Below are positions 1 through 64,000 of a DNA stretch of 64,000 bases, piece after piece. Numbering within the stretch: position 1 is the stretch's first letter; each line of letters begins with the position of its first letter. Source of the stretch: an uncultured Alphaproteobacteria bacterium (GTDB taxonomy: Bacteria > Pseudomonadota > Alphaproteobacteria > HIMB59 > GCA-002718135). The notes under the pieces were generated by a model, which ran no database searches, had not been told where the DNA came from, and saw only the letters and a program-made list of their open reading frames with translations. A program made the translations under genes and the position numbers. The stretch is from positions 300 through 64,299 of the forward strand of contig CACGRD010000003.1 of assembly GCA_902575375.1 (NCBI GenBank), in the 5' to 3' direction.

Positions 1-519
1 ATACTTGGAGCCTTATCTGAAAAAGGTGCTGATATTAAACAATTACTAAGTCTAGGAAAACAAATTGTTGATAATACAAGAACATTATCAGTTGCAATAA
101 GCCCTGGCACATCTCCAATTACTGGAGAAAAAATTTTCTCAATTAAAGAAGATGAAATTTTTATAGGAATGGGTGTTCATGGAGAGTCTGGATATGGTAG
201 GCAAAAAATTCAACCATCTAAAAAAATTATTTCATTTATGTTAGATAAAATGTTTGATGATTTTAATTACAAATCGGGTGATATAGTTATACCATTTGTT
301 AATGGATCAGGGTCTACAACTTTAATGGAATTATTAATAATATTTAATGATTTAGAAGAATATTTATCAAAATATAATATTCAAATATTTAAACCTTTAA
401 TTAATGAATACATCACAACTCAAGATAGTGGAGGATTTTCTATATCTTTACTAAATTCTAGTGAAGAAATGAGAAAATTATGGCTGGAGCCTTCATCAGT
501 TCCTTATTTTCACTTGTGA
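1..519 (+). CDS. dihydroxyacetone kinase DhaK (Dak1) domain protein, C-terminal part; 5' end lies outside the window
   Basis: Frame 1 is open from nt 1. The segment GMGVHGESG resembles the DhaK G-x-G-I-H-G-E-P-G loop. The stop TGA at 517-519 overlaps the next ATG (TGATG). Confidence 0.6.
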   Translation: MLGALSEKGADIKQLLSLGKQIVDNTRTLSVAISPGTSPITGEKIFSIKEDEIFIGMGVHGESGYGRQKIQPSKKIISFMLDKMFDDFNYKSGDIVIPFVNGSGSTTLMELLIIFNDLEEYLSKYNIQIFKPLINEYITTQDSGGFSISLLNSSEEMRKLWLEPSSVPYFHL

Positions 520-1442
520 TGTATCAAAAAGAATTAATTAATGATGTCTTAATTAATAAAAAGTTTTTTGCATTAGCAATAGACCAGGGAACGAGTCTAA
601 AAGAAATTATAAATCAAAAAAAAAATAATTTTAAAGACGAGGATTATTTTTTTTTTAAAAAAAACATAATAGAAATATTAGGATCAAATCTTTCAGCTGT
701 TTTATTTGATTTTGATACATATGAAAAACATGAGAAGTTTAAAAATTTAAATATACCAAAAATTATTGCATATGAAGATGATGCTTATAACATTGATAAT
801 GTTGAAAGAATTACTAAACTACCAAGTAATAAATCAATAGATAAAACAATAGATGATTTTAAGGCAATTAAATTTTTTATGTATTATAATCCAGACTCTC
901 CTCAAGAAATAAACAATAAAAAAAATATTTTAATAAAAAAAATAGGAAAAATGTGTTTAAATTTAAATAAACCATTTTTATTTGAGCCCTTATTGTACAA
1001 TGATCCTTTAACCAAAAACTCTAATGAAAAATATAATAAGAAAAAGCATGAATATATAAAATATTTTTACTCTGAATTTTCTAAACCAGAATATAATGTT
1101 AGCATTATTAAAATCGAGTTTCCTTTTAATGAAAGTATTATAGATGATTATAATAACGTTAATACAATTAGTTATTGTGAAGAAATATTATTGAATACAT
1201 TTGGTAAAACAATGAAGCCATTTGTATTTTTGAGTGCTGGAATGAAATTTAGTAATTTTTATAAATCAATGTCTATTTCAATGAAATTAAACATTAATTG
1301 CCTTGGTTTTTTATGTGGAAGATCTTTATGGCAAGATTCAATTGATATATTTTGCAATCAATCAAAAACTGAATTTATTAAATGGTTAGAAAATCAAGGT
1401 TTGGAGAGAGTTGAAAAACTTAAATCGACTTTAGATTTATAA
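519..1442 (+). CDS. class I aldolase of the LacD / tagatose-1,6-bisphosphate aldolase (YihT-like) family
   Basis: Blocks align by eye to LacD: ALAIDQGTSLK, IKFFMYYNPDSPQEIN, PFLFEPLLY, IIKIEFP (Schiff-base Lys region), FLSAGM, GFLCGRSLWQ. I moved the start to ATG 519, which is coupled to the upstream stop. Confidence 0.75.
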   Translation: MYQKELINDVLINKKFFALAIDQGTSLKEIINQKKNNFKDEDYFFFKKNIIEILGSNLSAVLFDFDTYEKHEKFKNLNIPKIIAYEDDAYNIDNVERITKLPSNKSIDKTIDDFKAIKFFMYYNPDSPQEINNKKNILIKKIGKMCLNLNKPFLFEPLLYNDPLTKNSNEKYNKKKHEYIKYFYSEFSKPEYNVSIIKIEFPFNESIIDDYNNVNTISYCEEILLNTFGKTMKPFVFLSAGMKFSNFYKSMSISMKLNINCLGFLCGRSLWQDSIDIFCNQSKTEFIKWLENQGLERVEKLKSTLDL

Positions 1443-1456
1443 ATAAGGAGATAGTT

Positions 1457-2332
1457 ATGAAAAAAATTGGATTTATTGGAATAGGTACAATGGGTTTACC
1501 GATGGCCTCTAATATTATTAACAAAGGTTATAGTTTATCCTTTTATGATCCTTTTGTTAATTCTGAGTCAGTTAATACTTTAGAAAAACTAGGAGGTATC
1601 CAAAAAAAAAGTTTATCAGAATTATCACAAGATGTTGAAATAATCATTACTATGTTGCCAAATGGAAACAATGTGAAAGAAGTATGTTTTGGTAAAAATG
1701 GTTTGATTTATCAAGATAATAAAAATTTTGTATTAATTGATATGAGTACAATCAATCCTAATGATTCTATTTTTATTAATGAGGAGCTAAATAAAAATAA
1801 CATAAAAATGTTTGATGCACCTGTTGCAAGATTAGTACAGAATGCAATTGATGGTACTCTTTTAATAATGGTAGGTGGTAATAAAGATGAATTTAAGAAT
1901 ATAAAAAATTTATTAGAAACTATGGGAAGCGATATAGTTTATTGTGGTGAAAATGGCTCAGGTAGTAAAATGAAAATTATAAATAACTACATGTCCATTG
2001 CCTTAAATATATTGACAGCAGAAACTTTAAATTTAGCTGATAAATCAGGTATAGACAAAAAAATGGCTATTGAATTAATGCTCACAACTGCAGCCGGGAA
2101 GGGACACATGAATTTGACATATCCTGCTAAAGTTTTTAAAGACGATGTATCCCCAGGTTTTAAAAATAATTTAGCATTAAAAGATTTACGTCTTGCTATT
2201 CAATTTGCATCTGAGCAAAGTTTAGATCTAAATATGGGTAAGGCAGCAGAGAAAATTTATGATGATGCTTCAAAAAAAGAATTTGGAGATCTAGATTGGA
2301 CATCAATGTTTAATTTTATTAAAAATAAATGA
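1457..2332 (+). CDS. NAD(P)-dependent beta-hydroxyacid dehydrogenase (3-hydroxyisobutyrate dehydrogenase / GarR / YihU family)
   Basis: N-terminal Rossmann motif KIGFIGIGTMGLPMA. Length of 291 aa and the SGSKMKIINN block are typical of the family. An AAGGAG-like RBS lies upstream. Confidence 0.8.
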   Translation: MKKIGFIGIGTMGLPMASNIINKGYSLSFYDPFVNSESVNTLEKLGGIQKKSLSELSQDVEIIITMLPNGNNVKEVCFGKNGLIYQDNKNFVLIDMSTINPNDSIFINEELNKNNIKMFDAPVARLVQNAIDGTLLIMVGGNKDEFKNIKNLLETMGSDIVYCGENGSGSKMKIINNYMSIALNILTAETLNLADKSGIDKKMAIELMLTTAAGKGHMNLTYPAKVFKDDVSPGFKNNLALKDLRLAIQFASEQSLDLNMGKAAEKIYDDASKKEFGDLDWTSMFNFIKNK

Positions 2333-3456
2333 TCAAAATAACAAATATCAAAATTTATTTATTAAAATATAAAAACAAAAATCCTGTACTTTCTTCTTTT
2401 GGTAATATCAAATTTAGATCCTCTTTAGTTATAGAAATTCATGATGAAAATAATAATAATGGGATAGGGGAAATATGGTGTAATTTTCCAAATCACGGCG
2501 GTAGATATAGATTTGAAATTTTAAAAGACTATTTCATTGATTTTTTAATTAATTTTCAATTTGAAGACCCCACAAGTGTTAAAAAATTTTTAACAGAAAA
2601 ATTTAATTCAATTAAAAATCAAACAGGTGACTTTGGTGCTTTTGAAAACATTTTTTCTGGCATCGATTGTGCTGCATGGGATCTTTTTTCTAAAATTAAA
2701 AAAAAACCATTAAACAAATTAATTAATGATCAATCCAAAAATAAAATTAAAGTTTATGCAAGTGGGATAAACAGAGATGAACACTTAGAAAGAATTCAAG
2801 AAGCCCGTCTTTTGGGCATAGATAGATTTAAAGTTAAAATTGGTTTTAATATTTTAGAAGACATTAAAGCGATAACTTCTATTGAAGAAACTATAGAATC
2901 TAATGAAAAATATATGTTAGATGTTAACCAGGCTTGGAGCTTAGATAATGTTCATGAAAATATTAGTAAATTAAAAAATTTCAATTATTTGTGGTTAGAA
3001 GAACCTATATCTGCAAACCATTCAATATCTGAAATAGTTCAATTAAACAAATTACACAAAAATTTAGCATTTGGTGAAAATCTAATTTATTTAAAAAAAT
3101 TTTATGATTTAGATAATGATACACAAATACAGTTTTTACAACCAGATTTAGCACGTTATGGAGGTATCACTGACATCTTAGATTTAGGTAAAAATATTAA
3201 AAAAAATAAAATATGGTTACATTATTTGGGAGGAGCTATTGGTTTAATTTCTTCAGCTCATATTATGTCAGCTTTAAACCCTGATGGATATTTAGAATAT
3301 GATATTAATGAAAATGAACTCAGAACAAAAATAGTAAATCCATCATTTCAAATTATTAACGGTTATCTAGAATTAAATGAAAATTATGGAATTGGTTTTC
3401 AGATATCTGACAATTTAAATCAATTTATTGATCAATTTTATGAATACAGAAATTAA
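2329..3456 (+). CDS. enolase-superfamily enzyme (mandelate racemase / muconate lactonizing enzyme family)
   Basis: Blocks FKVKIG, LDVNQAWS, WLEEP, FGEN and QPDLARYGGIT are present. An ATGA overlap joins it to the upstream gene. Confidence 0.8.
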   Translation: MIKITNIKIYLLKYKNKNPVLSSFGNIKFRSSLVIEIHDENNNNGIGEIWCNFPNHGGRYRFEILKDYFIDFLINFQFEDPTSVKKFLTEKFNSIKNQTGDFGAFENIFSGIDCAAWDLFSKIKKKPLNKLINDQSKNKIKVYASGINRDEHLERIQEARLLGIDRFKVKIGFNILEDIKAITSIEETIESNEKYMLDVNQAWSLDNVHENISKLKNFNYLWLEEPISANHSISEIVQLNKLHKNLAFGENLIYLKKFYDLDNDTQIQFLQPDLARYGGITDILDLGKNIKKNKIWLHYLGGAIGLISSAHIMSALNPDGYLEYDINENELRTKIVNPSFQIINGYLELNENYGIGFQISDNLNQFIDQFYEYRN

Positions 3457-3826
3457 AGTTTATTACGAAGATACCGATGCCTCTGAAAGAGTTTATTATG
3501 CAAATTATCTAAAATTTCTTGAAAGAGGAAGAACAGATTACTTATATAACTTAGGCTTCACTCACAGAAATATACTAGAAAAATATAAATTCTATTTTGT
3601 AGTAAAGAATTGCAAGATAGACTATAAAAAGCCAGCATACTTTGAGGATATTTTAAAAATTACTACAAAAATTATAAACATTTCTAAAGTAAAAATATTG
3701 TTTCATCAGCAAATCAAAAAGAACGAAGAATTATTGGTTGATTCGGAAATATTAATTACTCCAGTTTTTTTTAATGGTAAAATTGCAAAAATTCCCAATG
3801 AAATGCTAGAAAAATTTTCGACATAA
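3440..3826 (+). CDS. hotdog-fold acyl-CoA thioesterase (YbgC / 4HBT family)
   Basis: VYYEDTDASERVYYANYLKFLERGRTDYL is the family signature. I chose the ATG at 3440 (MNTEIK...); the track ORF starts at 3428. Confidence 0.8.
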   Translation: MNTEIKVYYEDTDASERVYYANYLKFLERGRTDYLYNLGFTHRNILEKYKFYFVVKNCKIDYKKPAYFEDILKITTKIINISKVKILFHQQIKKNEELLVDSEILITPVFFNGKIAKIPNEMLEKFST

Positions 3827-3878
3827 TTTTCAGAATAATATATTTTTTTTTCGGTAAACAAATGATAGTTATTTTTAC

Positions 3879-4715
3879 ATGGGAATTGTAACTGATGTAA
3901 TTTTACCTCTATCTTTAGCATTTATTATGTTTTCTCTTGGTTTGGGATTATCACTTTCAGATTTTACTAGAGTTTTTTTTAAACCGCGAGATTTTTTAAT
4001 AGGTTTATTTTTTCAGGTAATTATTTTACCTATAGTAGCACTTATTATTGTATTCTTTTGGCCATTAACACCTGAGCTTGCAATTGGAGTGATGATCCTA
4101 GCAGCAGCTCCTGGAGGAGTTACAAGTAATGTTCTAACATCTTATGCAAGAGGAAACATCGCTTTATCTATTTCATTAACAGCTATAAATAGCATTCTTT
4201 GTGTTATTACTGTTCCAGTAATTTTAATTATTTCATTATCATTTCTGGGTTATGGCGGCTTCAATGAAGGTCAATCATTATTAAACGTCGCTTTTCAAAT
4301 GTTTTTAATTGTAACTATTCCCGTAATTTTGGGTGTTTTACTAAGTGGCTTCTTATCCAGTTTTGAGAAAATTGCTAAAAATATTTCTATTGTCTTATTT
4401 GCTTTAGTACTTCTTGGTGCGATTGTTTCTCAAAGAGAAAATGTTGTTAGTTATTTTGCTCAAGCCGGTTTGGTTATGTTATTTCTCAATGTGATAATGA
4501 TGATAATTGTTTATTTTCTCTCAAGATCTTTTAATGCATCTAAAGAAACTTTCAGATGTTGGTTAATGGAAGTGGGGCTACAAAATGGAACTTTAGCAAT
4601 TGTAGTAGCTAATACTTTCTTTGCAAGTACGGTTTATTTGATACCTGCTGCTATTTATAGCCTAATAATGTATGCAACAGCTCTACCATTAATATATTTC
4701 TTAAGAAGAAATTAA
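3879..4715 (+). CDS. bile acid:Na+ symporter (BASS/SBF) family transporter
   Basis: Polytopic membrane protein with the LAAAPGGVTSNVLT block typical of SBF-like transporters. Confidence 0.7.
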   Translation: MGIVTDVILPLSLAFIMFSLGLGLSLSDFTRVFFKPRDFLIGLFFQVIILPIVALIIVFFWPLTPELAIGVMILAAAPGGVTSNVLTSYARGNIALSISLTAINSILCVITVPVILIISLSFLGYGGFNEGQSLLNVAFQMFLIVTIPVILGVLLSGFLSSFEKIAKNISIVLFALVLLGAIVSQRENVVSYFAQAGLVMLFLNVIMMIIVYFLSRSFNASKETFRCWLMEVGLQNGTLAIVVANTFFASTVYLIPAAIYSLIMYATALPLIYFLRRN

Positions 4716-5495
4716 GACTGGAAAAGTTTCACTATCTAAAACCTCATTATTTTTTAGATTAATATTTGGAAATGGAGGAGACATTTCACCTTTCCTCTTT
4801 ATATATCTTGCATCATCACCAGTAAATCTAACTGAAAAAGCTCTTCTTCTATTATTTGAATTATTACCATATGCAGCATGAATTGTTGCATAATTAAATG
4901 CTATGGCGTCACCTAATTCACATTCATAGGATATAATTTCATAATCTTTTCTATTATTTTCAATATCTGGAATTTTTTCAAATTCTTTATCTTTATGCTC
5001 ATAATCATTACCTTTAAATTTTGTAGGTAAAAATATTTTATCCCATTTATGTGACCCTAGTATGAATTCCATTGACGAATTAATATCAATTTTATCAAGT
5101 GGTATCCAAATACTTACATTATCTCTTCCTTGTACACAGTAATACCCCTGGTCTTGATGCCAAGGTGTTCTTTTTTTTGATCCTTTTTCTTTTATTAAAA
5201 CATGCTCATGGAATAAATTTACTTTATTAGATTGCATTAATGAAGCAGCAATTTTCGCAATATCAGAATTAAAAATAAAATTTTTATACTCTTTTATTCT
5301 TTGCCAATTACAATAATCATCATAAAATATCTCTTGATTATCTGATTCTTCATAAACACATTTATATTTACTTGGGTTTTGAAAATTATACTCAATACCT
5401 TTTCTTAATTCTTCAATCCATTTTTGATCAATAATTTTTTTCAGTAACACAACTCCATTATTTTGAAATTCATTACTTATTTTTTTATCAATCAT
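4701..5495 (-). CDS. phytanoyl-CoA dioxygenase (PhyH) family Fe(II)/2OG oxygenase
   Basis: WHQDQGYY (His-x-Asp) plus a distal His in ATIHAAYGN. The 264-aa length fits the family. Confidence 0.7.
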   Translation of the reverse strand: MIDKKISNEFQNNGVVLLKKIIDQKWIEELRKGIEYNFQNPSKYKCVYEESDNQEIFYDDYCNWQRIKEYKNFIFNSDIAKIAASLMQSNKVNLFHEHVLIKEKGSKKRTPWHQDQGYYCVQGRDNVSIWIPLDKIDINSSMEFILGSHKWDKIFLPTKFKGNDYEHKDKEFEKIPDIENNRKDYEIISYECELGDAIAFNYATIHAAYGNNSNNRRRAFSVRFTGDDARYIKRKGEMSPPFPNINLKNNEVLDSETFPVLISS

Positions 5496-6257
5496 TTAAT
5501 CTTTAATTCTATATCCTTTTGAAAATGTATAAGTAATAAATATTATGCATCCAATTAGAATTGTCAAAATAGTTAATGTACTTGTGAATAGTGATACATC
5601 AGAAACCTCGTAAAAACTATATCTGAAACCACTTATTAAATATAAAACAGGATTAAGTAAGGATATTTTCTGCCAAAATTCTGGAAGCATATTAATAGAA
5701 TAAAAACTCCCTCCTAAGAAAACTAATGGTGTAATTATTAGAATTGGAATAATTTGCAATCCTTCAAAACCTTCAGCGTACATTCCAATTATAAAACCAA
5801 ATAAAGCAAATGTAATGGATGTTAGAATTAAAAAAAACATCATGAGAAGAGGGTGATCTATTCTTACATCTACAAAAAAATTAGCTGTTAGAATAATTAC
5901 ACATCCAATTATTAATGATTTGGATGCTGCTGCTCCTACAAAACCAAGTACTATCTCAAATGATGATAATGGTGCAGCAAGTATTTCATAGATAGTATTT
6001 GTAAATCTTGGAAAATAAAAAGCAAAAGAAGCATTTGAAATTGATTGGGTTAAGATAGTTAACATAATCATTCCTGGTACGATATAAGAGCCATAATTTA
6101 TTCCATCTATCTCTGTAATTCTTGAACCAATTGCAGACCCAAAAACTACAAAGTAAAGAGAAGTTGTAATTATTGGCGAGGCAAGACTTTGAAATAAGGT
6201 TCTTCTAAACCTTTCCATTTCATGAATATATATTGCTTTAATTCCGTACCAATTCAT
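5496..6257 (-). CDS. ABC-2 type exporter permease
   Basis: Six-TM profile, and a 20-nt overlap with the upstream ABC ATPase gene. Confidence 0.75.
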   Translation of the reverse strand: MNWYGIKAIYIHEMERFRRTLFQSLASPIITTSLYFVVFGSAIGSRITEIDGINYGSYIVPGMIMLTILTQSISNASFAFYFPRFTNTIYEILAAPLSSFEIVLGFVGAAASKSLIIGCVIILTANFFVDVRIDHPLLMMFFLILTSITFALFGFIIGMYAEGFEGLQIIPILIITPLVFLGGSFYSINMLPEFWQKISLLNPVLYLISGFRYSFYEVSDVSLFTSTLTILTILIGCIIFITYTFSKGYRIKD

Positions 6258-7182
6258 TATTATTTTCCTTTATTAATTTAATGAAAATCTCTTCTAGTGA
6301 ACTTTGTTCAGTATTAATATCTTTTATTTCATAACCATCTTTTTTTACATCATTTAATAGTTCAGTAATATCAGTTGTGTTTGAGTTTAAATTATAAGTA
6401 TGTGAGATAATTTTATTTGTTTGATCTAAAGTAAAATTATATTTTGATAAATTACCATTTATTTTTTCTATAGGTTCAAATAATTCAATTTTAATAGTTT
6501 TTTCTCCAAGTTTTTTAATTAATTTATCTTTTTCATCGACTAAAATTATTTTACCATCGTTTATAACTGCCACTCTATCACTTAACTCTTCAGCTTCTTC
6601 AATATAATGTGTTGTTAAAATAATTGTTACTCCATTTTCATTTAATTTTTTAACAACATCCCACATGTCTTTGCGTAATTCAACATCCACACTAGCTGTT
6701 GGTTCATCTAAAAATAATAATTTAGGCTGGTGAGATAAAGCTTTAGCTATCAGAACCCTTCTTTTCATTCCACCTGAAAGTTCTTTAATTTTATTATCTT
6801 TTTTGTCCCATAAGGATAGTTGTTTTAAAAGCTTTTCTATATAATTATGATCAGGCTTCTTACCAAAAAGACCTCTAGAATAATTAACATTGTTCCAGAC
6901 GGTTTCAAAAGATTCAAGATTTAATTCTTGAGGAACAATACCTGTCATTTTTCTAGTAGTTCGATAATTTTTAACAATATCCATATTATTTATTTTTATT
7001 GTTCCTGTATTAAAATTTACAATTCCACAAATTGAGTTTATCAAAGTTGATTTTCCTGCACCATTTGGTCCAAGTAGAGCAAATATTTCTCCTTCTTTAA
7101 TATTAAGATTTACATTTTCTAATGCTTTAACTGAATTTTTATAAAATTTAGTTACATTATTTATCTCAAGTATATTTTTCAT
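6238..7182 (-). CDS. ABC transporter ATP-binding protein (ABC-2 / YadG-like)
   Basis: Walker A GPNGAGKST, signature LSGGMKRR and Walker B LLFLDEPT. Confidence 0.9.
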   Translation of the reverse strand: MKNILEINNVTKFYKNSVKALENVNLNIKEGEIFALLGPNGAGKSTLINSICGIVNFNTGTIKINNMDIVKNYRTTRKMTGIVPQELNLESFETVWNNVNYSRGLFGKKPDHNYIEKLLKQLSLWDKKDNKIKELSGGMKRRVLIAKALSHQPKLLFLDEPTASVDVELRKDMWDVVKKLNENGVTIILTTHYIEEAEELSDRVAVINDGKIILVDEKDKLIKKLGEKTIKIELFEPIEKINGNLSKYNFTLDQTNKIISHTYNLNSNTTDITELLNDVKKDGYEIKDINTEQSSLEEIFIKLIKENNNELVRN

Positions 7183-7185
7183 AAT

Positions 7186-8364
7186 TTAAATTTTTGTAAT
7201 TAGATTTGGAATATTTTGTTTAAATTTGAAATAACCTTTTTTTGAAAAAATCCAACTATTAACATCATATTTTCTATTAAAAATTATAAAATTAATTGAT
7301 GGGTATTTTGTAATTATTTTTTTATAAATTTTTTTCCAATTTCCCTTAGTTACATAGGGTAAATATATTTCTTGAATTTGAAATTTTTCTATCCATTTAT
7401 CTAAATTTTCAAAATAACTTTCAAATTGAATATCAATTTTAATATTTTTATAAAAATCATCATCACTGAAACATGAAATACAAATACTTTTTATATGTTT
7501 AATTATTTTTTCAGAGAAATTGTGATCATTATAATCTTCTAGTGGCAAACCTGTAAAAACATTCACTTTTTTATGATTTAAATCTTTTAGAATATTTAAT
7601 TCATCAGTTGGTATTATAATATATTTTATCTCTTCAAGATTATAATCAGAATTTAAATTTAGTTCATTTACATTATAAATTTTTTCTTCAATTAAAGGAT
7701 TTGCATTTTCATTTAAAATTTCATTATCTGATATTTCAATATTACTATATTTTTCTATATTACTTTTTCTTGCCAAATAATTTTTACCTTTAGTCTGTAT
7801 ACCAGCAACCCATCTCCATGATAGAGTATTAGATGCTGGATCGCCATCCAATAAATGCTGCATAAAAAAATCTGCTCCAAGTTGCCAAGGTAAATTAAGA
7901 GTAAAAATCCAAATTGAAGCAAACCACATTCTTACATGGTTATGTAAGTATCCATTTTCTTTAAGATTATTTATCCAATTATTAAAAAATGATAGGTTTG
8001 TATTTCCAGTAATTGCATTTAAATAAAATTTTTTATTACCAAATTCTTCAATTAATTTATTTTTATCCTCTAAATAATCAGAATAAACTGAAGGTCTATG
8101 TTCAAGCCAGCCTTTCCAATAAGTTCTCCAATAAATTTCTTGGATAAATTTCTCACATTCTCTAAGATCATATTTTTTTAAGACTTCCCCCAAAACTTGT
8201 TCTTCAGAAATTAGCCTATATCTTATGAAGGGAGATAATAGAGATGTAGTATTATTATTAGATCTGTTCTCACTGTAATTTCTATTTGCTTCATAATATT
8301 TTCCAGTTTTAGGCAAATAAGATAGGAGTTGCTTTTCAGCAAAGCTGATATTTGATTTAAACAT
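7186..8364 (-). CDS. photolyase/cryptochrome-related protein with the FAD-binding helical domain at the N-terminus
   Basis: Blocks LLSPFIRYRLIS, EIYWRTYWKGW, GYLHNHVRMWFASIW and LLDGDPASNTLSWRWVAG match the photolyase FAD-binding domain. They occupy about residues 40-215 and are followed by about 180 aa of unassigned sequence. Confidence 0.6.
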   Translation of the reverse strand: MFKSNISFAEKQLLSYLPKTGKYYEANRNYSENRSNNNTTSLLSPFIRYRLISEEQVLGEVLKKYDLRECEKFIQEIYWRTYWKGWLEHRPSVYSDYLEDKNKLIEEFGNKKFYLNAITGNTNLSFFNNWINNLKENGYLHNHVRMWFASIWIFTLNLPWQLGADFFMQHLLDGDPASNTLSWRWVAGIQTKGKNYLARKSNIEKYSNIEISDNEILNENANPLIEEKIYNVNELNLNSDYNLEEIKYIIIPTDELNILKDLNHKKVNVFTGLPLEDYNDHNFSEKIIKHIKSICISCFSDDDFYKNIKIDIQFESYFENLDKWIEKFQIQEIYLPYVTKGNWKKIYKKIITKYPSINFIIFNRKYDVNSWIFSKKGYFKFKQNIPNLITKI

Positions 8365-8375
8365 TTTAGTATTGA

Positions 8376-8762
8376 TTAATCGTCAGGTAATTTTTTAGAA
8401 CGCCTATTAAGAATTTCCATGTGACGTACTCTTAATACTACAATTGCGATAGCTAATATCAATATTGCTACAGATTCATACACATAGGCAGATGGATCAA
8501 CATCTTTTCTTTGCATAATTATCATTCTGGCAAGAGCTGTCATTGCAATGAAAAGAGGGTAGCTCATTCTTATCATTTTCGAAACCCAGTACTCTTTAAT
8601 CATTCCAATAATTTCAATATAAATAAATAGCAAAAGAATGTCCGCAAGTGTAACTTTGTAAACTGCAATCATACCTTGTATTTCCATACCAATAGCAATG
8701 ATTGTACAAACGATAAGTACTGAAAGTACAATTTTTTCTAATAACTCAAAATAACTATTCAT
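8376..8762 (-). CDS. small 4-TM membrane protein, PsiE-like
   Basis: Size and TM layout fit. The LLLFIYIEIIGMIKEY and MTALARMIIMQ blocks resemble phosphate-starvation-inducible PsiE, recalled from memory only. Confidence 0.45.
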   Translation of the reverse strand: MNSYFELLEKIVLSVLIVCTIIAIGMEIQGMIAVYKVTLADILLLFIYIEIIGMIKEYWVSKMIRMSYPLFIAMTALARMIIMQRKDVDPSAYVYESVAILILAIAIVVLRVRHMEILNRRSKKLPDD

Positions 8763-9125
8763 TTAAATTCTTTCTAATTTATTTAGTTGATTCTTGTTTT
8801 TGTAAAATAGAATTAATGCAAAAGCTTCATAAATAACCCAAGAAATCTGATATATTATTGGTTTTCTAATAATTTTTGCCAAAAAGCTGTATTTTGGTAT
8901 CTCTAACCACATTTCAATAAAAGCATCAACTCCTGAAAAAACTTTATTATTTTTTTTTGTATGTAGACGTCTTAAAAGTTCTTTTGCATTTTTATTTGTT
9001 TCTAATTTTGATTCATTTACATTATTTATGTCTATCCACTCAATATTATTCTTAGTTTTTTTATAGTGATTGATTTCAAAACTACAAATACTGCATGATT
9101 TGTTATAAAAAACTTTTGTATCCAT
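8763..9125 (-). CDS. thiol-disulfide oxidoreductase DCC (DUF393) family protein
   Basis: N-terminal CxxC (NKSCSICSFE), about 120 aa, with a hydrophobic C-terminus. Confidence 0.55.
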   Translation of the reverse strand: MDTKVFYNKSCSICSFEINHYKKTKNNIEWIDINNVNESKLETNKNAKELLRRLHTKKNNKVFSGVDAFIEMWLEIPKYSFLAKIIRKPIIYQISWVIYEAFALILFYKNKNQLNKLERI

Positions 9126-9139
9126 GATAGTTAAATAAC

Positions 9140-9934
9140 TTAAATATATTCAAATTCAATTGAACCTAATTGATTAAAATCAGCTTTAATTTTACTTTTA
9201 GGATAAATTCTAAATGCTTTAGTGCAAGATCCAGAGCTAATAAACTGACCTTTAAGCATTGGCTCGCCTTTTTCTGCAAGATTGTTTATCAGCCAAAGAA
9301 CTGCATTTAATGGATTATCCAATACATTTTTTGTATTTCCAGTATCTACAATTGTGTTATTTATTAATAAACTTACTTCAAAATTGTTAAGATCTACATC
9401 TTTAATTTTAATTAAATTTTCATCACGTATCCAAAATTCTGAGGCCCCATTAGTTGATATTACATTTAAGGCGCCAATCTCTGATAATGGTTTTCTAAAT
9501 CTAAAATCAACTATTTCAACTGAACAAAATAAACCATCTAATAAATAATCTAGGTCTTTAAATTTGAAAGGTGCTTTAGAAATATTTATATCATCTTTTA
9601 TTCTGAAACTAATTTCTGGTTCAACATATGGTTCATAGAAATTTTTAGAATTTAATAATTTAATATTTTTTGAACTGTATCGGTTAAATAGATTTCCATA
9701 GAAAGGCTCTTTTATATTCATCTGTTTCTGAGCAGCTAAAGATGTGCATCCAACTTTTTTTCCAATACAGAAATTATCATTTAATTCTAAATATCTGAGT
9801 TTAAGATTTTCTTGTATTTCATAAGCATCATTAATTGTTTTTGGTTCTAAATGTTTTAACGAACTTAATCCTGTTTTATTTAACCTATGTTCAAATAAAA
9901 TTTTTGATGCTTCTTGAATATTTTCTTTGATCAT
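9140..9934 (-). CDS. 2-keto-4-pentenoate hydratase / 2-oxohepta-3-ene-1,7-dioate hydratase family (MhpD-like)
   Basis: The AYEIQENL and GKKVGCTSLAAQKQM N-terminal blocks and the 264-aa length fit. An ATGA overlap joins it to the upstream gene. Confidence 0.65.
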   Translation of the reverse strand: MIKENIQEASKILFEHRLNKTGLSSLKHLEPKTINDAYEIQENLKLRYLELNDNFCIGKKVGCTSLAAQKQMNIKEPFYGNLFNRYSSKNIKLLNSKNFYEPYVEPEISFRIKDDINISKAPFKFKDLDYLLDGLFCSVEIVDFRFRKPLSEIGALNVISTNGASEFWIRDENLIKIKDVDLNNFEVSLLINNTIVDTGNTKNVLDNPLNAVLWLINNLAEKGEPMLKGQFISSGSCTKAFRIYPKSKIKADFNQLGSIEFEYI

Positions 9935-10644
9935 ATTTGAATTGAATATTCATTTATTTCTTCATAGATCTCTTGGCATTCTTTATAAATATTTATAAAA
10001 TCTTTAGGCACATTGTAATCTTTTTTACTATTAGTATTAAATGTTGATGTTGAAATCACATCCTGATACCAAACTTTAGACCAAATTCCATCAGTATCTC
10101 TATAACCTTTTGGCCAATTGAGCATTTTTTCTTCAAAGTTTAAATTTAATTTTTTACATAAAATTTTTAAATATTTTTCTGGATTTTCCAATAAATAATC
10201 TGAATTAATTACAATTGGTTTTTTTGAATTTAATAATTTAAAAATTTGATAAAGTTTTTCAAATCCAACATCTTTTATTGATCTTAAAGTATTTTTTTTT
10301 ATGTATGAAACAATTACTTTTGCTGGATCACGAATTAAAAAACAATTTAAGCCTTTATTTATCCACTCTAAATTTGTTTCATCTAAAATGTGATGAGTCA
10401 TATGTTTTTGATAAAATATTTTATAATTATCATCATTTTTTGTAATTAAATTTATAATTTCTTTTTCTTCAAATGGATAAGTATTTATAATTTCTTCTTT
10501 CATAGGATGATTCAAATTAGTATGTTTTAGGTAATATGCATAAAAAGGCTCATCATAAACTTTTGTATCAGTCCTATTACCAAATGATCTCATTAATGCA
10601 GTACTGATATTTCTAGGACCTGACCACATAAATATATTAAGCAT
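9931..10644 (-). CDS. sulfotransferase-like P-loop-related protein (function uncertain)
   Basis: The N-terminus MWSGPRNISTALMRSFGNRTDTKVYDEPFYAYYL resembles a conserved marine/cyanobacterial sulfotransferase-like family, recalled from memory only. Confidence 0.4.
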   Translation of the reverse strand: MLNIFMWSGPRNISTALMRSFGNRTDTKVYDEPFYAYYLKHTNLNHPMKEEIINTYPFEEKEIINLITKNDDNYKIFYQKHMTHHILDETNLEWINKGLNCFLIRDPAKVIVSYIKKNTLRSIKDVGFEKLYQIFKLLNSKKPIVINSDYLLENPEKYLKILCKKLNLNFEEKMLNWPKGYRDTDGIWSKVWYQDVISTSTFNTNSKKDYNVPKDFINIYKECQEIYEEINEYSIQI

Positions 10645-11535
10645 TTAAAATAAATTATTATAAAAATTTGATAATTTTATTGTTACTGGATTATTTTCTA
10701 GAGAGAATTTTCTTTTATTTATTGCATTAACGGGTACAATACCTGCAAATGAACCAGTTACAAATGCTTCATCAGCATTTAATACTTCTTTTAACTTAAA
10801 GTTCTTTTCTTTTACTTTGATTTTATTTTTTTTACATAATTCTATAATTTTTTTTCTAGTAATACCTGTTACACAATATTTACCAGTTGAGGTAAAAACC
10901 GTGTTATCTTTTACAAAGAAGAAATGCGTACTATTATTTGTTGCTATATTTCCATTAATATCAAACATTAGAGCCTCATCTGCATTTTTTTTATTAGCCT
11001 CAATACAAGCTAGAATACAATTTAGCTTACTAAGTGAATTTATTTGTGGATTTTGAACATTAATAGGACCTCTTATTGTATTTACTGTAACTAATTTTAA
11101 TCCCTTTTTATAAGTTTTTGTATCAGGCTTTTTATATTCTGGAATAATTATCACTGTTGGGTTAGAAATTGTTACTCTTGGAGATTGATAAGGAGTAGAT
11201 TTAATTCCTCTAGAAATAATTATTCTTAAATGAACATCTGTTTTCATTTTATTAATCTTAATTGTCTTCTTTAAGGCTTCAGTAAGTTTTTGACGTGATA
11301 AATGAATTTTTAGGTCAATTAGTTTAGCGTCTTTATACAATCTATTTAAATGATCCTTAAGAAAAACAAAATTATTATTATGATACCTTAATGAGTCCCA
11401 GACTCCATCTCCAAGAAGAACTGATGAATCAAAAACTGATATCTTAGCATCTTTTCTTTTATAAAATTTACCATTTATATAAATTTTTATATTATTATTT
11501 CTTTTATCTTTTAGAAAATCATGACTTGAAACCAT
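10645..11535 (-). CDS. PLP fold-type IV aminotransferase (branched-chain / D-amino acid aminotransferase or ADC-lyase family)
   Basis: SVFDSSVLLGDGVWDSLR, a Lys region INSLSKLNCILA, and a C-terminal EAFVTGSFAGIVPV block. Confidence 0.75.
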   Translation of the reverse strand: MVSSHDFLKDKRNNNIKIYINGKFYKRKDAKISVFDSSVLLGDGVWDSLRYHNNNFVFLKDHLNRLYKDAKLIDLKIHLSRQKLTEALKKTIKINKMKTDVHLRIIISRGIKSTPYQSPRVTISNPTVIIIPEYKKPDTKTYKKGLKLVTVNTIRGPINVQNPQINSLSKLNCILACIEANKKNADEALMFDINGNIATNNSTHFFFVKDNTVFTSTGKYCVTGITRKKIIELCKKNKIKVKEKNFKLKEVLNADEAFVTGSFAGIVPVNAINKRKFSLENNPVTIKLSNFYNNLF

Positions 11536-11651
11536 TATTATTTCTATCGTAATAGTTATGATTGATCTATTAAATAATAAAAATATAAAATTGAAAACAA
11601 AAGAGTGACTTATATTAAAATTAATATAACGAAATATAATTCAATTTAAAT

Positions 11652-12815
11652 ATGTTTAACAAAAATTTTATCGTTATTTGCCTATCCTCTATGATTTCAG
11701 CTTTTCCACCAATGATTGTTGTTCTATTAGGGGGAATTATAACTTCTAAAATAATGTTAAAAAACTCATTAGCAACTTTGCCAATGACTTTAATGATTAT
11801 TGGTATAGCATTGTCTGCACCAATTGCATCAAAATTAATGAGTATTTGGGGCAGGAAAAAAGGTTTTATTTTTTCTTCTTTTCTAAGTACTTTCGCATTA
11901 TTATTATGTTCATTATCAATATATAATCAGGACTTTATTATTTTTGCTGTAGGAAACTTTTTAATTGGATCTTCTCAAGCATTTTCTAATCAATATAGGT
12001 TTGCGGCATCAGAGTCAGTTTCTAAGGAAAATATACCAAGGTCTATATCTATAATTTTATTGTTAGGGATTATATCTGCTTTATTGTCTACTAATTTTTC
12101 TGAATACTTTAAAGATTATTTCCCAGATTACTTGTTCCTTGGCAGCTATATATTTTTATCTATAACAGCTACAATTCCAATTTTTATTCTTTTATTTTAT
12201 GAGGATAATGTAAATATTAAAAATAAAAGTAAATTTCAGTACAAAACTATTGTCTCTCTATTAAAAAATATAAAAATTCTACAATCTATTATTAGCGCAG
12301 GATTTGGATATTTTACAATGGCAATTATCATGACGGCAACACCATTACATATGCATTTAGTGAACAATTTTACCTTATTTCAAACAAGTATAGTTATACA
12401 ATTTCATGTTATAGGAATGTTCCTGCCTTCATTATTTTCTGGAGATCTTGTAAAAAAATTTGGAAATACTAATATAATTTATTCTGGTGTGATTATTTTA
12501 TTTATTAGTATAATTATTAATACATCATTTGATTTTTACTATTCATATTTGATGGGTTTGATATTACTTGGCATAGGTTGGAATTTTTTATTTGTTTCTG
12601 GATCTAGTTTGTTAGTTGTTTCTTACGAAGAAAAAGATAAGTTTACCGCACAAGGTTTAAATGATTTTATTGTTTTTTCTACACAAGGCATAGGAGCTTT
12701 ATCTGCTGGTTTTCTTCTATATTATTCTAATTGGCAAATACTAAATATACTTTGTATTCCACTTTTGATAGTTGTTACATTAGTTTCGTTTCGTGCATCC
12801 AAAAAATCAATTTAA
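11652..12815 (+). CDS. MFS transporter
   Basis: About 12 predicted TM segments and a WGRKKG loop between TM2 and TM3. Confidence 0.7.
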   Translation: MFNKNFIVICLSSMISAFPPMIVVLLGGIITSKIMLKNSLATLPMTLMIIGIALSAPIASKLMSIWGRKKGFIFSSFLSTFALLLCSLSIYNQDFIIFAVGNFLIGSSQAFSNQYRFAASESVSKENIPRSISIILLLGIISALLSTNFSEYFKDYFPDYLFLGSYIFLSITATIPIFILLFYEDNVNIKNKSKFQYKTIVSLLKNIKILQSIISAGFGYFTMAIIMTATPLHMHLVNNFTLFQTSIVIQFHVIGMFLPSLFSGDLVKKFGNTNIIYSGVIILFISIIINTSFDFYYSYLMGLILLGIGWNFLFVSGSSLLVVSYEEKDKFTAQGLNDFIVFSTQGIGALSAGFLLYYSNWQILNILCIPLLIVVTLVSFRASKKSI

Positions 12816-12860
12816 TATAAAAATCTTTAAAAATTAGATATTTTATTTATAGTTATTTTA

Positions 12861-13721
12861 ATGACTAAAGTGGTCTTTATTGGTGTTGGATATATGGGTT
12901 ATGGAATGGTTAAAAACTTATTAAAAAAACACAATGTTTTTATTTTTGCTCATAAAAATAGAAAACCAATAAATAAATTAGTAAAATTAGGAGCAATAGA
13001 ATTAAAATCTTATAAAGAATTAAAAAATAATAATTTAAATTGTTTAATGCTTTGTGTAACTAATACCCCGATTGCACTTAAGGTGGCTAACGAAATTAAG
13101 AATTTCATAAATAAAAAAACAATTATTATTGATCTTACCACACATGATAAAAAAGGTGCATCACAAATGAATAAAATTTTTAAATCTAAAAATATCGATT
13201 ATAATTTTTGTGGAGTTATGGGAGGCCCAGTTCAAAGTGAACAAGGTATACTAGGCGGTATTTATGGAGGTAAGAAAAGAAATTTTTTAAAATGTAAAAA
13301 GTACCTTAATGCTTTCTGTAAGTCTGTCTTTAATTTTGGTGATGTATCTAAGGCATCTTCTGCAAAATTATTGTCTAACTTTTTATCATTAATGACTACT
13401 ACTAGTGTAATAGAATTTTTTAAATCTGCAAAAAAACTAGACATTAATATTAAGCTCTTATGTGATGTTGCTAGATTGGGTTCTGGAAATTCAGGAGCTT
13501 TAGATAGAATTGCAGATAAAGCTATAAAAGGTAATTACAAGGGATATGTTTTTTCTGTAGATAATACATATAAAGATTTGAATTATATTAATGACCTTGT
13601 TTCAGATTTACCAAATGCCAATAAACTTTCTAAAATGGCAAAATCATTTTACAAACAAGCTTCAAAAAAAGGTTTTGGAAACTTACTAGTTAGTGAATTA
13701 ATCGATAAGGAAAAATATTAA
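12861..13721 (+). CDS. NAD(P)-dependent beta-hydroxyacid dehydrogenase family protein (second paralogue in the window)
   Basis: N-terminal VVFIGVGYMGYGMV Rossmann motif, and the same length class as ORF 1457-2332. Confidence 0.7.
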   Translation: MTKVVFIGVGYMGYGMVKNLLKKHNVFIFAHKNRKPINKLVKLGAIELKSYKELKNNNLNCLMLCVTNTPIALKVANEIKNFINKKTIIIDLTTHDKKGASQMNKIFKSKNIDYNFCGVMGGPVQSEQGILGGIYGGKKRNFLKCKKYLNAFCKSVFNFGDVSKASSAKLLSNFLSLMTTTSVIEFFKSAKKLDINIKLLCDVARLGSGNSGALDRIADKAIKGNYKGYVFSVDNTYKDLNYINDLVSDLPNANKLSKMAKSFYKQASKKGFGNLLVSELIDKEKY

Positions 13722-13724
13722 TAA

Positions 13725-13895
13725 ATGGATAAGCTAGTTCCAATTATCTACATGATTGGGGTTCTTTTATTGATTTTACCATCTTTCTTAAGCTCGAATA
13801 ATAATTTAAAAACTTTTTTTACTAATTTATCTATTTGGGTAGCTATAGTATTGGTTGTATTGTCTTTTTACTTTGCCTACAATTATTTTCTTTGA
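13725..13895 (+). CDS. possible small 2-TM membrane protein (56 aa, below the ORF-track cutoff)
   Basis: Hand translation gives MDKLVPIIYMIGVLLLILPSFLSSNNNLKTFFTNLSIWVAIVLVVLSFYFAYNYFL. It starts 4 nt after the upstream stop. Confidence 0.25.
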   Translation: MDKLVPIIYMIGVLLLILPSFLSSNNNLKTFFTNLSIWVAIVLVVLSFYFAYNYFL

Positions 13896-13963
13896 TTCAT
13901 TAAATCAAATTTAATTTATTTAGATGTAGACTAATTTAATACAAATATTTATACGAGTCTTCC

Positions 13964-15073
13964 ATGCCAAATCAATTTGTAGCCAAATCGAGAAGATTAA
14001 GAAGTACTATTTATTCTTCAAGAATTGAAACCCAAGGCGTTACTTCTTATACAATATACAATCATATGTTACTTCCTGCAGGTTTTGAGGGAAGTCTTGA
14101 AGAAACATATAACCATTTAAAAAATCATGTTCAAATATGGGATGTAGCTGCCGAGAGACAAATAGAAATTAAGGGTAAGGATGCCTATCAATTAGTTCAA
14201 TTGATGACTTGTAGGGATTTAAGTGAAGCTAAAGATGGTAAATGTTACTACTGTCCCATAATTGATGAAAATGGTGGAATGATAAATGATCCCGTGATTT
14301 TGAAATTTAACCAAGAAAAGTGGTGGATATCAATTGCTGATTCAGATGTAATGTTATTTGCCAAAGGTCTTGCAATAGGAAAAAAATTTGAAGTTTCTAT
14401 TTCTGAGCCTGATGTAAATATTATGGCTGTACAAGGTCCTAAAGCTTTTAATTTGTTAGAGAAAATTTTTGGTAAAGAGATTTTAGATTTAAAATTTTAC
14501 AATTTTAAATATTTTAATTTTAATAATTCTAAACATTTAATTGCTAGATCAGGTTGGTCGAAACAGGGTGGTGTCGAAATTTATGTTGAGGACTCTCAAT
14601 CTGGTTTAGAATTGTATGACTTATTTTTTGAAGAAGGTAAAGAATTTAACGTCAAACCAGGATGCCCACATTTAATTGAAAGAATTGAAAGTGGCTTGCT
14701 ATCTTATGGAAATGACATGGATATAAATGATAATCCTTTGGAATGTGGTATGGATAAGTTCGTTAAATTAGACAATGATATTAACTTCTTAGGTAAAGAA
14801 AAATTAATACAAATAAAGAATTCTGGAATTAAAAAAAAATTAATGGGTGTAAAAATAAATGCTGATAAAATCAATTTAAGATATGCAATTAATTTAACAA
14901 TTGATAATAAAATTATAGGAGAAATTAGATCCGCTTGTTATTCACCAACATTTAAAAAGGTAATTGGAATAGCAATGATATTTAATCCATATTTTATGAA
15001 AAAAAATGAATTTAATATAGTCATTGATAATAATTTACATACCGGTGAAATTTGCGAAATACCTTTTGTTTAA
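13964..15073 (+). CDS. dmdA: GcvT-family aminomethyltransferase, DMSP demethylase (DmdA)-like
   Basis: [33 protein letters not shown] and [19 protein letters not shown] resemble the DmdA N-terminus as I recall it. The 369-aa length equals Pelagibacter DmdA. The family call is firm; the substrate call is an inference. Confidence 0.6.
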
Positions 15074-15082
15074 AAAATATTA

Positions 15083-15970
15083 ATGTCTAAAAATTTTAAA
15101 GCTATAATATTAGCTTTAATTGCTTCATTTTGTGCAGTTTTGATGTCAGTATTTTTAAAATTAGCACAAGAAGACTCTAATGTTTTTACAATAGGTTTTT
15201 TGAGATTTTTTTTTGGATTATTATTAATTACACCTATTATTATTCAATCAAGCTTTAAAATTTATAATACAATTAATTTCAAACTACATATTTTACGATG
15301 TATTATTAATGTCCCAATGATGATTTTTGGATTTGCAGCATTAACATATATTCCTCTAGAGCAAATTAAAGCTATCGGTTTTCTAAGTCCAATTCTTGTA
15401 GTAATACTAAGTGTAATTTTTTTAGGTGAAAGAATTTATTTAATACGTACTTTTTCATTAATATTAGGTTTCATAGGAACATTAATTATTTTACGTCCTG
15501 GATTTATAGAAATTAATATTGGCGTATATATGGTTTTAGCATCAGCTCTATTATGGTCTTGTGTTATTATTATTACTAAATTCATGTCAAAAAATGACTC
15601 TGCTATGACAATTCTTACATTTCAATATACTTTTGTAACTTTGTTTACTTTACCTTTAGCTATTATTTATTGGAATAACCCATCTTTTATATCGCTAATT
15701 TATACTCTTCTTGCTGCAATTGTGGGTACTGTTTTACATCTTTGTATAAATAACGCTTATAAATTATCAGATTTATCAATCATTCAGCCAGTATGGTTTA
15801 CCCAATTAGTTTTTGCATCATTTTTAGGTTTTGTTATTTTTGGCTCTTTACCAGATTTTTTTACATGGATTGGAGCAATTTTAGTATTTATATCAGTACT
15901 TATAATCACAGATAGAGAAAATTATTTAAAGAAAGATATAGCAAAAACATCAATTCCGCTTAAAAACTAA
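15083..15970 (+). CDS. EamA/DMT family transporter
   Basis: Ten-TM profile in two repeated halves, 295 aa. Confidence 0.75.
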   Translation: MSKNFKAIILALIASFCAVLMSVFLKLAQEDSNVFTIGFLRFFFGLLLITPIIIQSSFKIYNTINFKLHILRCIINVPMMIFGFAALTYIPLEQIKAIGFLSPILVVILSVIFLGERIYLIRTFSLILGFIGTLIILRPGFIEINIGVYMVLASALLWSCVIIITKFMSKNDSAMTILTFQYTFVTLFTLPLAIIYWNNPSFISLIYTLLAAIVGTVLHLCINNAYKLSDLSIIQPVWFTQLVFASFLGFVIFGSLPDFFTWIGAILVFISVLIITDRENYLKKDIAKTSIPLKN

Positions 15971-15979
15971 TTAAATAAA

Positions 15980-16900
15980 ATGATTTCAAAATATAAATAT
16001 TTCGGAATGTGGCCTGTGGCACCTACACCTTTTCATGACAATGGAGAAGTTGATTACGATGGAATGGAAAGGGTCCTGGACTGTATGGTAGATCAGAAAG
16101 TTCAAGGAATATGCATTCTTGCTAATTACTCTGAACAATTTTTACTCTCAGATGATGAAAGAGAGAAATTAACAAAACTGTGCATGAAAAAAATTGATGG
16201 TAGAGTCAAAACGATAGTTACAGTAAGTCATTTTGCAACTGATATTGTTCGCCCTAGAGCAGAGTTATCAAAATCATTAGGTGCGGATATTATAATGATG
16301 ATGCCTCCTTATCATGGTGCATTGTTAAAGGGTAATCCAGATCAAATATTTGAACAATTTAATGAAATTTCTAAAGTGGGAATACCAATTATGATACAAG
16401 ATGCGCCTTTATCTGGAATTGATCTTTCAGTTCCATTACTGACAAAAATGATAAATGAGATTGAGAATTTAACATGTTTTAAAATTGAAAGTGCTCAAGC
16501 TGCGTCAAAAATAAAAGCACTAATTAATAATTGTGGTGAAAGATTAGATGCTCCTTTCGATGGAGAAGAAAGTATTACTCTGTATGCAGATTTAGAAGCT
16601 GGAATTTCTGGTAGTATGAGTTCAGCATTACTTCCAGAAAAAATTGCTCCTGTAATTGATCATTTTTGGAATAATGAAAAAGATAAAGCTGAAGAAGTGT
16701 ATAATAATATTCTGCCTTTAATAAATTTTGAAAATAGACAATGTGGTTTCAGAGCTACGAAAACAGTAATGAAAGAGGGTGGAGTTATTAAATCAGATTT
16801 CTGCAGAGATCCAATTAAACCTTTAGATCAAGATACAAAAAATTTATTATTAAATTTTGCTAAAAGATACGATTTACTTACTTATAAATGGGGCAAGTAG
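15980..16900 (+). CDS. dihydrodipicolinate synthase / N-acetylneuraminate lyase family (class I aldolase)
   Basis: Blocks VAPTPFHDNGEVDYDGMERVLD, LSDDEREKL, IMMMPPYH and FKIE (Lys region). Confidence 0.7.
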   Translation: MISKYKYFGMWPVAPTPFHDNGEVDYDGMERVLDCMVDQKVQGICILANYSEQFLLSDDEREKLTKLCMKKIDGRVKTIVTVSHFATDIVRPRAELSKSLGADIIMMMPPYHGALLKGNPDQIFEQFNEISKVGIPIMIQDAPLSGIDLSVPLLTKMINEIENLTCFKIESAQAASKIKALINNCGERLDAPFDGEESITLYADLEAGISGSMSSALLPEKIAPVIDHFWNNEKDKAEEVYNNILPLINFENRQCGFRATKTVMKEGGVIKSDFCRDPIKPLDQDTKNLLLNFAKRYDLLTYKWGK

Positions 16901-16944
16901 TAAAATTTAATTGACAAATATTATTTAAAAATTACTTATATTGA

Positions 16945-17463
16945 ATGCGTAGATTGTTTGAAGGATTACTAGAAAGAGCAATGTTTTCGAGCAGATGGGC
17001 TTTAGCTCCTGTTTACGTTGCGCTATGTCTTACTCTACTAGTTATTACATACAAAGTTATTGCATTATTCATTTATGAAATTACACACTTAAATGAATTA
17101 ACCTTAAATGAACTTCTTGTATTTGTTTTGCATATTGTTGACTTAGCTCTTGTTGGAAATTTAGTTTTAATGGTAATTTTTGCTGGATACGAGAATTTCG
17201 TGTCTAAAATAGATATCGCAAATCAATCTGAAGATAAACCAGAGTGGATGGGTAAACTCGATTTTTCAGGTTTAAAATTAAAACTTATTGCCTCAATAGT
17301 AGCTATTTCAAGTATCGGTTTGCTAGAAGCTTTTATTGATGTAGGTTCGAAAACATCAGAAGAAATATATTTAATGATATTTATTCATGCCGTATTTATT
17401 TTATCAGGCTTAGTCATAGCAATAATGGATTATATTAGCGGAATTACTAAACATCACCCATAA
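16945..17463 (+). CDS. UPF0114 / YqhA family membrane protein
   Basis: The N-terminus RLFEGLLERAMFSSRWALAPVY and a 4-TM layout are typical of YqhA. Confidence 0.6.
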   Translation: MRRLFEGLLERAMFSSRWALAPVYVALCLTLLVITYKVIALFIYEITHLNELTLNELLVFVLHIVDLALVGNLVLMVIFAGYENFVSKIDIANQSEDKPEWMGKLDFSGLKLKLIASIVAISSIGLLEAFIDVGSKTSEEIYLMIFIHAVFILSGLVIAIMDYISGITKHHP

Positions 17464-17473
17464 TTAAATAAAA

Positions 17474-18760
17474 ATGAATCTGGATAAGTTTTTTGATGAA
17501 AAAACTGTCATAGATTTAAGTTTTTTTAATTTCTCTAATGCTGTCACAGCAGCTTATTTTGCCAATCGAAATTTAGAAGTTTTGCGGGTTAATAAAAACT
17601 TTAAAAAATTTTTTCCAATTCTCAAAACTGTAAATAACATACCTTTTACTAGTATTTTAGAACAACTTGGTGTTGGAGATGAATATATTAAAAATTTTCA
17701 ACAAAATTTAGAAAAAAAAGGTTCTGTTATTATTCCAAAAATAGAAATCAAAATTGGAGATGAAATTAAAGTTTACTCTTTACTTTCCGCTTATACTGAA
17801 AACAAAGATTTTCCTTTTTTAAATGGTATTCAAGGGCAATTTGTTGATCGAACAGACGAATATAATCTTCGAAGAGAGAAGGAAGAATTACTTGATCAAA
17901 AATTAAAAGATAGAGAGTTGATAGAAGAAAAAACTAAAAGATTAGAAAATATTGCTAATAGGTTATCAAAATATCTTTCACCTCAAGTATATAAATCTAT
18001 TTTTGATGAAGAAGAGTCAGGTAAAAAAACAAAAGAAAGTTATGTCAGAAAAAATTTAACAATATTTTTCTCTGATATTGTAAATTTTACTGATTTATCT
18101 GATTCATTAGAAGCAGAAAAACTTGCTCTTATCTTAAATAATTATCTTAGTGAAATGAGTTTAATTGCAATAAATTCAAATGCTACAATTGATAAATTTA
18201 TTGGTGATGCAATACTTTCCTTTCATGGCGCTCCTGAAACACTAGGAGATGAGAATGATGCAATTAATTGTATAAATATGGCTTTGGAAATGAAAGAACG
18301 AGTTAATGAACTGCAATCTTTCTGGATTAGACAGGGTGTTAAAGATGGATTGAAGGTAAGGTATGGCATCTCTTCAGGTTTTGCAAATGTTGGTGATTTC
18401 GGATCTAGTGTAATGAGTGATTATACAGCGATAGGTTCCTCTGTAAATCTAGCATCTAGATTACAATCCATTGCTCCTGAAAATGAAATTATTATTTCTG
18501 ATACAACTTATAATTTAATTAAGAATCAAATTAATTGTGAAGAGTACAAAGAAATAACACCTAAGGGTTTTGTGAGACCTGTTAAAACTTACAAGGTAAT
18601 TAGTTTTAAAAATAAAAGTAATAGTAAAACAAAAAAATCATATTCGAAAAAAGGTAAGCACGTAGATATTCAAATATTTGATAGTTCCAATATGAAAGCT
18701 GCAATGAAAGAATTAAAAAAACTACAAGAAGATTTTAGTAAAGAAATTGAAGATGAATAG
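17474..18760 (+). CDS. class III adenylate/guanylate cyclase with an N-terminal sensor-like domain and a coiled coil
   Basis: Cyclase core LTIFFSDIVNFTDLSD ... KFIGDAILSFHGAP ... YTAIGSSVNLASRLQS. Confidence 0.8.
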   Translation: MNLDKFFDEKTVIDLSFFNFSNAVTAAYFANRNLEVLRVNKNFKKFFPILKTVNNIPFTSILEQLGVGDEYIKNFQQNLEKKGSVIIPKIEIKIGDEIKVYSLLSAYTENKDFPFLNGIQGQFVDRTDEYNLRREKEELLDQKLKDRELIEEKTKRLENIANRLSKYLSPQVYKSIFDEEESGKKTKESYVRKNLTIFFSDIVNFTDLSDSLEAEKLALILNNYLSEMSLIAINSNATIDKFIGDAILSFHGAPETLGDENDAINCINMALEMKERVNELQSFWIRQGVKDGLKVRYGISSGFANVGDFGSSVMSDYTAIGSSVNLASRLQSIAPENEIIISDTTYNLIKNQINCEEYKEITPKGFVRPVKTYKVISFKNKSNSKTKKSYSKKGKHVDIQIFDSSNMKAAMKELKKLQEDFSKEIEDE

Positions 18761-18771
18761 GGGAGATTATT

Positions 18772-20442
18772 TTATTTTAAAAAATTTATTATTGCATTCT
18801 TAATATCATTAACAAGATTTTTATTTTCATCTTTAGTTAGTTGACTTTCATTTTTTTTCTTATCAAGTTTTAACTTTCTTTGTGCTAATATATTTGCAAC
18901 ATAATCATACACATTAGGATTTTTAGAAAATATATCTTTTATAATATCTTTGCTAACTTTTATTACTATACAAGGAGTTTCTGCTATCACATTAGCAGAT
19001 CTTGGTTCACCAGTAAGAAGACTTCCTTCACCAACGAAATCTCCAACACCAAGTTTGGCTAAAAATACTTTATCTTTATTTTCATTATCTAAGTACACAG
19101 ATACTACCCCGTCGTTTATAACGTAAAGAGAATCTCCAGAATCATTTTGTTTAATAATGTAATCGTCTTTTTCAAAATGGAGTCTTTCTGCATTTTCAGC
19201 AATTTCATCTAAATCTTCAGAATTTAAAGACATAAAAATAGGAATTTTTTGCAGTAGGACCCTATTTTTTACTGACTCGTTATAAGGATTAAATTCACTA
19301 ACCTGACTTTTTTCAAAATCTTCTCGACTTCTGTGTATATCAAGAGCATGCAGTCCTGTATCTTCTTCAAGTTTTCCATAAAGTTTTCCAGCAGACATTT
19401 GAACACCTGCATGTCTTAAAGTTTTATGAATTTCCATCATGACACTATCTTGCATCGAATTTTTTAAAATTCTTTTTGTGCAATCAAAAGCAACAACAAA
19501 TTCTAATCCAAACTCATTAGCACCAATAAAGCGAACCCACTGTAAATTTAATTGCTCTCTACCATCAACAGGTTTTGCTTTTTTAAGAGCATTATAAAGC
19601 AATTTTGAAATATTTTCTGGATCATGAGATGGGTGAAAATATAATTTATTAAAAATATGGAATCCCTCGCTCATTTTCTCTTTATCTTGCTTGCTCCAAT
19701 TAGTTAAAATTGAATCTGCAACGATTTCATTAGGAATAATTACTTCAGTATTCTGAAATGTTCTTATTCTTGTACTTCTCCAGGTAATATTTTCTACATA
19801 ACCTGTTTTGTCATCAACAGTAATCCAATCATTTATTGTAAATGGTCTCTCAATATTTACAAAAATTCCTTTAATTAAATCTGATAAGCTTGATTGTAGA
19901 GAAAGGGCAATTGCAGCAAAAACTATACCACCTGCAGCAAGTATACTTGTAAGTTCTAAATTAAAAACAAAAGATAAAACTAAAAATGCAGGTATCGCAA
20001 ATAATAAAAACTGAAAAAGAAATGTTATGATCTCAGGTATTGTTGTTCCTGATTTATCATTTAGTGATAATATTTCGTATTTATAAAACATCATTATGAA
20101 TATTGATGGAATAAAATATAAAGTTATTAGTAAGATTTTATCTGTAAGGTTACTTATAGTTTCATTAATTAAAAAAAATTCCTTTTGAATAACTATATCA
20201 TAGGAAAAATTTACCATTAGATATGATAAAATGGGTAGTATAATGATAGTAAATAATACTCGTGTAAATTTCTTTAATTTGTTCAGCCGTATTACAGAAC
20301 CAATAATGAATACAGAAATGAGTATGTATAAAGAATTTAAAGTAACTGCATTATTATAAAATAACAGAATAGATAAAATACATAATAAGCTGATTAAAAT
20401 TATACTAATCTTAGATAGTAGGTAAAAAATGTTAATTTTCAT
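18772..20442 (-). CDS. MscS-family channel fused to a C-terminal cyclic-nucleotide-binding domain (bCNG-type)
   Basis: Multi-TM N-terminus, an MscS beta-domain block (ITVDDKTGYVENITWRSTRIRTFQNTEVIIPNE) and a cNMP phosphate-binding cassette (GDFVGEGSLLTGEPRSANVIA). Confidence 0.8.
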   Translation of the reverse strand: MKINIFYLLSKISIILISLLCILSILLFYNNAVTLNSLYILISVFIIGSVIRLNKLKKFTRVLFTIIILPILSYLMVNFSYDIVIQKEFFLINETISNLTDKILLITLYFIPSIFIMMFYKYEILSLNDKSGTTIPEIITFLFQFLLFAIPAFLVLSFVFNLELTSILAAGGIVFAAIALSLQSSLSDLIKGIFVNIERPFTINDWITVDDKTGYVENITWRSTRIRTFQNTEVIIPNEIVADSILTNWSKQDKEKMSEGFHIFNKLYFHPSHDPENISKLLYNALKKAKPVDGREQLNLQWVRFIGANEFGLEFVVAFDCTKRILKNSMQDSVMMEIHKTLRHAGVQMSAGKLYGKLEEDTGLHALDIHRSREDFEKSQVSEFNPYNESVKNRVLLQKIPIFMSLNSEDLDEIAENAERLHFEKDDYIIKQNDSGDSLYVINDGVVSVYLDNENKDKVFLAKLGVGDFVGEGSLLTGEPRSANVIAETPCIVIKVSKDIIKDIFSKNPNVYDYVANILAQRKLKLDKKKNESQLTKDENKNLVNDIKNAIINFLK

Positions 20443-20476
20443 TTTGTAATTTTTGCTATAAAGAATTTATATAAAA

Positions 20477-21217
20477 ATGAATTCATTTTCAAAGTATTTA
20501 TTCGAACACTTACATTTTGGTCTTGAAGAGAAGGATTTTACACTTATTGAAAAAATTATATTCTTTCTCATTATATTAAACTGTGTTTTTGTTGTTATTG
20601 AGTCAGAAAAATTGATTTATGAGCAATATAATCAACTCTTTGACTCAGCAAAACTTTTTTTTGGTATAGTATTTTTAATTGAGTATATTTGCAGATTAAT
20701 TGCCGTAGATCAAATTGATAAATTTAAAGGTTTAAATGGCAAGATAAAGTATATTTTTACTGTACCTGCTCTAATTGATGCAATTGCACTTATTCCATTA
20801 TTTTTAATTGGTATTAATGAAGGTTTCTTAGTACGTTTGTTAAGAGCTATAAGGATTTTTAGCATACTTCGTTTTGGACGTTTTAGTGAGTCAGTAGATT
20901 TTATACTTCATGCGATATATGACAGAAGGCATGAATTAATATTCTCACTTTTGATTACTTTAAGTTTAATGTTATTATCTGCAACGTTACTTTATGTTGT
21001 AGAAGGGGATTTGCAACCTGAAGCTTTTGGATCCATTCCAAGATCTTTATGGGTAAGTTCTGCAGCTTTACTATCAACGGGTTATGGTGATTATACTCCT
21101 ATTACATTTTTAGGTAGATTTGCAGCAGTATGCACTGCATTGTTTGGAATAGGAGCCGTTGCTTTACCAGCCGGTATATTAGCAAGTGCTTTTACAGACA
21201 GAAAAAATAGAGATTAA
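20477..21217 (+). CDS. voltage-gated-type K+ channel (6-TM, TGYGD filter)
   Basis: S4-like LVRLLRAIRIFSILRFGRF and the selectivity filter STGYGDYTP. Confidence 0.8.
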   Translation: MNSFSKYLFEHLHFGLEEKDFTLIEKIIFFLIILNCVFVVIESEKLIYEQYNQLFDSAKLFFGIVFLIEYICRLIAVDQIDKFKGLNGKIKYIFTVPALIDAIALIPLFLIGINEGFLVRLLRAIRIFSILRFGRFSESVDFILHAIYDRRHELIFSLLITLSLMLLSATLLYVVEGDLQPEAFGSIPRSLWVSSAALLSTGYGDYTPITFLGRFAAVCTALFGIGAVALPAGILASAFTDRKNRD

Positions 21218-23025
21218 TTAATAACTTGAGTTGTAAAATTTTCTAAACTTTTATTCATTTCTTCATCTGGTAGATGAAAACCTTTAATTGTCTCTTTCCA
21301 ATCTAATTTTGAATAATCATCATATTTGTTAACAAAATATTTATTTTCTTTTAAATTAATTTGATTATCCTTTTCTTTTAATGAAAATAAAAGGAATATC
21401 CAAGATCGTGGCTCCAACTCTTTAATTTTTTGAGCTTGAGTTATGCAAACATCATAATCTTTTTTACAAAAATATCCTAATACAAGATCTCTATATCTGT
21501 TATCTGATGTTTTTTGGCCGGCAGGAATAGGGTCTAATTCAAGCGCTTTATGAAGTAATTCTAAACCTTGATCAATTTTTTTATTTCTTACTAATATTTC
21601 TCCATAAACTGCTAGGACTCTTGGATCATTTGGATTCATAGAGTACGCAATCTTTCCGTGTTCTTCTGATTCTTCATATTTTTTTTGCATTAAGGAAATA
21701 GCTGAGCTAATTCTTCTTACTTCATAATCGTTCTCATCGTGCTCTAAACTTTTTTCAATATGGTGAAAAATCATTTTCATCATTTTATCATTATCTTCAT
21801 AATATTGTTTACCTAGGCCACCACCAATTGTACAAGCTTTAAGTGAGTGCGCTCTTGCATTAGTTTCATCTTGTTCGAGAGCTTTATCAAAGTGAAATAA
21901 AGCTTTATCATTATGTTCTTTTGCTGACGATTGTCTAAGCCAATGATATCTTCCAATAACTAAATTTTCATAAGAATTTAAATTTTCAGTGGGTTTTCTT
22001 TTGATATTTTGTAAATTTGTAATTTCTATATTACCTAATAATTCTTTTGATATCTTTTGTACAATTTCATCTTGAATATCAAAAATGTCCTCAAGAACTC
22101 TATCATATCGATCTCCCCATATAATAGAACCATCTTTTGCATTAGTTAAATCTACCGCTACTCTTAATCTATTACCAGCTGATCTAATATTTCCACCAAC
22201 TAAAAAATCTATTTTATGTTTTTTCGCAAATGTAAGTGCATCTTCATTACTTTTATCATGATCGTCACATGTCTTTTTTGATACAACATCAAATTCTTTC
22301 ATTCTGGAAAACTCTATAATTAAATCACCTGTAATAGCTTCTACCAAAAATTCACTGTCATCATTTTTGCTAACATTCTTAAATGTGAGTATAGCTATTT
22401 TCGGTTGAGAAGAATTTCGTGAAACAATTACATTATCATCTTGTTTATTTTCATCTTCATTCTTCTCCTCATTAACTTCTTCAGAGAAGAAATCATCTTC
22501 ATCAATTCTTAAACCTTTTACTTTGAAAACCTCGAATTCATCACTTATATTTTTTAGTTTCCTTGTGCCATCAGCTTCTATTGAATAATCAATTCTTTTA
22601 TCAACTTGATCTTTGACAATTTTTGACACGAGGATTTTACCTGGTTCACTTTGACTTTCTAGTCTTGCAGCAACATTTACACCTGAACCCATTATATTTT
22701 TATTTTCTACAATCACATCATCAACATGAATACCAACTCTCCAGCTTAATTGTAACTTAGTTAAAGAATGTTCGTTTCTTTCATATAATTTATCCTGAAA
22801 TTTAATTGCAGCTTTAACGCATTGTACAGGACTAGAGAATTCAGCAACAACAGAATCACCAGCAGTTGAAAAAATTTTACCACCAAATTCAGCTATAACT
22901 TCATCAATGATTTTTCTGCAATCATTAAGATTGGTGAGTGTAAGTTCTTCGTTCTCCTCCATATGTTTACTAAAATTAACACAATCGGTAGCAAGAATAG
23001 TTGCTAATTTTCTTTCAGAATTCAT
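21214..23025 (-). CDS. class III adenylate cyclase with a TolB-N-like middle region and C-terminal TPR repeats
   Basis: RKLATILATDCVNFSKHME ... FSTAGDSVVAEF ... GSGVNVAARLES, followed by TPR-like repeats. I chose the ATG at 23025 (MNSERK); the track ORF extends to a GTG at 23085. Confidence 0.8.
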   Translation of the reverse strand: MNSERKLATILATDCVNFSKHMEENEELTLTNLNDCRKIIDEVIAEFGGKIFSTAGDSVVAEFSSPVQCVKAAIKFQDKLYERNEHSLTKLQLSWRVGIHVDDVIVENKNIMGSGVNVAARLESQSEPGKILVSKIVKDQVDKRIDYSIEADGTRKLKNISDEFEVFKVKGLRIDEDDFFSEEVNEEKNEDENKQDDNVIVSRNSSQPKIAILTFKNVSKNDDSEFLVEAITGDLIIEFSRMKEFDVVSKKTCDDHDKSNEDALTFAKKHKIDFLVGGNIRSAGNRLRVAVDLTNAKDGSIIWGDRYDRVLEDIFDIQDEIVQKISKELLGNIEITNLQNIKRKPTENLNSYENLVIGRYHWLRQSSAKEHNDKALFHFDKALEQDETNARAHSLKACTIGGGLGKQYYEDNDKMMKMIFHHIEKSLEHDENDYEVRRISSAISLMQKKYEESEEHGKIAYSMNPNDPRVLAVYGEILVRNKKIDQGLELLHKALELDPIPAGQKTSDNRYRDLVLGYFCKKDYDVCITQAQKIKELEPRSWIFLLFSLKEKDNQINLKENKYFVNKYDDYSKLDWKETIKGFHLPDEEMNKSLENFTTQVIN

Positions 23026-23138
23026 ATATTTTTTTTTAACTAAATTTTTTTTAAAATACCAGCCAAATATCGTAACTATTGTCACAGAATCTTAAAAAAC
23101 AAATATATATATATAAATAATTTTTATAGGAGGCTTTT

Positions 23139-23555
23139 ATGGTTGAAAGTTTTAATGGTATTTTTTATTTAATTTTATACATAATTAATATTGCGTTAGC
23201 TGGTTATTATTCATTTACATTTTTATTTAATAAAGAAAAAGAATTCGCAAAATATAACACAGATTCAAGTGCTGCACCTGCAGCAAATTTTGGAATTTTT
23301 TGGGTTACTGCTTTTTTCTTTGTTGGTCTTTATATTTTATTTACTGGACCCGAAGGCACTTGGCCTTTCTTTATAATTAATGTTATTGTCTTTGCTATGG
23401 CAACTGTCTACAATTTTTGTTTTCATTTTAAAATAGCTTTCCTTTTTGGAAGGGATAAGGTTAATTCGACAATAGAACAACCAATTGTATCAGCAGTAGT
23501 TCTAGTACTAAACTTAATTATAATTTATGGTTTATCTGATAAAATTTATCTATAA
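23139..23555 (+). CDS. 4-TM membrane protein, tandem paralogue A (unknown function)
   Basis: Strong RBS (TAGGAGG). Similar along its full length to the next ORF (MVESFNG.../MVENFGG..., ...LSDKIYL/...MSDIIYM). Confidence 0.65.
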   Translation: MVESFNGIFYLILYIINIALAGYYSFTFLFNKEKEFAKYNTDSSAAPAANFGIFWVTAFFFVGLYILFTGPEGTWPFFIINVIVFAMATVYNFCFHFKIAFLFGRDKVNSTIEQPIVSAVVLVLNLIIIYGLSDKIYL

Positions 23556-23575
23556 TAATTTTAAAAGGAGTAATT

Positions 23576-23986
23576 ATGGTTGAAAATTTTGGAGGTACTT
23601 TAAATCTAATTTTATTTTTAATTAATTTATTAGGCATATCTTACTATGGTTTCCTAACTATATTTTCACCAAATTCACTTGTTACAAGATATGATTTAGG
23701 AGAAAAGGCTTTGCCAATTGTAAGAATCATAGGAACATTTATTTTGCCAATAGTAATAATTGGAATTTGGATATTATTTAGAGAAAACGGACCTCAATCT
23801 TGCTGGATATTTTTTGTAAACGGATTTTTACTTTCTTTTGCTCAAGTTATTTTAAGTTGGGCCCAAAGATTAAAATTTATAGACCCAGATGCAAAAAGTG
23901 ATGTTGCTGATGAAGTAATAGGGCATGTATTTTTATTTGTATCAATATATCTTATATATAATATGTCAGATATAATTTATATGTAA
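23576..23986 (+). CDS. 4-TM membrane protein, tandem paralogue B (unknown function)
   Basis: RBS AAGGAG. Paralogous to ORF 23139-23555. Confidence 0.65.
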   Translation: MVENFGGTLNLILFLINLLGISYYGFLTIFSPNSLVTRYDLGEKALPIVRIIGTFILPIVIIGIWILFRENGPQSCWIFFVNGFLLSFAQVILSWAQRLKFIDPDAKSDVADEVIGHVFLFVSIYLIYNMSDIIYM

Positions 23987-23988
23987 CT

Positions 23989-24016
23989 AAAAGCTGGGGT
24001 TCAATTCCCAGCTTTT
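23989..24016. terminator. bidirectional intrinsic terminator between convergent genes
   Basis: AAAAGCTGGG (23989-23998) pairs with CCCAGCTTTT (24007-24016) around an 8-nt loop. An A-tract and a T-tract flank the GC core. Confidence 0.7.
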
Positions 24017-24017
24017 A

Positions 24018-24557
24018 TCAACTTAAAGAAAATTCTTTTACTTTATTAAATGCAAAATGATCCGCAGCATGTTTTTTTGCATATAAAACTTCTTCTACGA
24101 TACCTTCTTCATTAATCATTATATCTGTTACTGCAGTATTAAAATATCCTCCAAGAGGAATAGGCATGAAACCTCTTATTAAGGCCGGAAAGATAGAAAA
24201 TGTTTTATAAATTCCTGCTAAAAATAACTTAAACCAACTACGCTCTATTGAATATTTTTGAAAATATTTAAATTTTTCATCAGCTAAAACTGTAAATGGA
24301 ATAGGGCCGTGCTTCTTCATATTTGATTTCAAAAGATTAACATTTGAGTGAAAAATTCCTACGTGGGTGAAATTTGGACCAAATTCATTAAATCTTTTAT
24401 TAAACTCAAGTAGTCTTAAATTACAAAAAGTGCATCCAGCAACTCTATAAAAAGTTAATAAAACTTTTTTTCCTTTAGTATCTGATAAATTAAATTGATT
24501 ACCATCATGCCGGGGTAAGGTAATTTCTTCTAATTTATCTCCTTTTTTTATTTTCAT
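24018..24557 (-). CDS. AhpC/TSA-like (thioredoxin-fold) redox protein
   Basis: KKVLLTFYRVAGCTFCNLRLLEF carries the CxxC in the position typical of peroxiredoxin-like proteins. Confidence 0.55.
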   Translation of the reverse strand: MKIKKGDKLEEITLPRHDGNQFNLSDTKGKKVLLTFYRVAGCTFCNLRLLEFNKRFNEFGPNFTHVGIFHSNVNLLKSNMKKHGPIPFTVLADEKFKYFQKYSIERSWFKLFLAGIYKTFSIFPALIRGFMPIPLGGYFNTAVTDIMINEEGIVEEVLYAKKHAADHFAFNKVKEFSLS

Positions 24558-24603
24558 ACATAATTATAATACTATAAAAATAATAAGTTAATATTAAAAT
24601 TTA

Positions 24604-25029
24604 ATGACAACAATAATTATACTAAAATTCATACATTACCTTGCAATAGTTTTTTCAGGCGGTGTTTTGGTTGGTGGTGGCGTAATACAATCTGTTTATG
24701 CTAAGGCAAATCAAATACCTGATTTAAATACAGCAAAGATATTAAAATTACTTGGTTACATAGGTTTTATATCTCTTGTTATCTTATGGATATCAGGAAT
24801 TATTCTTTCAATTAATTTATATGGAGGCTTTATTATTAATAGTGCATTTACAATAAAAATAATTGCAGCAGGTTTTCTTTTAGGTCTATCTGCTCTTGTA
24901 AATTTTCATGTTTTTAATTCTTCTAAAAATAATTTACCACCGAATAAAACTATCATGAAAATAGCAACAATGAGTGGAAGAGGCCTGTTAGTAATAGTTT
25001 TAATTGCAGCAGCAATTTCATTCTATTAG
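24604..25029 (+). CDS. 4-TM membrane protein, unknown function
   Basis: Hydrophobicity pattern only. Its stop lies 1 nt from the stop of the convergent integrase gene. Confidence 0.5.
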   Translation: MTTIIILKFIHYLAIVFSGGVLVGGGVIQSVYAKANQIPDLNTAKILKLLGYIGFISLVILWISGIILSINLYGGFIINSAFTIKIIAAGFLLGLSALVNFHVFNSSKNNLPPNKTIMKIATMSGRGLLVIVLIAAAISFY

Positions 25030-25030
25030 T

Positions 25031-26089
25031 TTATAATTTCTTTGCTGCACTTGTTTCTTTAATATTAGTTAGCTTTGTATATCTATCTATCATCTGTGTT
25101 GTCTTATGACCGCTTTGAGCCATAATTTCATGAGTGGGTACTCCATTCATTCTAGCTTGAGTAATTGAACCTATTCTTAGGCTATGACCAGAAATTTTAT
25201 CACAATTTTCTATTCCTGCGTTTTCAGCTCTTTTCTTTAAAATTAAAACAAAACTTGTGTCAGTTAAACTTACTTTTTGATTTTTATTATTAAGAATATA
25301 TTTTTCTATATTGTTAGCTTTGTTAATTTTATAAAAGAGTGGGCCTGAATCAATTAATGCTACCTCTAACCAATTCTTTAACGCAGATACGGGACAATAA
25401 GGTGAGTTATTTTTAGGTAAATAGATCATTCTACCTTCACCTTTTTGATCAGTTTTAGAGAAAGGAATTAAAACCTGAACTCCATCATCTTCAAAATTTA
25501 AATGTTCATATTTCATGCCTAACAACTCTGATCTTCTGCAAAAACTATAAAAACCAATTAATATTAGAGCTTTATCTCTTATGTTTCTAAAATCATCATT
25601 ATTATCTGGAATTTTATTAATTATTTTTTCAATATCCACTTTCAAAAGCTCTTTTGCTTGGCCAGATTTGTTATTTTTTTCATCTCTTACAATTGCACTT
25701 ATTGTTTCTGAGATGTTTGGATTTTTTCTATCAAATTGAAAACCATTAACTCTATATTTATAAGTTATAGAGGCTAAAATTCTTTGTATAGTCGAGGCTT
25801 TATAAGCAGATGAAGAGTAGGGGTTATTATTTAATTTTTCCCTTCCAGGAATATTGCTTGTGCCCTTTAATATTTTTGCTTCTGGATCTTCATGAAGCCA
25901 ATCCATATAATTAGCAGTTAACGCGTATGCACTTTCTAAATCATCAACATCTAAAGGACTGCAATTGTATTTATTTTTGCAATAATCTATAAACTTTAAC
26001 CAATCTCCTTGATATTTATCCTGAGTATTTTTAGCTTTGGATTTTTCCTTTAGCTTACTTACGTTTTCATTTAGTGATATTTTAACCAT
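25031..26089 (-). CDS. int: tyrosine recombinase / phage-type integrase
   Basis: Catalytic pattern R (FCRRSELLGM), H-x-x-R (GHSLRIGS) and H...Y (GHKTTQMIDRYTK). Confidence 0.85.
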   Translation of the reverse strand: MVKISLNENVSKLKEKSKAKNTQDKYQGDWLKFIDYCKNKYNCSPLDVDDLESAYALTANYMDWLHEDPEAKILKGTSNIPGREKLNNNPYSSSAYKASTIQRILASITYKYRVNGFQFDRKNPNISETISAIVRDEKNNKSGQAKELLKVDIEKIINKIPDNNDDFRNIRDKALILIGFYSFCRRSELLGMKYEHLNFEDDGVQVLIPFSKTDQKGEGRMIYLPKNNSPYCPVSALKNWLEVALIDSGPLFYKINKANNIEKYILNNKNQKVSLTDTSFVLILKKRAENAGIENCDKISGHSLRIGSITQARMNGVPTHEIMAQSGHKTTQMIDRYTKLTNIKETSAAKKL

Positions 26090-26250
26090 ATTATATATTA
26101 CGATAATTACAGTTATCGTAAATAATAGTCAAGTGATAAATATTATAACTATAAATCAATAATTTATATACATTATTTAATTCTATTTCTAATATTACAA
26201 ACTAGATATAGATTTTCACGTGTAATAAAATACTGTATATAGTGTATAAA

Positions 26251-26973
26251 ATGGAACAATTACCGCAGGTTTCAGCTGATTCCCAGATCTTTGTATTAAC
26301 GGGTGCCGGTATAAGTAAAGAGTCTGGGATTGAAACATTCAGAGACTCTGATGGGCTTTGGAACAATCATAGGATTGAGGATGTTGCTAGTCCCGAAGGA
26401 TTCTATAGAAACCCTACTCTTGTCTATGATTTTTATAATAAACGTCGAAAAGAACTAAATTCAGGAATTAAGCCAAATAGAGCCCATATTCTTCTTCATG
26501 AATTAGAAAAAACATATAAAATTCATATAGTTACACAAAATATCGATAATTTACATGAGATTGGAGGATCATCATCAATAATTCACATGCACGGTGAACT
26601 AAATAAAGCGCGATGTATCATGAATGATAATCATGTATTTGAATGGCTAGAGGACCTAAATGAGACCCATAAATGCCCTAAATGCGGCTCTCAAATGAGA
26701 CCTCACATTGTATGGTTTGGTGAAATGCCCATGCAAATGGATGAAATTCATGACTTAGCTGAGCAATCCAGTCTATTTGTTTCTATAGGCACTTCAGGAC
26801 AAGTCTACCCTGCTGCCGGTTTCGTTTCGATGTTTAAAGATATGCGCAAACCAACAATTGAATTAAATCTGGAGCCATCAAGTAATCAAGATCAATTTGA
26901 TTTTGCCATTCATAAACCTGCTACAGTTGCTGTTGAAGAATTTAAAAATTTATTAATAAAAAATATTAAATAA
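26251..26973 (+). CDS. cobB: NAD-dependent protein deacylase, Sir2/CobB family
   Basis: GAGISKESGIETFRDSDGLWN, VTQNIDNLHE, catalytic HG (HMHGEL), Zn-ribbon cysteines (C-x...-CPKC) and IGTSGQVYPAA. The track ORF starts at GTG 26242. Confidence 0.9.
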   Translation: MEQLPQVSADSQIFVLTGAGISKESGIETFRDSDGLWNNHRIEDVASPEGFYRNPTLVYDFYNKRRKELNSGIKPNRAHILLHELEKTYKIHIVTQNIDNLHEIGGSSSIIHMHGELNKARCIMNDNHVFEWLEDLNETHKCPKCGSQMRPHIVWFGEMPMQMDEIHDLAEQSSLFVSIGTSGQVYPAAGFVSMFKDMRKPTIELNLEPSSNQDQFDFAIHKPATVAVEEFKNLLIKNIK

Positions 26974-27055
26974 TTTTTATTAACGTTATTAAATTTTTGT
27001 ACACGATTAAATTTTTTCTCATATTAAGAATCAGAAAGAGTTTTTTTATGAAGTA

Positions 27056-27511
27056 ATGATGAATAAAAAATCAGAATCTTTTAATATTGCACGACATCAA
27101 TACATAAAAGGGTATCAAGATAAGAATGAACACATCTTCCCTACTCTCGATCTTGTTGCAAAAGAATTTAGTTTAACTTTATCTACGTTACGTAAGAAAG
27201 CGGCTAATGAAGGATGGTATAAAAAAAGAAAACAATATCAAAATGTTAAAGAAGAATATGAAATGCGTAGACAATTTAAAGGAAAGTATTCAAAATTAGC
27301 TCAAATATCGAGAAATACCCTTGTCTTTGTTGAATATTTTCAAACTGAAATACACAAAGAAATAATAGAAGAAAAAAAGGGTAAAAAAATACATTCTATA
27401 GAAGATAAACAACGCTTAATTACTATGACTCAAAAAATTCAACGCTTATCAAAAGAAGCAAATGACACTTTAACTGATATTGAAAACCCTCTTAATGAAC
27501 TTTTAGATTGA
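27056..27511 (+). CDS. HTH-containing protein resembling a phage small terminase / DNA-binding protein (weak call)
   Basis: LDLVAKEFSLTLSTLRKKAANEGWYKKRK looks like the N-terminal HTH of small-terminase-type proteins. The C-terminal half is coiled-coil-like. Confidence 0.35.
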   Translation: MMNKKSESFNIARHQYIKGYQDKNEHIFPTLDLVAKEFSLTLSTLRKKAANEGWYKKRKQYQNVKEEYEMRRQFKGKYSKLAQISRNTLVFVEYFQTEIHKEIIEEKKGKKIHSIEDKQRLITMTQKIQRLSKEANDTLTDIENPLNELLD

Positions 27512-27644
27512 TTTTAATCAATATATTTATTTTTCTGGTAAACTTCTGGGCTTAGTTATTTTATCAAAGTTTTTGTAAAAGTACTCATATAAACTTTTAA
27601 GATCTTTTAATTTTTCATTGTCGTCCATAATTTCTCTTAGTATT

Positions 27645-30293
27645 TTATTTTTTGAAGACTGTTATTATCTCTTTAAATGAGTTTGGAGTTATTTTTATTT
27701 TATTCCATATTTCCTCTTTAACATATAAATAATCCCAAATTCTGCCAGTAGTTTCAGATGCATCTTCACACCAAGTTTTTAATCTTTCAATTTTTCTAGG
27801 ATCATCAATATTTTCTGCTCCTTTTGTTTCTACAACCCACATGCTTCCATCAGTAAGTTTTATAGTAAAATCAGGAAAATAGTTTCCGATACTGCCATCG
27901 TTTTTTATATAACTAATTTTAAAATTTAATTGCTTAAAATTTTTAACAAATGATCTCACATCAGTAGTTGCATCTAAAAATTCTGCAAATCTTAATTCAA
28001 AATTTGAATCACCGACAATTTTATTGAATACCGATTTTTTTGCTGGCAAATATTCGTTTGTTCTTGGTACGCTAAAAGTTTTTGTTTGCCCAACTTTGAT
28101 ATAATCTACTATTTCTGTAGTTCCAGTATCTTTAACAGTTAACTTATTTATATATTCTTTAAAAGTTTCAATTATCGATCTTCTTACTTCAGTTTCACTA
28201 AGATTTCTTGCTACATTAGGATTATCTAAATCAACTTTTTTTTCAAAAAGAATATTTTGCATAAAAAATTTAACTTTTTCATATAAAATATCTTGTCCGC
28301 CAAATAATCTCATTTCACTCATGATTGATTTTGTAAAAAAAGATACAATAGATGATGAGTTTATCATTAATTCATCACTTACTTTAATTTCATAAGCAAC
28401 TTCACCTTCTAACATATATCTAAATACAAAATTTTTCTGGTCATCTTCTGTAAATTCTTTTAATTTTAAAGATTCAAAATTAAAGTTTTTAGGATTTAAT
28501 TCACTAAGATTGTTATAATTTCTTTGAATACGTGGAGTTAATACAGGTATTTGCAAATCTAATTTATCTAAATCCTTAGTTCTATCTACCTCAATAATTG
28601 TCGGACCTGATGATTCAGAAGTATTCCCCATTGATCTTTTCTCTAGAACAACTCCTTCTGATTTAATACTTTCTACAAAATCTAAAAATGCATCAGTGCC
28701 AACTACATTCAATTCTTCTGAAAGACTTTCTCCAAAATACATTCTTCTCAACCCTCGTCCCAATGTTTGTTCAGGAAGAATATTTGATTTGGCAGAATAA
28801 GGTCTAAGACCAACTACTGTTGTTACGTTTTTTACATCCCAGCCTTCTTTAAGCATTAACACAGATACAATAGCTTTAATGCTGTTTTGGTTAGAGTCAA
28901 CTTTGTTAGATAAATCTCTTAACTCTTTCAGTTCTTTTTGACTTTTTGATGAAACGCCCTCTTCAATTCTCCCTTCTTTGTTAGTATGAATAACGAATGT
29001 ACTATTTTTTAGTAATGGAAAATTATTTTCTAAATATTGTTTAACATCATCACAATTTTTTGTGTCATCAACCATTACAAAAAGTAATGCTTTTTTTCCA
29101 AGTTTAGAATGTTTTTCAAAGTCTTGTTGCCAAACTGTTACGCCTAAATTTATATAATCTCTAAATCTCTCAGAAAATTTTGTTGAAGTTTTTTCACTTA
29201 ATTTTCCTCTACTTGCTTCATCAGGAAGAACTGGTTTTTTAACTACCTCTTGAGCAATTGCTTCTACAAGAGGATAATCCGAAACAGTTTGTATAAAAAT
29301 ATCTCCATTTTGGTGTTTCGGAGTAGCTGTTACATCAATTTGGATACTGATTTTTTTTCCTTTTTGAATTAAATTATTATTTATATTTTCAATAGTTTTT
29401 GCCCATTGCATCGATGAATCATGAATATGGTGCGCTTCATCATTTAAAACCACTATGTCGTCTAATTGATTAACAATATATTTTACAAAAACTTTATTAT
29501 CTATTGTTTTAGCTTTTGGTTTTTCTCCTAAAAAATAATCTTTTAGATCACTATTATTTTTTAATTTTTTCTTTCTTTCTGAAAATCTTTGAATATTTGT
29601 TAGAAAAATGTTTCCTTCACTAGATAGATTATAAATATCATCTTGAATATATACTTTAACTTTAAAATCATTTTTCCATAATTTATTATCATAATTATTT
29701 GATGGAATAATTGGGTCTTGATTAAATATTTTTAAATCATCAAAATCAGCTTTCAATCTATCAAGCACAATTGTATTAGGTGCAATTATTAAAAAGTTTT
29801 TTGATAATTTAGAGTCATTTTCATATTGTTTGTTAAAATAACACCACGCTAGTAATAATGATAAAACTTTCGTTTTTCCTGTACCTGTTGCTTGTTTTAT
29901 TATTAATCTTAACCATTGCTCCTCAAACATTGATGGAAGAATGACTCCGGATGAATCATATTTTATTAAATCAGTTGGATTTACAATTTGTGCGACTTCA
30001 TATAAATAAATAATTGTTTCTACTGATTCTCTTTGGGCAAAATAATAGTTAAAGTCATTTTTGTGAGGTGTCTTAAACCAATATTCCAATAAAGATTTTG
30101 ATGTACTTGATACATTTGGGTAATTTTTTTTTCTCCATTCAAATACTTCTTTTCGAATTTTAGTTACTAGTGGCGCTAAGAGTTTTTCTCTAGCTCTGTC
30201 TCCTAAACTTTCATCTCCTGGAAACCATCTCACGTCAGGGTTGATTATATTAAACGGAGATTTTGGAAAATTTTTATTTAAACCCATTTTCAA
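27645..30293 (-). CDS. res: Type III restriction enzyme Res subunit (SF2 helicase plus C-terminal PD-(D/E)xK nuclease)
   Basis: Motif I QATGTGKTKV, motif II LNDEAHH, motif VI-like QTLGRGLRR, and a C-terminal nuclease motif YFPDFTIKL...WVVETKG. Confidence 0.85.
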   Translation of the reverse strand: MKMGLNKNFPKSPFNIINPDVRWFPGDESLGDRAREKLLAPLVTKIRKEVFEWRKKNYPNVSSTSKSLLEYWFKTPHKNDFNYYFAQRESVETIIYLYEVAQIVNPTDLIKYDSSGVILPSMFEEQWLRLIIKQATGTGKTKVLSLLLAWCYFNKQYENDSKLSKNFLIIAPNTIVLDRLKADFDDLKIFNQDPIIPSNNYDNKLWKNDFKVKVYIQDDIYNLSSEGNIFLTNIQRFSERKKKLKNNSDLKDYFLGEKPKAKTIDNKVFVKYIVNQLDDIVVLNDEAHHIHDSSMQWAKTIENINNNLIQKGKKISIQIDVTATPKHQNGDIFIQTVSDYPLVEAIAQEVVKKPVLPDEASRGKLSEKTSTKFSERFRDYINLGVTVWQQDFEKHSKLGKKALLFVMVDDTKNCDDVKQYLENNFPLLKNSTFVIHTNKEGRIEEGVSSKSQKELKELRDLSNKVDSNQNSIKAIVSVLMLKEGWDVKNVTTVVGLRPYSAKSNILPEQTLGRGLRRMYFGESLSEELNVVGTDAFLDFVESIKSEGVVLEKRSMGNTSESSGPTIIEVDRTKDLDKLDLQIPVLTPRIQRNYNNLSELNPKNFNFESLKLKEFTEDDQKNFVFRYMLEGEVAYEIKVSDELMINSSSIVSFFTKSIMSEMRLFGGQDILYEKVKFFMQNILFEKKVDLDNPNVARNLSETEVRRSIIETFKEYINKLTVKDTGTTEIVDYIKVGQTKTFSVPRTNEYLPAKKSVFNKIVGDSNFELRFAEFLDATTDVRSFVKNFKQLNFKISYIKNDGSIGNYFPDFTIKLTDGSMWVVETKGAENIDDPRKIERLKTWCEDASETTGRIWDYLYVKEEIWNKIKITPNSFKEIITVFKK

Positions 30294-31005
30294 TTACCTC
30301 AATAAATTTTTTAAAAGAACATAAAATTCCATTTGTAGGCGGTTGTCCTTTCTCTAATTTATTTATTTGTTCAATACTAAGTTTAAAAACATAACAATTA
30401 CCAGTTAAATCTAATTTTGAACCAACTTTTTTTAATGTGTTTGCACACACCATATACAAATCAATATTTAAATCTTCACAGTCTTTTACAATTCTCCGTA
30501 AAGACCTTGCTCCATAAATACCTTTCCAAGAAGGTCTTCGATTAATTTTTGAAATTAATCTTTCTGCCTCATGCTTGTTTTTAAATGGCATATAAAATGT
30601 TGTAAATTCAAATCCCTTCCATCCATTTGAACTTTTAAAAACATAATCTATGTCAACTGTATAATAATCATTATTATTTTTAGATAATGTAAATTCCATC
30701 AAAGATTTATATTTGCCATCTATAAGAAATTGAAGTTCGTGATAATTTGGATAAAGTTTTTGATTATTGGATTTAAAATCTAAATATACAAAAGGTATAC
30801 CTTTTTGACTTTTAGGTAAATTTTTTATATCTGAATTAATTTCATTTTTTTCTAATACATAAAATACTGTTCCATTATCAATTATTTTTCCTAAACAGAT
30901 TATATTCAAAATATTTTTCTTTCCATATTTTCTTGAAAGATCAGTTGATATATCTATTTCGATTTTTCCTATAGAATTTACATATGAGGGTATCGCTTGT
31001 GGCAT
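30274..31005 (-). CDS. uncharacterised 243-aa protein encoded between mod and res
   Basis: The ATG lies 2 nt after the mod stop (TAA-TC-ATG), and the 3' end overlaps the res start by 14-20 nt. I see no TM segment and no motif I recognise. Confidence 0.7.
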   Translation of the reverse strand: MPQAIPSYVNSIGKIEIDISTDLSRKYGKKNILNIICLGKIIDNGTVFYVLEKNEINSDIKNLPKSQKGIPFVYLDFKSNNQKLYPNYHELQFLIDGKYKSLMEFTLSKNNNDYYTVDIDYVFKSSNGWKGFEFTTFYMPFKNKHEAERLISKINRRPSWKGIYGARSLRRIVKDCEDLNIDLYMVCANTLKKVGSKLDLTGNCYVFKLSIEQINKLEKGQPPTNGILCSFKKFIEVIENGFK

Positions 31006-31007
31006 GA

Positions 31008-33206
31008 TTAAATTTTAACCTCCATTACTTTCATTGTATCATTTCCAAAAATATCAACCACCTTTACAGCAACTTTAGTTTTATCTTTTTTTATTTCTAT
31101 TTTTGAAGATATAAGATCTATTTTTTGATTTTTTTTTGTTCTAAATGATTGCCATTCATTTTCAAAAATATAATTTCCAGTCCAAACTTCTTCAATTTTT
31201 TCATCTTTCTTAAACTTTATTATTTCTGGTTTTGATTCAAAATCAAAGTCTACTGACCAATAATCAATCCAATCATACCAATTTTTTGTTAATATATCTC
31301 TTTTTATTACACCCTCTTTACTTTTAGCAACCCTTATAATATTCCCTGCTTCAGCAATAATTTTGCTACTTCCATTTTTAAGTTCCTCATCAATTCCTAA
31401 ATTATTTTCATTATAAAAAACTGCAAAATCTGTTAATTCAATTGATAAAAGATTTTTTTTTATTATTGGCCTAAATTCAATTGCCGCAACTTCAAAAAAA
31501 ACAACTTTCCCTTTTTTAACTGCTTCAACATCAAAAATGTCCATTGGAATTTGTTTATAATTCAATCTAAGTCCTTGTGATTTTGCCTCTTCTTGAACGG
31601 AGGGAAAAAGTCCCATTTCATATTCAAAACCCAATATATCAACGCTAGTGATATTATTTTTTAAACATTCTTTAATTACTTCTTCAACATGATGTCTAGA
31701 AAGACTCTGGTTAATTGGACCCAAAGAAACAAGAGTACTTCCTTTTTTACCTTTTATAGTTAAAAAACCACTTATTTTTTCGGCTTTGTATGCATCTAAA
31801 ATTAATTTCTCAAATTCTTGTTCTTTTCTTTTTTTATGTAATAGTTTAATTTCATCTCTTTCAGTTAATCCATCGTAAATATAATATTGTCTTTGATATT
31901 TACCTAAATTTAATAATTCAAATGCTCTCCAATTTTTTCCATCTTTTTTTAATTTTCTTTGGGTGGTAATTAATCTTTTCTTTGTTACATGTATTGAAAA
32001 TTTACCAATATCAGTAACTAGCCATTTTCTATTTAAATTTTCACAAACATTTGCAGTTGTTCCACTTCCATTAAAAAAATCACACACAATATCATTTTCA
32101 TTAGTGCATGCCTTGATTACCCTTTCTAAAAGTTGTGTTGAATTTTCAGTTGGGTAACCAGTTGAAAATGAATAACCTGGAATATCTGTCCAATTAGTAT
32201 CAATAGTTCCTGTTGATGAAGCTTCTACTAAATATTGGACTTTATTTGTTTTACTATTAATTCTTAGTTTTCCTTGTTTATATAGTTCATCCATTCTTTC
32301 TTGACTAAACTTGAAATGACAACCTTTTCTTGCATAAAAAGTTTTACCTTCCACAATTCTGCTTGGAGAACCAGAAACTCCAGCAGAATCATCTGTTGCT
32401 CTCCAATAACTCTCTCTTTTTTTGTCTAATTCATATTCTGTATTTAAATAAAAAAACTCTTCAGATTTTGAGTAGACATATAATGATTCTACACCTGATA
32501 GTAATGCTAATTGTTTTGTATTTTTAGTTACATTTTTTTTTGTTCTATTAATTACAATTTCATTTCTGAAATTATTAAAACCAAATATTTCGTCCAATAT
32601 ACCTTTTACATAATGTCCCCAATGAAAATCTATTCTCAATACTAATACACCATCATCTCTTAATAATTCTTTCATTAAATAAAGTCTTTCATACAGCATT
32701 TGTAAAAAACTATTTCCTTCTCTATTCCAGGTATTTCTGTATGCAAAATTTTCTATTACAGATGGCTCTTTATTAAATATTTCTCCATCTCCAATTGCTA
32801 CATCGATTGTATAATCTTGACCAACACTAAAAGGAGGATCAATGTATATAAGTTTAACTCCTCCCTCACTTTCAATCTCATTTCTCATAGGGCCATTTTT
32901 AATTGAAGATAAAATATATTTATTATCACCCCAAATTAATTTATTAGACCAACCAGCATTTTGTCTTCCTGATACAAAATCAAAAGAACCTTGAAGAAAT
33001 TTTATATTTTCATCTCTTGGTTCGTCTACTTGTTCAATGATCTGAAATGGAAGTGATAAATTTGAAATTTCATTTACTTTATTATTCCAGGTAATCTCTA
33101 CTTGTCTTTTTTCTCCAAATAAAAGAAATCTATATTTTTCTGGTAAATCTTTTCCTTCTTCAAGTAATTTTACTATATCTCTTTTTTCATTATCTGTAAG
33201 TTTCAT
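31008..33206 (-). CDS. mod: Type III-like DNA methyltransferase Mod (beta-class N6A/N4C) with a long C-terminal extension
   Basis: Motif IV YIDPPF at residues 121-126 precedes motif I FFNGSGTT at 377-384, which is the beta-class order. About 320 aa follow the methyltransferase core. Confidence 0.85.
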   Translation of the reverse strand: MKLTDNEKRDIVKLLEEGKDLPEKYRFLLFGEKRQVEITWNNKVNEISNLSLPFQIIEQVDEPRDENIKFLQGSFDFVSGRQNAGWSNKLIWGDNKYILSSIKNGPMRNEIESEGGVKLIYIDPPFSVGQDYTIDVAIGDGEIFNKEPSVIENFAYRNTWNREGNSFLQMLYERLYLMKELLRDDGVLVLRIDFHWGHYVKGILDEIFGFNNFRNEIVINRTKKNVTKNTKQLALLSGVESLYVYSKSEEFFYLNTEYELDKKRESYWRATDDSAGVSGSPSRIVEGKTFYARKGCHFKFSQERMDELYKQGKLRINSKTNKVQYLVEASSTGTIDTNWTDIPGYSFSTGYPTENSTQLLERVIKACTNENDIVCDFFNGSGTTANVCENLNRKWLVTDIGKFSIHVTKKRLITTQRKLKKDGKNWRAFELLNLGKYQRQYYIYDGLTERDEIKLLHKKRKEQEFEKLILDAYKAEKISGFLTIKGKKGSTLVSLGPINQSLSRHHVEEVIKECLKNNITSVDILGFEYEMGLFPSVQEEAKSQGLRLNYKQIPMDIFDVEAVKKGKVVFFEVAAIEFRPIIKKNLLSIELTDFAVFYNENNLGIDEELKNGSSKIIAEAGNIIRVAKSKEGVIKRDILTKNWYDWIDYWSVDFDFESKPEIIKFKKDEKIEEVWTGNYIFENEWQSFRTKKNQKIDLISSKIEIKKDKTKVAVKVVDIFGNDTMKVMEVKI

Positions 33207-33384
33207 TCTTTATTATTTATAAGAATATCATTTAAGAAATTATTCAACAATCATGTTTTAATATTTATTCATCTGTAATGTTGAAAAGATTTGTTGGCTA
33301 TTAATTAAGTTTAACATTTCACTTTTCAAATTTTATTATTTGTCAAAAAGTAAAAAGTACATCGTCTTAGATTATTAATTTGTA

Positions 33385-34149
33385 TCATATACCTGATTTA
33401 CGGTATATACAATGTTTGCAGTTTGGATTTTGATCTGGAATTTTATGATTATCTAATGTTTTTTTAATATTTAAAATTGTTTTATCAACCCAAGAATAGT
33501 CTCCTTCATAGGATAAAATATCAATTTTAAATTTTAACTCTTCATTAAAGTTTTCTATATTTTTGTAATATGCACTGCAAAATACAAAATAGGCTGTTGT
33601 AGAAACATCAAAGCCATTTTTATTAAACAGCCATTGATAAAATTCAACTTGTTTCTTATACCAATATTTATGAGGAGCCCCTTTCTCATCTAATGAGGCA
33701 TCTAGAGGTTCATTTGTTTTTTTATCATATGATACTGTTGTACTTTTATAATCAGCAATAAAAATTTTACCATTATTGTCAGTCCAACAATCATCTATTG
33801 CGCCGTATAATAGAAAATTAGTATTAGTATCGTGATACTTTATTCCTTTACGGTTATTTTGCCAATCTTCAATTTTATCATGCTGATAAGGAATTAAATC
33901 TATACCATGCTCTTTACAGTATGGGTGAATAGTTTGTGTTTTTCTGTATTTATCAAATTCATTTTTAAGTAATTTATCCAAAGCTGTTGGAATATATGAC
34001 ATTGGTCCTGATGGACGGGCTATGCGATATTTTTCTGATCGATCAATATAAAAACAACGTGGACATTGTAAAAATAAATCAACCTTGCTTCGACTAAGCT
34101 CAAAAGATTCATTTTGACCGGTAATATAAAGTGATTTTTTTTTTGCCAT
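33385..34149 (-). CDS. PD-(D/E)xK nuclease of the Cas4/RecB-like family with four Fe-S-type cysteines
   Basis: N-terminal CPRC, GAIDD...IFIADYKST (D...D-x-K), QVEFYQWL (Q-x-x-x-Y) and C-terminal CKHC. Confidence 0.7.
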   Translation of the reverse strand: MAKKKSLYITGQNESFELSRSKVDLFLQCPRCFYIDRSEKYRIARPSGPMSYIPTALDKLLKNEFDKYRKTQTIHPYCKEHGIDLIPYQHDKIEDWQNNRKGIKYHDTNTNFLLYGAIDDCWTDNNGKIFIADYKSTTVSYDKKTNEPLDASLDEKGAPHKYWYKKQVEFYQWLFNKNGFDVSTTAYFVFCSAYYKNIENFNEELKFKIDILSYEGDYSWVDKTILNIKKTLDNHKIPDQNPNCKHCIYRKSGI

Positions 34150-34193
34150 AAATATTTATTTTTATTTATATTTTAAATAAATCAAATAACAAT

Positions 34194-34493
34194 CTAACTA
34201 TTTTTAGATTTTATATATAGAATTAGTGGTACAATAAATAAAAAACCAAAAAGTAAGAAAATTTTTATAACTAACTCTAACACCCAAGGTGCATTCATAT
34301 ATTCATCTATACAGATATCTTGTGCAGTTCCTTGATCACTATAAACAAAATTATTATCTACGCTTTGACAATATTCTAAAGCATTTTCAAATACTGGTGT
34401 ACTTGGACTTTTATGAACAAACAAAGAGTTTAGAGCTATAATAGAGATTACAACAGGTGTAATTAAGAAATAAAACCAGAAGTTATTAATCAT
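34194..34493 (-). CDS. small 2-TM membrane protein with a Cys-containing loop, unknown function
   Basis: Hydrophobic ends. It overlaps the upstream ORF by 8 nt and lies on the same strand as the nuclease, mod, X and res genes. Confidence 0.5.
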   Translation of the reverse strand: MINNFWFYFLITPVVISIIALNSLFVHKSPSTPVFENALEYCQSVDNNFVYSDQGTAQDICIDEYMNAPWVLELVIKIFLLFGFLFIVPLILYIKSKNS

Positions 34494-34755
34494 ACAAATG
34501 AAAATAATTTAATTTAAATGACCAGGTAGATGTCACAAGACAGAGAAAAAACATAACATACAAAACTTCTTTTTGAAATTCTGGAGCTTCTTTTTTCTTA
34601 AAATGTAAATAATAGAGCCATGATGCTATAATTATAGAAATAAATAAGAATAATCCGCTTTGTAGATATTCAAATTCTATATTGATACTAAAAGATAAAG
34701 CTAAAACGATAAAATAAGATGTTAAAAATAATATAACTCTTGATAAGGACTCCAT
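34486..34755 (-). CDS. small 3-TM membrane protein, unknown function
   Basis: Hydrophobicity pattern only. It is the first gene of the same-strand run. Confidence 0.5.
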   Translation of the reverse strand: MESLSRVILFLTSYFIVLALSFSINIEFEYLQSGLFLFISIIIASWLYYLHFKKKEAPEFQKEVLYVMFFLCLVTSTWSFKLNYFHLYD

Positions 34756-34862
34756 AAAACATTTTTAATTTTCAATTTTAACGATTTGTTGTTCAAATTA
34801 TGTTTGTATTAAGATTTGTTCTTAATGTTACCTCAATTATTAATCATTTTATCAAATTTTAT

Positions 34863-34882
34863 GAGAGGCATGTATGCCTCTC
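34863..34882 (-). terminator. GC-rich perfect hairpin downstream of the 62-aa gene
   Basis: GAGAGGCAT (34863-34871) and ATGCCTCTC (34874-34882) form a perfect inverted repeat 10 nt beyond the stop of ORF 34892-35080. The U-tract is imperfect. Confidence 0.45.
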
Positions 34883-34891
34883 TTATCATAA

Positions 34892-35080
34892 TTATTTCTT
34901 CAGTTTAAAACCTTGTTCTTCTAGAATTTTTATTAATCTTTCAAGCTGTTCTTCTCTTGATAGTTCTAGAAAGTTTTTATCTACTTTTTTAAAAAAAGTA
35001 TTTTTAATACCTTCTTTTTTTTCTCGTTGATTAATAAAATCTTTAATAGATTTAGCAAAATATAATTTAAAGTTGAACAT
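34892..35080 (-). CDS. small hydrophilic protein (62 aa), unknown function
   Basis: Strong RBS (AAAGGAGATATAATG). I prefer it to the overlapping plus-strand ORF 34800-35030. Confidence 0.5.
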   Translation of the reverse strand: MFNFKLYFAKSIKDFINQREKKEGIKNTFFKKVDKNFLELSREEQLERLIKILEEQGFKLKK

Positions 35081-35316
35081 TATATCTCCTTTAGCGTTTT
35101 GTTTTGAGTCCCAGCAATTAGAGTATCTAAATCAGGACATAGTTATTTTAACACATATGATATTTTTTTGAATATTTTAATGAGTAATTTGATTGTTATT
35201 TTAGTTATGTAGTAAGGAATTAAACCAAATATTATTAACTCTGTGATCATCGATATTTAATAAAATTCAAATTTTTACCTTATTTCAAACATGAAATTAT
35301 CATTATCATTCACTAA

Positions 35317-36099
35317 TTGTTAAATGTGGCACTAATAATAAGAATTGTAACTTTCATAATTAGTTTATTTTTCATTATTTTACTCCTTCTTGGTGCCACA
35401 ACTTCTTTTTCAACTGAATGGTATGAAAGTGATTTATATCCAATGAAATTTAGAGTTTTATCTCCTAAAGAACTTTTAATTGATCAACTTAATATCCAAA
35501 ATGAATTCAAAGAGATTGAATCTCATGAAGAATGGACTGAAAGAGCCTATCTTTATTATCCGTTAGTTGAATTTGATGATGATGAAGATGTAATTATATG
35601 TGGTGCACAGCTAATTATTATAGAACCATCAGGTCATAATATAAAATATGAATTTATTACAAATATTGAGAATTATGAATTGAAACATCATGTTTTATTG
35701 AGAAGTGTTGTAGTTTCTCTCAATAACGTTGATGAACAAGATTATGAACAGTTTGAACAAAAATTATACGGATTTGAAATAGTTAAAGATAATCAACTTA
35801 TAACCAATCTATTTAAACCAGAAAATAGCTCAAAGCATGAGTTTGATTATTATACACCTTCAAATTTCACTGCTAACGGCGGTCAGTTTTATAAAACTAT
35901 TTTAGAGGGTGGATATGATATTAGAACTTTTTTTGCTCCAGAAATGTCTAGAGTTATACCCGTTGCTAAGAACAGATGGTTTCTAAGTCACCCCAAAAGT
36001 ATAATTGATAACTGCATACATGAATTAAAAAATAATCAATATAAATTAAAAAAACCTAAAGGTGAGATCTTTGAAGAGGCCTATCATAGAACTGGATAA
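35317..36099 (+). CDS. hypothetical protein with an N-terminal TM anchor
   Basis: Long ORF with an acidic stretch and no motif I recognise. The start is a TTG, or a GTG 9 nt downstream. Confidence 0.5.
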   Translation: MLNVALIIRIVTFIISLFFIILLLLGATTSFSTEWYESDLYPMKFRVLSPKELLIDQLNIQNEFKEIESHEEWTERAYLYYPLVEFDDDEDVIICGAQLIIIEPSGHNIKYEFITNIENYELKHHVLLRSVVVSLNNVDEQDYEQFEQKLYGFEIVKDNQLITNLFKPENSSKHEFDYYTPSNFTANGGQFYKTILEGGYDIRTFFAPEMSRVIPVAKNRWFLSHPKSIIDNCIHELKNNQYKLKKPKGEIFEEAYHRTG

Positions 36100-36122
36100 A
36101 TTTATTTAAATTTAATTAAAAA

Positions 36123-36677
36123 CTATTTTTTTAAAATATGTAAGATGGCATATTTTCCAGATAAAACTGAAGAACTGAGTATTGAATCGTTATATTTTTT
36201 TTCAAATTCAATTTGTGGTAATGCTCCAAAGCTTTCTTTTATTTCTATATTTAGAGCATAAGCTTTAATATTATATACATGCATTCCGTGCGGGGGACAT
36301 GGTCCATCATAATTTTCTTTATAATTGCTGTTTTGACCACTCTTGCCGATATCAATTTTTCCATCTTTCATTGCTGGCAATTCGTTTACGTCAGTTGGGA
36401 TATCAAATAATACCCAATGAACCCAAATTTTACCTGCCAGGCTCATTGCATCTGGGTCATCCATTATTAATACAATTGATTTAGCATTTTCAGGGACATT
36501 AGAAATATTTATTGGAATAGATATATTCTCACCACCTCTTTTCTCACATGCATACTTTTTTGGTATACTTTCTCCATCATTAAATGCTGGAGATATTATT
36601 TCTATAGCATTGCAGCTAAAAGATAATAATAAAAGTGTTGATAAAAAATATTTAATCATAATTTTACAATAAAACAT
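36123..36677 (-). CDS. secreted phosphatidylethanolamine-binding protein (PEBP; YbhB/YbcL family)
   Basis: Signal peptide, then IVLIMDDPDA, WVHWVLFDIP and YDGPCPPHGMHVY blocks. An alternative start is the ATG at 36659. Confidence 0.75.
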   Translation of the reverse strand: MFYCKIMIKYFLSTLLLLSFSCNAIEIISPAFNDGESIPKKYACEKRGGENISIPINISNVPENAKSIVLIMDDPDAMSLAGKIWVHWVLFDIPTDVNELPAMKDGKIDIGKSGQNSNYKENYDGPCPPHGMHVYNIKAYALNIEIKESFGALPQIEFEKKYNDSILSSSVLSGKYAILHILKK

Positions 36678-36849
36678 TTTATTAAATTAATATTAAACAA
36701 ATATTAATAATAATTTTTAATAAAATTTAGATTCTTATCTGATTCTCATAAAATAGAATTTTTTGGACTTTAAAAAAGTATTATTATATAATTAATTAAC
36801 ACAAAAAATATATTTACCAATTAAAATTCATTAATAAAAAACATATTCT

Positions 36850-37458
36850 ATGAAAGAAACTTACTATAAGCCCTTTGGACCAACAATAGGTAAATATAAT
36901 TTATCACATACAATGATTGGTAAAGTTAATTCATTTGCAAATAAAATAATTGAAAATAAACACAAAAGTAAAGTATTGGATCACTCACATAGATTAGTGG
37001 GAAATGTTCAACAACAATTTCGCTTAACAAAAGATTTTCTTTTTACTAGCGGTTTAGAAAAACAACTTAACCGCATTATTGAATCTTATTACAAAAACGT
37101 CATTCAAGTTAAGCCCTCCTCCATAAAAATTGATCGCGCGTGGATTGTTAGACAATTTGCTGGTGATTTTAACCCACCACATATTCATAGAGGGAATGTT
37201 AGTGGAGTTTGTTATCTTAAAGTTCCAAATTCTATTAAATATAACAAAGAGATTGCTTTTGCTGGAAGACTTTCTTTTTTTGATGGTCGTGTCTCCATGC
37301 CACGCAATAGTCCTCCTTTGGTAAAGCATCGTATTACCTTTAAACCTCGTGTCGGTGATATGTATATATTTCCTGCTTTTTTAATGCATGATGTTCATCC
37401 TTTTCGTAAAGATGGCGAGCGAAGATGTTTTTCTTTTAATGCATTTGTAAAAACTTAA
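36850..37458 (+). CDS. 2OG-Fe(II) oxygenase-like protein (TIGR02466-type, common in marine phages and picoplankton)
   Basis: NPPHIHRGNVSGVCYL, MYIFPAFLMHDVHPF and RRCFSFNAF blocks. Confidence 0.65.
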   Translation: MKETYYKPFGPTIGKYNLSHTMIGKVNSFANKIIENKHKSKVLDHSHRLVGNVQQQFRLTKDFLFTSGLEKQLNRIIESYYKNVIQVKPSSIKIDRAWIVRQFAGDFNPPHIHRGNVSGVCYLKVPNSIKYNKEIAFAGRLSFFDGRVSMPRNSPPLVKHRITFKPRVGDMYIFPAFLMHDVHPFRKDGERRCFSFNAFVKT

Positions 37459-37547
37459 AATTTATAAGGAGATTGTTAAAGACTCTGATAGTTAATTAGC
37501 GTATAGGTCAACTGGGTGAGTGGTAAGGCCTATCGCTGACCCATTTT

Positions 37548-37964
37548 CTAGTTAGTTTGAGGCTCAACTGTTATTAATTTTTCACTAATCCAAGAGTTCA
37601 TGCCACTTTGTGCATTGTAAATAGTAGTGTTAAGTTCTTTATCCATCATATTTGCAACAATTTTAGATCTATATCCCGATCTGCAAATTAATATTATTGG
37701 ACCAGTTACATTTATTTCTAGTTGTAATTTTTCGTACCATTCATCAAAATTATAATTCCCCTCTTCATCAAAGAAAGTTAGTAAAATACTATTAGGAATA
37801 ACGCCTGTTTGATCCCATTCTGAACTTCTTCTTACATCTACTATTGGAATATTAACATTTGATAATTTTATCATTTCTTCATTATTGACATCTATAACTT
37901 CTGCAAATACAAATTTTGCAGTCAATAAACAAAATATAATCTTTATATTAAATCTAATATTCAT
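37548..37964 (-). CDS. secreted rhodanese-domain sulfurtransferase
   Basis: Signal peptide and the active-site loop ILICRSGYRS. Confidence 0.75.
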   Translation of the reverse strand: MNIRFNIKIIFCLLTAKFVFAEVIDVNNEEMIKLSNVNIPIVDVRRSSEWDQTGVIPNSILLTFFDEEGNYNFDEWYEKLQLEINVTGPIILICRSGYRSKIVANMMDKELNTTIYNAQSGMNSWISEKLITVEPQTN

Positions 37965-38124
37965 AAATTAATTCCCAATAATCTTAAAATAATTTTAATT
38001 GTGCAACTATCAAGTCAGACTTGGTAGTTATTTTAAAAAATTAATCGTGTTCTCCACCTGGATCATTTTTTGGCAGTTCAACTTTATAGGGATTGCCATA
38101 TTTATCTCTGTAAATAACGCTACC

Positions 38125-38409
38125 TCATGCTCTATTCGCTGAATGGTAACCTTCTCTAAATTTATAAACATTCTCAGATATTTTAAAAGTAGCAATAGTG
38201 ATAGCAATGGCTGCAATTAAAAGAAAATGTGCAGCAAAAGTTACTCCCATTACATACCATGATCCTACATAAAGACTGAATGCGATGCACCACATCCAAG
38301 CTAATATTTGCAATACCATGTGTCTTACTTGCAGGTCGGGAATGTGCTTTAATGGATTAAAATCATGACTCATAACACTATCCCAACATTCGACTATAAA
38401 TTGTCTCAT
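38125..38409 (-). CDS. small membrane protein (94 aa) ending at an in-frame TGA
   Basis: Two or three TM segments. See the finding on the 27-codon in-frame extension after the TGA. Confidence 0.55.
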   Translation of the reverse strand: MRQFIVECWDSVMSHDFNPLKHIPDLQVRHMVLQILAWMWCIAFSLYVGSWYVMGVTFAAHFLLIAAIAITIATFKISENVYKFREGYHSANRA

Positions 38410-38547
38410 AAATAGTAAATAGGTCTTTATTTTAAATAATAAATACCTTGTTAAATATTAGTAATTATAGAAGCATCTTAAATAAATATAAGTAATTAAC
38501 TATAGGCAACTATTTTAAACTAAAAAGAATAGAAAAAAGGACGTATT

Positions 38548-38817
38548 ATGAAAATTATTATGAATGTTAAATTAAAAGAAGGTTATGAAAAATGGAAAAA
38601 TCTTTTTCTCAGTGTTGATACTCATAGAGAAAAATATGGAATAAAAGTTTTAGCATATGGCCATCCTAAAGATGATGAAACTAAAATTTATCAAGTTTTA
38701 GAGATTGAATCGATGGAAAAAATGCAAGAAGCTATGCAAGATCCAGAATTAGCAAAACTGAGAACTGATGCAGGAGTCGATCTAGACAGCCAAGAATTAG
38801 TTTTCTTAGTCGAGTAG
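38548..38817 (+). CDS. small soluble protein (89 aa), unknown function
   Basis: RBS AAGGA, followed by a hairpin terminator. No motif recognised. Confidence 0.5.
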   Translation: MKIIMNVKLKEGYEKWKNLFLSVDTHREKYGIKVLAYGHPKDDETKIYQVLEIESMEKMQEAMQDPELAKLRTDAGVDLDSQELVFLVE

Positions 38818-38859
38818 ATTAAAAACAAATAATACACTATATTGTTATGGGGTATAAAG

Positions 38860-38881
38860 CCCTCTCCACTGAGGGAGTTTT
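38860..38881 (+). terminator. intrinsic terminator
   Basis: CCCTC (38860-38864) pairs with GAGGG (38871-38875) around a 6-nt loop, followed by AGTTTT. An outer TGGGG/CCCCA pairing (38848-38852 / 38883-38887) encloses it. Confidence 0.5.
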
Positions 38882-38898
38882 GCCCCACTTATTTTAAC

Positions 38899-39834
38899 TT
38901 AAGTTCTAAGTGTAGTTTCAGCAACTACTAACTCTTCGCGCTTATTTTCTCTAAATACAACAAAGATACCGCTTGCAATAATAAGAAAAATTCCAATAAT
39001 TGAGTTTATATCTGGCACTTCAGAAAAAATTATAATACCGATTATTATTGCAAAAATTAGATGTACATATTCAGTTATACTATTCACTAGTGGCGATCCA
39101 ACTCTGTAAGCAGCAATTAAAAAAAATATTCCAAGACTTCCAGTTATGGAAATAACAAGTACTAATCCAATTATAAGAAAATCATTTAGTATCCATGGAT
39201 TACTGAGAATAGAAAATATTAATAAATTAAAATTTGAGTTGTGAAGTAAAATGCTCATTAAACCTCCTCCAATAAAAGCACCCATATAAATGTGAGAGGT
39301 TTGTTGAAATAAATTATCTTGAATTGAAGTTTTTTTTGCTAATGTCATTGACAATGCATAGGTAGAAGCAGCAATTATTGGAAATAACATATAAATATTT
39401 ATCTCATCAAATTCTGGTTTAATAATTAAAAGAGTGCCACTGAAACCAACAAAGATTGAAAATATTCTATTTAACCCAATTTTAATATTCAGAATAAAAT
39501 AGGAAAAAATAGTAACAAAAAATGGACTTACAAAAAATAAACTTGTTGCTTCTGCTAAAGTAATTTGACTTAAAGAAATAAAAAAAAGGGTAAAACCAAA
39601 GAAGAATGTTAAACCTCTGAAAATTGCTATATAGGGATATGCCGATCCAAAGAAAATTGGCTGTTTAGTGTAAATCACATATAAGTATAATACTAATAGA
39701 CCAACACCTCCTCTAAATACTAGAATCTGCATTAAAGAAACATCATGAATAGTGTATTTAATTAAAACATCTTGGGTAATTATGAACAGCATTCCAACAA
39801 TAATTAAAATGAGACCTTTAATGTTATTATTCAT
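38899..39834 (-). CDS. EamA/DMT family transporter
   Basis: Ten-TM profile, 311 aa. Confidence 0.75.
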   Translation of the reverse strand: MNNNIKGLILIIVGMLFIITQDVLIKYTIHDVSLMQILVFRGGVGLLVLYLYVIYTKQPIFFGSAYPYIAIFRGLTFFFGFTLFFISLSQITLAEATSLFFVSPFFVTIFSYFILNIKIGLNRIFSIFVGFSGTLLIIKPEFDEINIYMLFPIIAASTYALSMTLAKKTSIQDNLFQQTSHIYMGAFIGGGLMSILLHNSNFNLLIFSILSNPWILNDFLIIGLVLVISITGSLGIFFLIAAYRVGSPLVNSITEYVHLIFAIIIGIIIFSEVPDINSIIGIFLIIASGIFVVFRENKREELVVAETTLRT

Positions 39835-39912
39835 AAAAATTTTCTTAAATAATTTAGGTATTAGTTTAGAAAAAAAAATAATATATAATTATTTAATAAT
39901 ATATAAATAATT

Positions 39913-40935
39913 TTGATGATCTTTTATCTTGTAACACCACTAATATTAATCTTTGCCAGTTCATTAGGATTAATTATTAATCCTTCTTGGTCAATTTCGC
40001 CTTTTATTTGGGTTTTTGTGTTAGTTCCAATTATCGATCTTGTATTACCTTACTTAAGTAAAGATGATGTTGAGCTAAATGAAAGTGTGTTTCACAATTT
40101 TTCTATTTTAATTGTGCTCCCCTGTATTTTATTTTTAATTATATTTGGTTTAATTGTTGTTTCCGATTCAACTATCACTTTATTAACCGCTGCTTCTTTA
40201 GGCGCAGCTGTAGGTATGTCTGGTGGTTCTATTGGCATTACAACTGCACACGAACTAATTCATCGAAAAAATAAGTTTATGAGATGCATTGGAGTTTTTT
40301 TATTAATTTTATGTTGTTATGGACATTTTCGTATTGAACATATTTATGGTCATCATTTAAATGTAGCTACTAAAGAAGATCCTGCTACAGCTAGAAGAGG
40401 TGAAAATTTTTATTTTTATTTTATTCGCTGTGTAATTAACAGCGTAATTTCTTCCTGGAAAATTGAAAAAAATATTCTTGATAGAAAAAATCAAAATACT
40501 TTCAGTTTTCAAAATAGAATGATTCATTACTTTGTATTAGAATTTTTATTTTTAGTATTTGGATATTTAATTGCTGGTACGAACGGTTTAGTTTTTATTA
40601 TTTTTCATTCTTTTGTCTCAATAATCTTATTGGAGTTAGTAAATTATATTCAACATTATGGGTTAGAGAGAAAAAAAGAAAATGGAAGATACGAAAGATT
40701 TACAGATTTCCATTCCTGGAACAGTCGTCACATCTCTGCTAATTGGTCGACATTTAATTTAGGTCTTCATGCAGAACATCATCAAAGTGCTTCAAAACCC
40801 TATCCTCTTTTATCCCAAGAAGAAAAAGCAATTGAAATGCCTGCTAATTATTCCATTATGTTAATAATGGCTTTAATACCCCCTTTGTGGTTTTTTGTGA
40901 TGGATAGGAAAATAGATAATTTAAAAACTATTTAA
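39913..40935 (+). CDS. AlkB-like integral-membrane di-iron hydroxylase (fatty acid desaturase / alkane 1-monooxygenase family)
   Basis: Histidine boxes HELIHR, EHIYGHH and LHAEHHQ, plus the NYIQHYGL block typical of AlkB. Confidence 0.7.
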   Translation: MMIFYLVTPLILIFASSLGLIINPSWSISPFIWVFVLVPIIDLVLPYLSKDDVELNESVFHNFSILIVLPCILFLIIFGLIVVSDSTITLLTAASLGAAVGMSGGSIGITTAHELIHRKNKFMRCIGVFLLILCCYGHFRIEHIYGHHLNVATKEDPATARRGENFYFYFIRCVINSVISSWKIEKNILDRKNQNTFSFQNRMIHYFVLEFLFLVFGYLIAGTNGLVFIIFHSFVSIILLELVNYIQHYGLERKKENGRYERFTDFHSWNSRHISANWSTFNLGLHAEHHQSASKPYPLLSQEEKAIEMPANYSIMLIMALIPPLWFFVMDRKIDNLKTI

Positions 40936-40941
40936 TTTAAT

Positions 40942-41643
40942 ATGATAGATTTTTTTTCTAAGTTGAAAGACAATCGTATTTTTCAATTTTCTGTTGTTGT
41001 TATAATTATTTTAAATGCCATTCTTATAGGTGCCACTACGTATCAATTAGATCCTATATTTTTAAACACTATTCATTTACTTGATTATGCGATAACGGTT
41101 TTCTTTGTTATTGAAATACTTATTCGTTTTATTGGAGAAAAAGAAAAGAAAAAGTTTTTAAAAGATGGTTGGAATGTATTTGATACTATAATTGTTGCAA
41201 TATCGCTTATTCCAATTCCAAATAATTCTAGTTTCCTAGTTTTACGTCTTCTTCGTATATTTAGAGTTTTACGATTAATATCTGTTATTCCTGAATTAAA
41301 AAAAATTATAGAAGCAATTCTTGCTTCTATAAAAAGAGTTTTTTTTGTGAGTCTTCTGCTTTTTATTATCCTTTATATATATGCAACTATGGGTTCTATT
41401 TTATTTGGAGAAGATGATCCAGAAAGATGGGCAGATTTAGGAATATCTCTTATAACTTTATTTCAAGTTTTGACTTTATCTAGTTGGGAGAACGTTATGT
41501 TACCGATGCAAGCAATTTACTGGTGGTCATGGATTTATTTTTTTTCCTTTATCTCTATTTGTTCAATAACAATTTTAAACCTTGTTATAGCAATTCTTGT
41601 TGATGTTGTTAATCATCAGCATGATAATGAGAAAAAAAATTAG
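40942..41643 (+). CDS. bacterial voltage-gated sodium channel (BacNaV, NavRh-type)
   Basis: S4 is RLLRIFRVLRLISVIPEL. The pore segment is FQVLTLSSWENVM, with TLSSWE at residues 178-183 by my count. Confidence 0.85.
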   Translation: MIDFFSKLKDNRIFQFSVVVIIILNAILIGATTYQLDPIFLNTIHLLDYAITVFFVIEILIRFIGEKEKKKFLKDGWNVFDTIIVAISLIPIPNNSSFLVLRLLRIFRVLRLISVIPELKKIIEAILASIKRVFFVSLLLFIILYIYATMGSILFGEDDPERWADLGISLITLFQVLTLSSWENVMLPMQAIYWWSWIYFFSFISICSITILNLVIAILVDVVNHQHDNEKKN

Positions 41644-41676
41644 TAGAGAATCGCTAAAAAAATATTAAAAAAAAGT

Positions 41677-42081
41677 ATGAAAGAAACATTATTTAAACCA
41701 TTACATTGGATTATGTTAATCCTTATATCTCTTGATTTTATTGATACATCTTATCGAATTACATACGGGTATTTTTCTGGTCAAGGTGTGCAACCACCTG
41801 TAGGAGATTTTAATGTTCAACTTTCCACTTTAGACTTTATTGTAAGTATCGTGTTTCAGTTAGCAATCGCTTACACTATTTATATGTTGTACAAAATGAA
41901 AAGAAGTGGTGGATATTATTTAGTAGGTTTAAATATTCTTTTTGTAATTTATGGATTTGTTATTGGTCCGTTTAGCACAGTACCAGCTGGAGAAGTATTA
42001 CCTCTCATTGCAGGCTTTATGGTTTTTTATATCATTCTAGTTATTGGAATACCTTACTTGTATTCTGATAAATATGAATAA
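41677..42081 (+). CDS. 4-TM membrane protein, unknown function
   Basis: Hydrophobicity pattern only. Confidence 0.5.
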   Translation: MKETLFKPLHWIMLILISLDFIDTSYRITYGYFSGQGVQPPVGDFNVQLSTLDFIVSIVFQLAIAYTIYMLYKMKRSGGYYLVGLNILFVIYGFVIGPFSTVPAGEVLPLIAGFMVFYIILVIGIPYLYSDKYE

Positions 42082-42085
42082 TATA

Positions 42086-44059
42086 TTACAAATTATTTTC
42101 TAAGTAACTTTGAACTGTTAGTGCAGATTTAGATATTATTTTATATAGTAATTGTATTTCCTCACCTTCTTGTAAATAATTTTTTCTCATACATTTTTGT
42201 TGGTTTATAATTTTTTTATTATTAACATTCGTTTTAGTTAATATAACTAACCATTTATTTGATTTTATTAACCTTCCACATTTTTCAACTATTTTTGTAT
42301 TTATATCCAATAAATATTTATCAAATGGTGGATCACTTATAAAGAACCCAACTGCTTCAGTTTCACCATCTTTTAAGAAAGCTGTTTTTAATTCAAGTTT
42401 ATCAAAATGATATAAAATATTTGATTTATCAGGGTTAAAATATTTTAAATTTTGATTAAAGTATTGCAATTGACCCCTAATTCTTGCTGACTTAACTTCA
42501 AATTCTATATTGTCTTTAATAATTGGATTTTGTGTACTTATAAAATTAAGCTGATTATTATCAATAATTAAAAATTGATCTTTTTTTATATATTTTGAAA
42601 GAGAAATTAGTTCATTAAATTTCTCCATTTGATCTTCAAGTTGAAGCTGTCTTTCCATTTTTAATTTTTTAGCATTTTCCTTTAATCTTTTTTGGTTAAG
42701 TGAAACAATTTCTTTTTCTTTTTCAATTTTACTTATGTTTCCTTCATATCTTTCATTTGCTCTTATTACAGCATGTAAATTTAATGCATGATTGGATCCA
42801 AAAGGAGTTTGCTCTCTATATCCAAGTGTTTTACGATAAACTTTATCGCCAAAATTTTTATAAATATCTTTTCTGTAAGTTTGAACGTATCTTATTGATT
42901 GCCTTATCATCGCTTCTTTCCAACCTGGTAAATAAATACCTAATCCATCAGTTTTTCTTTCATTTTTAGGCTTTAAAAGTTCAGTCCAATCATGTGTTTT
43001 GTTGCCAAAATTTAATTTTGCATATTTAATGATTGCTTCAGGAACAACATCATCCCAAATTGTATAATGGAAATCAAAAGCATCTTTTATTTTAATTCCA
43101 GATGGAATAGTAATTTCATAGAAGTTAATATTTAAAGTATGAAATATTTCTGCAAAAACACTAAAATAAAACAAAAAATTTTTTGAATAAGATATAGCCA
43201 AACCTCCTCTGTAGGCATAAGGAACATACACACCATCTTTATCAATGAAGGTCATTAAATATTTTAAGTCAATAATACCTTTATCAAATAATTCTTGATT
43301 ATTAGTAATTAAACCAATTAATAATCTTGTAACAGTATGTGCATTAGATATAGTTCCACAATCGTCAGTCGAAGTTCTTAAAATTTCCTCTTCATCATAT
43401 TCTTCTGGAATTTTGCATCTCCCCCTTTTGGCTTGTGATTTAATATCCATTAAATCAACATTTGCTCTAGAGATAAACCATTCATTGATCATCTTTATTT
43501 CTTGATCTGATAAACCTAAATGATTTTTTTCGACTGCATACATTTGTGCAAGCATGGATAATATTTTCCAGTAACTATAATGATTATCTCCTTGCTGTAG
43601 ATTAAAAGAGTCTGTTGAAGAATAATAAAGAAGATAATTTTTTAATAAATCAGTATTACGATCAGGAATTTTGTTAAGAGTATTTCCAAAAAATTGTCTA
43701 AATTTTGCATACATAATACAACTATCCCAATCAAGTTGGGTTCCCATTTTAAAAAATTCATCGCTAGTTTTATATAAGATTGAATCAAATTTTTTGAGAT
43801 GATCAAAGCATTGTTTATCACCTTCATTTGCCTGAAGCTCTCTAACAATTTTGGGACTTCCAAGATCTTTATAATAATCTTGAATAACTTCGTCATAGTA
43901 TTTTATATCTTTAACAAGAGACCATTCTTCTGGTATTTGTATATTTTCAATTTCTTTAATTGTAAAATGTTTTACTAATTCTTTCTTATCAATTGGTTTT
44001 TCGTATGAAAATGCAGAGGTATTAAAAAATATAAAAATAGTTAGTAATAGAAATTTCAT
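42086..44059 (-). CDS. secreted 657-aa protein with an alginate-lyase-like (PL5 / AlgL-type) N-terminal region and an unknown C-terminal half
   Basis: Signal peptide MKFLLLTIFIFFNTSAFS. DNHYSYW resembles the AlgL NNHSYW catalytic block. A coiled-coil linker lies around residues 440-480. Confidence 0.4.
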   Translation of the reverse strand: MKFLLLTIFIFFNTSAFSYEKPIDKKELVKHFTIKEIENIQIPEEWSLVKDIKYYDEVIQDYYKDLGSPKIVRELQANEGDKQCFDHLKKFDSILYKTSDEFFKMGTQLDWDSCIMYAKFRQFFGNTLNKIPDRNTDLLKNYLLYYSSTDSFNLQQGDNHYSYWKILSMLAQMYAVEKNHLGLSDQEIKMINEWFISRANVDLMDIKSQAKRGRCKIPEEYDEEEILRTSTDDCGTISNAHTVTRLLIGLITNNQELFDKGIIDLKYLMTFIDKDGVYVPYAYRGGLAISYSKNFLFYFSVFAEIFHTLNINFYEITIPSGIKIKDAFDFHYTIWDDVVPEAIIKYAKLNFGNKTHDWTELLKPKNERKTDGLGIYLPGWKEAMIRQSIRYVQTYRKDIYKNFGDKVYRKTLGYREQTPFGSNHALNLHAVIRANERYEGNISKIEKEKEIVSLNQKRLKENAKKLKMERQLQLEDQMEKFNELISLSKYIKKDQFLIIDNNQLNFISTQNPIIKDNIEFEVKSARIRGQLQYFNQNLKYFNPDKSNILYHFDKLELKTAFLKDGETEAVGFFISDPPFDKYLLDINTKIVEKCGRLIKSNKWLVILTKTNVNNKKIINQQKCMRKNYLQEGEEIQLLYKIISKSALTVQSYLENNL

Positions 44060-44112
44060 TTTTATAAATGTTTATAACTATATCTAATTAAAATATATTT
44101 GTTAAATATTTT

Positions 44113-44397
44113 TTAAAGAAGTATATTTTTATATTTTTTCTTGAATTTATTTAGCTTTTCTCTTCCATTGAAATCCAATCTATAGGATGTAAATAAATCT
44201 TTTTTGTTACCTACATCTATTTTGGAAACACTAACAAATTTTAGATCAATATCCTCTACATCATCTATATTTCTAACAAGCAAAGCTAATTTCCATTCTA
44301 ATTCCTTGCTTCGAAGATTTTCAGGAATAGAATCTTCTTCGCCTGACTTATTTGTGCTTTTGCTAAATAAATTAGATATATTATCTAAAATTTTCAT
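44113..44397 (-). CDS. hypothetical protein (94 aa)
   Basis: ORF only. I prefer it to the antisense ORF 44204-44410 because its composition is hydrophilic and protein-like. Confidence 0.4.
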   Translation of the reverse strand: MKILDNISNLFSKSTNKSGEEDSIPENLRSKELEWKLALLVRNIDDVEDIDLKFVSVSKIDVGNKKDLFTSYRLDFNGREKLNKFKKKYKNILL

Positions 44398-44580
44398 AAA
44401 TAAAATATAGGTTTTGTAATGAAAAGTTCCAATAAATTAACTTTTATTAATAAGAACTAATTAAATTTAATAACATTATAAGATTTAATTGAATTGTAAC
44501 AAAAATGTATTATTTAATAATTAGAACGATTTGACTCTATTGCGGTTTACAAGCAGCTAAAATGAGATACGTATAAATTT

Positions 44581-44618
44581 ATCCTCCCATTAAGAAAAAT
44601 GGTGAGGATATTTTTTTT
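44581..44618 (+). terminator. intrinsic terminator placed immediately 5' of an RBS (attenuator or sRNA 3' end)
   Basis: ATCCTCCCAT (44581-44590) pairs with ATGGTGAGGAT (44599-44609), leaving one bulged T and an 8-nt loop, followed by T8 (44611-18). The AGGAG RBS and the ATG at 44630 follow directly. Confidence 0.6.
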
Positions 44619-44629
44619 AGGAGATAATT

Positions 44630-44887
44630 ATGAATTTATGTGTTGTATCAAAAGGATCTTTTACCAAAGATGATTACATGGAATTATATAATTTTTTTAA
44701 AGATGATATTGCAAAATATACTGATGCGTTTGATATGGCTTTTGTTAAAGATGGCCATGTGATGATTATGTGTAATGTAACCGATGAAGAGAAATTTTAC
44801 GCTTTATTTGATGACCCAAAATCAAAAGAATTTGATTCAAAATTTAATAGTACAGATACAGTGTATTCTTTGCAAAAGGTAGAATAG
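44630..44887 (+). CDS. small soluble protein (85 aa), unknown function
   Basis: Strong RBS (TAGGAGATAATTATG). Confidence 0.5.
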   Translation: MNLCVVSKGSFTKDDYMELYNFFKDDIAKYTDAFDMAFVKDGHVMIMCNVTDEEKFYALFDDPKSKEFDSKFNSTDTVYSLQKVE

Positions 44888-45499
44888 TTATAATCCACCT
44901 TGAGAAGTTAAGAAGTCAGAGATTTTTTCAATTCCGTTATTATTTTTCATTTCACCAAAAATATAAGGTAAACCATTTCTGGCTTCATTCACATCTTGTT
45001 TCATTTGCTCTAAATCAACATTAACATATGGAGCAAGGTCAACTTTATTAATGACGAGTAAATCAGACTTCCTAATTGCTGGTGCTTTTTTTCTAGGTAT
45101 GTCTGCACCTTGCGCTACATCAATCATATAAATTGTTAAATCAACTAACTCTGGACTAAAAGTTGCGGCTAAATTATCACCACCGGATTCAATAAGGATT
45201 AAGTCTAAATCTGGAAATTTTTTTTTCATTTCATCTACTGCAAGTAAATTTATGGAGCAATCTTCTCTTATAGCAGTATGTGGACAGCCACCAGTTTCTA
45301 CACCTTTAATTCTTTCTATAGGTAGAACCTGTGCTTTCATTAAATATTCCGCATCTTCAGTTGTATAAATATCATTTGAAATAACTGCCATAGAAACTTT
45401 TTTAGATAAATGACGACATAAGGCTTCTGTTAAACTAGTTTTACCAGTCCCTATTCCACCACCTATGCCAACTTTTAAAGGTCCGTTTATATTATTCAC
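44888..45499 (-). CDS. ureG: urease accessory GTPase UreG
   Basis: P-loop [11 protein letters not shown], the CPH metal-binding motif ([13 protein letters not shown]) and ESGGDNL. Confidence 0.9.
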
Positions 45500-46131
45500 G
45501 TTAAATAAATCCTTGAGTCTAAATTTTCATGCTTAATGGCATAAATATCACCAATAAAAAAAGTTGAACCTATATCTTTAAGAGTTAGTTTATCTGATTG
45601 ATTTAAAAAATCTTGAATTTGATTAATAAAAATAACATTTAGACTCTGTCCATCTTTTTGAGACATTGGTATATGTTTTACACATACATTTATTAAATTA
45701 GAAATGAATGATTGTAGATAAAACTTAATTAAATCATCAAATTTAATATTAAAATGCAATCCAGCTTTTGTTAAACAATATATTAATGATGTTTTTGCAG
45801 GCAAAGATAATTCCCAACTATCTCTCATGATTTTACGAAAAGAATTTCCCATATCTATCATTTCTATTTGCCTTTCTTTAGAAGAAGCACTTGCTAAGAT
45901 TAATTGATTAATTTCCTCACCTTTGTAAATAGACTTCATAAAAATATAGTCATTTCTTAATGTTCCATAAAATAAAAGGGCATCTAAAAATTCTTTAACA
46001 TCATTATTATTTTTAATTTTTTTATTATCAATCAGAGCTTCTAAACCATGAGAGTATGCGTAAGAACCAATAGGAAAAGAAGATGAAAACCATACTTGTA
46101 GTATTTGACGAGGATCTTTAAATTTTTTCAT
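45496..46131 (-). CDS. ureF: urease accessory protein UreF
   Basis: [18 protein letters not shown] block and its position between ureE and ureG. Confidence 0.8.
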
Positions 46132-46133
46132 TT

Positions 46134-46577
46134 TTAATGTTTGTGGCTATGTGTTCTGCCCATACCATAAGCACCACCTTCAGGTTTAAATTTTTCAAAA
46201 ACTTTTTTTACATTTCCGTGTAATTTTAGAACCATATCAAGAATTACAGCATCATCTTGAATAAGAATTCTGTTTTCTTCAATTTGACATGGCAGATGTC
46301 TATTTCCTATGTGCCATATGATTTGCTTTAAATTATCGCCCGTTATTTCAATTAAATTTTCTTCTTTAGATATAACTTTAATTAATTTTCCATTGTCTAA
46401 TTCAAAATAATGATTTTCATCAATACTGACGGTTTCTTCAAGATTAACTAAAAATTCAGTACCATTATTTGCTATAAGTTTTTTCCTACGAATAAATCTT
46501 TCTTCATAAGATAGTGAAATTTCATCAAATACTTCTTTATTATTATTGTGATTAATAATTTTGAATGAAGTATCCAT
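46134..46577 (-). CDS. ureE: urease accessory metallochaperone UreE
   Basis: IGNRHLP block and a His-containing C-terminus (GRTHSHKH). I moved the start to the ATG at 46577, one nt after the ureC stop; the track ORF extends to 46628. Confidence 0.75.
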   Translation of the reverse strand: MDTSFKIINHNNNKEVFDEISLSYEERFIRRKKLIANNGTEFLVNLEETVSIDENHYFELDNGKLIKVISKEENLIEITGDNLKQIIWHIGNRHLPCQIEENRILIQDDAVILDMVLKLHGNVKKVFEKFKPEGGAYGMGRTHSHKH

Positions 46578-46578
46578 T

Positions 46579-48285
46579 TTAGTACATAAAATAACGTTGA
46601 GCCAAAGGTAGCGTTTCAGCTGGCTCACAAGTAATTAATTCACCATCTGCTAAAACTTCATAAGTTTCTGGATTCACTTCTATTTTCGGACAATAATCAT
46701 TTAACATCATATCTTTTTTAGAAATTTTTCTAATATTTTTAACAGCTAACAAAGATTTACTTACACCAGAGTTTTTAAATGAATTTTTATCTAAAGAAAC
46801 TTTACTTACAAAAGTTACAGTAGATTTTTCTAATGATTTTCCAAATGAAGAAAACATTGGTCTTGAGTACACTGGTTGTGGTGTTGGTATAGATGCATTA
46901 GGATCACCCATTTGTGCGCAAGCAATACTTCCACCTTGTAAAACCATTTCAGGCTTAACACCAAAAAAGGCAGTATCCCAAATAACAATATCAGCACGTT
47001 TATTTTTTTCAATACTTCCAATATGATCAGAAATACCATGGGCAATTGCAGGATTAATTGTATATTTAGCGATGTATCTTTTAACTCTTAAATTGTCGTT
47101 ATCACCCTGCTCTTCTTTTAATTGTCCCCGTTGAACTTTCATTTTATGTGCTGTTTGCCATGTTCTAATAATAACCTCGCCAACACGACCCATAGCCTGA
47201 CTATCAGAAGCAATAATTGAAAAAGCACCCATGTCATGCAGTATATCTTCCGCTGCAATTGTTTCCTTTCGAATTCGACTTTCAGCAAAAGCAACGTCTT
47301 CGGGTATTGATTTATCTAAGTGATGGCAAACCATTAGCATATCTAAATGTTCTTCAACTGTATTAACTGTATAGGGTCTTGTTGGATTTGTAGATGACGG
47401 AATAACATACTGTTCTCCACATACTTTTATTATATCCGGTGCATGACCCCCACCGGCTCCTTCAGTATGAAAAGCGTGAATTGTTCGTCCATTAATTGCT
47501 TTAATTGTACTTTCGACAAATCCACTTTCATTTAATGTATCAGTATGAATCATGACTTGAATGTCATGATCATCAGCTACATTTAAACAATTATCTATAG
47601 CTGCTGGAGTTGTGCCCCAATCTTCATGTAATTTTAGTGAACTTGCACCAGCAATTACTTGTTCTTCAAGTGCTTGAGGCAATGAACTATTTCCTTTACC
47701 AGCAAAAGCCAAGTTCATAGAAAAAGCATCTGCTGATTGTATCATTCTTTCTATATGCCATGGCCCAGGTGTAACTGTTGTAGCTAAAGTACCATGTGCA
47801 GGGCCAGTTCCTCCTCCCAACATAGTTGTAATACCTGAATGAAGTGCATCATCTATTTGCTGTGGACAAATAAAATGTATATGACTGTCAAATCCTCCAG
47901 CTGTTGTAATTTTGCCCTCACCAGCAATTATTTCTGTTCCAGGTCCAATAATAATATTTACATTAGGTTGTGTGTCTGGATTTCCTGCTTTGCCAATTTC
48001 ATTAATTAAGCCATCTTTGATTCCGATATCAGCTTTATAAATCCCTTTTACATCTACTATTAAAGAATTAGTGATAACAGTATCCACAGCACCGTCTTGT
48101 CTGGATACTTGAGACTGACCCATTCCGTCTCGGATAACTTTACCTCCACCAAACTTTACTTCTTCACCGTATGTTGTTAGATCTTTTTCTACTTCAATAA
48201 AAAGTTCAGTGTCAGCAAGTCTAATTTTATCTCCAGTTGTTGGACCATACATATCAGCATAAGCATCTCTATTTATTTTTTTCAT
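46579..48285 (-). CDS. ureC: urease alpha subunit UreC
   Basis: Blocks [39 protein letters not shown] and [13 protein letters not shown]. Confidence 0.95.
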
Positions 48286-48593
48286 TACAATTGACCCATC
48301 ACTTTCTTATTAAAACCAAATATCTTTCTATTTCCCGTTATTGGAATTAATTCTACATCTTTTGATTGACCTGGTTCAAACCGAACAGCAGTACCAGAGG
48401 GTATGTCTAAACGCATACCATTTGATTTTTCTCTATCAAATTTTAAATATTCATTTGTTTCAGCAAAATGATAATGACTACCAACCTGAATTGGCCGATC
48501 TCCACTATTTGAAACTTTTAAAGTTATTGATTGTCTTTCATCATTCAAATTAATGTTACTATTTTGTTTTGTTATTATTTCACCAGGTTTCAT
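48285..48593 (-). CDS. ureB: urease beta subunit UreB
   Basis: MKPGEI...[20 protein letters not shown] block. Confidence 0.9.
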
Positions 48594-48895
48594 TATCTTA
48601 TCGGTTTATGTACTGTTACTAATTTTGTTCCATCTGGAAATGTTGCTTCTACCTGAACTTCAGAAATCATGTCTGGAATACCATCCATGCAATCTTCTTT
48701 TTTTACTACGTGCGCACCTGTTTCCATTAATTCTGATACCATTTTTCCATCTCTTGCACCTTCTATGACAAAATCTGTTATTAAAGCTATAGCTTCTGGA
48801 TAATTAAGCTTAACACCTCTCTCTAAACGTTTTCTGGCAACATTAGCTGCCATACTCACCATCAACTTATCTTTTTCTCTTGGCGTTAATTTCAT
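48593..48895 (-). CDS. ureA: urease gamma subunit UreA
   Basis: [13 protein letters not shown]...[20 protein letters not shown] block. Confidence 0.9.
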
Positions 48896-49690
48896 TTATA
48901 GATCCCAACTTTTTGGTAGTTTATCATTTATTATATTTTTCATAATTAAATTTAGTGTTTTTTTTAAATCATAATTATCATCGGCTAAGCACCTAATAAC
49001 AATCTTTTCATCAAATTTTGTCATTTCACAATAATGATTTTCTAAGTTTTTTGTAACTTTTCTTAATTCAGACTCTAGTTGATGAATAATATCACCAAAA
49101 ATTAAAATTGTTGATAAAGATGATTGATTATCAAATGTATAATTATTTTTTAAATTATCAATGGTTGATCCCTTTATATTAATTGCTTCAAAATGCTTTA
49201 TGAAAGAATTAGTGAAAATTTTCCATTGATCAGAAAAAGAAATATTTTTAATTTTTTCAGACATTGCTTTTCTTCCAAAAATTGTAGTTTCACAAAATAT
49301 CAAATTAGAATTATTTGATAGATTAATATTTATATTTCTTCTTAATTTTGAATTATCAAATAAAATTAACTCTTTGGGCAACCAATACAAAGTTGAATTA
49401 TTTAATTTAATATTTATTTCTACTCTAGCAGGATCACCAATTCCTGCATAAATTTTTTCTGCTGCTTGTGTACAAACACTTAATTGAGAATTATTAATAA
49501 CAGCATCAATTTTAATATTATCATTACAGGTAATGCCTCCTGCTGTATTAATTAAAACTAATTCTTTAAATTCATTATAATTTTTTGGATTTAAGATTTT
49601 ACAACAACCACTTTGAAAAAATTTTGAAAAATCATTATTTAATAATTCTATATCTATTTTTCCATTTGATCTTTGAAGTAATTTATCCAT
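48896..49690 (-). CDS. ureD: urease accessory protein UreD/UreH
   Basis: It is the first gene of the cluster and 264 aa long. INTAGGITCND resembles the UreD GG-x-x-GD block. Confidence 0.75.
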   Translation of the reverse strand: MDKLLQRSNGKIDIELLNNDFSKFFQSGCCKILNPKNYNEFKELVLINTAGGITCNDNIKIDAVINNSQLSVCTQAAEKIYAGIGDPARVEINIKLNNSTLYWLPKELILFDNSKLRRNININLSNNSNLIFCETTIFGRKAMSEKIKNISFSDQWKIFTNSFIKHFEAINIKGSTIDNLKNNYTFDNQSSLSTILIFGDIIHQLESELRKVTKNLENHYCEMTKFDEKIVIRCLADDNYDLKKTLNLIMKNIINDKLPKSWDL

Positions 49691-49816
49691 TATTAATTTT
49701 TAAGTATAATTAAATCAAAATATAAGAAAATAAAATATTTAATGGTTAGAGATTAAAAATTATTAATAAAAAATAGTTTAGTTTTTGCTATAAATTTTAC
49801 CAACGCAAAACAAACC

Positions 49817-50394
49817 TTAGGATACTGAAAAACCTATTCCTATTGCATATATCAATGTTCCAATTCCAACTTTTCCACCTAAAAAAAATCCTATACCCAC
49901 TGCAGATAGTTCAAGTAATGTTCTGATAAATGAAATTGAAAAATTAGTTTGTTTATTTAAACCAGTCATCAGTCCATCTCTTGGCCCAGGTCCTAAATTT
50001 TCAGCTAAATAAAAACCACTTCCTATACCTATTATGAAAATACCAATTAAAACTTGTAAAAATTGAAATAAGAAATCTTTTGGATAAGGAAGATAGATTA
50101 ATGAAAGATCCAAAATCACAGAAATTAAAATAGCATTTAATATTGTTCCAATGCCTGGTTTTTGTTTTAGTGGAAACCAAAGTAACAATACCGCAACACT
50201 TACAAAAAATGTTGTAATACCAATTGTGTAACCTGTTTTAAATGCTAATCCCTGATGTAATAAAACCAAGGTGAAACTCCCAAATTTGCAGTAATTAATA
50301 AAGCTTCACCAATGCCAAATAGTATAAGTCCTAAAATTAAATAAAAATTGTTATTTTTTTTGGCCTTAGATTGTATTCTAAATGAGAGCTCCAA
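49817..50394 (-). pseudogene. YczE/DUF6198-like membrane protein gene split by a frameshift
   Basis: The upstream frame (from TTG 50394) encodes ...FYLILGLILFGIGEALLITANLGVSPW and then runs into a TAG at 50245-50247. The 150-aa ORF continues in another frame from 50269 with VLLHQGLAFKTGYTIG...GPGPRDGLM. Confidence 0.45.
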
Positions 50395-50498
50395 GATAAT
50401 TTGGGTATTTCTTTAAGTCTTAATATATGAAAAAAGATTTTTACCATCTAAGACTCATACAGATTAACCCAGCATCAACCTTTAATATCTCATCAATA

Positions 50499-50783
50499 TT
50501 AATTTTTATGATTTAATGTTACTTCACCAGTCTTTGTGTCAACAACATCAAAAGTTTTTTCATTATTACCCATTCTTTTAGCTCTAGCAGCTGAAGCACG
50601 TTCCATTGCTTCGTTATCAGCATATAAAGATATGGCCATTACAGTGGTATCACTTGCACGAATTTGTAGTAATTGTTCTGCTTCAGGAAATTCACTTGGT
50701 GCTTTTGCTGAATAATCTTTAATTGATTCATCAGCATCATCTTTAGTTTTAAAATTTATTGTGGTTATTCTAGCTACAGACAT
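50499..50783 (-). CDS. small ABM/Dabb-like (ferredoxin-fold) protein, unknown function
   Basis: The start was moved to MSVARITT..., which is preceded by the RBS TAGGAG. The track ORF extends to 50867. Confidence 0.45.
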   Translation of the reverse strand: MSVARITTINFKTKDDADESIKDYSAKAPSEFPEAEQLLQIRASDTTVMAISLYADNEAMERASAARAKRMGNNEKTFDVVDTKTGEVTLNHKN

Positions 50784-50925
50784 TTTAACTCCTATCTGAT
50801 TTAACAATATTAATATTACGAATTTAAATAATATTACTCTTACATTAATATCATTTAAAAATAGCAATTTTATAAAATATTGTGGTATTAAATCATATGT
50901 TAATAAACATATTTTTAATAGTAAT

Positions 50926-52518
50926 ATGATTGTACTGGGATTAAATTTTGCACATGATGGATCTGCGTGCTTGGTTAAAGATGGAAAATTATTATGTGCT
51001 ATTAGCTCAGAAAGAGTAACTAGGATAAAAAAATTTCATGGAGTGACTCCTGAAGTAATTAATTATTTGTTCGATGAAACAGGGTATGGAATTAATGATG
51101 TTGATGCAATAGCACTATCTCAATATTATTTAGATAGATCAAATAATACTCTAAAAATTTTTCATGAAGGTAAACAAATTAAAGATGCAATACATGCTGT
51201 TTTTGATAATGATTATATGAAAACAGAAGGACTATTATTCGATAAAAAAATTGATACTTATATTTTTTCACATCACCTTTGTCATTGTGCCTCTTCTTTT
51301 TATACTAGTAATTTTGATAAGGCACTTTGTTTTAGTCTAGACTCAAGTTATGGAGATATAAGATCAAATAGTATGTATTATTTTGGAAATGGAAAAAAAT
51401 TAGAAGTTATTGAGTGTCCAGGATTAATGATAGGAGTTGCTTATACTATTTTTACTCAAAATTTAGGTTTAGGACCAGGTTATTTAAAAGCAGGAAGTAC
51501 AATGGGTTTAGCAGCTTACGGTAAACCATTACCTGTATTAACAAAGAAATTAGAGGAATATATTAACAAGTGTTTCTTTGAACAATTTTCTAAAATTGAT
51601 TATAGGGTTTATTTTAAAGATTTATGGAAGGAATGGTCTGGAAGAGAAGAAAAATTTGATAAAAGTGAAATAAATTCTAAACTATCTATGGATCTTGCTG
51701 CAAGTATACAATTACTTTTTGAAGAAAGTATTTTGAAGTCAATCAAAAGTTTTGATTATAAAATTAACAACAATTTATGTTTATCTGGAGGATCTTTTTT
51801 AAATTGTAATATTAATTCAAGAATAATTAATGAAACAAATTATAAAAATGTCCATCATTTTCCTGCCTGTGGCGATGATGGAATTGCAATTGGAGCAGCT
51901 CTTTATCTTAGTCATAATATATTTGATCAAAATAGAAATAATTATAGTGATAAAGAGATTTGTTACTTAGGAAAAAAGTATAACAATATTGAAGTTGATT
52001 ATAAATATATTGCTAAACTAATATCAAATAATAAAATTATTGGTTGGTTCTTTGGTGAATCAGAATTTGGACCCAGAGCCTTAGGTAATAGAAGTATACT
52101 AGCTGATCCAAGAAATTATCATAATCGTGAGTTATTAAATTTTTATATTAAAAATAGAGAATGGTTTAGACCTTTTGCGCCTGTAGTTTTAGAAGATGAG
52201 TGCGATAACTGGTTTGACTTAAACATTAAAAGTCCATTTATGCTCTATACTTGTAATGTAAAAAATCCAAATAAAATTCCAGCTGTTACTCATGTTGATA
52301 ATTCAGCAAGAGTACAAACAATAAATGAAAATATGAATCCACAATATTTCAAACTTTTAACTGAATTCTTCAAAATAACAAATGTACCAGTTTTAATTAA
52401 TACTAGTTTGAACGGCAATGGAGAACCAATATTAGAAACAGAAGAAGAAGCTGTAGAATATTTTAATAATAGTAACTTAGATGCAATAGTAATAAATGGA
52501 AAAATTTACGAAAAATAA
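50926..52518 (+). CDS. carbamoyltransferase (NodU/CmcH family)
   Basis: GLNFAHDGSACLVKDGKLL.AISSERVTRIKK, FGPRALGNRSILADPR, RPFAPVV and THVDNSARVQT blocks. Confidence 0.85.
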   Translation: MIVLGLNFAHDGSACLVKDGKLLCAISSERVTRIKKFHGVTPEVINYLFDETGYGINDVDAIALSQYYLDRSNNTLKIFHEGKQIKDAIHAVFDNDYMKTEGLLFDKKIDTYIFSHHLCHCASSFYTSNFDKALCFSLDSSYGDIRSNSMYYFGNGKKLEVIECPGLMIGVAYTIFTQNLGLGPGYLKAGSTMGLAAYGKPLPVLTKKLEEYINKCFFEQFSKIDYRVYFKDLWKEWSGREEKFDKSEINSKLSMDLAASIQLLFEESILKSIKSFDYKINNNLCLSGGSFLNCNINSRIINETNYKNVHHFPACGDDGIAIGAALYLSHNIFDQNRNNYSDKEICYLGKKYNNIEVDYKYIAKLISNNKIIGWFFGESEFGPRALGNRSILADPRNYHNRELLNFYIKNREWFRPFAPVVLEDECDNWFDLNIKSPFMLYTCNVKNPNKIPAVTHVDNSARVQTINENMNPQYFKLLTEFFKITNVPVLINTSLNGNGEPILETEEEAVEYFNNSNLDAIVINGKIYEK

Positions 52519-52545
52519 CTAAATCAATTATCAAAAGATTAAATA

Positions 52546-53376
52546 TTATTTAATAGCACCCTCAGTTAGACCTGATACAAAATATTTTCCAATAAATACG
52601 AATAATAATATCACTGGTAAACTTGCAAGCACAGCTCCAGATAATAAAAAACCCCAATCAATTTGATATTGACCTACAATTCCAGCTAAACCAACAGGTA
52701 AGGTTTTTAAATTATCACCACTTATTAATATAGATGCAAAAAGATATTCAGTCCAAGATATAATAAAACAAAAAATTGATACACTTGCAATACCTGGAGC
52801 AGCTAATGGAACAATAATTCTAGAAATCACAATATATCTTGATGCACCATCAATATATGCCGCCTCCTCTATCTCATTAGGAATTAATTTAAAAAAAGCT
52901 TTTAACATCCAAACTGCAAATGGAGTGGCAAATAAAACATTAACAATAATCAAAGCAAAATAACTGTTAAGTAAATTTACTTTTGCAAATAATAAATAAA
53001 TAGGCACTAATAAAATGACTCCTGGAAAGGCATATGTCACTAGAAGCGAATATTCTACAAATTTATTTCCATAAAATTTAAGTTTATGTAAGCCATAAGC
53101 TGCCGATACAGACAGAATAATTGAAATTATCATAGAGGAAAATGAAACTATTAAACTATTTTTTAAATATATAAAAAAATCTGAATTAAATAATATTTTA
53201 TTATAATGTTCCAAAGTAAAAGTTCTTGGAATAATTGTTGTAGATGTAGCAATAATTTCTTCAGGACTTTTAAAAGACGATGTAATTATCCAAAAAAAAG
53301 GAAAGAAAAAAATTAGTATAATTAAAAATAAAGATAAGCTTAAAAATATAAGTTTGAAATTATTTTCTTTAATCAT
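52546..53376 (-). CDS. carbohydrate ABC transporter permease (MalG/UgpE-like)
   Basis: EAA loop EEAAYIDGASRYIVISRIIVPLAAP and six TM segments. Confidence 0.8.
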   Translation of the reverse strand: MIKENNFKLIFLSLSLFLIILIFFFPFFWIITSSFKSPEEIIATSTTIIPRTFTLEHYNKILFNSDFFIYLKNSLIVSFSSMIISIILSVSAAYGLHKLKFYGNKFVEYSLLVTYAFPGVILLVPIYLLFAKVNLLNSYFALIIVNVLFATPFAVWMLKAFFKLIPNEIEEAAYIDGASRYIVISRIIVPLAAPGIASVSIFCFIISWTEYLFASILISGDNLKTLPVGLAGIVGQYQIDWGFLLSGAVLASLPVILLFVFIGKYFVSGLTEGAIK

Positions 53377-54250
53377 CTTCTTTGGGTGCCATAGATTTAA
53401 TAAATATAATTGAAAATAATAATAATAAGAAACTAGTAATTATTGATAAGGTTGCGGCCTGACTGATTCTAAATTTGGTAAATGCTGTCTCATAAATTAA
53501 TAATGGTAAAGTTGTAGTGGCACTTGATGGTCCGCCTTTTGTGATCAACCATATAATGTCAAATATATTGAATGATAATAATGTCCCAACTAAACCTAAA
53601 ACAAAAAGAACACTTTTAAGATTTGGAAATGTAATGAAAAGGAACTGTTGAACAAAATTAGCTCCATCAACTTTAGATGCATCATACATTTCTCTGTTTA
53701 TGGAATTTAGACCAGAAAGAATAATTAATGCTAAAAAAGGACTCCATCTCCATGAATTAATTAGAACTAAACTCAAAAAAGCTTTATTTGGCGAGCTAAA
53801 AAAGCCTGTAGCTTCATCCAACAAACCGATATCAATTAAAACTGAATTTATTACACCGCTACTACTACTCAGCATTAATTTCCAAATTACCACAACTACT
53901 ACTGTTGGAATTATAAAAGATAATATAATCCAATTTGCCATAATTTTTTTTCCAGGAAATTTATAATTAATAGTTAAGGCAATAGTGAATGCAAAAAATG
54001 TCTGGCAGATTGCATTACCAATTATCCAATAGAAACTATTCAATGAAGCATTTAAAAATTTAGATTTACCAAATAGTTTTATGTAGTTATCAATACCTAC
54101 AAATTTTCCTGATGTACCAATGATCTTGACATTAAATAAACTTAATTCGAATGCTATATAAATTGGAACTAAAATAATAAGGGAAATCCAAATAACTAAT
54201 GGAGATACAAACAACCAGCCTTCAATATTATTTTTTTTCACAGAAATCAC
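53369..54250 (-). CDS. carbohydrate ABC transporter permease (MalF/UgpA-like)
   Basis: EAA-type loop YDASKVDGANFVQQFLFITFPNLK. It overlaps the downstream permease gene by 8 nt. Confidence 0.8.
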   Translation of the reverse strand: MISVKKNNIEGWLFVSPLVIWISLIILVPIYIAFELSLFNVKIIGTSGKFVGIDNYIKLFGKSKFLNASLNSFYWIIGNAICQTFFAFTIALTINYKFPGKKIMANWIILSFIIPTVVVVVIWKLMLSSSSGVINSVLIDIGLLDEATGFFSSPNKAFLSLVLINSWRWSPFLALIILSGLNSINREMYDASKVDGANFVQQFLFITFPNLKSVLFVLGLVGTLLSFNIFDIIWLITKGGPSSATTTLPLLIYETAFTKFRISQAATLSIITSFLLLLFSIIFIKSMAPKEDD

Positions 54251-54286
54251 AGCACCTCTTATATAGAGGTGCTGAAAAGTTTTTAA

Positions 54287-55558
54287 TTATTCAATAGCTT
54301 CAGTCATTATTTCCATACCTTCACTAACTGCATCTTTTGCACTTTTGCCGTCAATTAAAGTTAGTTGAAGAGTTTGAGCTAATAAATTCTGAGCCGAGAT
54401 AGATGATATGCTTGTAAAAGTATTACCATTCGTAAAACCAAACAGACTGCCTCTTGTTGAATTGTCTAACATTGTTTCTACTTGTGATTTATATTTTACA
54501 ACAACCGGATCATCCCAATAAGTTGAATCTTGACTTCCAGCTTCAGTTATTGGTAAAAATAATCCTGGTTCCATGTTGATAAATCTTCCATAATTTCCAG
54601 GCTCCATTAAGAAACTCAGAAACTTTTTAGAAGCTTCCATTTTTGCTTCGTCAGCAGTCATTATCATAGCAGAGTTCACATATGAAACAGTTCCAGCTTT
54701 ATGATGTTTACCATTTGCATGTGGTATTTGAATAACACCTAAATCACTTGCATCTCCACCAGCTTGTGAGTCATATGTAGAAATAACAGTAAACTGCAAT
54801 ATCATTGCGCAGCCTTTACTTGCAAAACATGCTTCGGCTTCACCCCAGGTCCAGTTTGCTGCATCAGGTGCTGAATATTGATATAATTCTTTATAAACAT
54901 CATACGCTGCTATAGTTTCAGGATTATCAAATCTTAACGTACCATCAGAATTATAAATTTCTTCTGCACCTGAATTAACCATGAAGCTATAAATTGTTTG
55001 ATCTGTATAAAGTTGTTTATTGCCAGGAAGACCTATTCCATAAACACCGTCTTTAGTTAGGGCCTTAGCAGCTTTTTTTAGATCAGACCAAGTTTTTGGA
55101 GGTTCAATACCTGCTGCTTCAAAATCACTTTTTCTATACCATAATGAAAGACCCATGTTCCATAAAGGAACAGCCCAGGTGTGACCATTATAAGTATATT
55201 GATCAAGAGCTTTTTGATAAAAACCATATTTTGCATCTAGTTCTGCAACAAAATCCTCAACAGGTTGTGCTGCTCCCATATCAGCAAGAATAGGAGTAAA
55301 ATCTGGAATACCTACTAATATTTCTGGTGCGGTACCTGCAGCAACTGATGCAGGTGCTTTCGCGTAAATTTCACCCCAGTTTTGAACTTCTTGTGTTACA
55401 TTAATATCTGGATTAGCAGAATTAAATTCATCAATTAATGTTTGAATTCTATCAACTCTATGTGGAACACCTTCCATATGCCAAAAAGTAACATTTGTTA
55501 CAGCATAAGCATTTAAAGAAAATAGAATTGTAATAAAAAATAATAATATTTTATTCAT
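54287..55558 (-). CDS. ABC transporter extracellular solute-binding protein, family 1 (sugar/polyol type)
   Basis: Signal peptide, 423 aa, and first position in the permease operon. Confidence 0.8.
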   Translation of the reverse strand: MNKILLFFITILFSLNAYAVTNVTFWHMEGVPHRVDRIQTLIDEFNSANPDINVTQEVQNWGEIYAKAPASVAAGTAPEILVGIPDFTPILADMGAAQPVEDFVAELDAKYGFYQKALDQYTYNGHTWAVPLWNMGLSLWYRKSDFEAAGIEPPKTWSDLKKAAKALTKDGVYGIGLPGNKQLYTDQTIYSFMVNSGAEEIYNSDGTLRFDNPETIAAYDVYKELYQYSAPDAANWTWGEAEACFASKGCAMILQFTVISTYDSQAGGDASDLGVIQIPHANGKHHKAGTVSYVNSAMIMTADEAKMEASKKFLSFLMEPGNYGRFINMEPGLFLPITEAGSQDSTYWDDPVVVKYKSQVETMLDNSTRGSLFGFTNGNTFTSISSISAQNLLAQTLQLTLIDGKSAKDAVSEGMEIMTEAIE

Positions 55559-55629
55559 TTTTCCTCACTTAATTTATGATTAATATTTTAATATCAATAT
55601 ATTAATATTATCAACTAAATTAGAGACTT

Positions 55630-57153
55630 TCACCAAATATTATTCAATGACTCTCTTAATTTTTTATATTTTTGATATTTATTATTAAGATATTTGAATT
55701 GTTTTCTTTGGGGTGTGTAAATATGACCAATATTTTGATGATCATTAATTAATTTTTTTAAATCTTTTTGATGCAGGTAACTATCAATTAAGAATGCAAT
55801 GCCTAGTGCACCTAGTTCTGAATTAGTTAAAATCTTGACTTTAATGTTTAAAACATTCGCAATTAATTGAGGTAAGATTTTACTTTTTGATGCACCTCCT
55901 GCAAGATAAAGACTATCTTTAGTTTTAATTTTATTCGCAAAACAATCCTTAATAGATAATGCTAAACCTTCATAACAAGCAATCATAATATCAAAATTAT
56001 TATGATGTGGTAAAATTCCAAAAATTTCAGCTTTAGAATTTAAATTTACAAATGGGGATATTGATCCTCCATAATTTATATAAGGAAGAAATATCAATGA
56101 ATTTTCTGGATAATTATAAGTGATATATTTTTTTTCAAAACTATTAATTATTTTAATCTTATCTGAATAATTTTTTGAATTTTTGTAAAAATTATGAATA
56201 ACCCAATCAATATTAGTTGTTCCTGCAACGTTTATTTTAGTCTCTAACCAAGTATTATTTAAAGAAGCAAAAAATAATCCTGAACCATCTGAAGAAATTT
56301 TTGAATTATTTTTAACTATAATATTATGGCATGTAGTTCCAATAATGCTTATTTTCTTGTTACGATTAATTCCTCCAGCACCTAAAATAGAAGCTATAAC
56401 GTCACCGCATCCTATAATAACGGGTGTACCAATTTTTAAACTTGTTAATTTTGATGCACTTTTAGTAACGTATCCACCTAATTCATTTGATTTTTTTATT
56501 TCTGGGAACAGTTTGAAGTATTTAGTATTTAGATTGAAAATTTTGAAAATTTTTTTGGATAATTTTCTATTTTTTATATCTCCTGGGTATACTGAAACTT
56601 CTGTTTCATCATTATTTAAATTACCTGTTAATTTAAATCTTAACCAATCTTTACAAGTTAAAATGTATTTAATTTTATTTAAATTTTCTTTTTCAAATTT
56701 AGTAATCCATTTTAGAATAGGTATAGTACAGCCGTATTGCGTGATAGAACCTGTAATTTTATAAATCTGATCAAATATTTTTTTATTAGTGAAAATTTTT
56801 TGGCTTCTTGTGTCATTCCACAAAATTGCATTTCTTACTGGTTTATTTTTATTATTTATAGACCAAAATCCAACCATATTTCCAGTTATTCCTAAACCAA
56901 CAATTGATTGTGACTGGATTTTTGTTTTTTTTATTAAAAGTTTAATACATGTTGCTGTAAGTAACCAAAATTTTTCCATTTCAATTTCAGATTTACCAAA
57001 ATTATCTGTTATTACTGGATTTTTTACACTATGCGAATTTATTTGTTTAAATTTTGTACTAAAAATTACAGTCTTGATTACTGAAGTTCCAGCATCAATT
57101 GCAATATAATATTTCAAATGTAATCTCTTAAATTTACAGCCATGAATAACCAA
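55630..57153 (-). CDS. FGGY-family carbohydrate kinase
   Basis: YYIAIDAGTSVIKTV (phosphate-1 motif), GCGDVIASILGAG and YLAGGASKSKILPQ. A TTG at 57117 (MKYYIAIDAG) is a more likely start than the TTG at 57153. Confidence 0.8.
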   Translation of the reverse strand: MVIHGCKFKRLHLKYYIAIDAGTSVIKTVIFSTKFKQINSHSVKNPVITDNFGKSEIEMEKFWLLTATCIKLLIKKTKIQSQSIVGLGITGNMVGFWSINNKNKPVRNAILWNDTRSQKIFTNKKIFDQIYKITGSITQYGCTIPILKWITKFEKENLNKIKYILTCKDWLRFKLTGNLNNDETEVSVYPGDIKNRKLSKKIFKIFNLNTKYFKLFPEIKKSNELGGYVTKSASKLTSLKIGTPVIIGCGDVIASILGAGGINRNKKISIIGTTCHNIIVKNNSKISSDGSGLFFASLNNTWLETKINVAGTTNIDWVIHNFYKNSKNYSDKIKIINSFEKKYITYNYPENSLIFLPYINYGGSISPFVNLNSKAEIFGILPHHNNFDIMIACYEGLALSIKDCFANKIKTKDSLYLAGGASKSKILPQLIANVLNIKVKILTNSELGALGIAFLIDSYLHQKDLKKLINDHQNIGHIYTPQRKQFKYLNNKYQKYKKLRESLNNIW

Positions 57154-57313
57154 CGCAAACTAAAGCAATAATTAGAAAAAAATTCATAAATCTTTTTCTA
57201 TTTTTGACCTGCTGATCATTTAATTCTTTATTTCTGGAAAGATAATATAAATAGCATCCAATTGCGAAGGCTACAAATCCTCCAAGATAAGCGTACCATT
57301 GTAACTCAGTCAT
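57134..57313 (-). CDS. possible small 2-TM membrane protein (59 aa, below the ORF-track cutoff)
   Basis: Hand translation gives MTELQWYAYLGGFVAFAIGCYLYYLSRNKELNDQQVKNRKRFMNFFLIIALVCVGYSWL. Confidence 0.3.
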   Translation of the reverse strand: MTELQWYAYLGGFVAFAIGCYLYYLSRNKELNDQQVKNRKRFMNFFLIIALVCVGYSWL

Positions 57314-57362
57314 TTATTTAATTTATATATTATTATATAAAAAATTATAATTTTTTTTAATA

Positions 57363-58391
57363 ATGCCTTACAAAGCTAATACAAATAGATATCAAAAATT
57401 AATTTACAGAAGATGTGGTAATAGTGGATTACTATTACCTCCTATTACACTTGGACTTTGGCATAATTTTGGTGGCAAAAAATCTATGACTAATGAATCT
57501 AAAAAAATGCTTTTTAGAGCATTTGATAGAGGTGTGACACATTTTGATTTAGCTAACAATTATGGACCACCTTATGGTTCAGCTGAAATTAATTTTGGTA
57601 AAGTAATGAATTCAGATTTAAATAAATACAGAGATGAATTAATTATATCAACTAAAGCTGGATACGATATGTGGCCTGGACCATACGGTGAATGGAGTTC
57701 AAAAAAATATCTTACAGCAAGCCTTGATCAAAGTTTGAAGAGAATGAATTTAGAATATGTAGATATATTTTATTCCCATCGTTTTGATCCATTAACTCCA
57801 CTAGAAGAAACTGCTGATGCCTTAACTCAAGCAATTAGAAGTGGTAAAGCATTATATGTTGGAATTTCATCTTATAGTTCAAAGCAAACAATTAAAATGG
57901 ATAAATTATTAAAAGAAAGAGGAGTTAGTTGCCTCATTCATCAACCATCTTATTCTATGATAAATAGATGGGTTGAAAAAGATTTACTTACAACTCTTAA
58001 AAAATTAGGTATAGGCTGTATAGCTTTCTCTCCACTAGCACAGGGAATGCTATCAGGTAAATATATGAAATCTATCCCAAAAATTTCTAGAATTTCCGAT
58101 AACTCATCTCTTAATAAGAAAATGATTACCAAAAGTTATTTAAAAAAAATAAAAGAACTAACAACAATAGCAAATAAAAGAGGTCAGACTTTACCTCAAA
58201 TGGCTTTATCTTGGGTTTTACGTCATCAAACAATGACTTCCGCTTTAATTGGTGCAAGGACTGTAAAGCAACTAGATGAATGTTTAGATAGTCAAAATAA
58301 TATGTACTTTTCAAAACAGGAATTAAAAGAAATCAATAAACATGCAAAAGAAGAAAAAATTAATTTGTGGGCTAAATCTAGTAAAGATTAA
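57363..58391 (+). CDS. aldo/keto reductase (YghZ/Gpr-like)
   Basis: YRRCGNSGLLLPPITLGLWHNFG, HFDLANNYGPPYGSAE and YVDIFYSHRFD blocks. Confidence 0.85.
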   Translation: MPYKANTNRYQKLIYRRCGNSGLLLPPITLGLWHNFGGKKSMTNESKKMLFRAFDRGVTHFDLANNYGPPYGSAEINFGKVMNSDLNKYRDELIISTKAGYDMWPGPYGEWSSKKYLTASLDQSLKRMNLEYVDIFYSHRFDPLTPLEETADALTQAIRSGKALYVGISSYSSKQTIKMDKLLKERGVSCLIHQPSYSMINRWVEKDLLTTLKKLGIGCIAFSPLAQGMLSGKYMKSIPKISRISDNSSLNKKMITKSYLKKIKELTTIANKRGQTLPQMALSWVLRHQTMTSALIGARTVKQLDECLDSQNNMYFSKQELKEINKHAKEEKINLWAKSSKD

Positions 58392-58413
58392 AATTAAAAG
58401 CTATTTGTGAATT

Positions 58414-59268
58414 TTAATTATAACTCTTCCAAGAATATTCTGGATTAAATCCTAAAACCTTTTTAGCTTTCTGATTACTTAATAGTGTTTTATTTTTTCC
58501 AATATCTCCCTTAATGTTAATATTAGGAAATACTTTATCTAAAAGTGATTTATTATCCTCATTCATTACTGTGTCATCGGCTGCTATAATAAAATTATCT
58601 GCACCTTGCAATTTACTTTCCATAGCTAATAAACAAGCTTGTGCAACATCTCTGGCATCAATGTATCCCCACAAATTCCATTTTCTTAAATATGGATCAT
58701 TTTGAAATGATTTGAATTGTTTGTAATCATGTTCTTCCATTATATTAGAATAACGAAGTCCAATAATTTTCATATCAGGGTTTCTTCTGCAAAATTGTCT
58801 TGCCATTTCTTCTCCTATAACTTTAGAAAGAGAATAACTAGATTCTGGTCGAGGATCATAATTTTCATCAACAGGTACATAAGGCGGATAAGTATCAAAA
58901 GGTAAGCCTAGCACTGTTTCACTTGATGCCCAAACTATATTATTTATTTTCATAACTTTAGAAGCTTGAAATATGTTATAAGTACTTAAAGTATTTACTC
59001 TAAATGTCTTATGATTAACTTCTAACCCAGAAGCTGGAATTGCAGCTTGATGTATAACTGCATCTATTCCATTAATACGATCATCTATTTCAGAAACAGA
59101 CTCTATAGCTTCTCCAAAATTTTCTAAATTAACTTTAGTAAAAGGAACTTGTAATGCAGGATGATCGACTAAATCTACATTGAATACATTATAATTTTTT
59201 TTCAATAGTAATTTTATTGTTGCTCTTCCTGCTTTACCAGAACCACCTGTAACTAAAATATTTATCAT
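58414..59268 (-). CDS. NAD-dependent epimerase/dehydratase (extended SDR)
   Basis: ILVTGGSGKAGR Rossmann motif and the YSLSK catalytic Y-x-x-x-K. Confidence 0.8.
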   Translation of the reverse strand: MINILVTGGSGKAGRATIKLLLKKNYNVFNVDLVDHPALQVPFTKVNLENFGEAIESVSEIDDRINGIDAVIHQAAIPASGLEVNHKTFRVNTLSTYNIFQASKVMKINNIVWASSETVLGLPFDTYPPYVPVDENYDPRPESSYSLSKVIGEEMARQFCRRNPDMKIIGLRYSNIMEEHDYKQFKSFQNDPYLRKWNLWGYIDARDVAQACLLAMESKLQGADNFIIAADDTVMNEDNKSLLDKVFPNINIKGDIGKNKTLLSNQKAKKVLGFNPEYSWKSYN

Positions 59269-59340
59269 AAAATAGTACTTTAATAATTAATTTATAAAGA
59301 ATCATTAAAATTTTGATATTATTTATAAAAAGGAGATTTT

Positions 59341-59766
59341 ATGGCTCAACATATTCTTGAAGCAGGCGGAATATTACCCTTCACTTTTCATGTTTTATTC
59401 ATGCTTTTCAATGCTTTTGTTATTTATCAATTTTTTTTAAATAATAAATTTTACGATGAACTTGGCTTTTCAAATGAAGAACCAAAAACAATATTTAGAG
59501 GTGTTTTAGGTGTATTATTTTTAGCAATGCTTTTGATGTCTATACTTCTAACCTTTGATGTAACTGGAAATACATATGATGAAAATCTAATTCAATATGA
59601 ATTCTGGTATTCATTTTTATTGATGCTTTTTACATTTGCTACTATTAATGGAGTATTGCGAACATTCAATTTAGTCAATAATTATGGTTTTAAACCTAAT
59701 ATCAGAGGTTTAATATTTCCATTGGTTGGTTTAATTCTAATAGTATTAAAACTTATTACTACTTAA
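59341..59766 (+). CDS. 4-TM membrane protein, unknown function
   Basis: RBS AAGGAG and the hydrophobicity pattern. Confidence 0.5.
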   Translation: MAQHILEAGGILPFTFHVLFMLFNAFVIYQFFLNNKFYDELGFSNEEPKTIFRGVLGVLFLAMLLMSILLTFDVTGNTYDENLIQYEFWYSFLLMLFTFATINGVLRTFNLVNNYGFKPNIRGLIFPLVGLILIVLKLITT

Positions 59767-59782
59767 AAAATTTAATTTTAGA

Positions 59783-59810
59783 AAAAGGCGGTTCATTGAA
59801 ATCGCCTTTT
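59783..59810. terminator. bidirectional intrinsic terminator between convergent genes
   Basis: AAAAGGCG (59783-59790) pairs with CGCCTTTT (59803-59810) around a 12-nt loop. Confidence 0.6.
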
Positions 59811-60201
59811 AATTAAAGTAATTTCTTATTTTATTTCTTGAAGCAAAATGTAAGATTAAAGAAACTATAAATAAAAATAAAACAAAATAGTATTCTCTAA
59901 ATGCAACTTGACTAGTATAAAAAACAAATAAACAACAAACTGTAAATGATTTAATATAAATTTCTAAAAACTGTATGGGATACAATTTTTCTGATTGTAG
60001 AAAAAGATATCTAAAACCAAAGTAAGCAAAAGTTAGAAAAACAGCCAATCTGACTGAAGTAATTCTGTGATATGGTATTTCTTGTATTTCAACTATAGTG
60101 AATGGAAAATAGATAGTTACACCAATAATCTCTGCAATTATAAATACTAATGCCCATAAACTTAAAATACCAATTATAATTTTTGCTAATATTTTTGCCA
60201 T
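59809..60201 (-). CDS. 4-TM membrane protein, unknown function
   Basis: Hydrophobicity pattern only. Confidence 0.45.
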   Translation of the reverse strand: MAKILAKIIIGILSLWALVFIIAEIIGVTIYFPFTIVEIQEIPYHRITSVRLAVFLTFAYFGFRYLFLQSEKLYPIQFLEIYIKSFTVCCLFVFYTSQVAFREYYFVLFLFIVSLILHFASRNKIRNYFN

Positions 60202-60319
60202 AATAAAAAAGTATGGTCTTTTTTTACAAGGTTTTTGACCAACCTATAATATTATTTTAACTAAATTTTAATAAAAAATATATTAATATTGATTAGTTTG
60301 CAGAAAACTAAGTTATTTC

Positions 60320-60715
60320 TTACCTAAAATTGTCTTTAATTGGCGAAAAATATAAAAGAATCAAAATTGCACCACTAATCAATCCGCCAATTTGATCAAG
60401 CATACCGCTAAAAGCAGTATAGATAACAGAACCACTAAAATAATTCAGTATTATGCCAGCAACTACTAAAAATAAATATAGTGGTTTGCCATAAGAGGTA
60501 AATCTATAAAGTAGGTTTAAGGTAAGTAAATATAAAAGGAATAAACTAATAGAAACTATTCGAGAAAAATTTTCAAAATTTGATAATAATCCATCATTTA
60601 AATTTTCATAAAGATTCGAAATTTCATATGGTTGATACATAGATGATATCACCATTAAAATTATAACAATAAAATCAACTAAAATTAAATTCTTAAAGAT
60701 TTTTTCAATTTCCAT
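60320..60715 (-). CDS. 4-TM membrane protein, unknown function
   Basis: Hydrophobicity pattern only. Confidence 0.45.
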   Translation of the reverse strand: MEIEKIFKNLILVDFIVIILMVISSMYQPYEISNLYENLNDGLLSNFENFSRIVSISLFLLYLLTLNLLYRFTSYGKPLYLFLVVAGIILNYFSGSVIYTAFSGMLDQIGGLISGAILILLYFSPIKDNFR

Positions 60716-60863
60716 TACTTACAGATAGGATAGCTTATGTATAAAATAAAGCTAATTATTAATTATAATGAAGAAATGGTTTTTAAAAATCAAAAATAAA
60801 CAGTAATTGTTTTTATTTTGGTACATTTTTTTCCTACTTTATTTATTGATGCTTAACAAATTT

Positions 60864-61703
60864 TTATTGTTGAGAATTATTTTCTAGTGTTTGAACGTGT
60901 ATATCTAAGTTTTCAATCAAATTGTTCTGTCCATTATGTCCATAGAAAACTCCTTTTATAGGTGCAGCATCACTTGCATCAAGTCCACAAGATACTCTAA
61001 TATATCTTTCATCTGGGCTGCATCCATTAGTGGGGTCAAAACCAACCCAACCTAGATCATCTATAAAAAATTCTGCCCATGCATGTGTCGATTGAAATTC
61101 TGATGAATGTGAATTATTGTGCATGTAACCGTTTACATATCTAGCAGGTATATTGATTGTTCTAGCAGCTGAAACCATTATGTGTGCTTGATCCTGACAG
61201 ACTCCTTTTTTTTGATTATAAGCTGCCTGAGCTGTTGTTTCATTATTTGTTGAAAGAGGTTTATATTCAACTTTTTCTCTTACTAAATTCATTAAATTGT
61301 GAGAAATTAATAAACTTTCATCCTCTTTAAAGCCGTTTTTTGCTTCTAAAGCTAAATTTTTTATATCTACATCTGGAATAGTTAGATTTGAATCCCTTAA
61401 ATAAACACATGGATCTAATTTATCATCTGGATTAAAATAGACCCCCTTTGTGTCAAAAGTTTCTACTTTACCAAGAACAGTAAACTGAATTTTTTTTACT
61501 TTCTTTAAACTAGTAAAACTTTGTATATTATTTGCTTCTCCATCTTTATAAATTGCAGATTTTGCAGCTGAGTCATGATGAACGTTCCAATCTAAAATTT
61601 TTAAGCCGTTATATTCAGACGGATAAAGTTTTGTAGATTGTATAAGACCAGCTACAGGATTCTTATATTCATATTTTGTTGTATGCTCAATTATTATTTC
61701 CAT
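60864..61703 (-). CDS. transglutaminase-like cysteine protease-fold protein (COG1305-type)
   Basis: GVCQDQAH (Cys nucleophile), THAWAEF (His) and GFDPTNG (Asp). Confidence 0.8.
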   Translation of the reverse strand: MEIIIEHTTKYEYKNPVAGLIQSTKLYPSEYNGLKILDWNVHHDSAAKSAIYKDGEANNIQSFTSLKKVKKIQFTVLGKVETFDTKGVYFNPDDKLDPCVYLRDSNLTIPDVDIKNLALEAKNGFKEDESLLISHNLMNLVREKVEYKPLSTNNETTAQAAYNQKKGVCQDQAHIMVSAARTINIPARYVNGYMHNNSHSSEFQSTHAWAEFFIDDLGWVGFDPTNGCSPDERYIRVSCGLDASDAAPIKGVFYGHNGQNNLIENLDIHVQTLENNSQQ

Positions 61704-62638
61704 TAATTAAAAAACTCCTTTTGAATGTCGGAGTCTACGCTTGAAATTTTATGAATAAATTGTGTAACAAATTCATGTAGACCAAAATCAACAATCGACT
61801 CAATTTTTTCTTCTTGAATTTTTGTATTTAAATCTTTTAAGGTATTATAAATTTTAGTAACCTTTTCTGGACTACAAGTTAAATTAGTTAAGTGTTTCAC
61901 AATATTTTGAATACAAAAACTAAGAGATCTTGGACAATCACTGTTTAAAACTAAAAAATCAGCAATCTTAGTTGAGGTAACATTTCCATCATAGGCCCAT
62001 CGAAAGGCATTAAATGATGATAATGACCTAAGTAGGATACTCCATTGCATGTTATCAATATTGCCTCCAATGTATTGAGGCTTAGGAAGTAATACAAAAT
62101 ATTTAACGTCCAATAATCTTGCAGAATTATCTGCTCTTTCAACAAATAATCCTAAATAAAGGAAGTTATAACCATCATTTCTTAATAAAGAACTTAAAGA
62201 ACCTCTAAATAAATTTACTTGCTCTATTGTCCATTCAGTTAAGTTTGGTAGGTCTGATGCATTAAAATTATTATTTTTTAATTTTAAAATTTCTTGATAA
62301 GTTTTGTTAATTGCTAGCCATGACTCAGGTGTGAAAGATGTTCTTACAACTAAAGCATTATTTCTAGCATTTAGTATGCAATTATAAACTGAAGAAGGAT
62401 TATCTTCATCAAAAAATAAATAATCTTCAACTTTTTTTTGTTCAATAATATCATATTTATTTTTGTATCCTTGTATTGCACCTGCTGCAGCTAAAACAGA
62501 CTCCCATTCATTATTATAACCATTTGGATTAGGAAATAATGACATTCTGTAACCAACATCTAAAAGTCTAGCATTAGTTTCAGCTCTCTCCATATACCTA
62601 CTAATCCAATAAAGGTACTCAGCCGTTCTACTTAACAT
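61703..62638 (-). CDS. alpha-E domain protein (DUF403 / COG2307)
   Basis: LSRTAEYLYWISRYMERAETNARLLDV, with a second copy of the motif, GLFVERADNSARLLDV. Confidence 0.7.
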   Translation of the reverse strand: MLSRTAEYLYWISRYMERAETNARLLDVGYRMSLFPNPNGYNNEWESVLAAAGAIQGYKNKYDIIEQKKVEDYLFFDEDNPSSVYNCILNARNNALVVRTSFTPESWLAINKTYQEILKLKNNNFNASDLPNLTEWTIEQVNLFRGSLSSLLRNDGYNFLYLGLFVERADNSARLLDVKYFVLLPKPQYIGGNIDNMQWSILLRSLSSFNAFRWAYDGNVTSTKIADFLVLNSDCPRSLSFCIQNIVKHLTNLTCSPEKVTKIYNTLKDLNTKIQEEKIESIVDFGLHEFVTQFIHKISSVDSDIQKEFFN

Positions 62639-62644
62639 TTGATC

Positions 62645-64000
62645 TCATTCTGCTAAAACCCATGTATCTTTCACTCCTCCACCTTGACTAGAATTAACAA
62701 CGAAAGATCCTTCATTCATTGCAACTCTTGTTAAACCGCCAGAACTTAATTGTGCGTTTTCACCCATTAAACAAAAAGGTCTCAAATCAACTCTCCTCCC
62801 CTCAACTTGATTTTTAATCAGTGTTGGAGAAAAGGACAGATCTAAGAGTGGTTGAGCAATATATCCTCTAGGATTTGTAGAAAGTTTTCTTCTAAATTCT
62901 TCAATGGAAGATTTTGATGATTTTGGACCTATTAGCATTCCATATCCTCCAGATCCGTCAACTTCTTTTACGACAAGATCGGATAAGTTATCTAACACAT
63001 AAGTAAGATCATTGTTTTTGTCACAACTCCAAGTTTGAACATTCTCTAATATTGGCTGTTCTCCTAAATAAAATTTTATCATTTCTGGAACATAAACATA
63101 AATTGCTTTGTCATCTGCTATCCCTGCACCTGGAGCTGAACAGATATTAACTCCTCCGTTTCTGTAAACATCCATTATACCTGGTATACCAATTACTGAA
63201 TTGGGATTAAAACAAAGAGGATCTAGAAATTCATCATCTATCCTTCTATACACAACATCTACTTTTTTAGGACCATCTACTGTTTTCATATAAAGATATT
63301 CACCTTCAACAAATAAATCAGTAGACTCAACCATTTCAATTCCCATTTGATCAGATAAAAAACTATGTTCGTAATAAGCGCTATTCAATGGACCTGGAGT
63401 AAGAAGTACACATACAGGCTCTGAAGAGTTACATTTAATTGGAGCTAAACTCATTAATGTTTGCAGTAATCTTGTTGGATAATCGTCAATAGGCGTAACA
63501 CGATTTTTATGAAATAAATCTGGAAACATTCTCATCATTATTTCTCTATTTTCTAACATGTATGATACTCCGCTAGGTGTTCTGCAATTATCTTCTAATA
63601 CAAAATATTCATTATGATTTGTTCGCACTAAATCTATACCTATAATTGGGCTATAAATTGATCTAGGTGGTGTAAAACCAAACATAGAAACTTCGTAAGA
63701 TTTTTTTTTAAAAATTAATTCCTTAGGTATAATATTAGCTTTTATTATTTCACCTTGATTATAAATATCTGCCAAAAAAGCATTTAGAGCTTTTGCTCTT
63801 TGTATTACTCCTTTTTCTAATTTAGACCATTCACTAAATGTAAAAATTCTTGGAATTAAATCAAAAGGAATTATTCTTTCCCTAGCAGTTTCACTATTAG
63901 TTGAAAATGTTATACCTATATTTCTAAAGTGAGTCTCTGCTTCGGCATTTTTTTCATTAATCACTTTAGCAGTCATTTTTTCCAACCACTCATTAATATT
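62645..64000 (-). CDS. circularly permuted ATP-grasp type 2 protein (COG2308), N-terminus probably outside the window
   Basis: Blocks RTPSGVSYMLENR, VDVVYRRIDDEFLDP, NICSAPGAGIADDKAIY, VVKEVDGSGGYGMLIGP and YIAQP. The frame stays open to nt 64000. Confidence 0.75.
   Translation of the reverse strand, partial: NINEWLEKMTAKVINEKNAEAETHFRNIGITFSTNSETARERIIPFDLIPRIFTFSEWSKLEKGVIQRAKALNAFLADIYNQGEIIKANIIPKELIFKKKSYEVSMFGFTPPRSIYSPIIGIDLVRTNHNEYFVLEDNCRTPSGVSYMLENREIMMRMFPDLFHKNRVTPIDDYPTRLLQTLMSLAPIKCNSSEPVCVLLTPGPLNSAYYEHSFLSDQMGIEMVESTDLFVEGEYLYMKTVDGPKKVDVVYRRIDDEFLDPLCFNPNSVIGIPGIMDVYRNGGVNICSAPGAGIADDKAIYVYVPEMIKFYLGEQPILENVQTWSCDKNNDLTYVLDNLSDLVVKEVDGSGGYGMLIGPKSSKSSIEEFRRKLSTNPRGYIAQPLLDLSFSPTLIKNQVEGRRVDLRPFCLMGENAQLSSGGLTRVAMNEGSFVVNSSQGGGVKDTWVLAE

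Follow-up and report, generated by a model that had tools for sequence, protein, structure and literature searches.

A new protein family with fold-level resemblance to PD-(D/E)XK enzymes, encoded next to DNA methyltransferases in Type III-like restriction–modification and type 3 BREX loci

What does a third gene do when it is placed between the two genes of a Type III-like restriction–modification (R-M) system, and does its product belong to the enzyme? This question is raised by a stretch of 64,000 nucleotides from an uncultured alphaproteobacterium (the window). Its cassette resembles the canonical Type III R-M system EcoP15I (Mod2Res) in the order mod then res, in a homologous Mod, and in a Res with SF2 helicase motifs and a C-terminal PD-ExK nuclease, but differs by a third gene, referred to here as X, between mod and res. 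The three-gene anatomy described in an earlier note was confirmed in the sequence, including the TAA-TC-ATG junction and an overlap of 14–20 nt; all three ORFs form a tightly packed minus-strand cassette with the following features:

31008..33206, minus strand: mod, 732 aa, beta-class N6-adenine-type DNA methyltransferase (Pfam, PADLOC, PDB sequence match, and motifs)
30274..31005, minus strand: X, 243 aa, basic (pI 9.3), predicted PD-(D/E)XK-fold protein of a new family
27645..30287, minus strand: res, 880 aa, SF2 helicase-type ATPase with a C-terminal PD...ExK nuclease (Pfam and motifs)
31019..31023, minus strand: Shine–Dalgarno-like GGAGG within the 3' end of mod, 13 nt upstream of the X start (read from the sequence)
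30274..30287, minus strand: 14-nt overlap of the X 3' end and the res 5' end (ATGGGTTTAAATAA; read from the sequence), also present in the related loci L010, L017, and L021
30297-30300, minus strand: GAGG, 9 nt upstream of the res ATG (read from the sequence)
27643..33308, minus strand: transferable three-gene cassette, at whose borders nucleotide homology to related marine contigs ends

The mod stop codon TAA (31010-31008) is followed by TC and by the X start codon ATG (31005-31003). At the second junction, the X stop codon (30276-30274) lies within res, for which the start codon ATG 30287 fits the alignment of homologues and yields the 14-nt overlap; TTG 30293 is an alternative start, with an overlap of 20 nt. 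The same geometry (gap of 2–3 nt, overlap of 10–14 nt) recurs in six other loci with the order mod-X-res (L010, L017, L021, L024, L042, and L047), and the earlier suggestion of one co-translated unit is plausible given this tight packing. X would be transcribed together with mod and res, and co-translation is probable because X starts 2 nt past the mod stop, a Shine–Dalgarno-like site is located within mod, and X overlaps res by 14 nt. Terminator-like sites were absent from positions 27000–34600. A promoter scan revealed 40 promoter-like sites versus 51 expected and is uninformative in this AT-rich DNA.

The cassette borders were set by blastn against L021, L022, L017, L024, and L010. Eight flanking proteins were compared with the X loci by tblastn, and none of them had a match in any X locus. 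A flanking Cas4-like PDDEXK_1 gene, a 151-aa ORF, a SIR2 gene, and an integrase gene were rejected as parts of the system because they are not conserved with the cassette. In this SAR11/Pelagibacter genome, the cassette would be a defence unit gained by horizontal transfer; SAR11 is a marine bacterium with a streamlined genome and worldwide abundance.

Mod is by sequence a beta-class methyltransferase homologous to characterised Type III Mods (Pfam N6_N4_Mtase, PF01555, E = 4e-34; PADLOC MTase_III, 273 bits). Its best match among PDB sequences is EcoP15I Mod (4zcf_A, E = 9e-15), and the Mods of Mbo45V and H. pylori also match. The previously described motifs were verified, with motif IV (DPPF, residues 123–126) preceding motif I (FNGSG, 378–382; FNGSG(TT), 378–384). 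The view that this Mod is atypical did not hold, as its layout is common to the whole family of homologues of ~700–770 aa and its N-terminal part is covered by the alignment to EcoP15I Mod. A difference from canonical Type III systems is its C-terminal extension of ~300 aa, which is conserved across the family.

The helicase set and the nuclease motif of Res were likewise verified (GTGKT at 137, DEAH at 285, TAT at 322, QxxGRxxR at 509, and PD806...E820-T-K822). Together with the Pfam matches to ResIII (1.5e-17) and RE_endonuc (7.5e-9), they identify, at sequence level, the Type III combination of an SF2 helicase-like ATPase joined to a PD-(D/E)XK nuclease. Res departs from canonical Type III systems in that PDB sequences gave no match at E ≤ 1e-3 and in that the NCBIfam BPTD_3080-family is matched only partially (304 bits, under the 800-bit cut-off); the PADLOC model REase_III scored only 76 bits. 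PD806/E820-T-K822 is invariant in seven X-bearing loci. We therefore rejected a role of X as a substitute for an inactive Res nuclease, since all X-bearing loci that we examined retain this motif.

Judged by its sequence, X is a real gene and not a chance ORF. Its homologues have a length of ~240 aa, share 20–100% identity, and evolve under purifying selection (dN/dS 0.19–0.23). The family is small, with 12 clusters found in 5.8e9 proteins and 58 representatives in 1.84e9, and all sources label its members only "hypothetical protein". Profile scans of X returned no match in Pfam (E ≤ 10), NCBIfam, or PADLOC, whose REBASE-derived REase profiles were among those without a match, and single-sequence and profile searches against PDB sequences returned no real match. 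Motif and Pfam scans revealed neither a Walker A motif or P-loop nor an HTH or other regulator domain. The lead to DUF4391 given in the earlier note came to nothing: none of 45 family members matched DUF4391 or any other Pfam family at the permissive threshold of E ≤ 1. Methylase/DUF4391/helicase triads therefore resemble the cassette in layout only (methylase, small unknown gene, helicase), and differ in that X and its 44 relatives match no Pfam family.

The family signature comprises E52, N57, D118-x-D120-Y, E133-x-[TS]-T136, [RK]157, N189, and N203, and E52, D118, D120, and E133 are near-invariant (conserved in 42–44 of 45 sequences). Two independent and confident AF2 models were obtained, for the window X (pLDDT 89.4, pTM 0.88) and for the homologue P0010 (33% identical, pLDDT 86). 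In the predicted structure, D118/D120 and E133 are placed on adjacent beta-strands, resembling the D...(D/E)xK hairpin. Model confidence is low (pLDDT 36–68) for the conserved peptide M-x-Q-x-x-P-x-Y at the N-terminus. At the top of the Foldseek searches with both models stand, with few exceptions, PD-(D/E)XK nucleases, none of them a strong match by itself, including HincII, RecU/PrfA, the nuclease domains of AddAB and RecB, Exo5, MGME1, Cas4, and Hjc. DXO1/Rai1, DXO-like eIF3d, bunyaviral cap-snatching endonucleases, EcoO109I, and MunI were also matched. The best E-value was 5e-3, TM-scores were ≤ 0.48 and mostly 0.2–0.3, and no single match was significant. Sequence profiles gave no support for an alpha-beta-beta-beta-alpha-beta core in X, for which the structural matches are weak.

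X deviates from the canonical D...(D/E)-x-K motif, with T or S at the lysine position in 44 of 45 sequences (E133-x-T135) and a displaced R/K157 as the nearest conserved basic residue to the acidic cluster. Variants of the PD-(D/E)XK fold without the catalytic lysine exist, e.g., BamHI and BglII, so nuclease activity of X remains conceivable. The former statement that X has no nuclease motif thus appears wrong at the fold level, since conserved acidic residues cluster on what is predicted to be a PD-(D/E)XK-like fold, though not in the form of a canonical D...ExK. The weak structural hits suggest for this new family a fold-level resemblance to PD-(D/E)XK enzymes, and X is probably a DNA-cutting protein. 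Several of the top structural matches (DXO and the cap-snatching enzymes) act on RNA, so that RNA may also be the substrate.

The genomic neighbourhood of X was surveyed mostly on short metagenome contigs. In 28 of 28 dereplicated X lineages with a full-length gene and a readable flank, a methyltransferase gene is adjacent to X or separated from it only by res. The lineages comprise 12 with Type III genes, 8 with type 3 BREX, 7 with PglXI only or too short to classify further, and one with a gamma-class methyltransferase; a free-standing X was found in none of them. A DNA methyltransferase is the constant partner of X, be it a Type III Mod, PglXI, a stand-alone PglXI-like enzyme, or, once, a gamma-class enzyme. 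X does not always lie between a methyltransferase gene and an SF2/PD-ExK gene, a point that the earlier note had proposed to check: the position varies, and BREX and lone methyltransferases also serve as contexts.

Distant X homologues adjoin the PglXI methyltransferase gene, some inside complete type 3 BREX operons (L034, L038, and the Neisseria elongata type strain ATCC 25295) and others in minimal methyltransferase+X pairs (L001, where the genes are convergent, L020, and L044-46). The long flanks of these three PglXI-only lineages contain no Res gene, no other BREX gene, and no further defence gene that would make up a system together with X; the gene next upstream in L044 is of the mannitol dehydrogenase type. 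In several unrelated systems (L038, L044, L029, and L047), X shares a start/stop overlap with a partner gene. X is embedded, i.e., flanked on both sides by core genes, in the window (mod-X-res), in L038 (BrxC-X-PglXI), and in L034 and N. elongata (PglXI-X-BrxHII). The occurrence of the family inside type 3 BREX and in minimal pairs had been missed in the earlier note; one exchangeable module thereby connects Type III R-M with type 3 BREX.

Locus comparison marks X as dispensable, since related host systems lack it or hold other cargo in its place. The X profile was run against the ORFs of 80 loci from other genomes that encode Res homologues at 46–67% identity, with Mod and Res both identified in 70, and gave no match at E ≤ 10 (positive control, 55), so that 80 of 80 homologous loci lack X. 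In L027 (Mod 81%, Res 78%, and DNA ~80% identical), mod and res abut, leaving the slot empty, and an X of 47% identity lies upstream. Placement also varies, with four arrangements (mod-X-res, mod-res-X, X-mod-res, and convergent). Because of the 80 Res loci without X, the empty slot in L027, and the four positions and orientations, sequence comparison indicates that X is not a core subunit of the Mod-Res enzyme. Among the roles listed earlier, this favours an effector in its own right that is attached to the R-M unit, and disfavours an integral specificity, assembly, or control subunit. X is also mobile: in L021, it is 100% identical to the window X, with Mod at 91% and Res at 86%, and its dS of 0.07–0.40, compared to ~1.0 for flanking mod and res, points to recent exchange of X between cassettes. 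X further evolves faster than its neighbour genes.

Across the wider Mod/Res family, the junction between mod and res serves generally as a slot for defence cargo, a feature that the earlier reading had likewise not recognised. Among the 70 loci with both genes, mod and res abut in 30, and 40 (57%) hold other, unrelated defence-type cargo between them. The cargo includes Schlafen, PIN, HEPN, Mrr_cat, Fic, HepT, IetA, and PADLOC PDC candidates (matches to the PDC-S05, S13, S22, and S23 models); DUF4391 is absent from the 25 most frequent families in the 51 cargo ORFs. As the slot of this widespread Type III-like family is so often occupied, and often by unnamed genes, it is a good site to seek new defence genes.

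We give about even credence to the reading that X is an optional, horizontally exchanged accessory effector, most likely a metal-dependent PD-(D/E)XK-type nuclease, residing in a Type III-like cargo slot. Methylation-based immunity would gain from X a second nuclease activity, one independent of the helicase, and the activity of X may be tied to the partner methyltransferase in one of two ways: either the host methylation mark would shield the host's own DNA from X, or X would dock on the methyltransferase and borrow its DNA recognition. Nuclease activity, the substrate (DNA or RNA), methylation dependence, and physical contact with Mod are all properties that we infer. Against this reading stand the lack of a significant single structural match and of the canonical catalytic lysine; with only a displaced R/K157, X could be a non-catalytic relic of the fold.

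Regarding the first of the two ways, Type II REases such as HincII, EcoO109I, and MunI offer a comparison. They share with X a length of ~240–260 aa, fast-evolving orphan sequences, and an adjacent or convergent methyltransferase gene (L001 and L044), and they are among the weak structural matches; the gene layout of a self-sufficient methyltransferase+X pair is found in L001, L020, and L044-46. However, TM-scores to these enzymes are only 0.1–0.25, the lysine of (D/E)xK is missing, and the partner methylases of X are of Type III or BREX type. Type III Mods and BREX methylases typically mark one strand of asymmetric sites, and a simple methylation-blocked, Type II-like X is therefore hard to reconcile with host survival after replication. 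The second way can be extended to a portable "restriction head", i.e., a nuclease subunit that works without a helicase, docks on PF01555-type methyltransferases (Mod and PglXI), and uses their target recognition, which we consider a rather unlikely proposal. If true, a lone methyltransferase with X would constitute a two-gene R-M system, type 3 BREX would gain a DNA-cleaving arm, and a new R-M architecture would be common to several system types.

As an accessory effector, X most plausibly adds a new member to the known "embedded auxiliary effector" theme and represents a new methyltransferase-linked family of accessory nucleases. Standalone PD-(D/E)XK nucleases embedded in BREX loci have been described (PMC12839542); like these auxiliary or backup nucleases, X is a small, optional protein with a predicted REase fold, encoded between core genes of a methylation-based defence operon. 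Unlike them, it matches no existing nuclease profile and also occurs in Type III R-M operons and minimal pairs, always by a methyltransferase. The accessions of X members from cultured strains were not found in the accessible part of the supplement text of that study (PMC12839542). PrrC, an anticodon nuclease embedded in the Type Ic system EcoprrI, where it serves the R-M complex as a functionally coupled backup (PMC12707154), is likewise an accessory nuclease (in the case of X, a predicted one) nested inside an R-M operon. PrrC is, however, an ABC-ATPase-type tRNA nuclease, whereas X lacks a Walker A motif, matches nothing in PADLOC or Pfam, and is predicted to fold differently; the resemblance is positional only, and guarding by X is purely hypothetical.

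A fairly improbable competing account holds that X is a self-contained defence gene, e.g., a modification-dependent Type IV-like or an abortive-infection nuclease, that rides the slot independently of Mod, Res, or PglXI. The same slot holds clearly autonomous modules in 40 of the 70 related loci, X is swapped independently of its neighbours, and genes embedded in BREX or Hma loci can defend alone, e.g., BrxU and the HEC systems (10.1101/2024.01.29.577857; PMC12707154). HEC and PDC systems come from the main published guilt-by-embedding survey, whose scope was Hma, BREX, DISARM, and Type I R-M and did not extend to Type III (Payne et al. 2024, 10.1101/2024.01.29.577857). X is similarly nested within a known immune operon, but no PADLOC v2 model represents it. 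Free-standing homologues are numerous for typical embedded systems, whereas X has none in our sample and adjoins a methyltransferase gene in every informative lineage, including two-gene pairs; the recurrence of start/stop overlaps with partners in unrelated systems also argues against independence.

We consider it very unlikely that X is a catalytically inactive derivative of the PD-(D/E)XK fold that serves as a sensor or regulator, perhaps by binding a nucleic-acid or nucleotide signal or by modulating the activity or expression of Mod or PglXI. The absent lysine would fit such a role, inactive REase-fold sensor domains have been proposed for BrxHII of the same type 3 BREX systems (PMC12839542), and the N-terminal M-x-Q-x-x-P-x-Y peptide is compatible with a docking motif. 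Yet four acidic residues that stay near-invariant across 20–100% identity form the pattern of a metal-binding active site rather than a degenerate one, and a regulator domain such as an HTH was not detected.

An integral third subunit of the Type III enzyme, serving specificity, assembly, or control, appears highly improbable. Its tight coupling in the window and in the six other mod-X-res loci, which represent two Type III lineages only ~27% identical, would agree with this role, as would the broad co-divergence of X with Mod and Res (rho 0.5–0.67). Co-variation with the Mod TRD or other Mod and Res regions was in the same range throughout and no region stood out, providing no evidence of a TRD-specific partnership of X. 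Against a subunit role, related loci do without X, with mod and res directly abutting in 30 of them and in L027, and X is also located after res or convergent to it and accompanies BREX systems and lone methyltransferases. The least credible reading makes X a selfish, free-standing endonuclease of the homing type that spreads as it cuts X-less alleles of methyltransferase loci and plays no part in defence, since the precise presence/absence polymorphism at a gene boundary, the low dS indicative of lateral spread, the varying insertion points, and the fast evolution of X are set against purifying selection across phyla and three or four host systems, translational coupling to host genes, no tblastn match in 50,697 phage or 72,556 plasmid records, and the difficulty of envisaging one target site common to Type III mod/res, BREX, and gamma-methylase loci.

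With the accessory-effector reading, a protein hitherto annotated as "hypothetical protein" gains an identity, a signature, and a testable hypothesis. Pattern-based genome scans for X returned one locus each and under-count the family, with named homologues in Pseudomonas and Photobacterium; they were therefore not used as a frequency estimate. Members occur in the cultured strains N. elongata ATCC 25295 and Pseudomonas aeruginosa, which makes the function of X directly testable.

The three open reading frames previously assigned to the Type III-like cassette were all present on the minus strand, and each was confirmed:

31008-33206, minus strand: mod, encoding the DNA methyltransferase Mod (732 aa)
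30274-31005, minus strand: the extra gene, encoding the protein here called X (243 aa)
27645-30293, minus strand: res (start taken as ATG 30287; alternative, TTG 30293), encoding the helicase-type ATPase and nuclease Res

The junctions described in the earlier note could likewise be read in the sequence. Mod and X are separated by 2 nt (...GGAGGTTAAAATT-TAA-TC-ATG), with a GGAGG preceding the X start by 13 nt, and the end of X overlaps res (...TTGAAAATGGGTTTAAATAA) by 14 nt (ATG 30287) or 20 nt (TTG 30293). No terminator-like hairpin was detected within 27000-34600, and translational coupling would co-express X with Mod and Res. All motifs claimed for the two flanking proteins were located, i.e., DPPF (123-126) and FNGSGTT (378-384) in Mod, and GTGKT, DEAH, TAT, QxxGRxxR, and a C-terminal PD806...E820-T-K822 in Res. 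Mod is a PF01555 enzyme whose closest solved structure is EcoP15I Mod; Res matches ResIII and RE_endonuc in Pfam and, only partially, the NCBIfam family BPTD_3080, and a sequence search retrieved no relative of solved structure. The host belongs to SAR11/Pelagibacteraceae; a conserved protein of 568 aa encoded in the window shows 97% identity to single-cell genome AG-893-M20 and 84-87% to Pelagibacteraceae.

X itself had no match in Pfam (even at E ≤ 10), NCBIfam, PADLOC, or the PDB sequences. Searching 5.8 billion proteins by word index yielded 12 clusters, each of about 240 aa and with 31-82% identity, and searching 1.84 billion representatives exhaustively with a profile yielded 58, 42 of them at E ≤ 1e-10. 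The suggestion that X might be a DUF4391 protein was not borne out, as none of 45 family members matched any Pfam family. All public names read "hypothetical protein", including that of an identical or near-identical X deposited under Candidatus Pelagibacter sp.; members from named organisms occur in Neisseria elongata, N. subflava, Pseudomonas aeruginosa, and Photobacterium piscicola. Between close cassettes, dN/dS was 0.19-0.23 for X, 0.04-0.09 for Mod, and 0.07-0.11 for Res. X is a real, conserved, and unnamed protein family under purifying selection that is looser than on Mod or Res. In the protein collection, the 90%-identity cluster of X (243 aa) includes 880-aa Res proteins, one of which is its representative, and the BREX-linked cluster has a 952-aa member; overlapping or fused gene calls at the X/res junction probably account for such mixed clusters.

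The best-supported reading is that X represents a new accessory-effector family, probably a nuclease, in a cargo slot of a Type III-like restriction–modification operon. From the interpretation in the earlier note, the triad and the option of a separate effector are retained; DUF4391, a core-subunit role, and the missing nuclease signature are not. The slot became apparent among genome loci homologous to window positions 27645-33206 (L133-L212). Of 70 loci with both Mod and Res homologues, mod and res abut in 30; in the remaining 40 (57%), whichever of the two comes first, one to four other genes lie between them. This cargo falls into about 40 unrelated clusters, with matches to Schlafen/AlbA_2 plus HATPase_c_4, KilA-N/Bro-N, DUF3800, RhuM, OLD-like AAA_15/AAA_21, Mrr_cat, PIN, HEPN, nSTAND3, Fic/DOC, NYN, and HepT, and in PADLOC to IetA and the candidates PDC-S05, S13, S22, and S23; many cargo genes have no listed match. 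The repertoire is that described for genes embedded in defence operons, and the mod/res junction is a hot-spot of cargo in which new defence genes could be sought.

X could accordingly be an autonomous defence gene that merely happens to be embedded here, which we regard as unlikely; what sets it apart from generic cargo is that its partner is invariably a methyltransferase, be the locus Type III, type 3 BREX, or a two-gene pair. The context of X was recovered for 54 loci, corresponding to 32 lineages at 95% identity, four of which (very short contigs or truncated remnants) were left out as uninformative. In 28 of 28 lineages with full-length X and readable flank, a methyltransferase is adjacent to X or separated from it by res alone. 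Homologues at 31-43% identity adjoin a PF01555 methyltransferase of the PglXI type, and eight lineages lie inside complete type 3 BREX operons (BrxF-BrxC-PglXI-BrxHII-PglZ-BrxA). In one of these (L038), X sits between BrxC and PglXI and overlaps both; in another (L034), it sits between PglXI and BrxHII, as in the type strain N. elongata ATCC 25295 (BrxF-BrxC-PglXI-X-BrxHII-PglZ-BrxA). The BREX proteins of the latter two are 79-84% identical, and X is 62% identical. Just upstream of the intact X of L034 (9953-10723), between PglXI and BrxHII, X-like fragments at 9143-9789 look like a decayed tandem copy. Three long-flank lineages (L001, L020, L044-46) hold X and a PglXI-like methyltransferase as an isolated pair, with no BREX or Res genes in the long flanks and a mannitol dehydrogenase-type gene as the upstream boundary in L044. 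The pair of L001 is convergent, like many Type II systems; at 4423-6338, it adjoins a P63C-domain protein, an IS1595-family transposase, an SSB, and a PDDEXK_3 protein, which suggests carriage on a mobile element. In one further lineage, the partner of X is a 971-aa gamma-class enzyme bearing NPPY. The sole remnant seen outside a methyltransferase context is a truncated X of 145 aa (L051:3791-4228; profile positions 2-129) among small ORFs on a 6.1-kb contig, where PglXI, Mod, and Res profiles, the only ones applied, detected no methyltransferase.

The invariable partnership suggests that X depends functionally on the partner methyltransferase. This dependence could act via the methylation mark, or X could dock on the methyltransferase and borrow its target recognition. 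Type III and BREX methylases methylate one strand at asymmetric sites, which disfavours a simple Type II-like mechanism. Residues 1-10 of X (30976-31005) contain a motif, M-x-Q-x-x-P-x-Y-P, that is strongly conserved family-wide and yet modelled with low confidence (pLDDT 36-68), a combination suggesting that this short peptide docks on a partner protein.

The AlphaFold2 model of X shows a single alpha/beta domain (pLDDT 89.4, pTM 0.88), and a homologue of 33% identity, modelled independently (pLDDT 85.8), has its secondary structure in matching order. A structure search with Foldseek, as proposed earlier, gave no significant match in PDB or BFVD (best E = 5e-3, TM-scores ≤ 0.48). The top lists for both models nevertheless consist almost entirely of members of the PD-(D/E)XK superfamily, including HincII, RecU/PrfA, the AddAB and RecBCD nuclease domains, Exo5, and MGME1; DXO1/Rai1 and the DXO-like eIF3d domain; bunyaviral cap-snatching endonucleases; and Cas4 proteins, Hjc, EcoO109I, and MunI. 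Over 45 sequences, with identity down to 18-20%, E52, N57, D118, D120, E133, T136, and N189 are near-invariant. D118-x-D120 and E133 lie on consecutive predicted strands, in the geometry of a D...(D/E)xK hairpin; Thr or Ser stands in place of the canonical catalytic Lys, and position 157 is basic in 42 of 45. These conserved acidic residues and the Foldseek matches run counter to the claim that X has no nuclease motif. X is thus probably a divergent PD-(D/E)XK enzyme with a predicted metal-dependent nuclease activity; the fold call is consistent but statistically weak. A non-catalytic sensor or regulator, a reading to which the replaced Lys might be held to speak and the near-invariant acidic residues less so, seems improbable.

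An integral third subunit is more improbable still. The mod-X-res order of the window recurs in L010-12, L017, and L021-24, and in a second Type III lineage of about 27% identity (L042, L047; 3-nt gap, 10-nt overlap). Beside close homologues of the window Mod and Res, X also occurs in the orders mod-res-X (L003, L013-16, L025-26) and X-mod-res (L009, L027), or convergent with res, the two 3' ends overlapping (L005-8), which makes four arrangements. In L027 (~80% DNA identity), mod abuts res, window segment 30289-31006 is exactly absent, and X (47% identical) is located upstream of mod. At least 593 genome stretches, drawn from many phyla, contain Res homologues, and the X profile gave no match at E ≤ 10 in the best 80 of these loci (positive control, 55 hits). 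The core-subunit role is contradicted by this absence, the empty L027 slot, and the four arrangements. The Res nuclease motif is invariant across seven X-bearing loci, so X does not substitute for a dead Res nuclease.

Synonymous divergence between the window and L022 is 0.07 for X, compared to 0.93 and 0.98 for its neighbours, and between the window and L017 0.40 compared to ~1.1; in L021, a 100% identical X lies beside a Mod of 91% and a Res of 86% identity. This pattern indicates that X was recently exchanged between diverged cassettes. A selfish homing-type endonuclease, for which such mobility might be cited, is the least probable reading.

Nested accessory nucleases are known from methylation-based immune operons, e.g., PrrC in EcoprrI and BrxU in BREX (PMC12707154), and a 2026 survey reports that standalone PD-(D/E)XK REases are the commonest of the auxiliary effectors lodged within BREX loci and their relatives (PMC12839542). 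Guilt-by-embedding was experimentally validated for Hma systems and surveyed in BREX, DISARM, and Type I R-M, without Type III R-M (10.1101/2024.01.29.577857). The kind is therefore already established by three published lines, none of which describes the X family; X is absent from PADLOC v2, and the accessible part of the PMC12839542 supplement text contained no mention of it. Two points are modestly new: Type III R-M has a module in common with type 3 BREX, and the cargo slot of a widespread Type III-like family is highly occupied. To a specialist, the findings on X are coherent rather than surprising, and X is experimentally tractable in N. elongata ATCC 25295 and P. aeruginosa strains.

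The window shares nucleotide homology with related contigs at 27643-33308 alone, so the mobile unit is the three-gene cassette. None of the flanking genes co-travels with it:

33385-34149, minus strand: Cas4-like PDDEXK_1 protein, 254 aa, on the strand of mod and 178 nt upstream of it
25031-26089, minus strand: tyrosine integrase
26242-26973, plus strand: SIR2-family protein
27056-27511, plus strand: 151-aa ORF of no assigned identity

The Cas4-like gene is conserved with the cassette in no related locus and is therefore probably a separate gene of the island. The SIR2-family protein has no PADLOC match and is, given this, probably CobB-like. No tRNA genes were found across the 64-kb window, and positions 25031-27511 may form the border of a variable island in a SAR11 genome.
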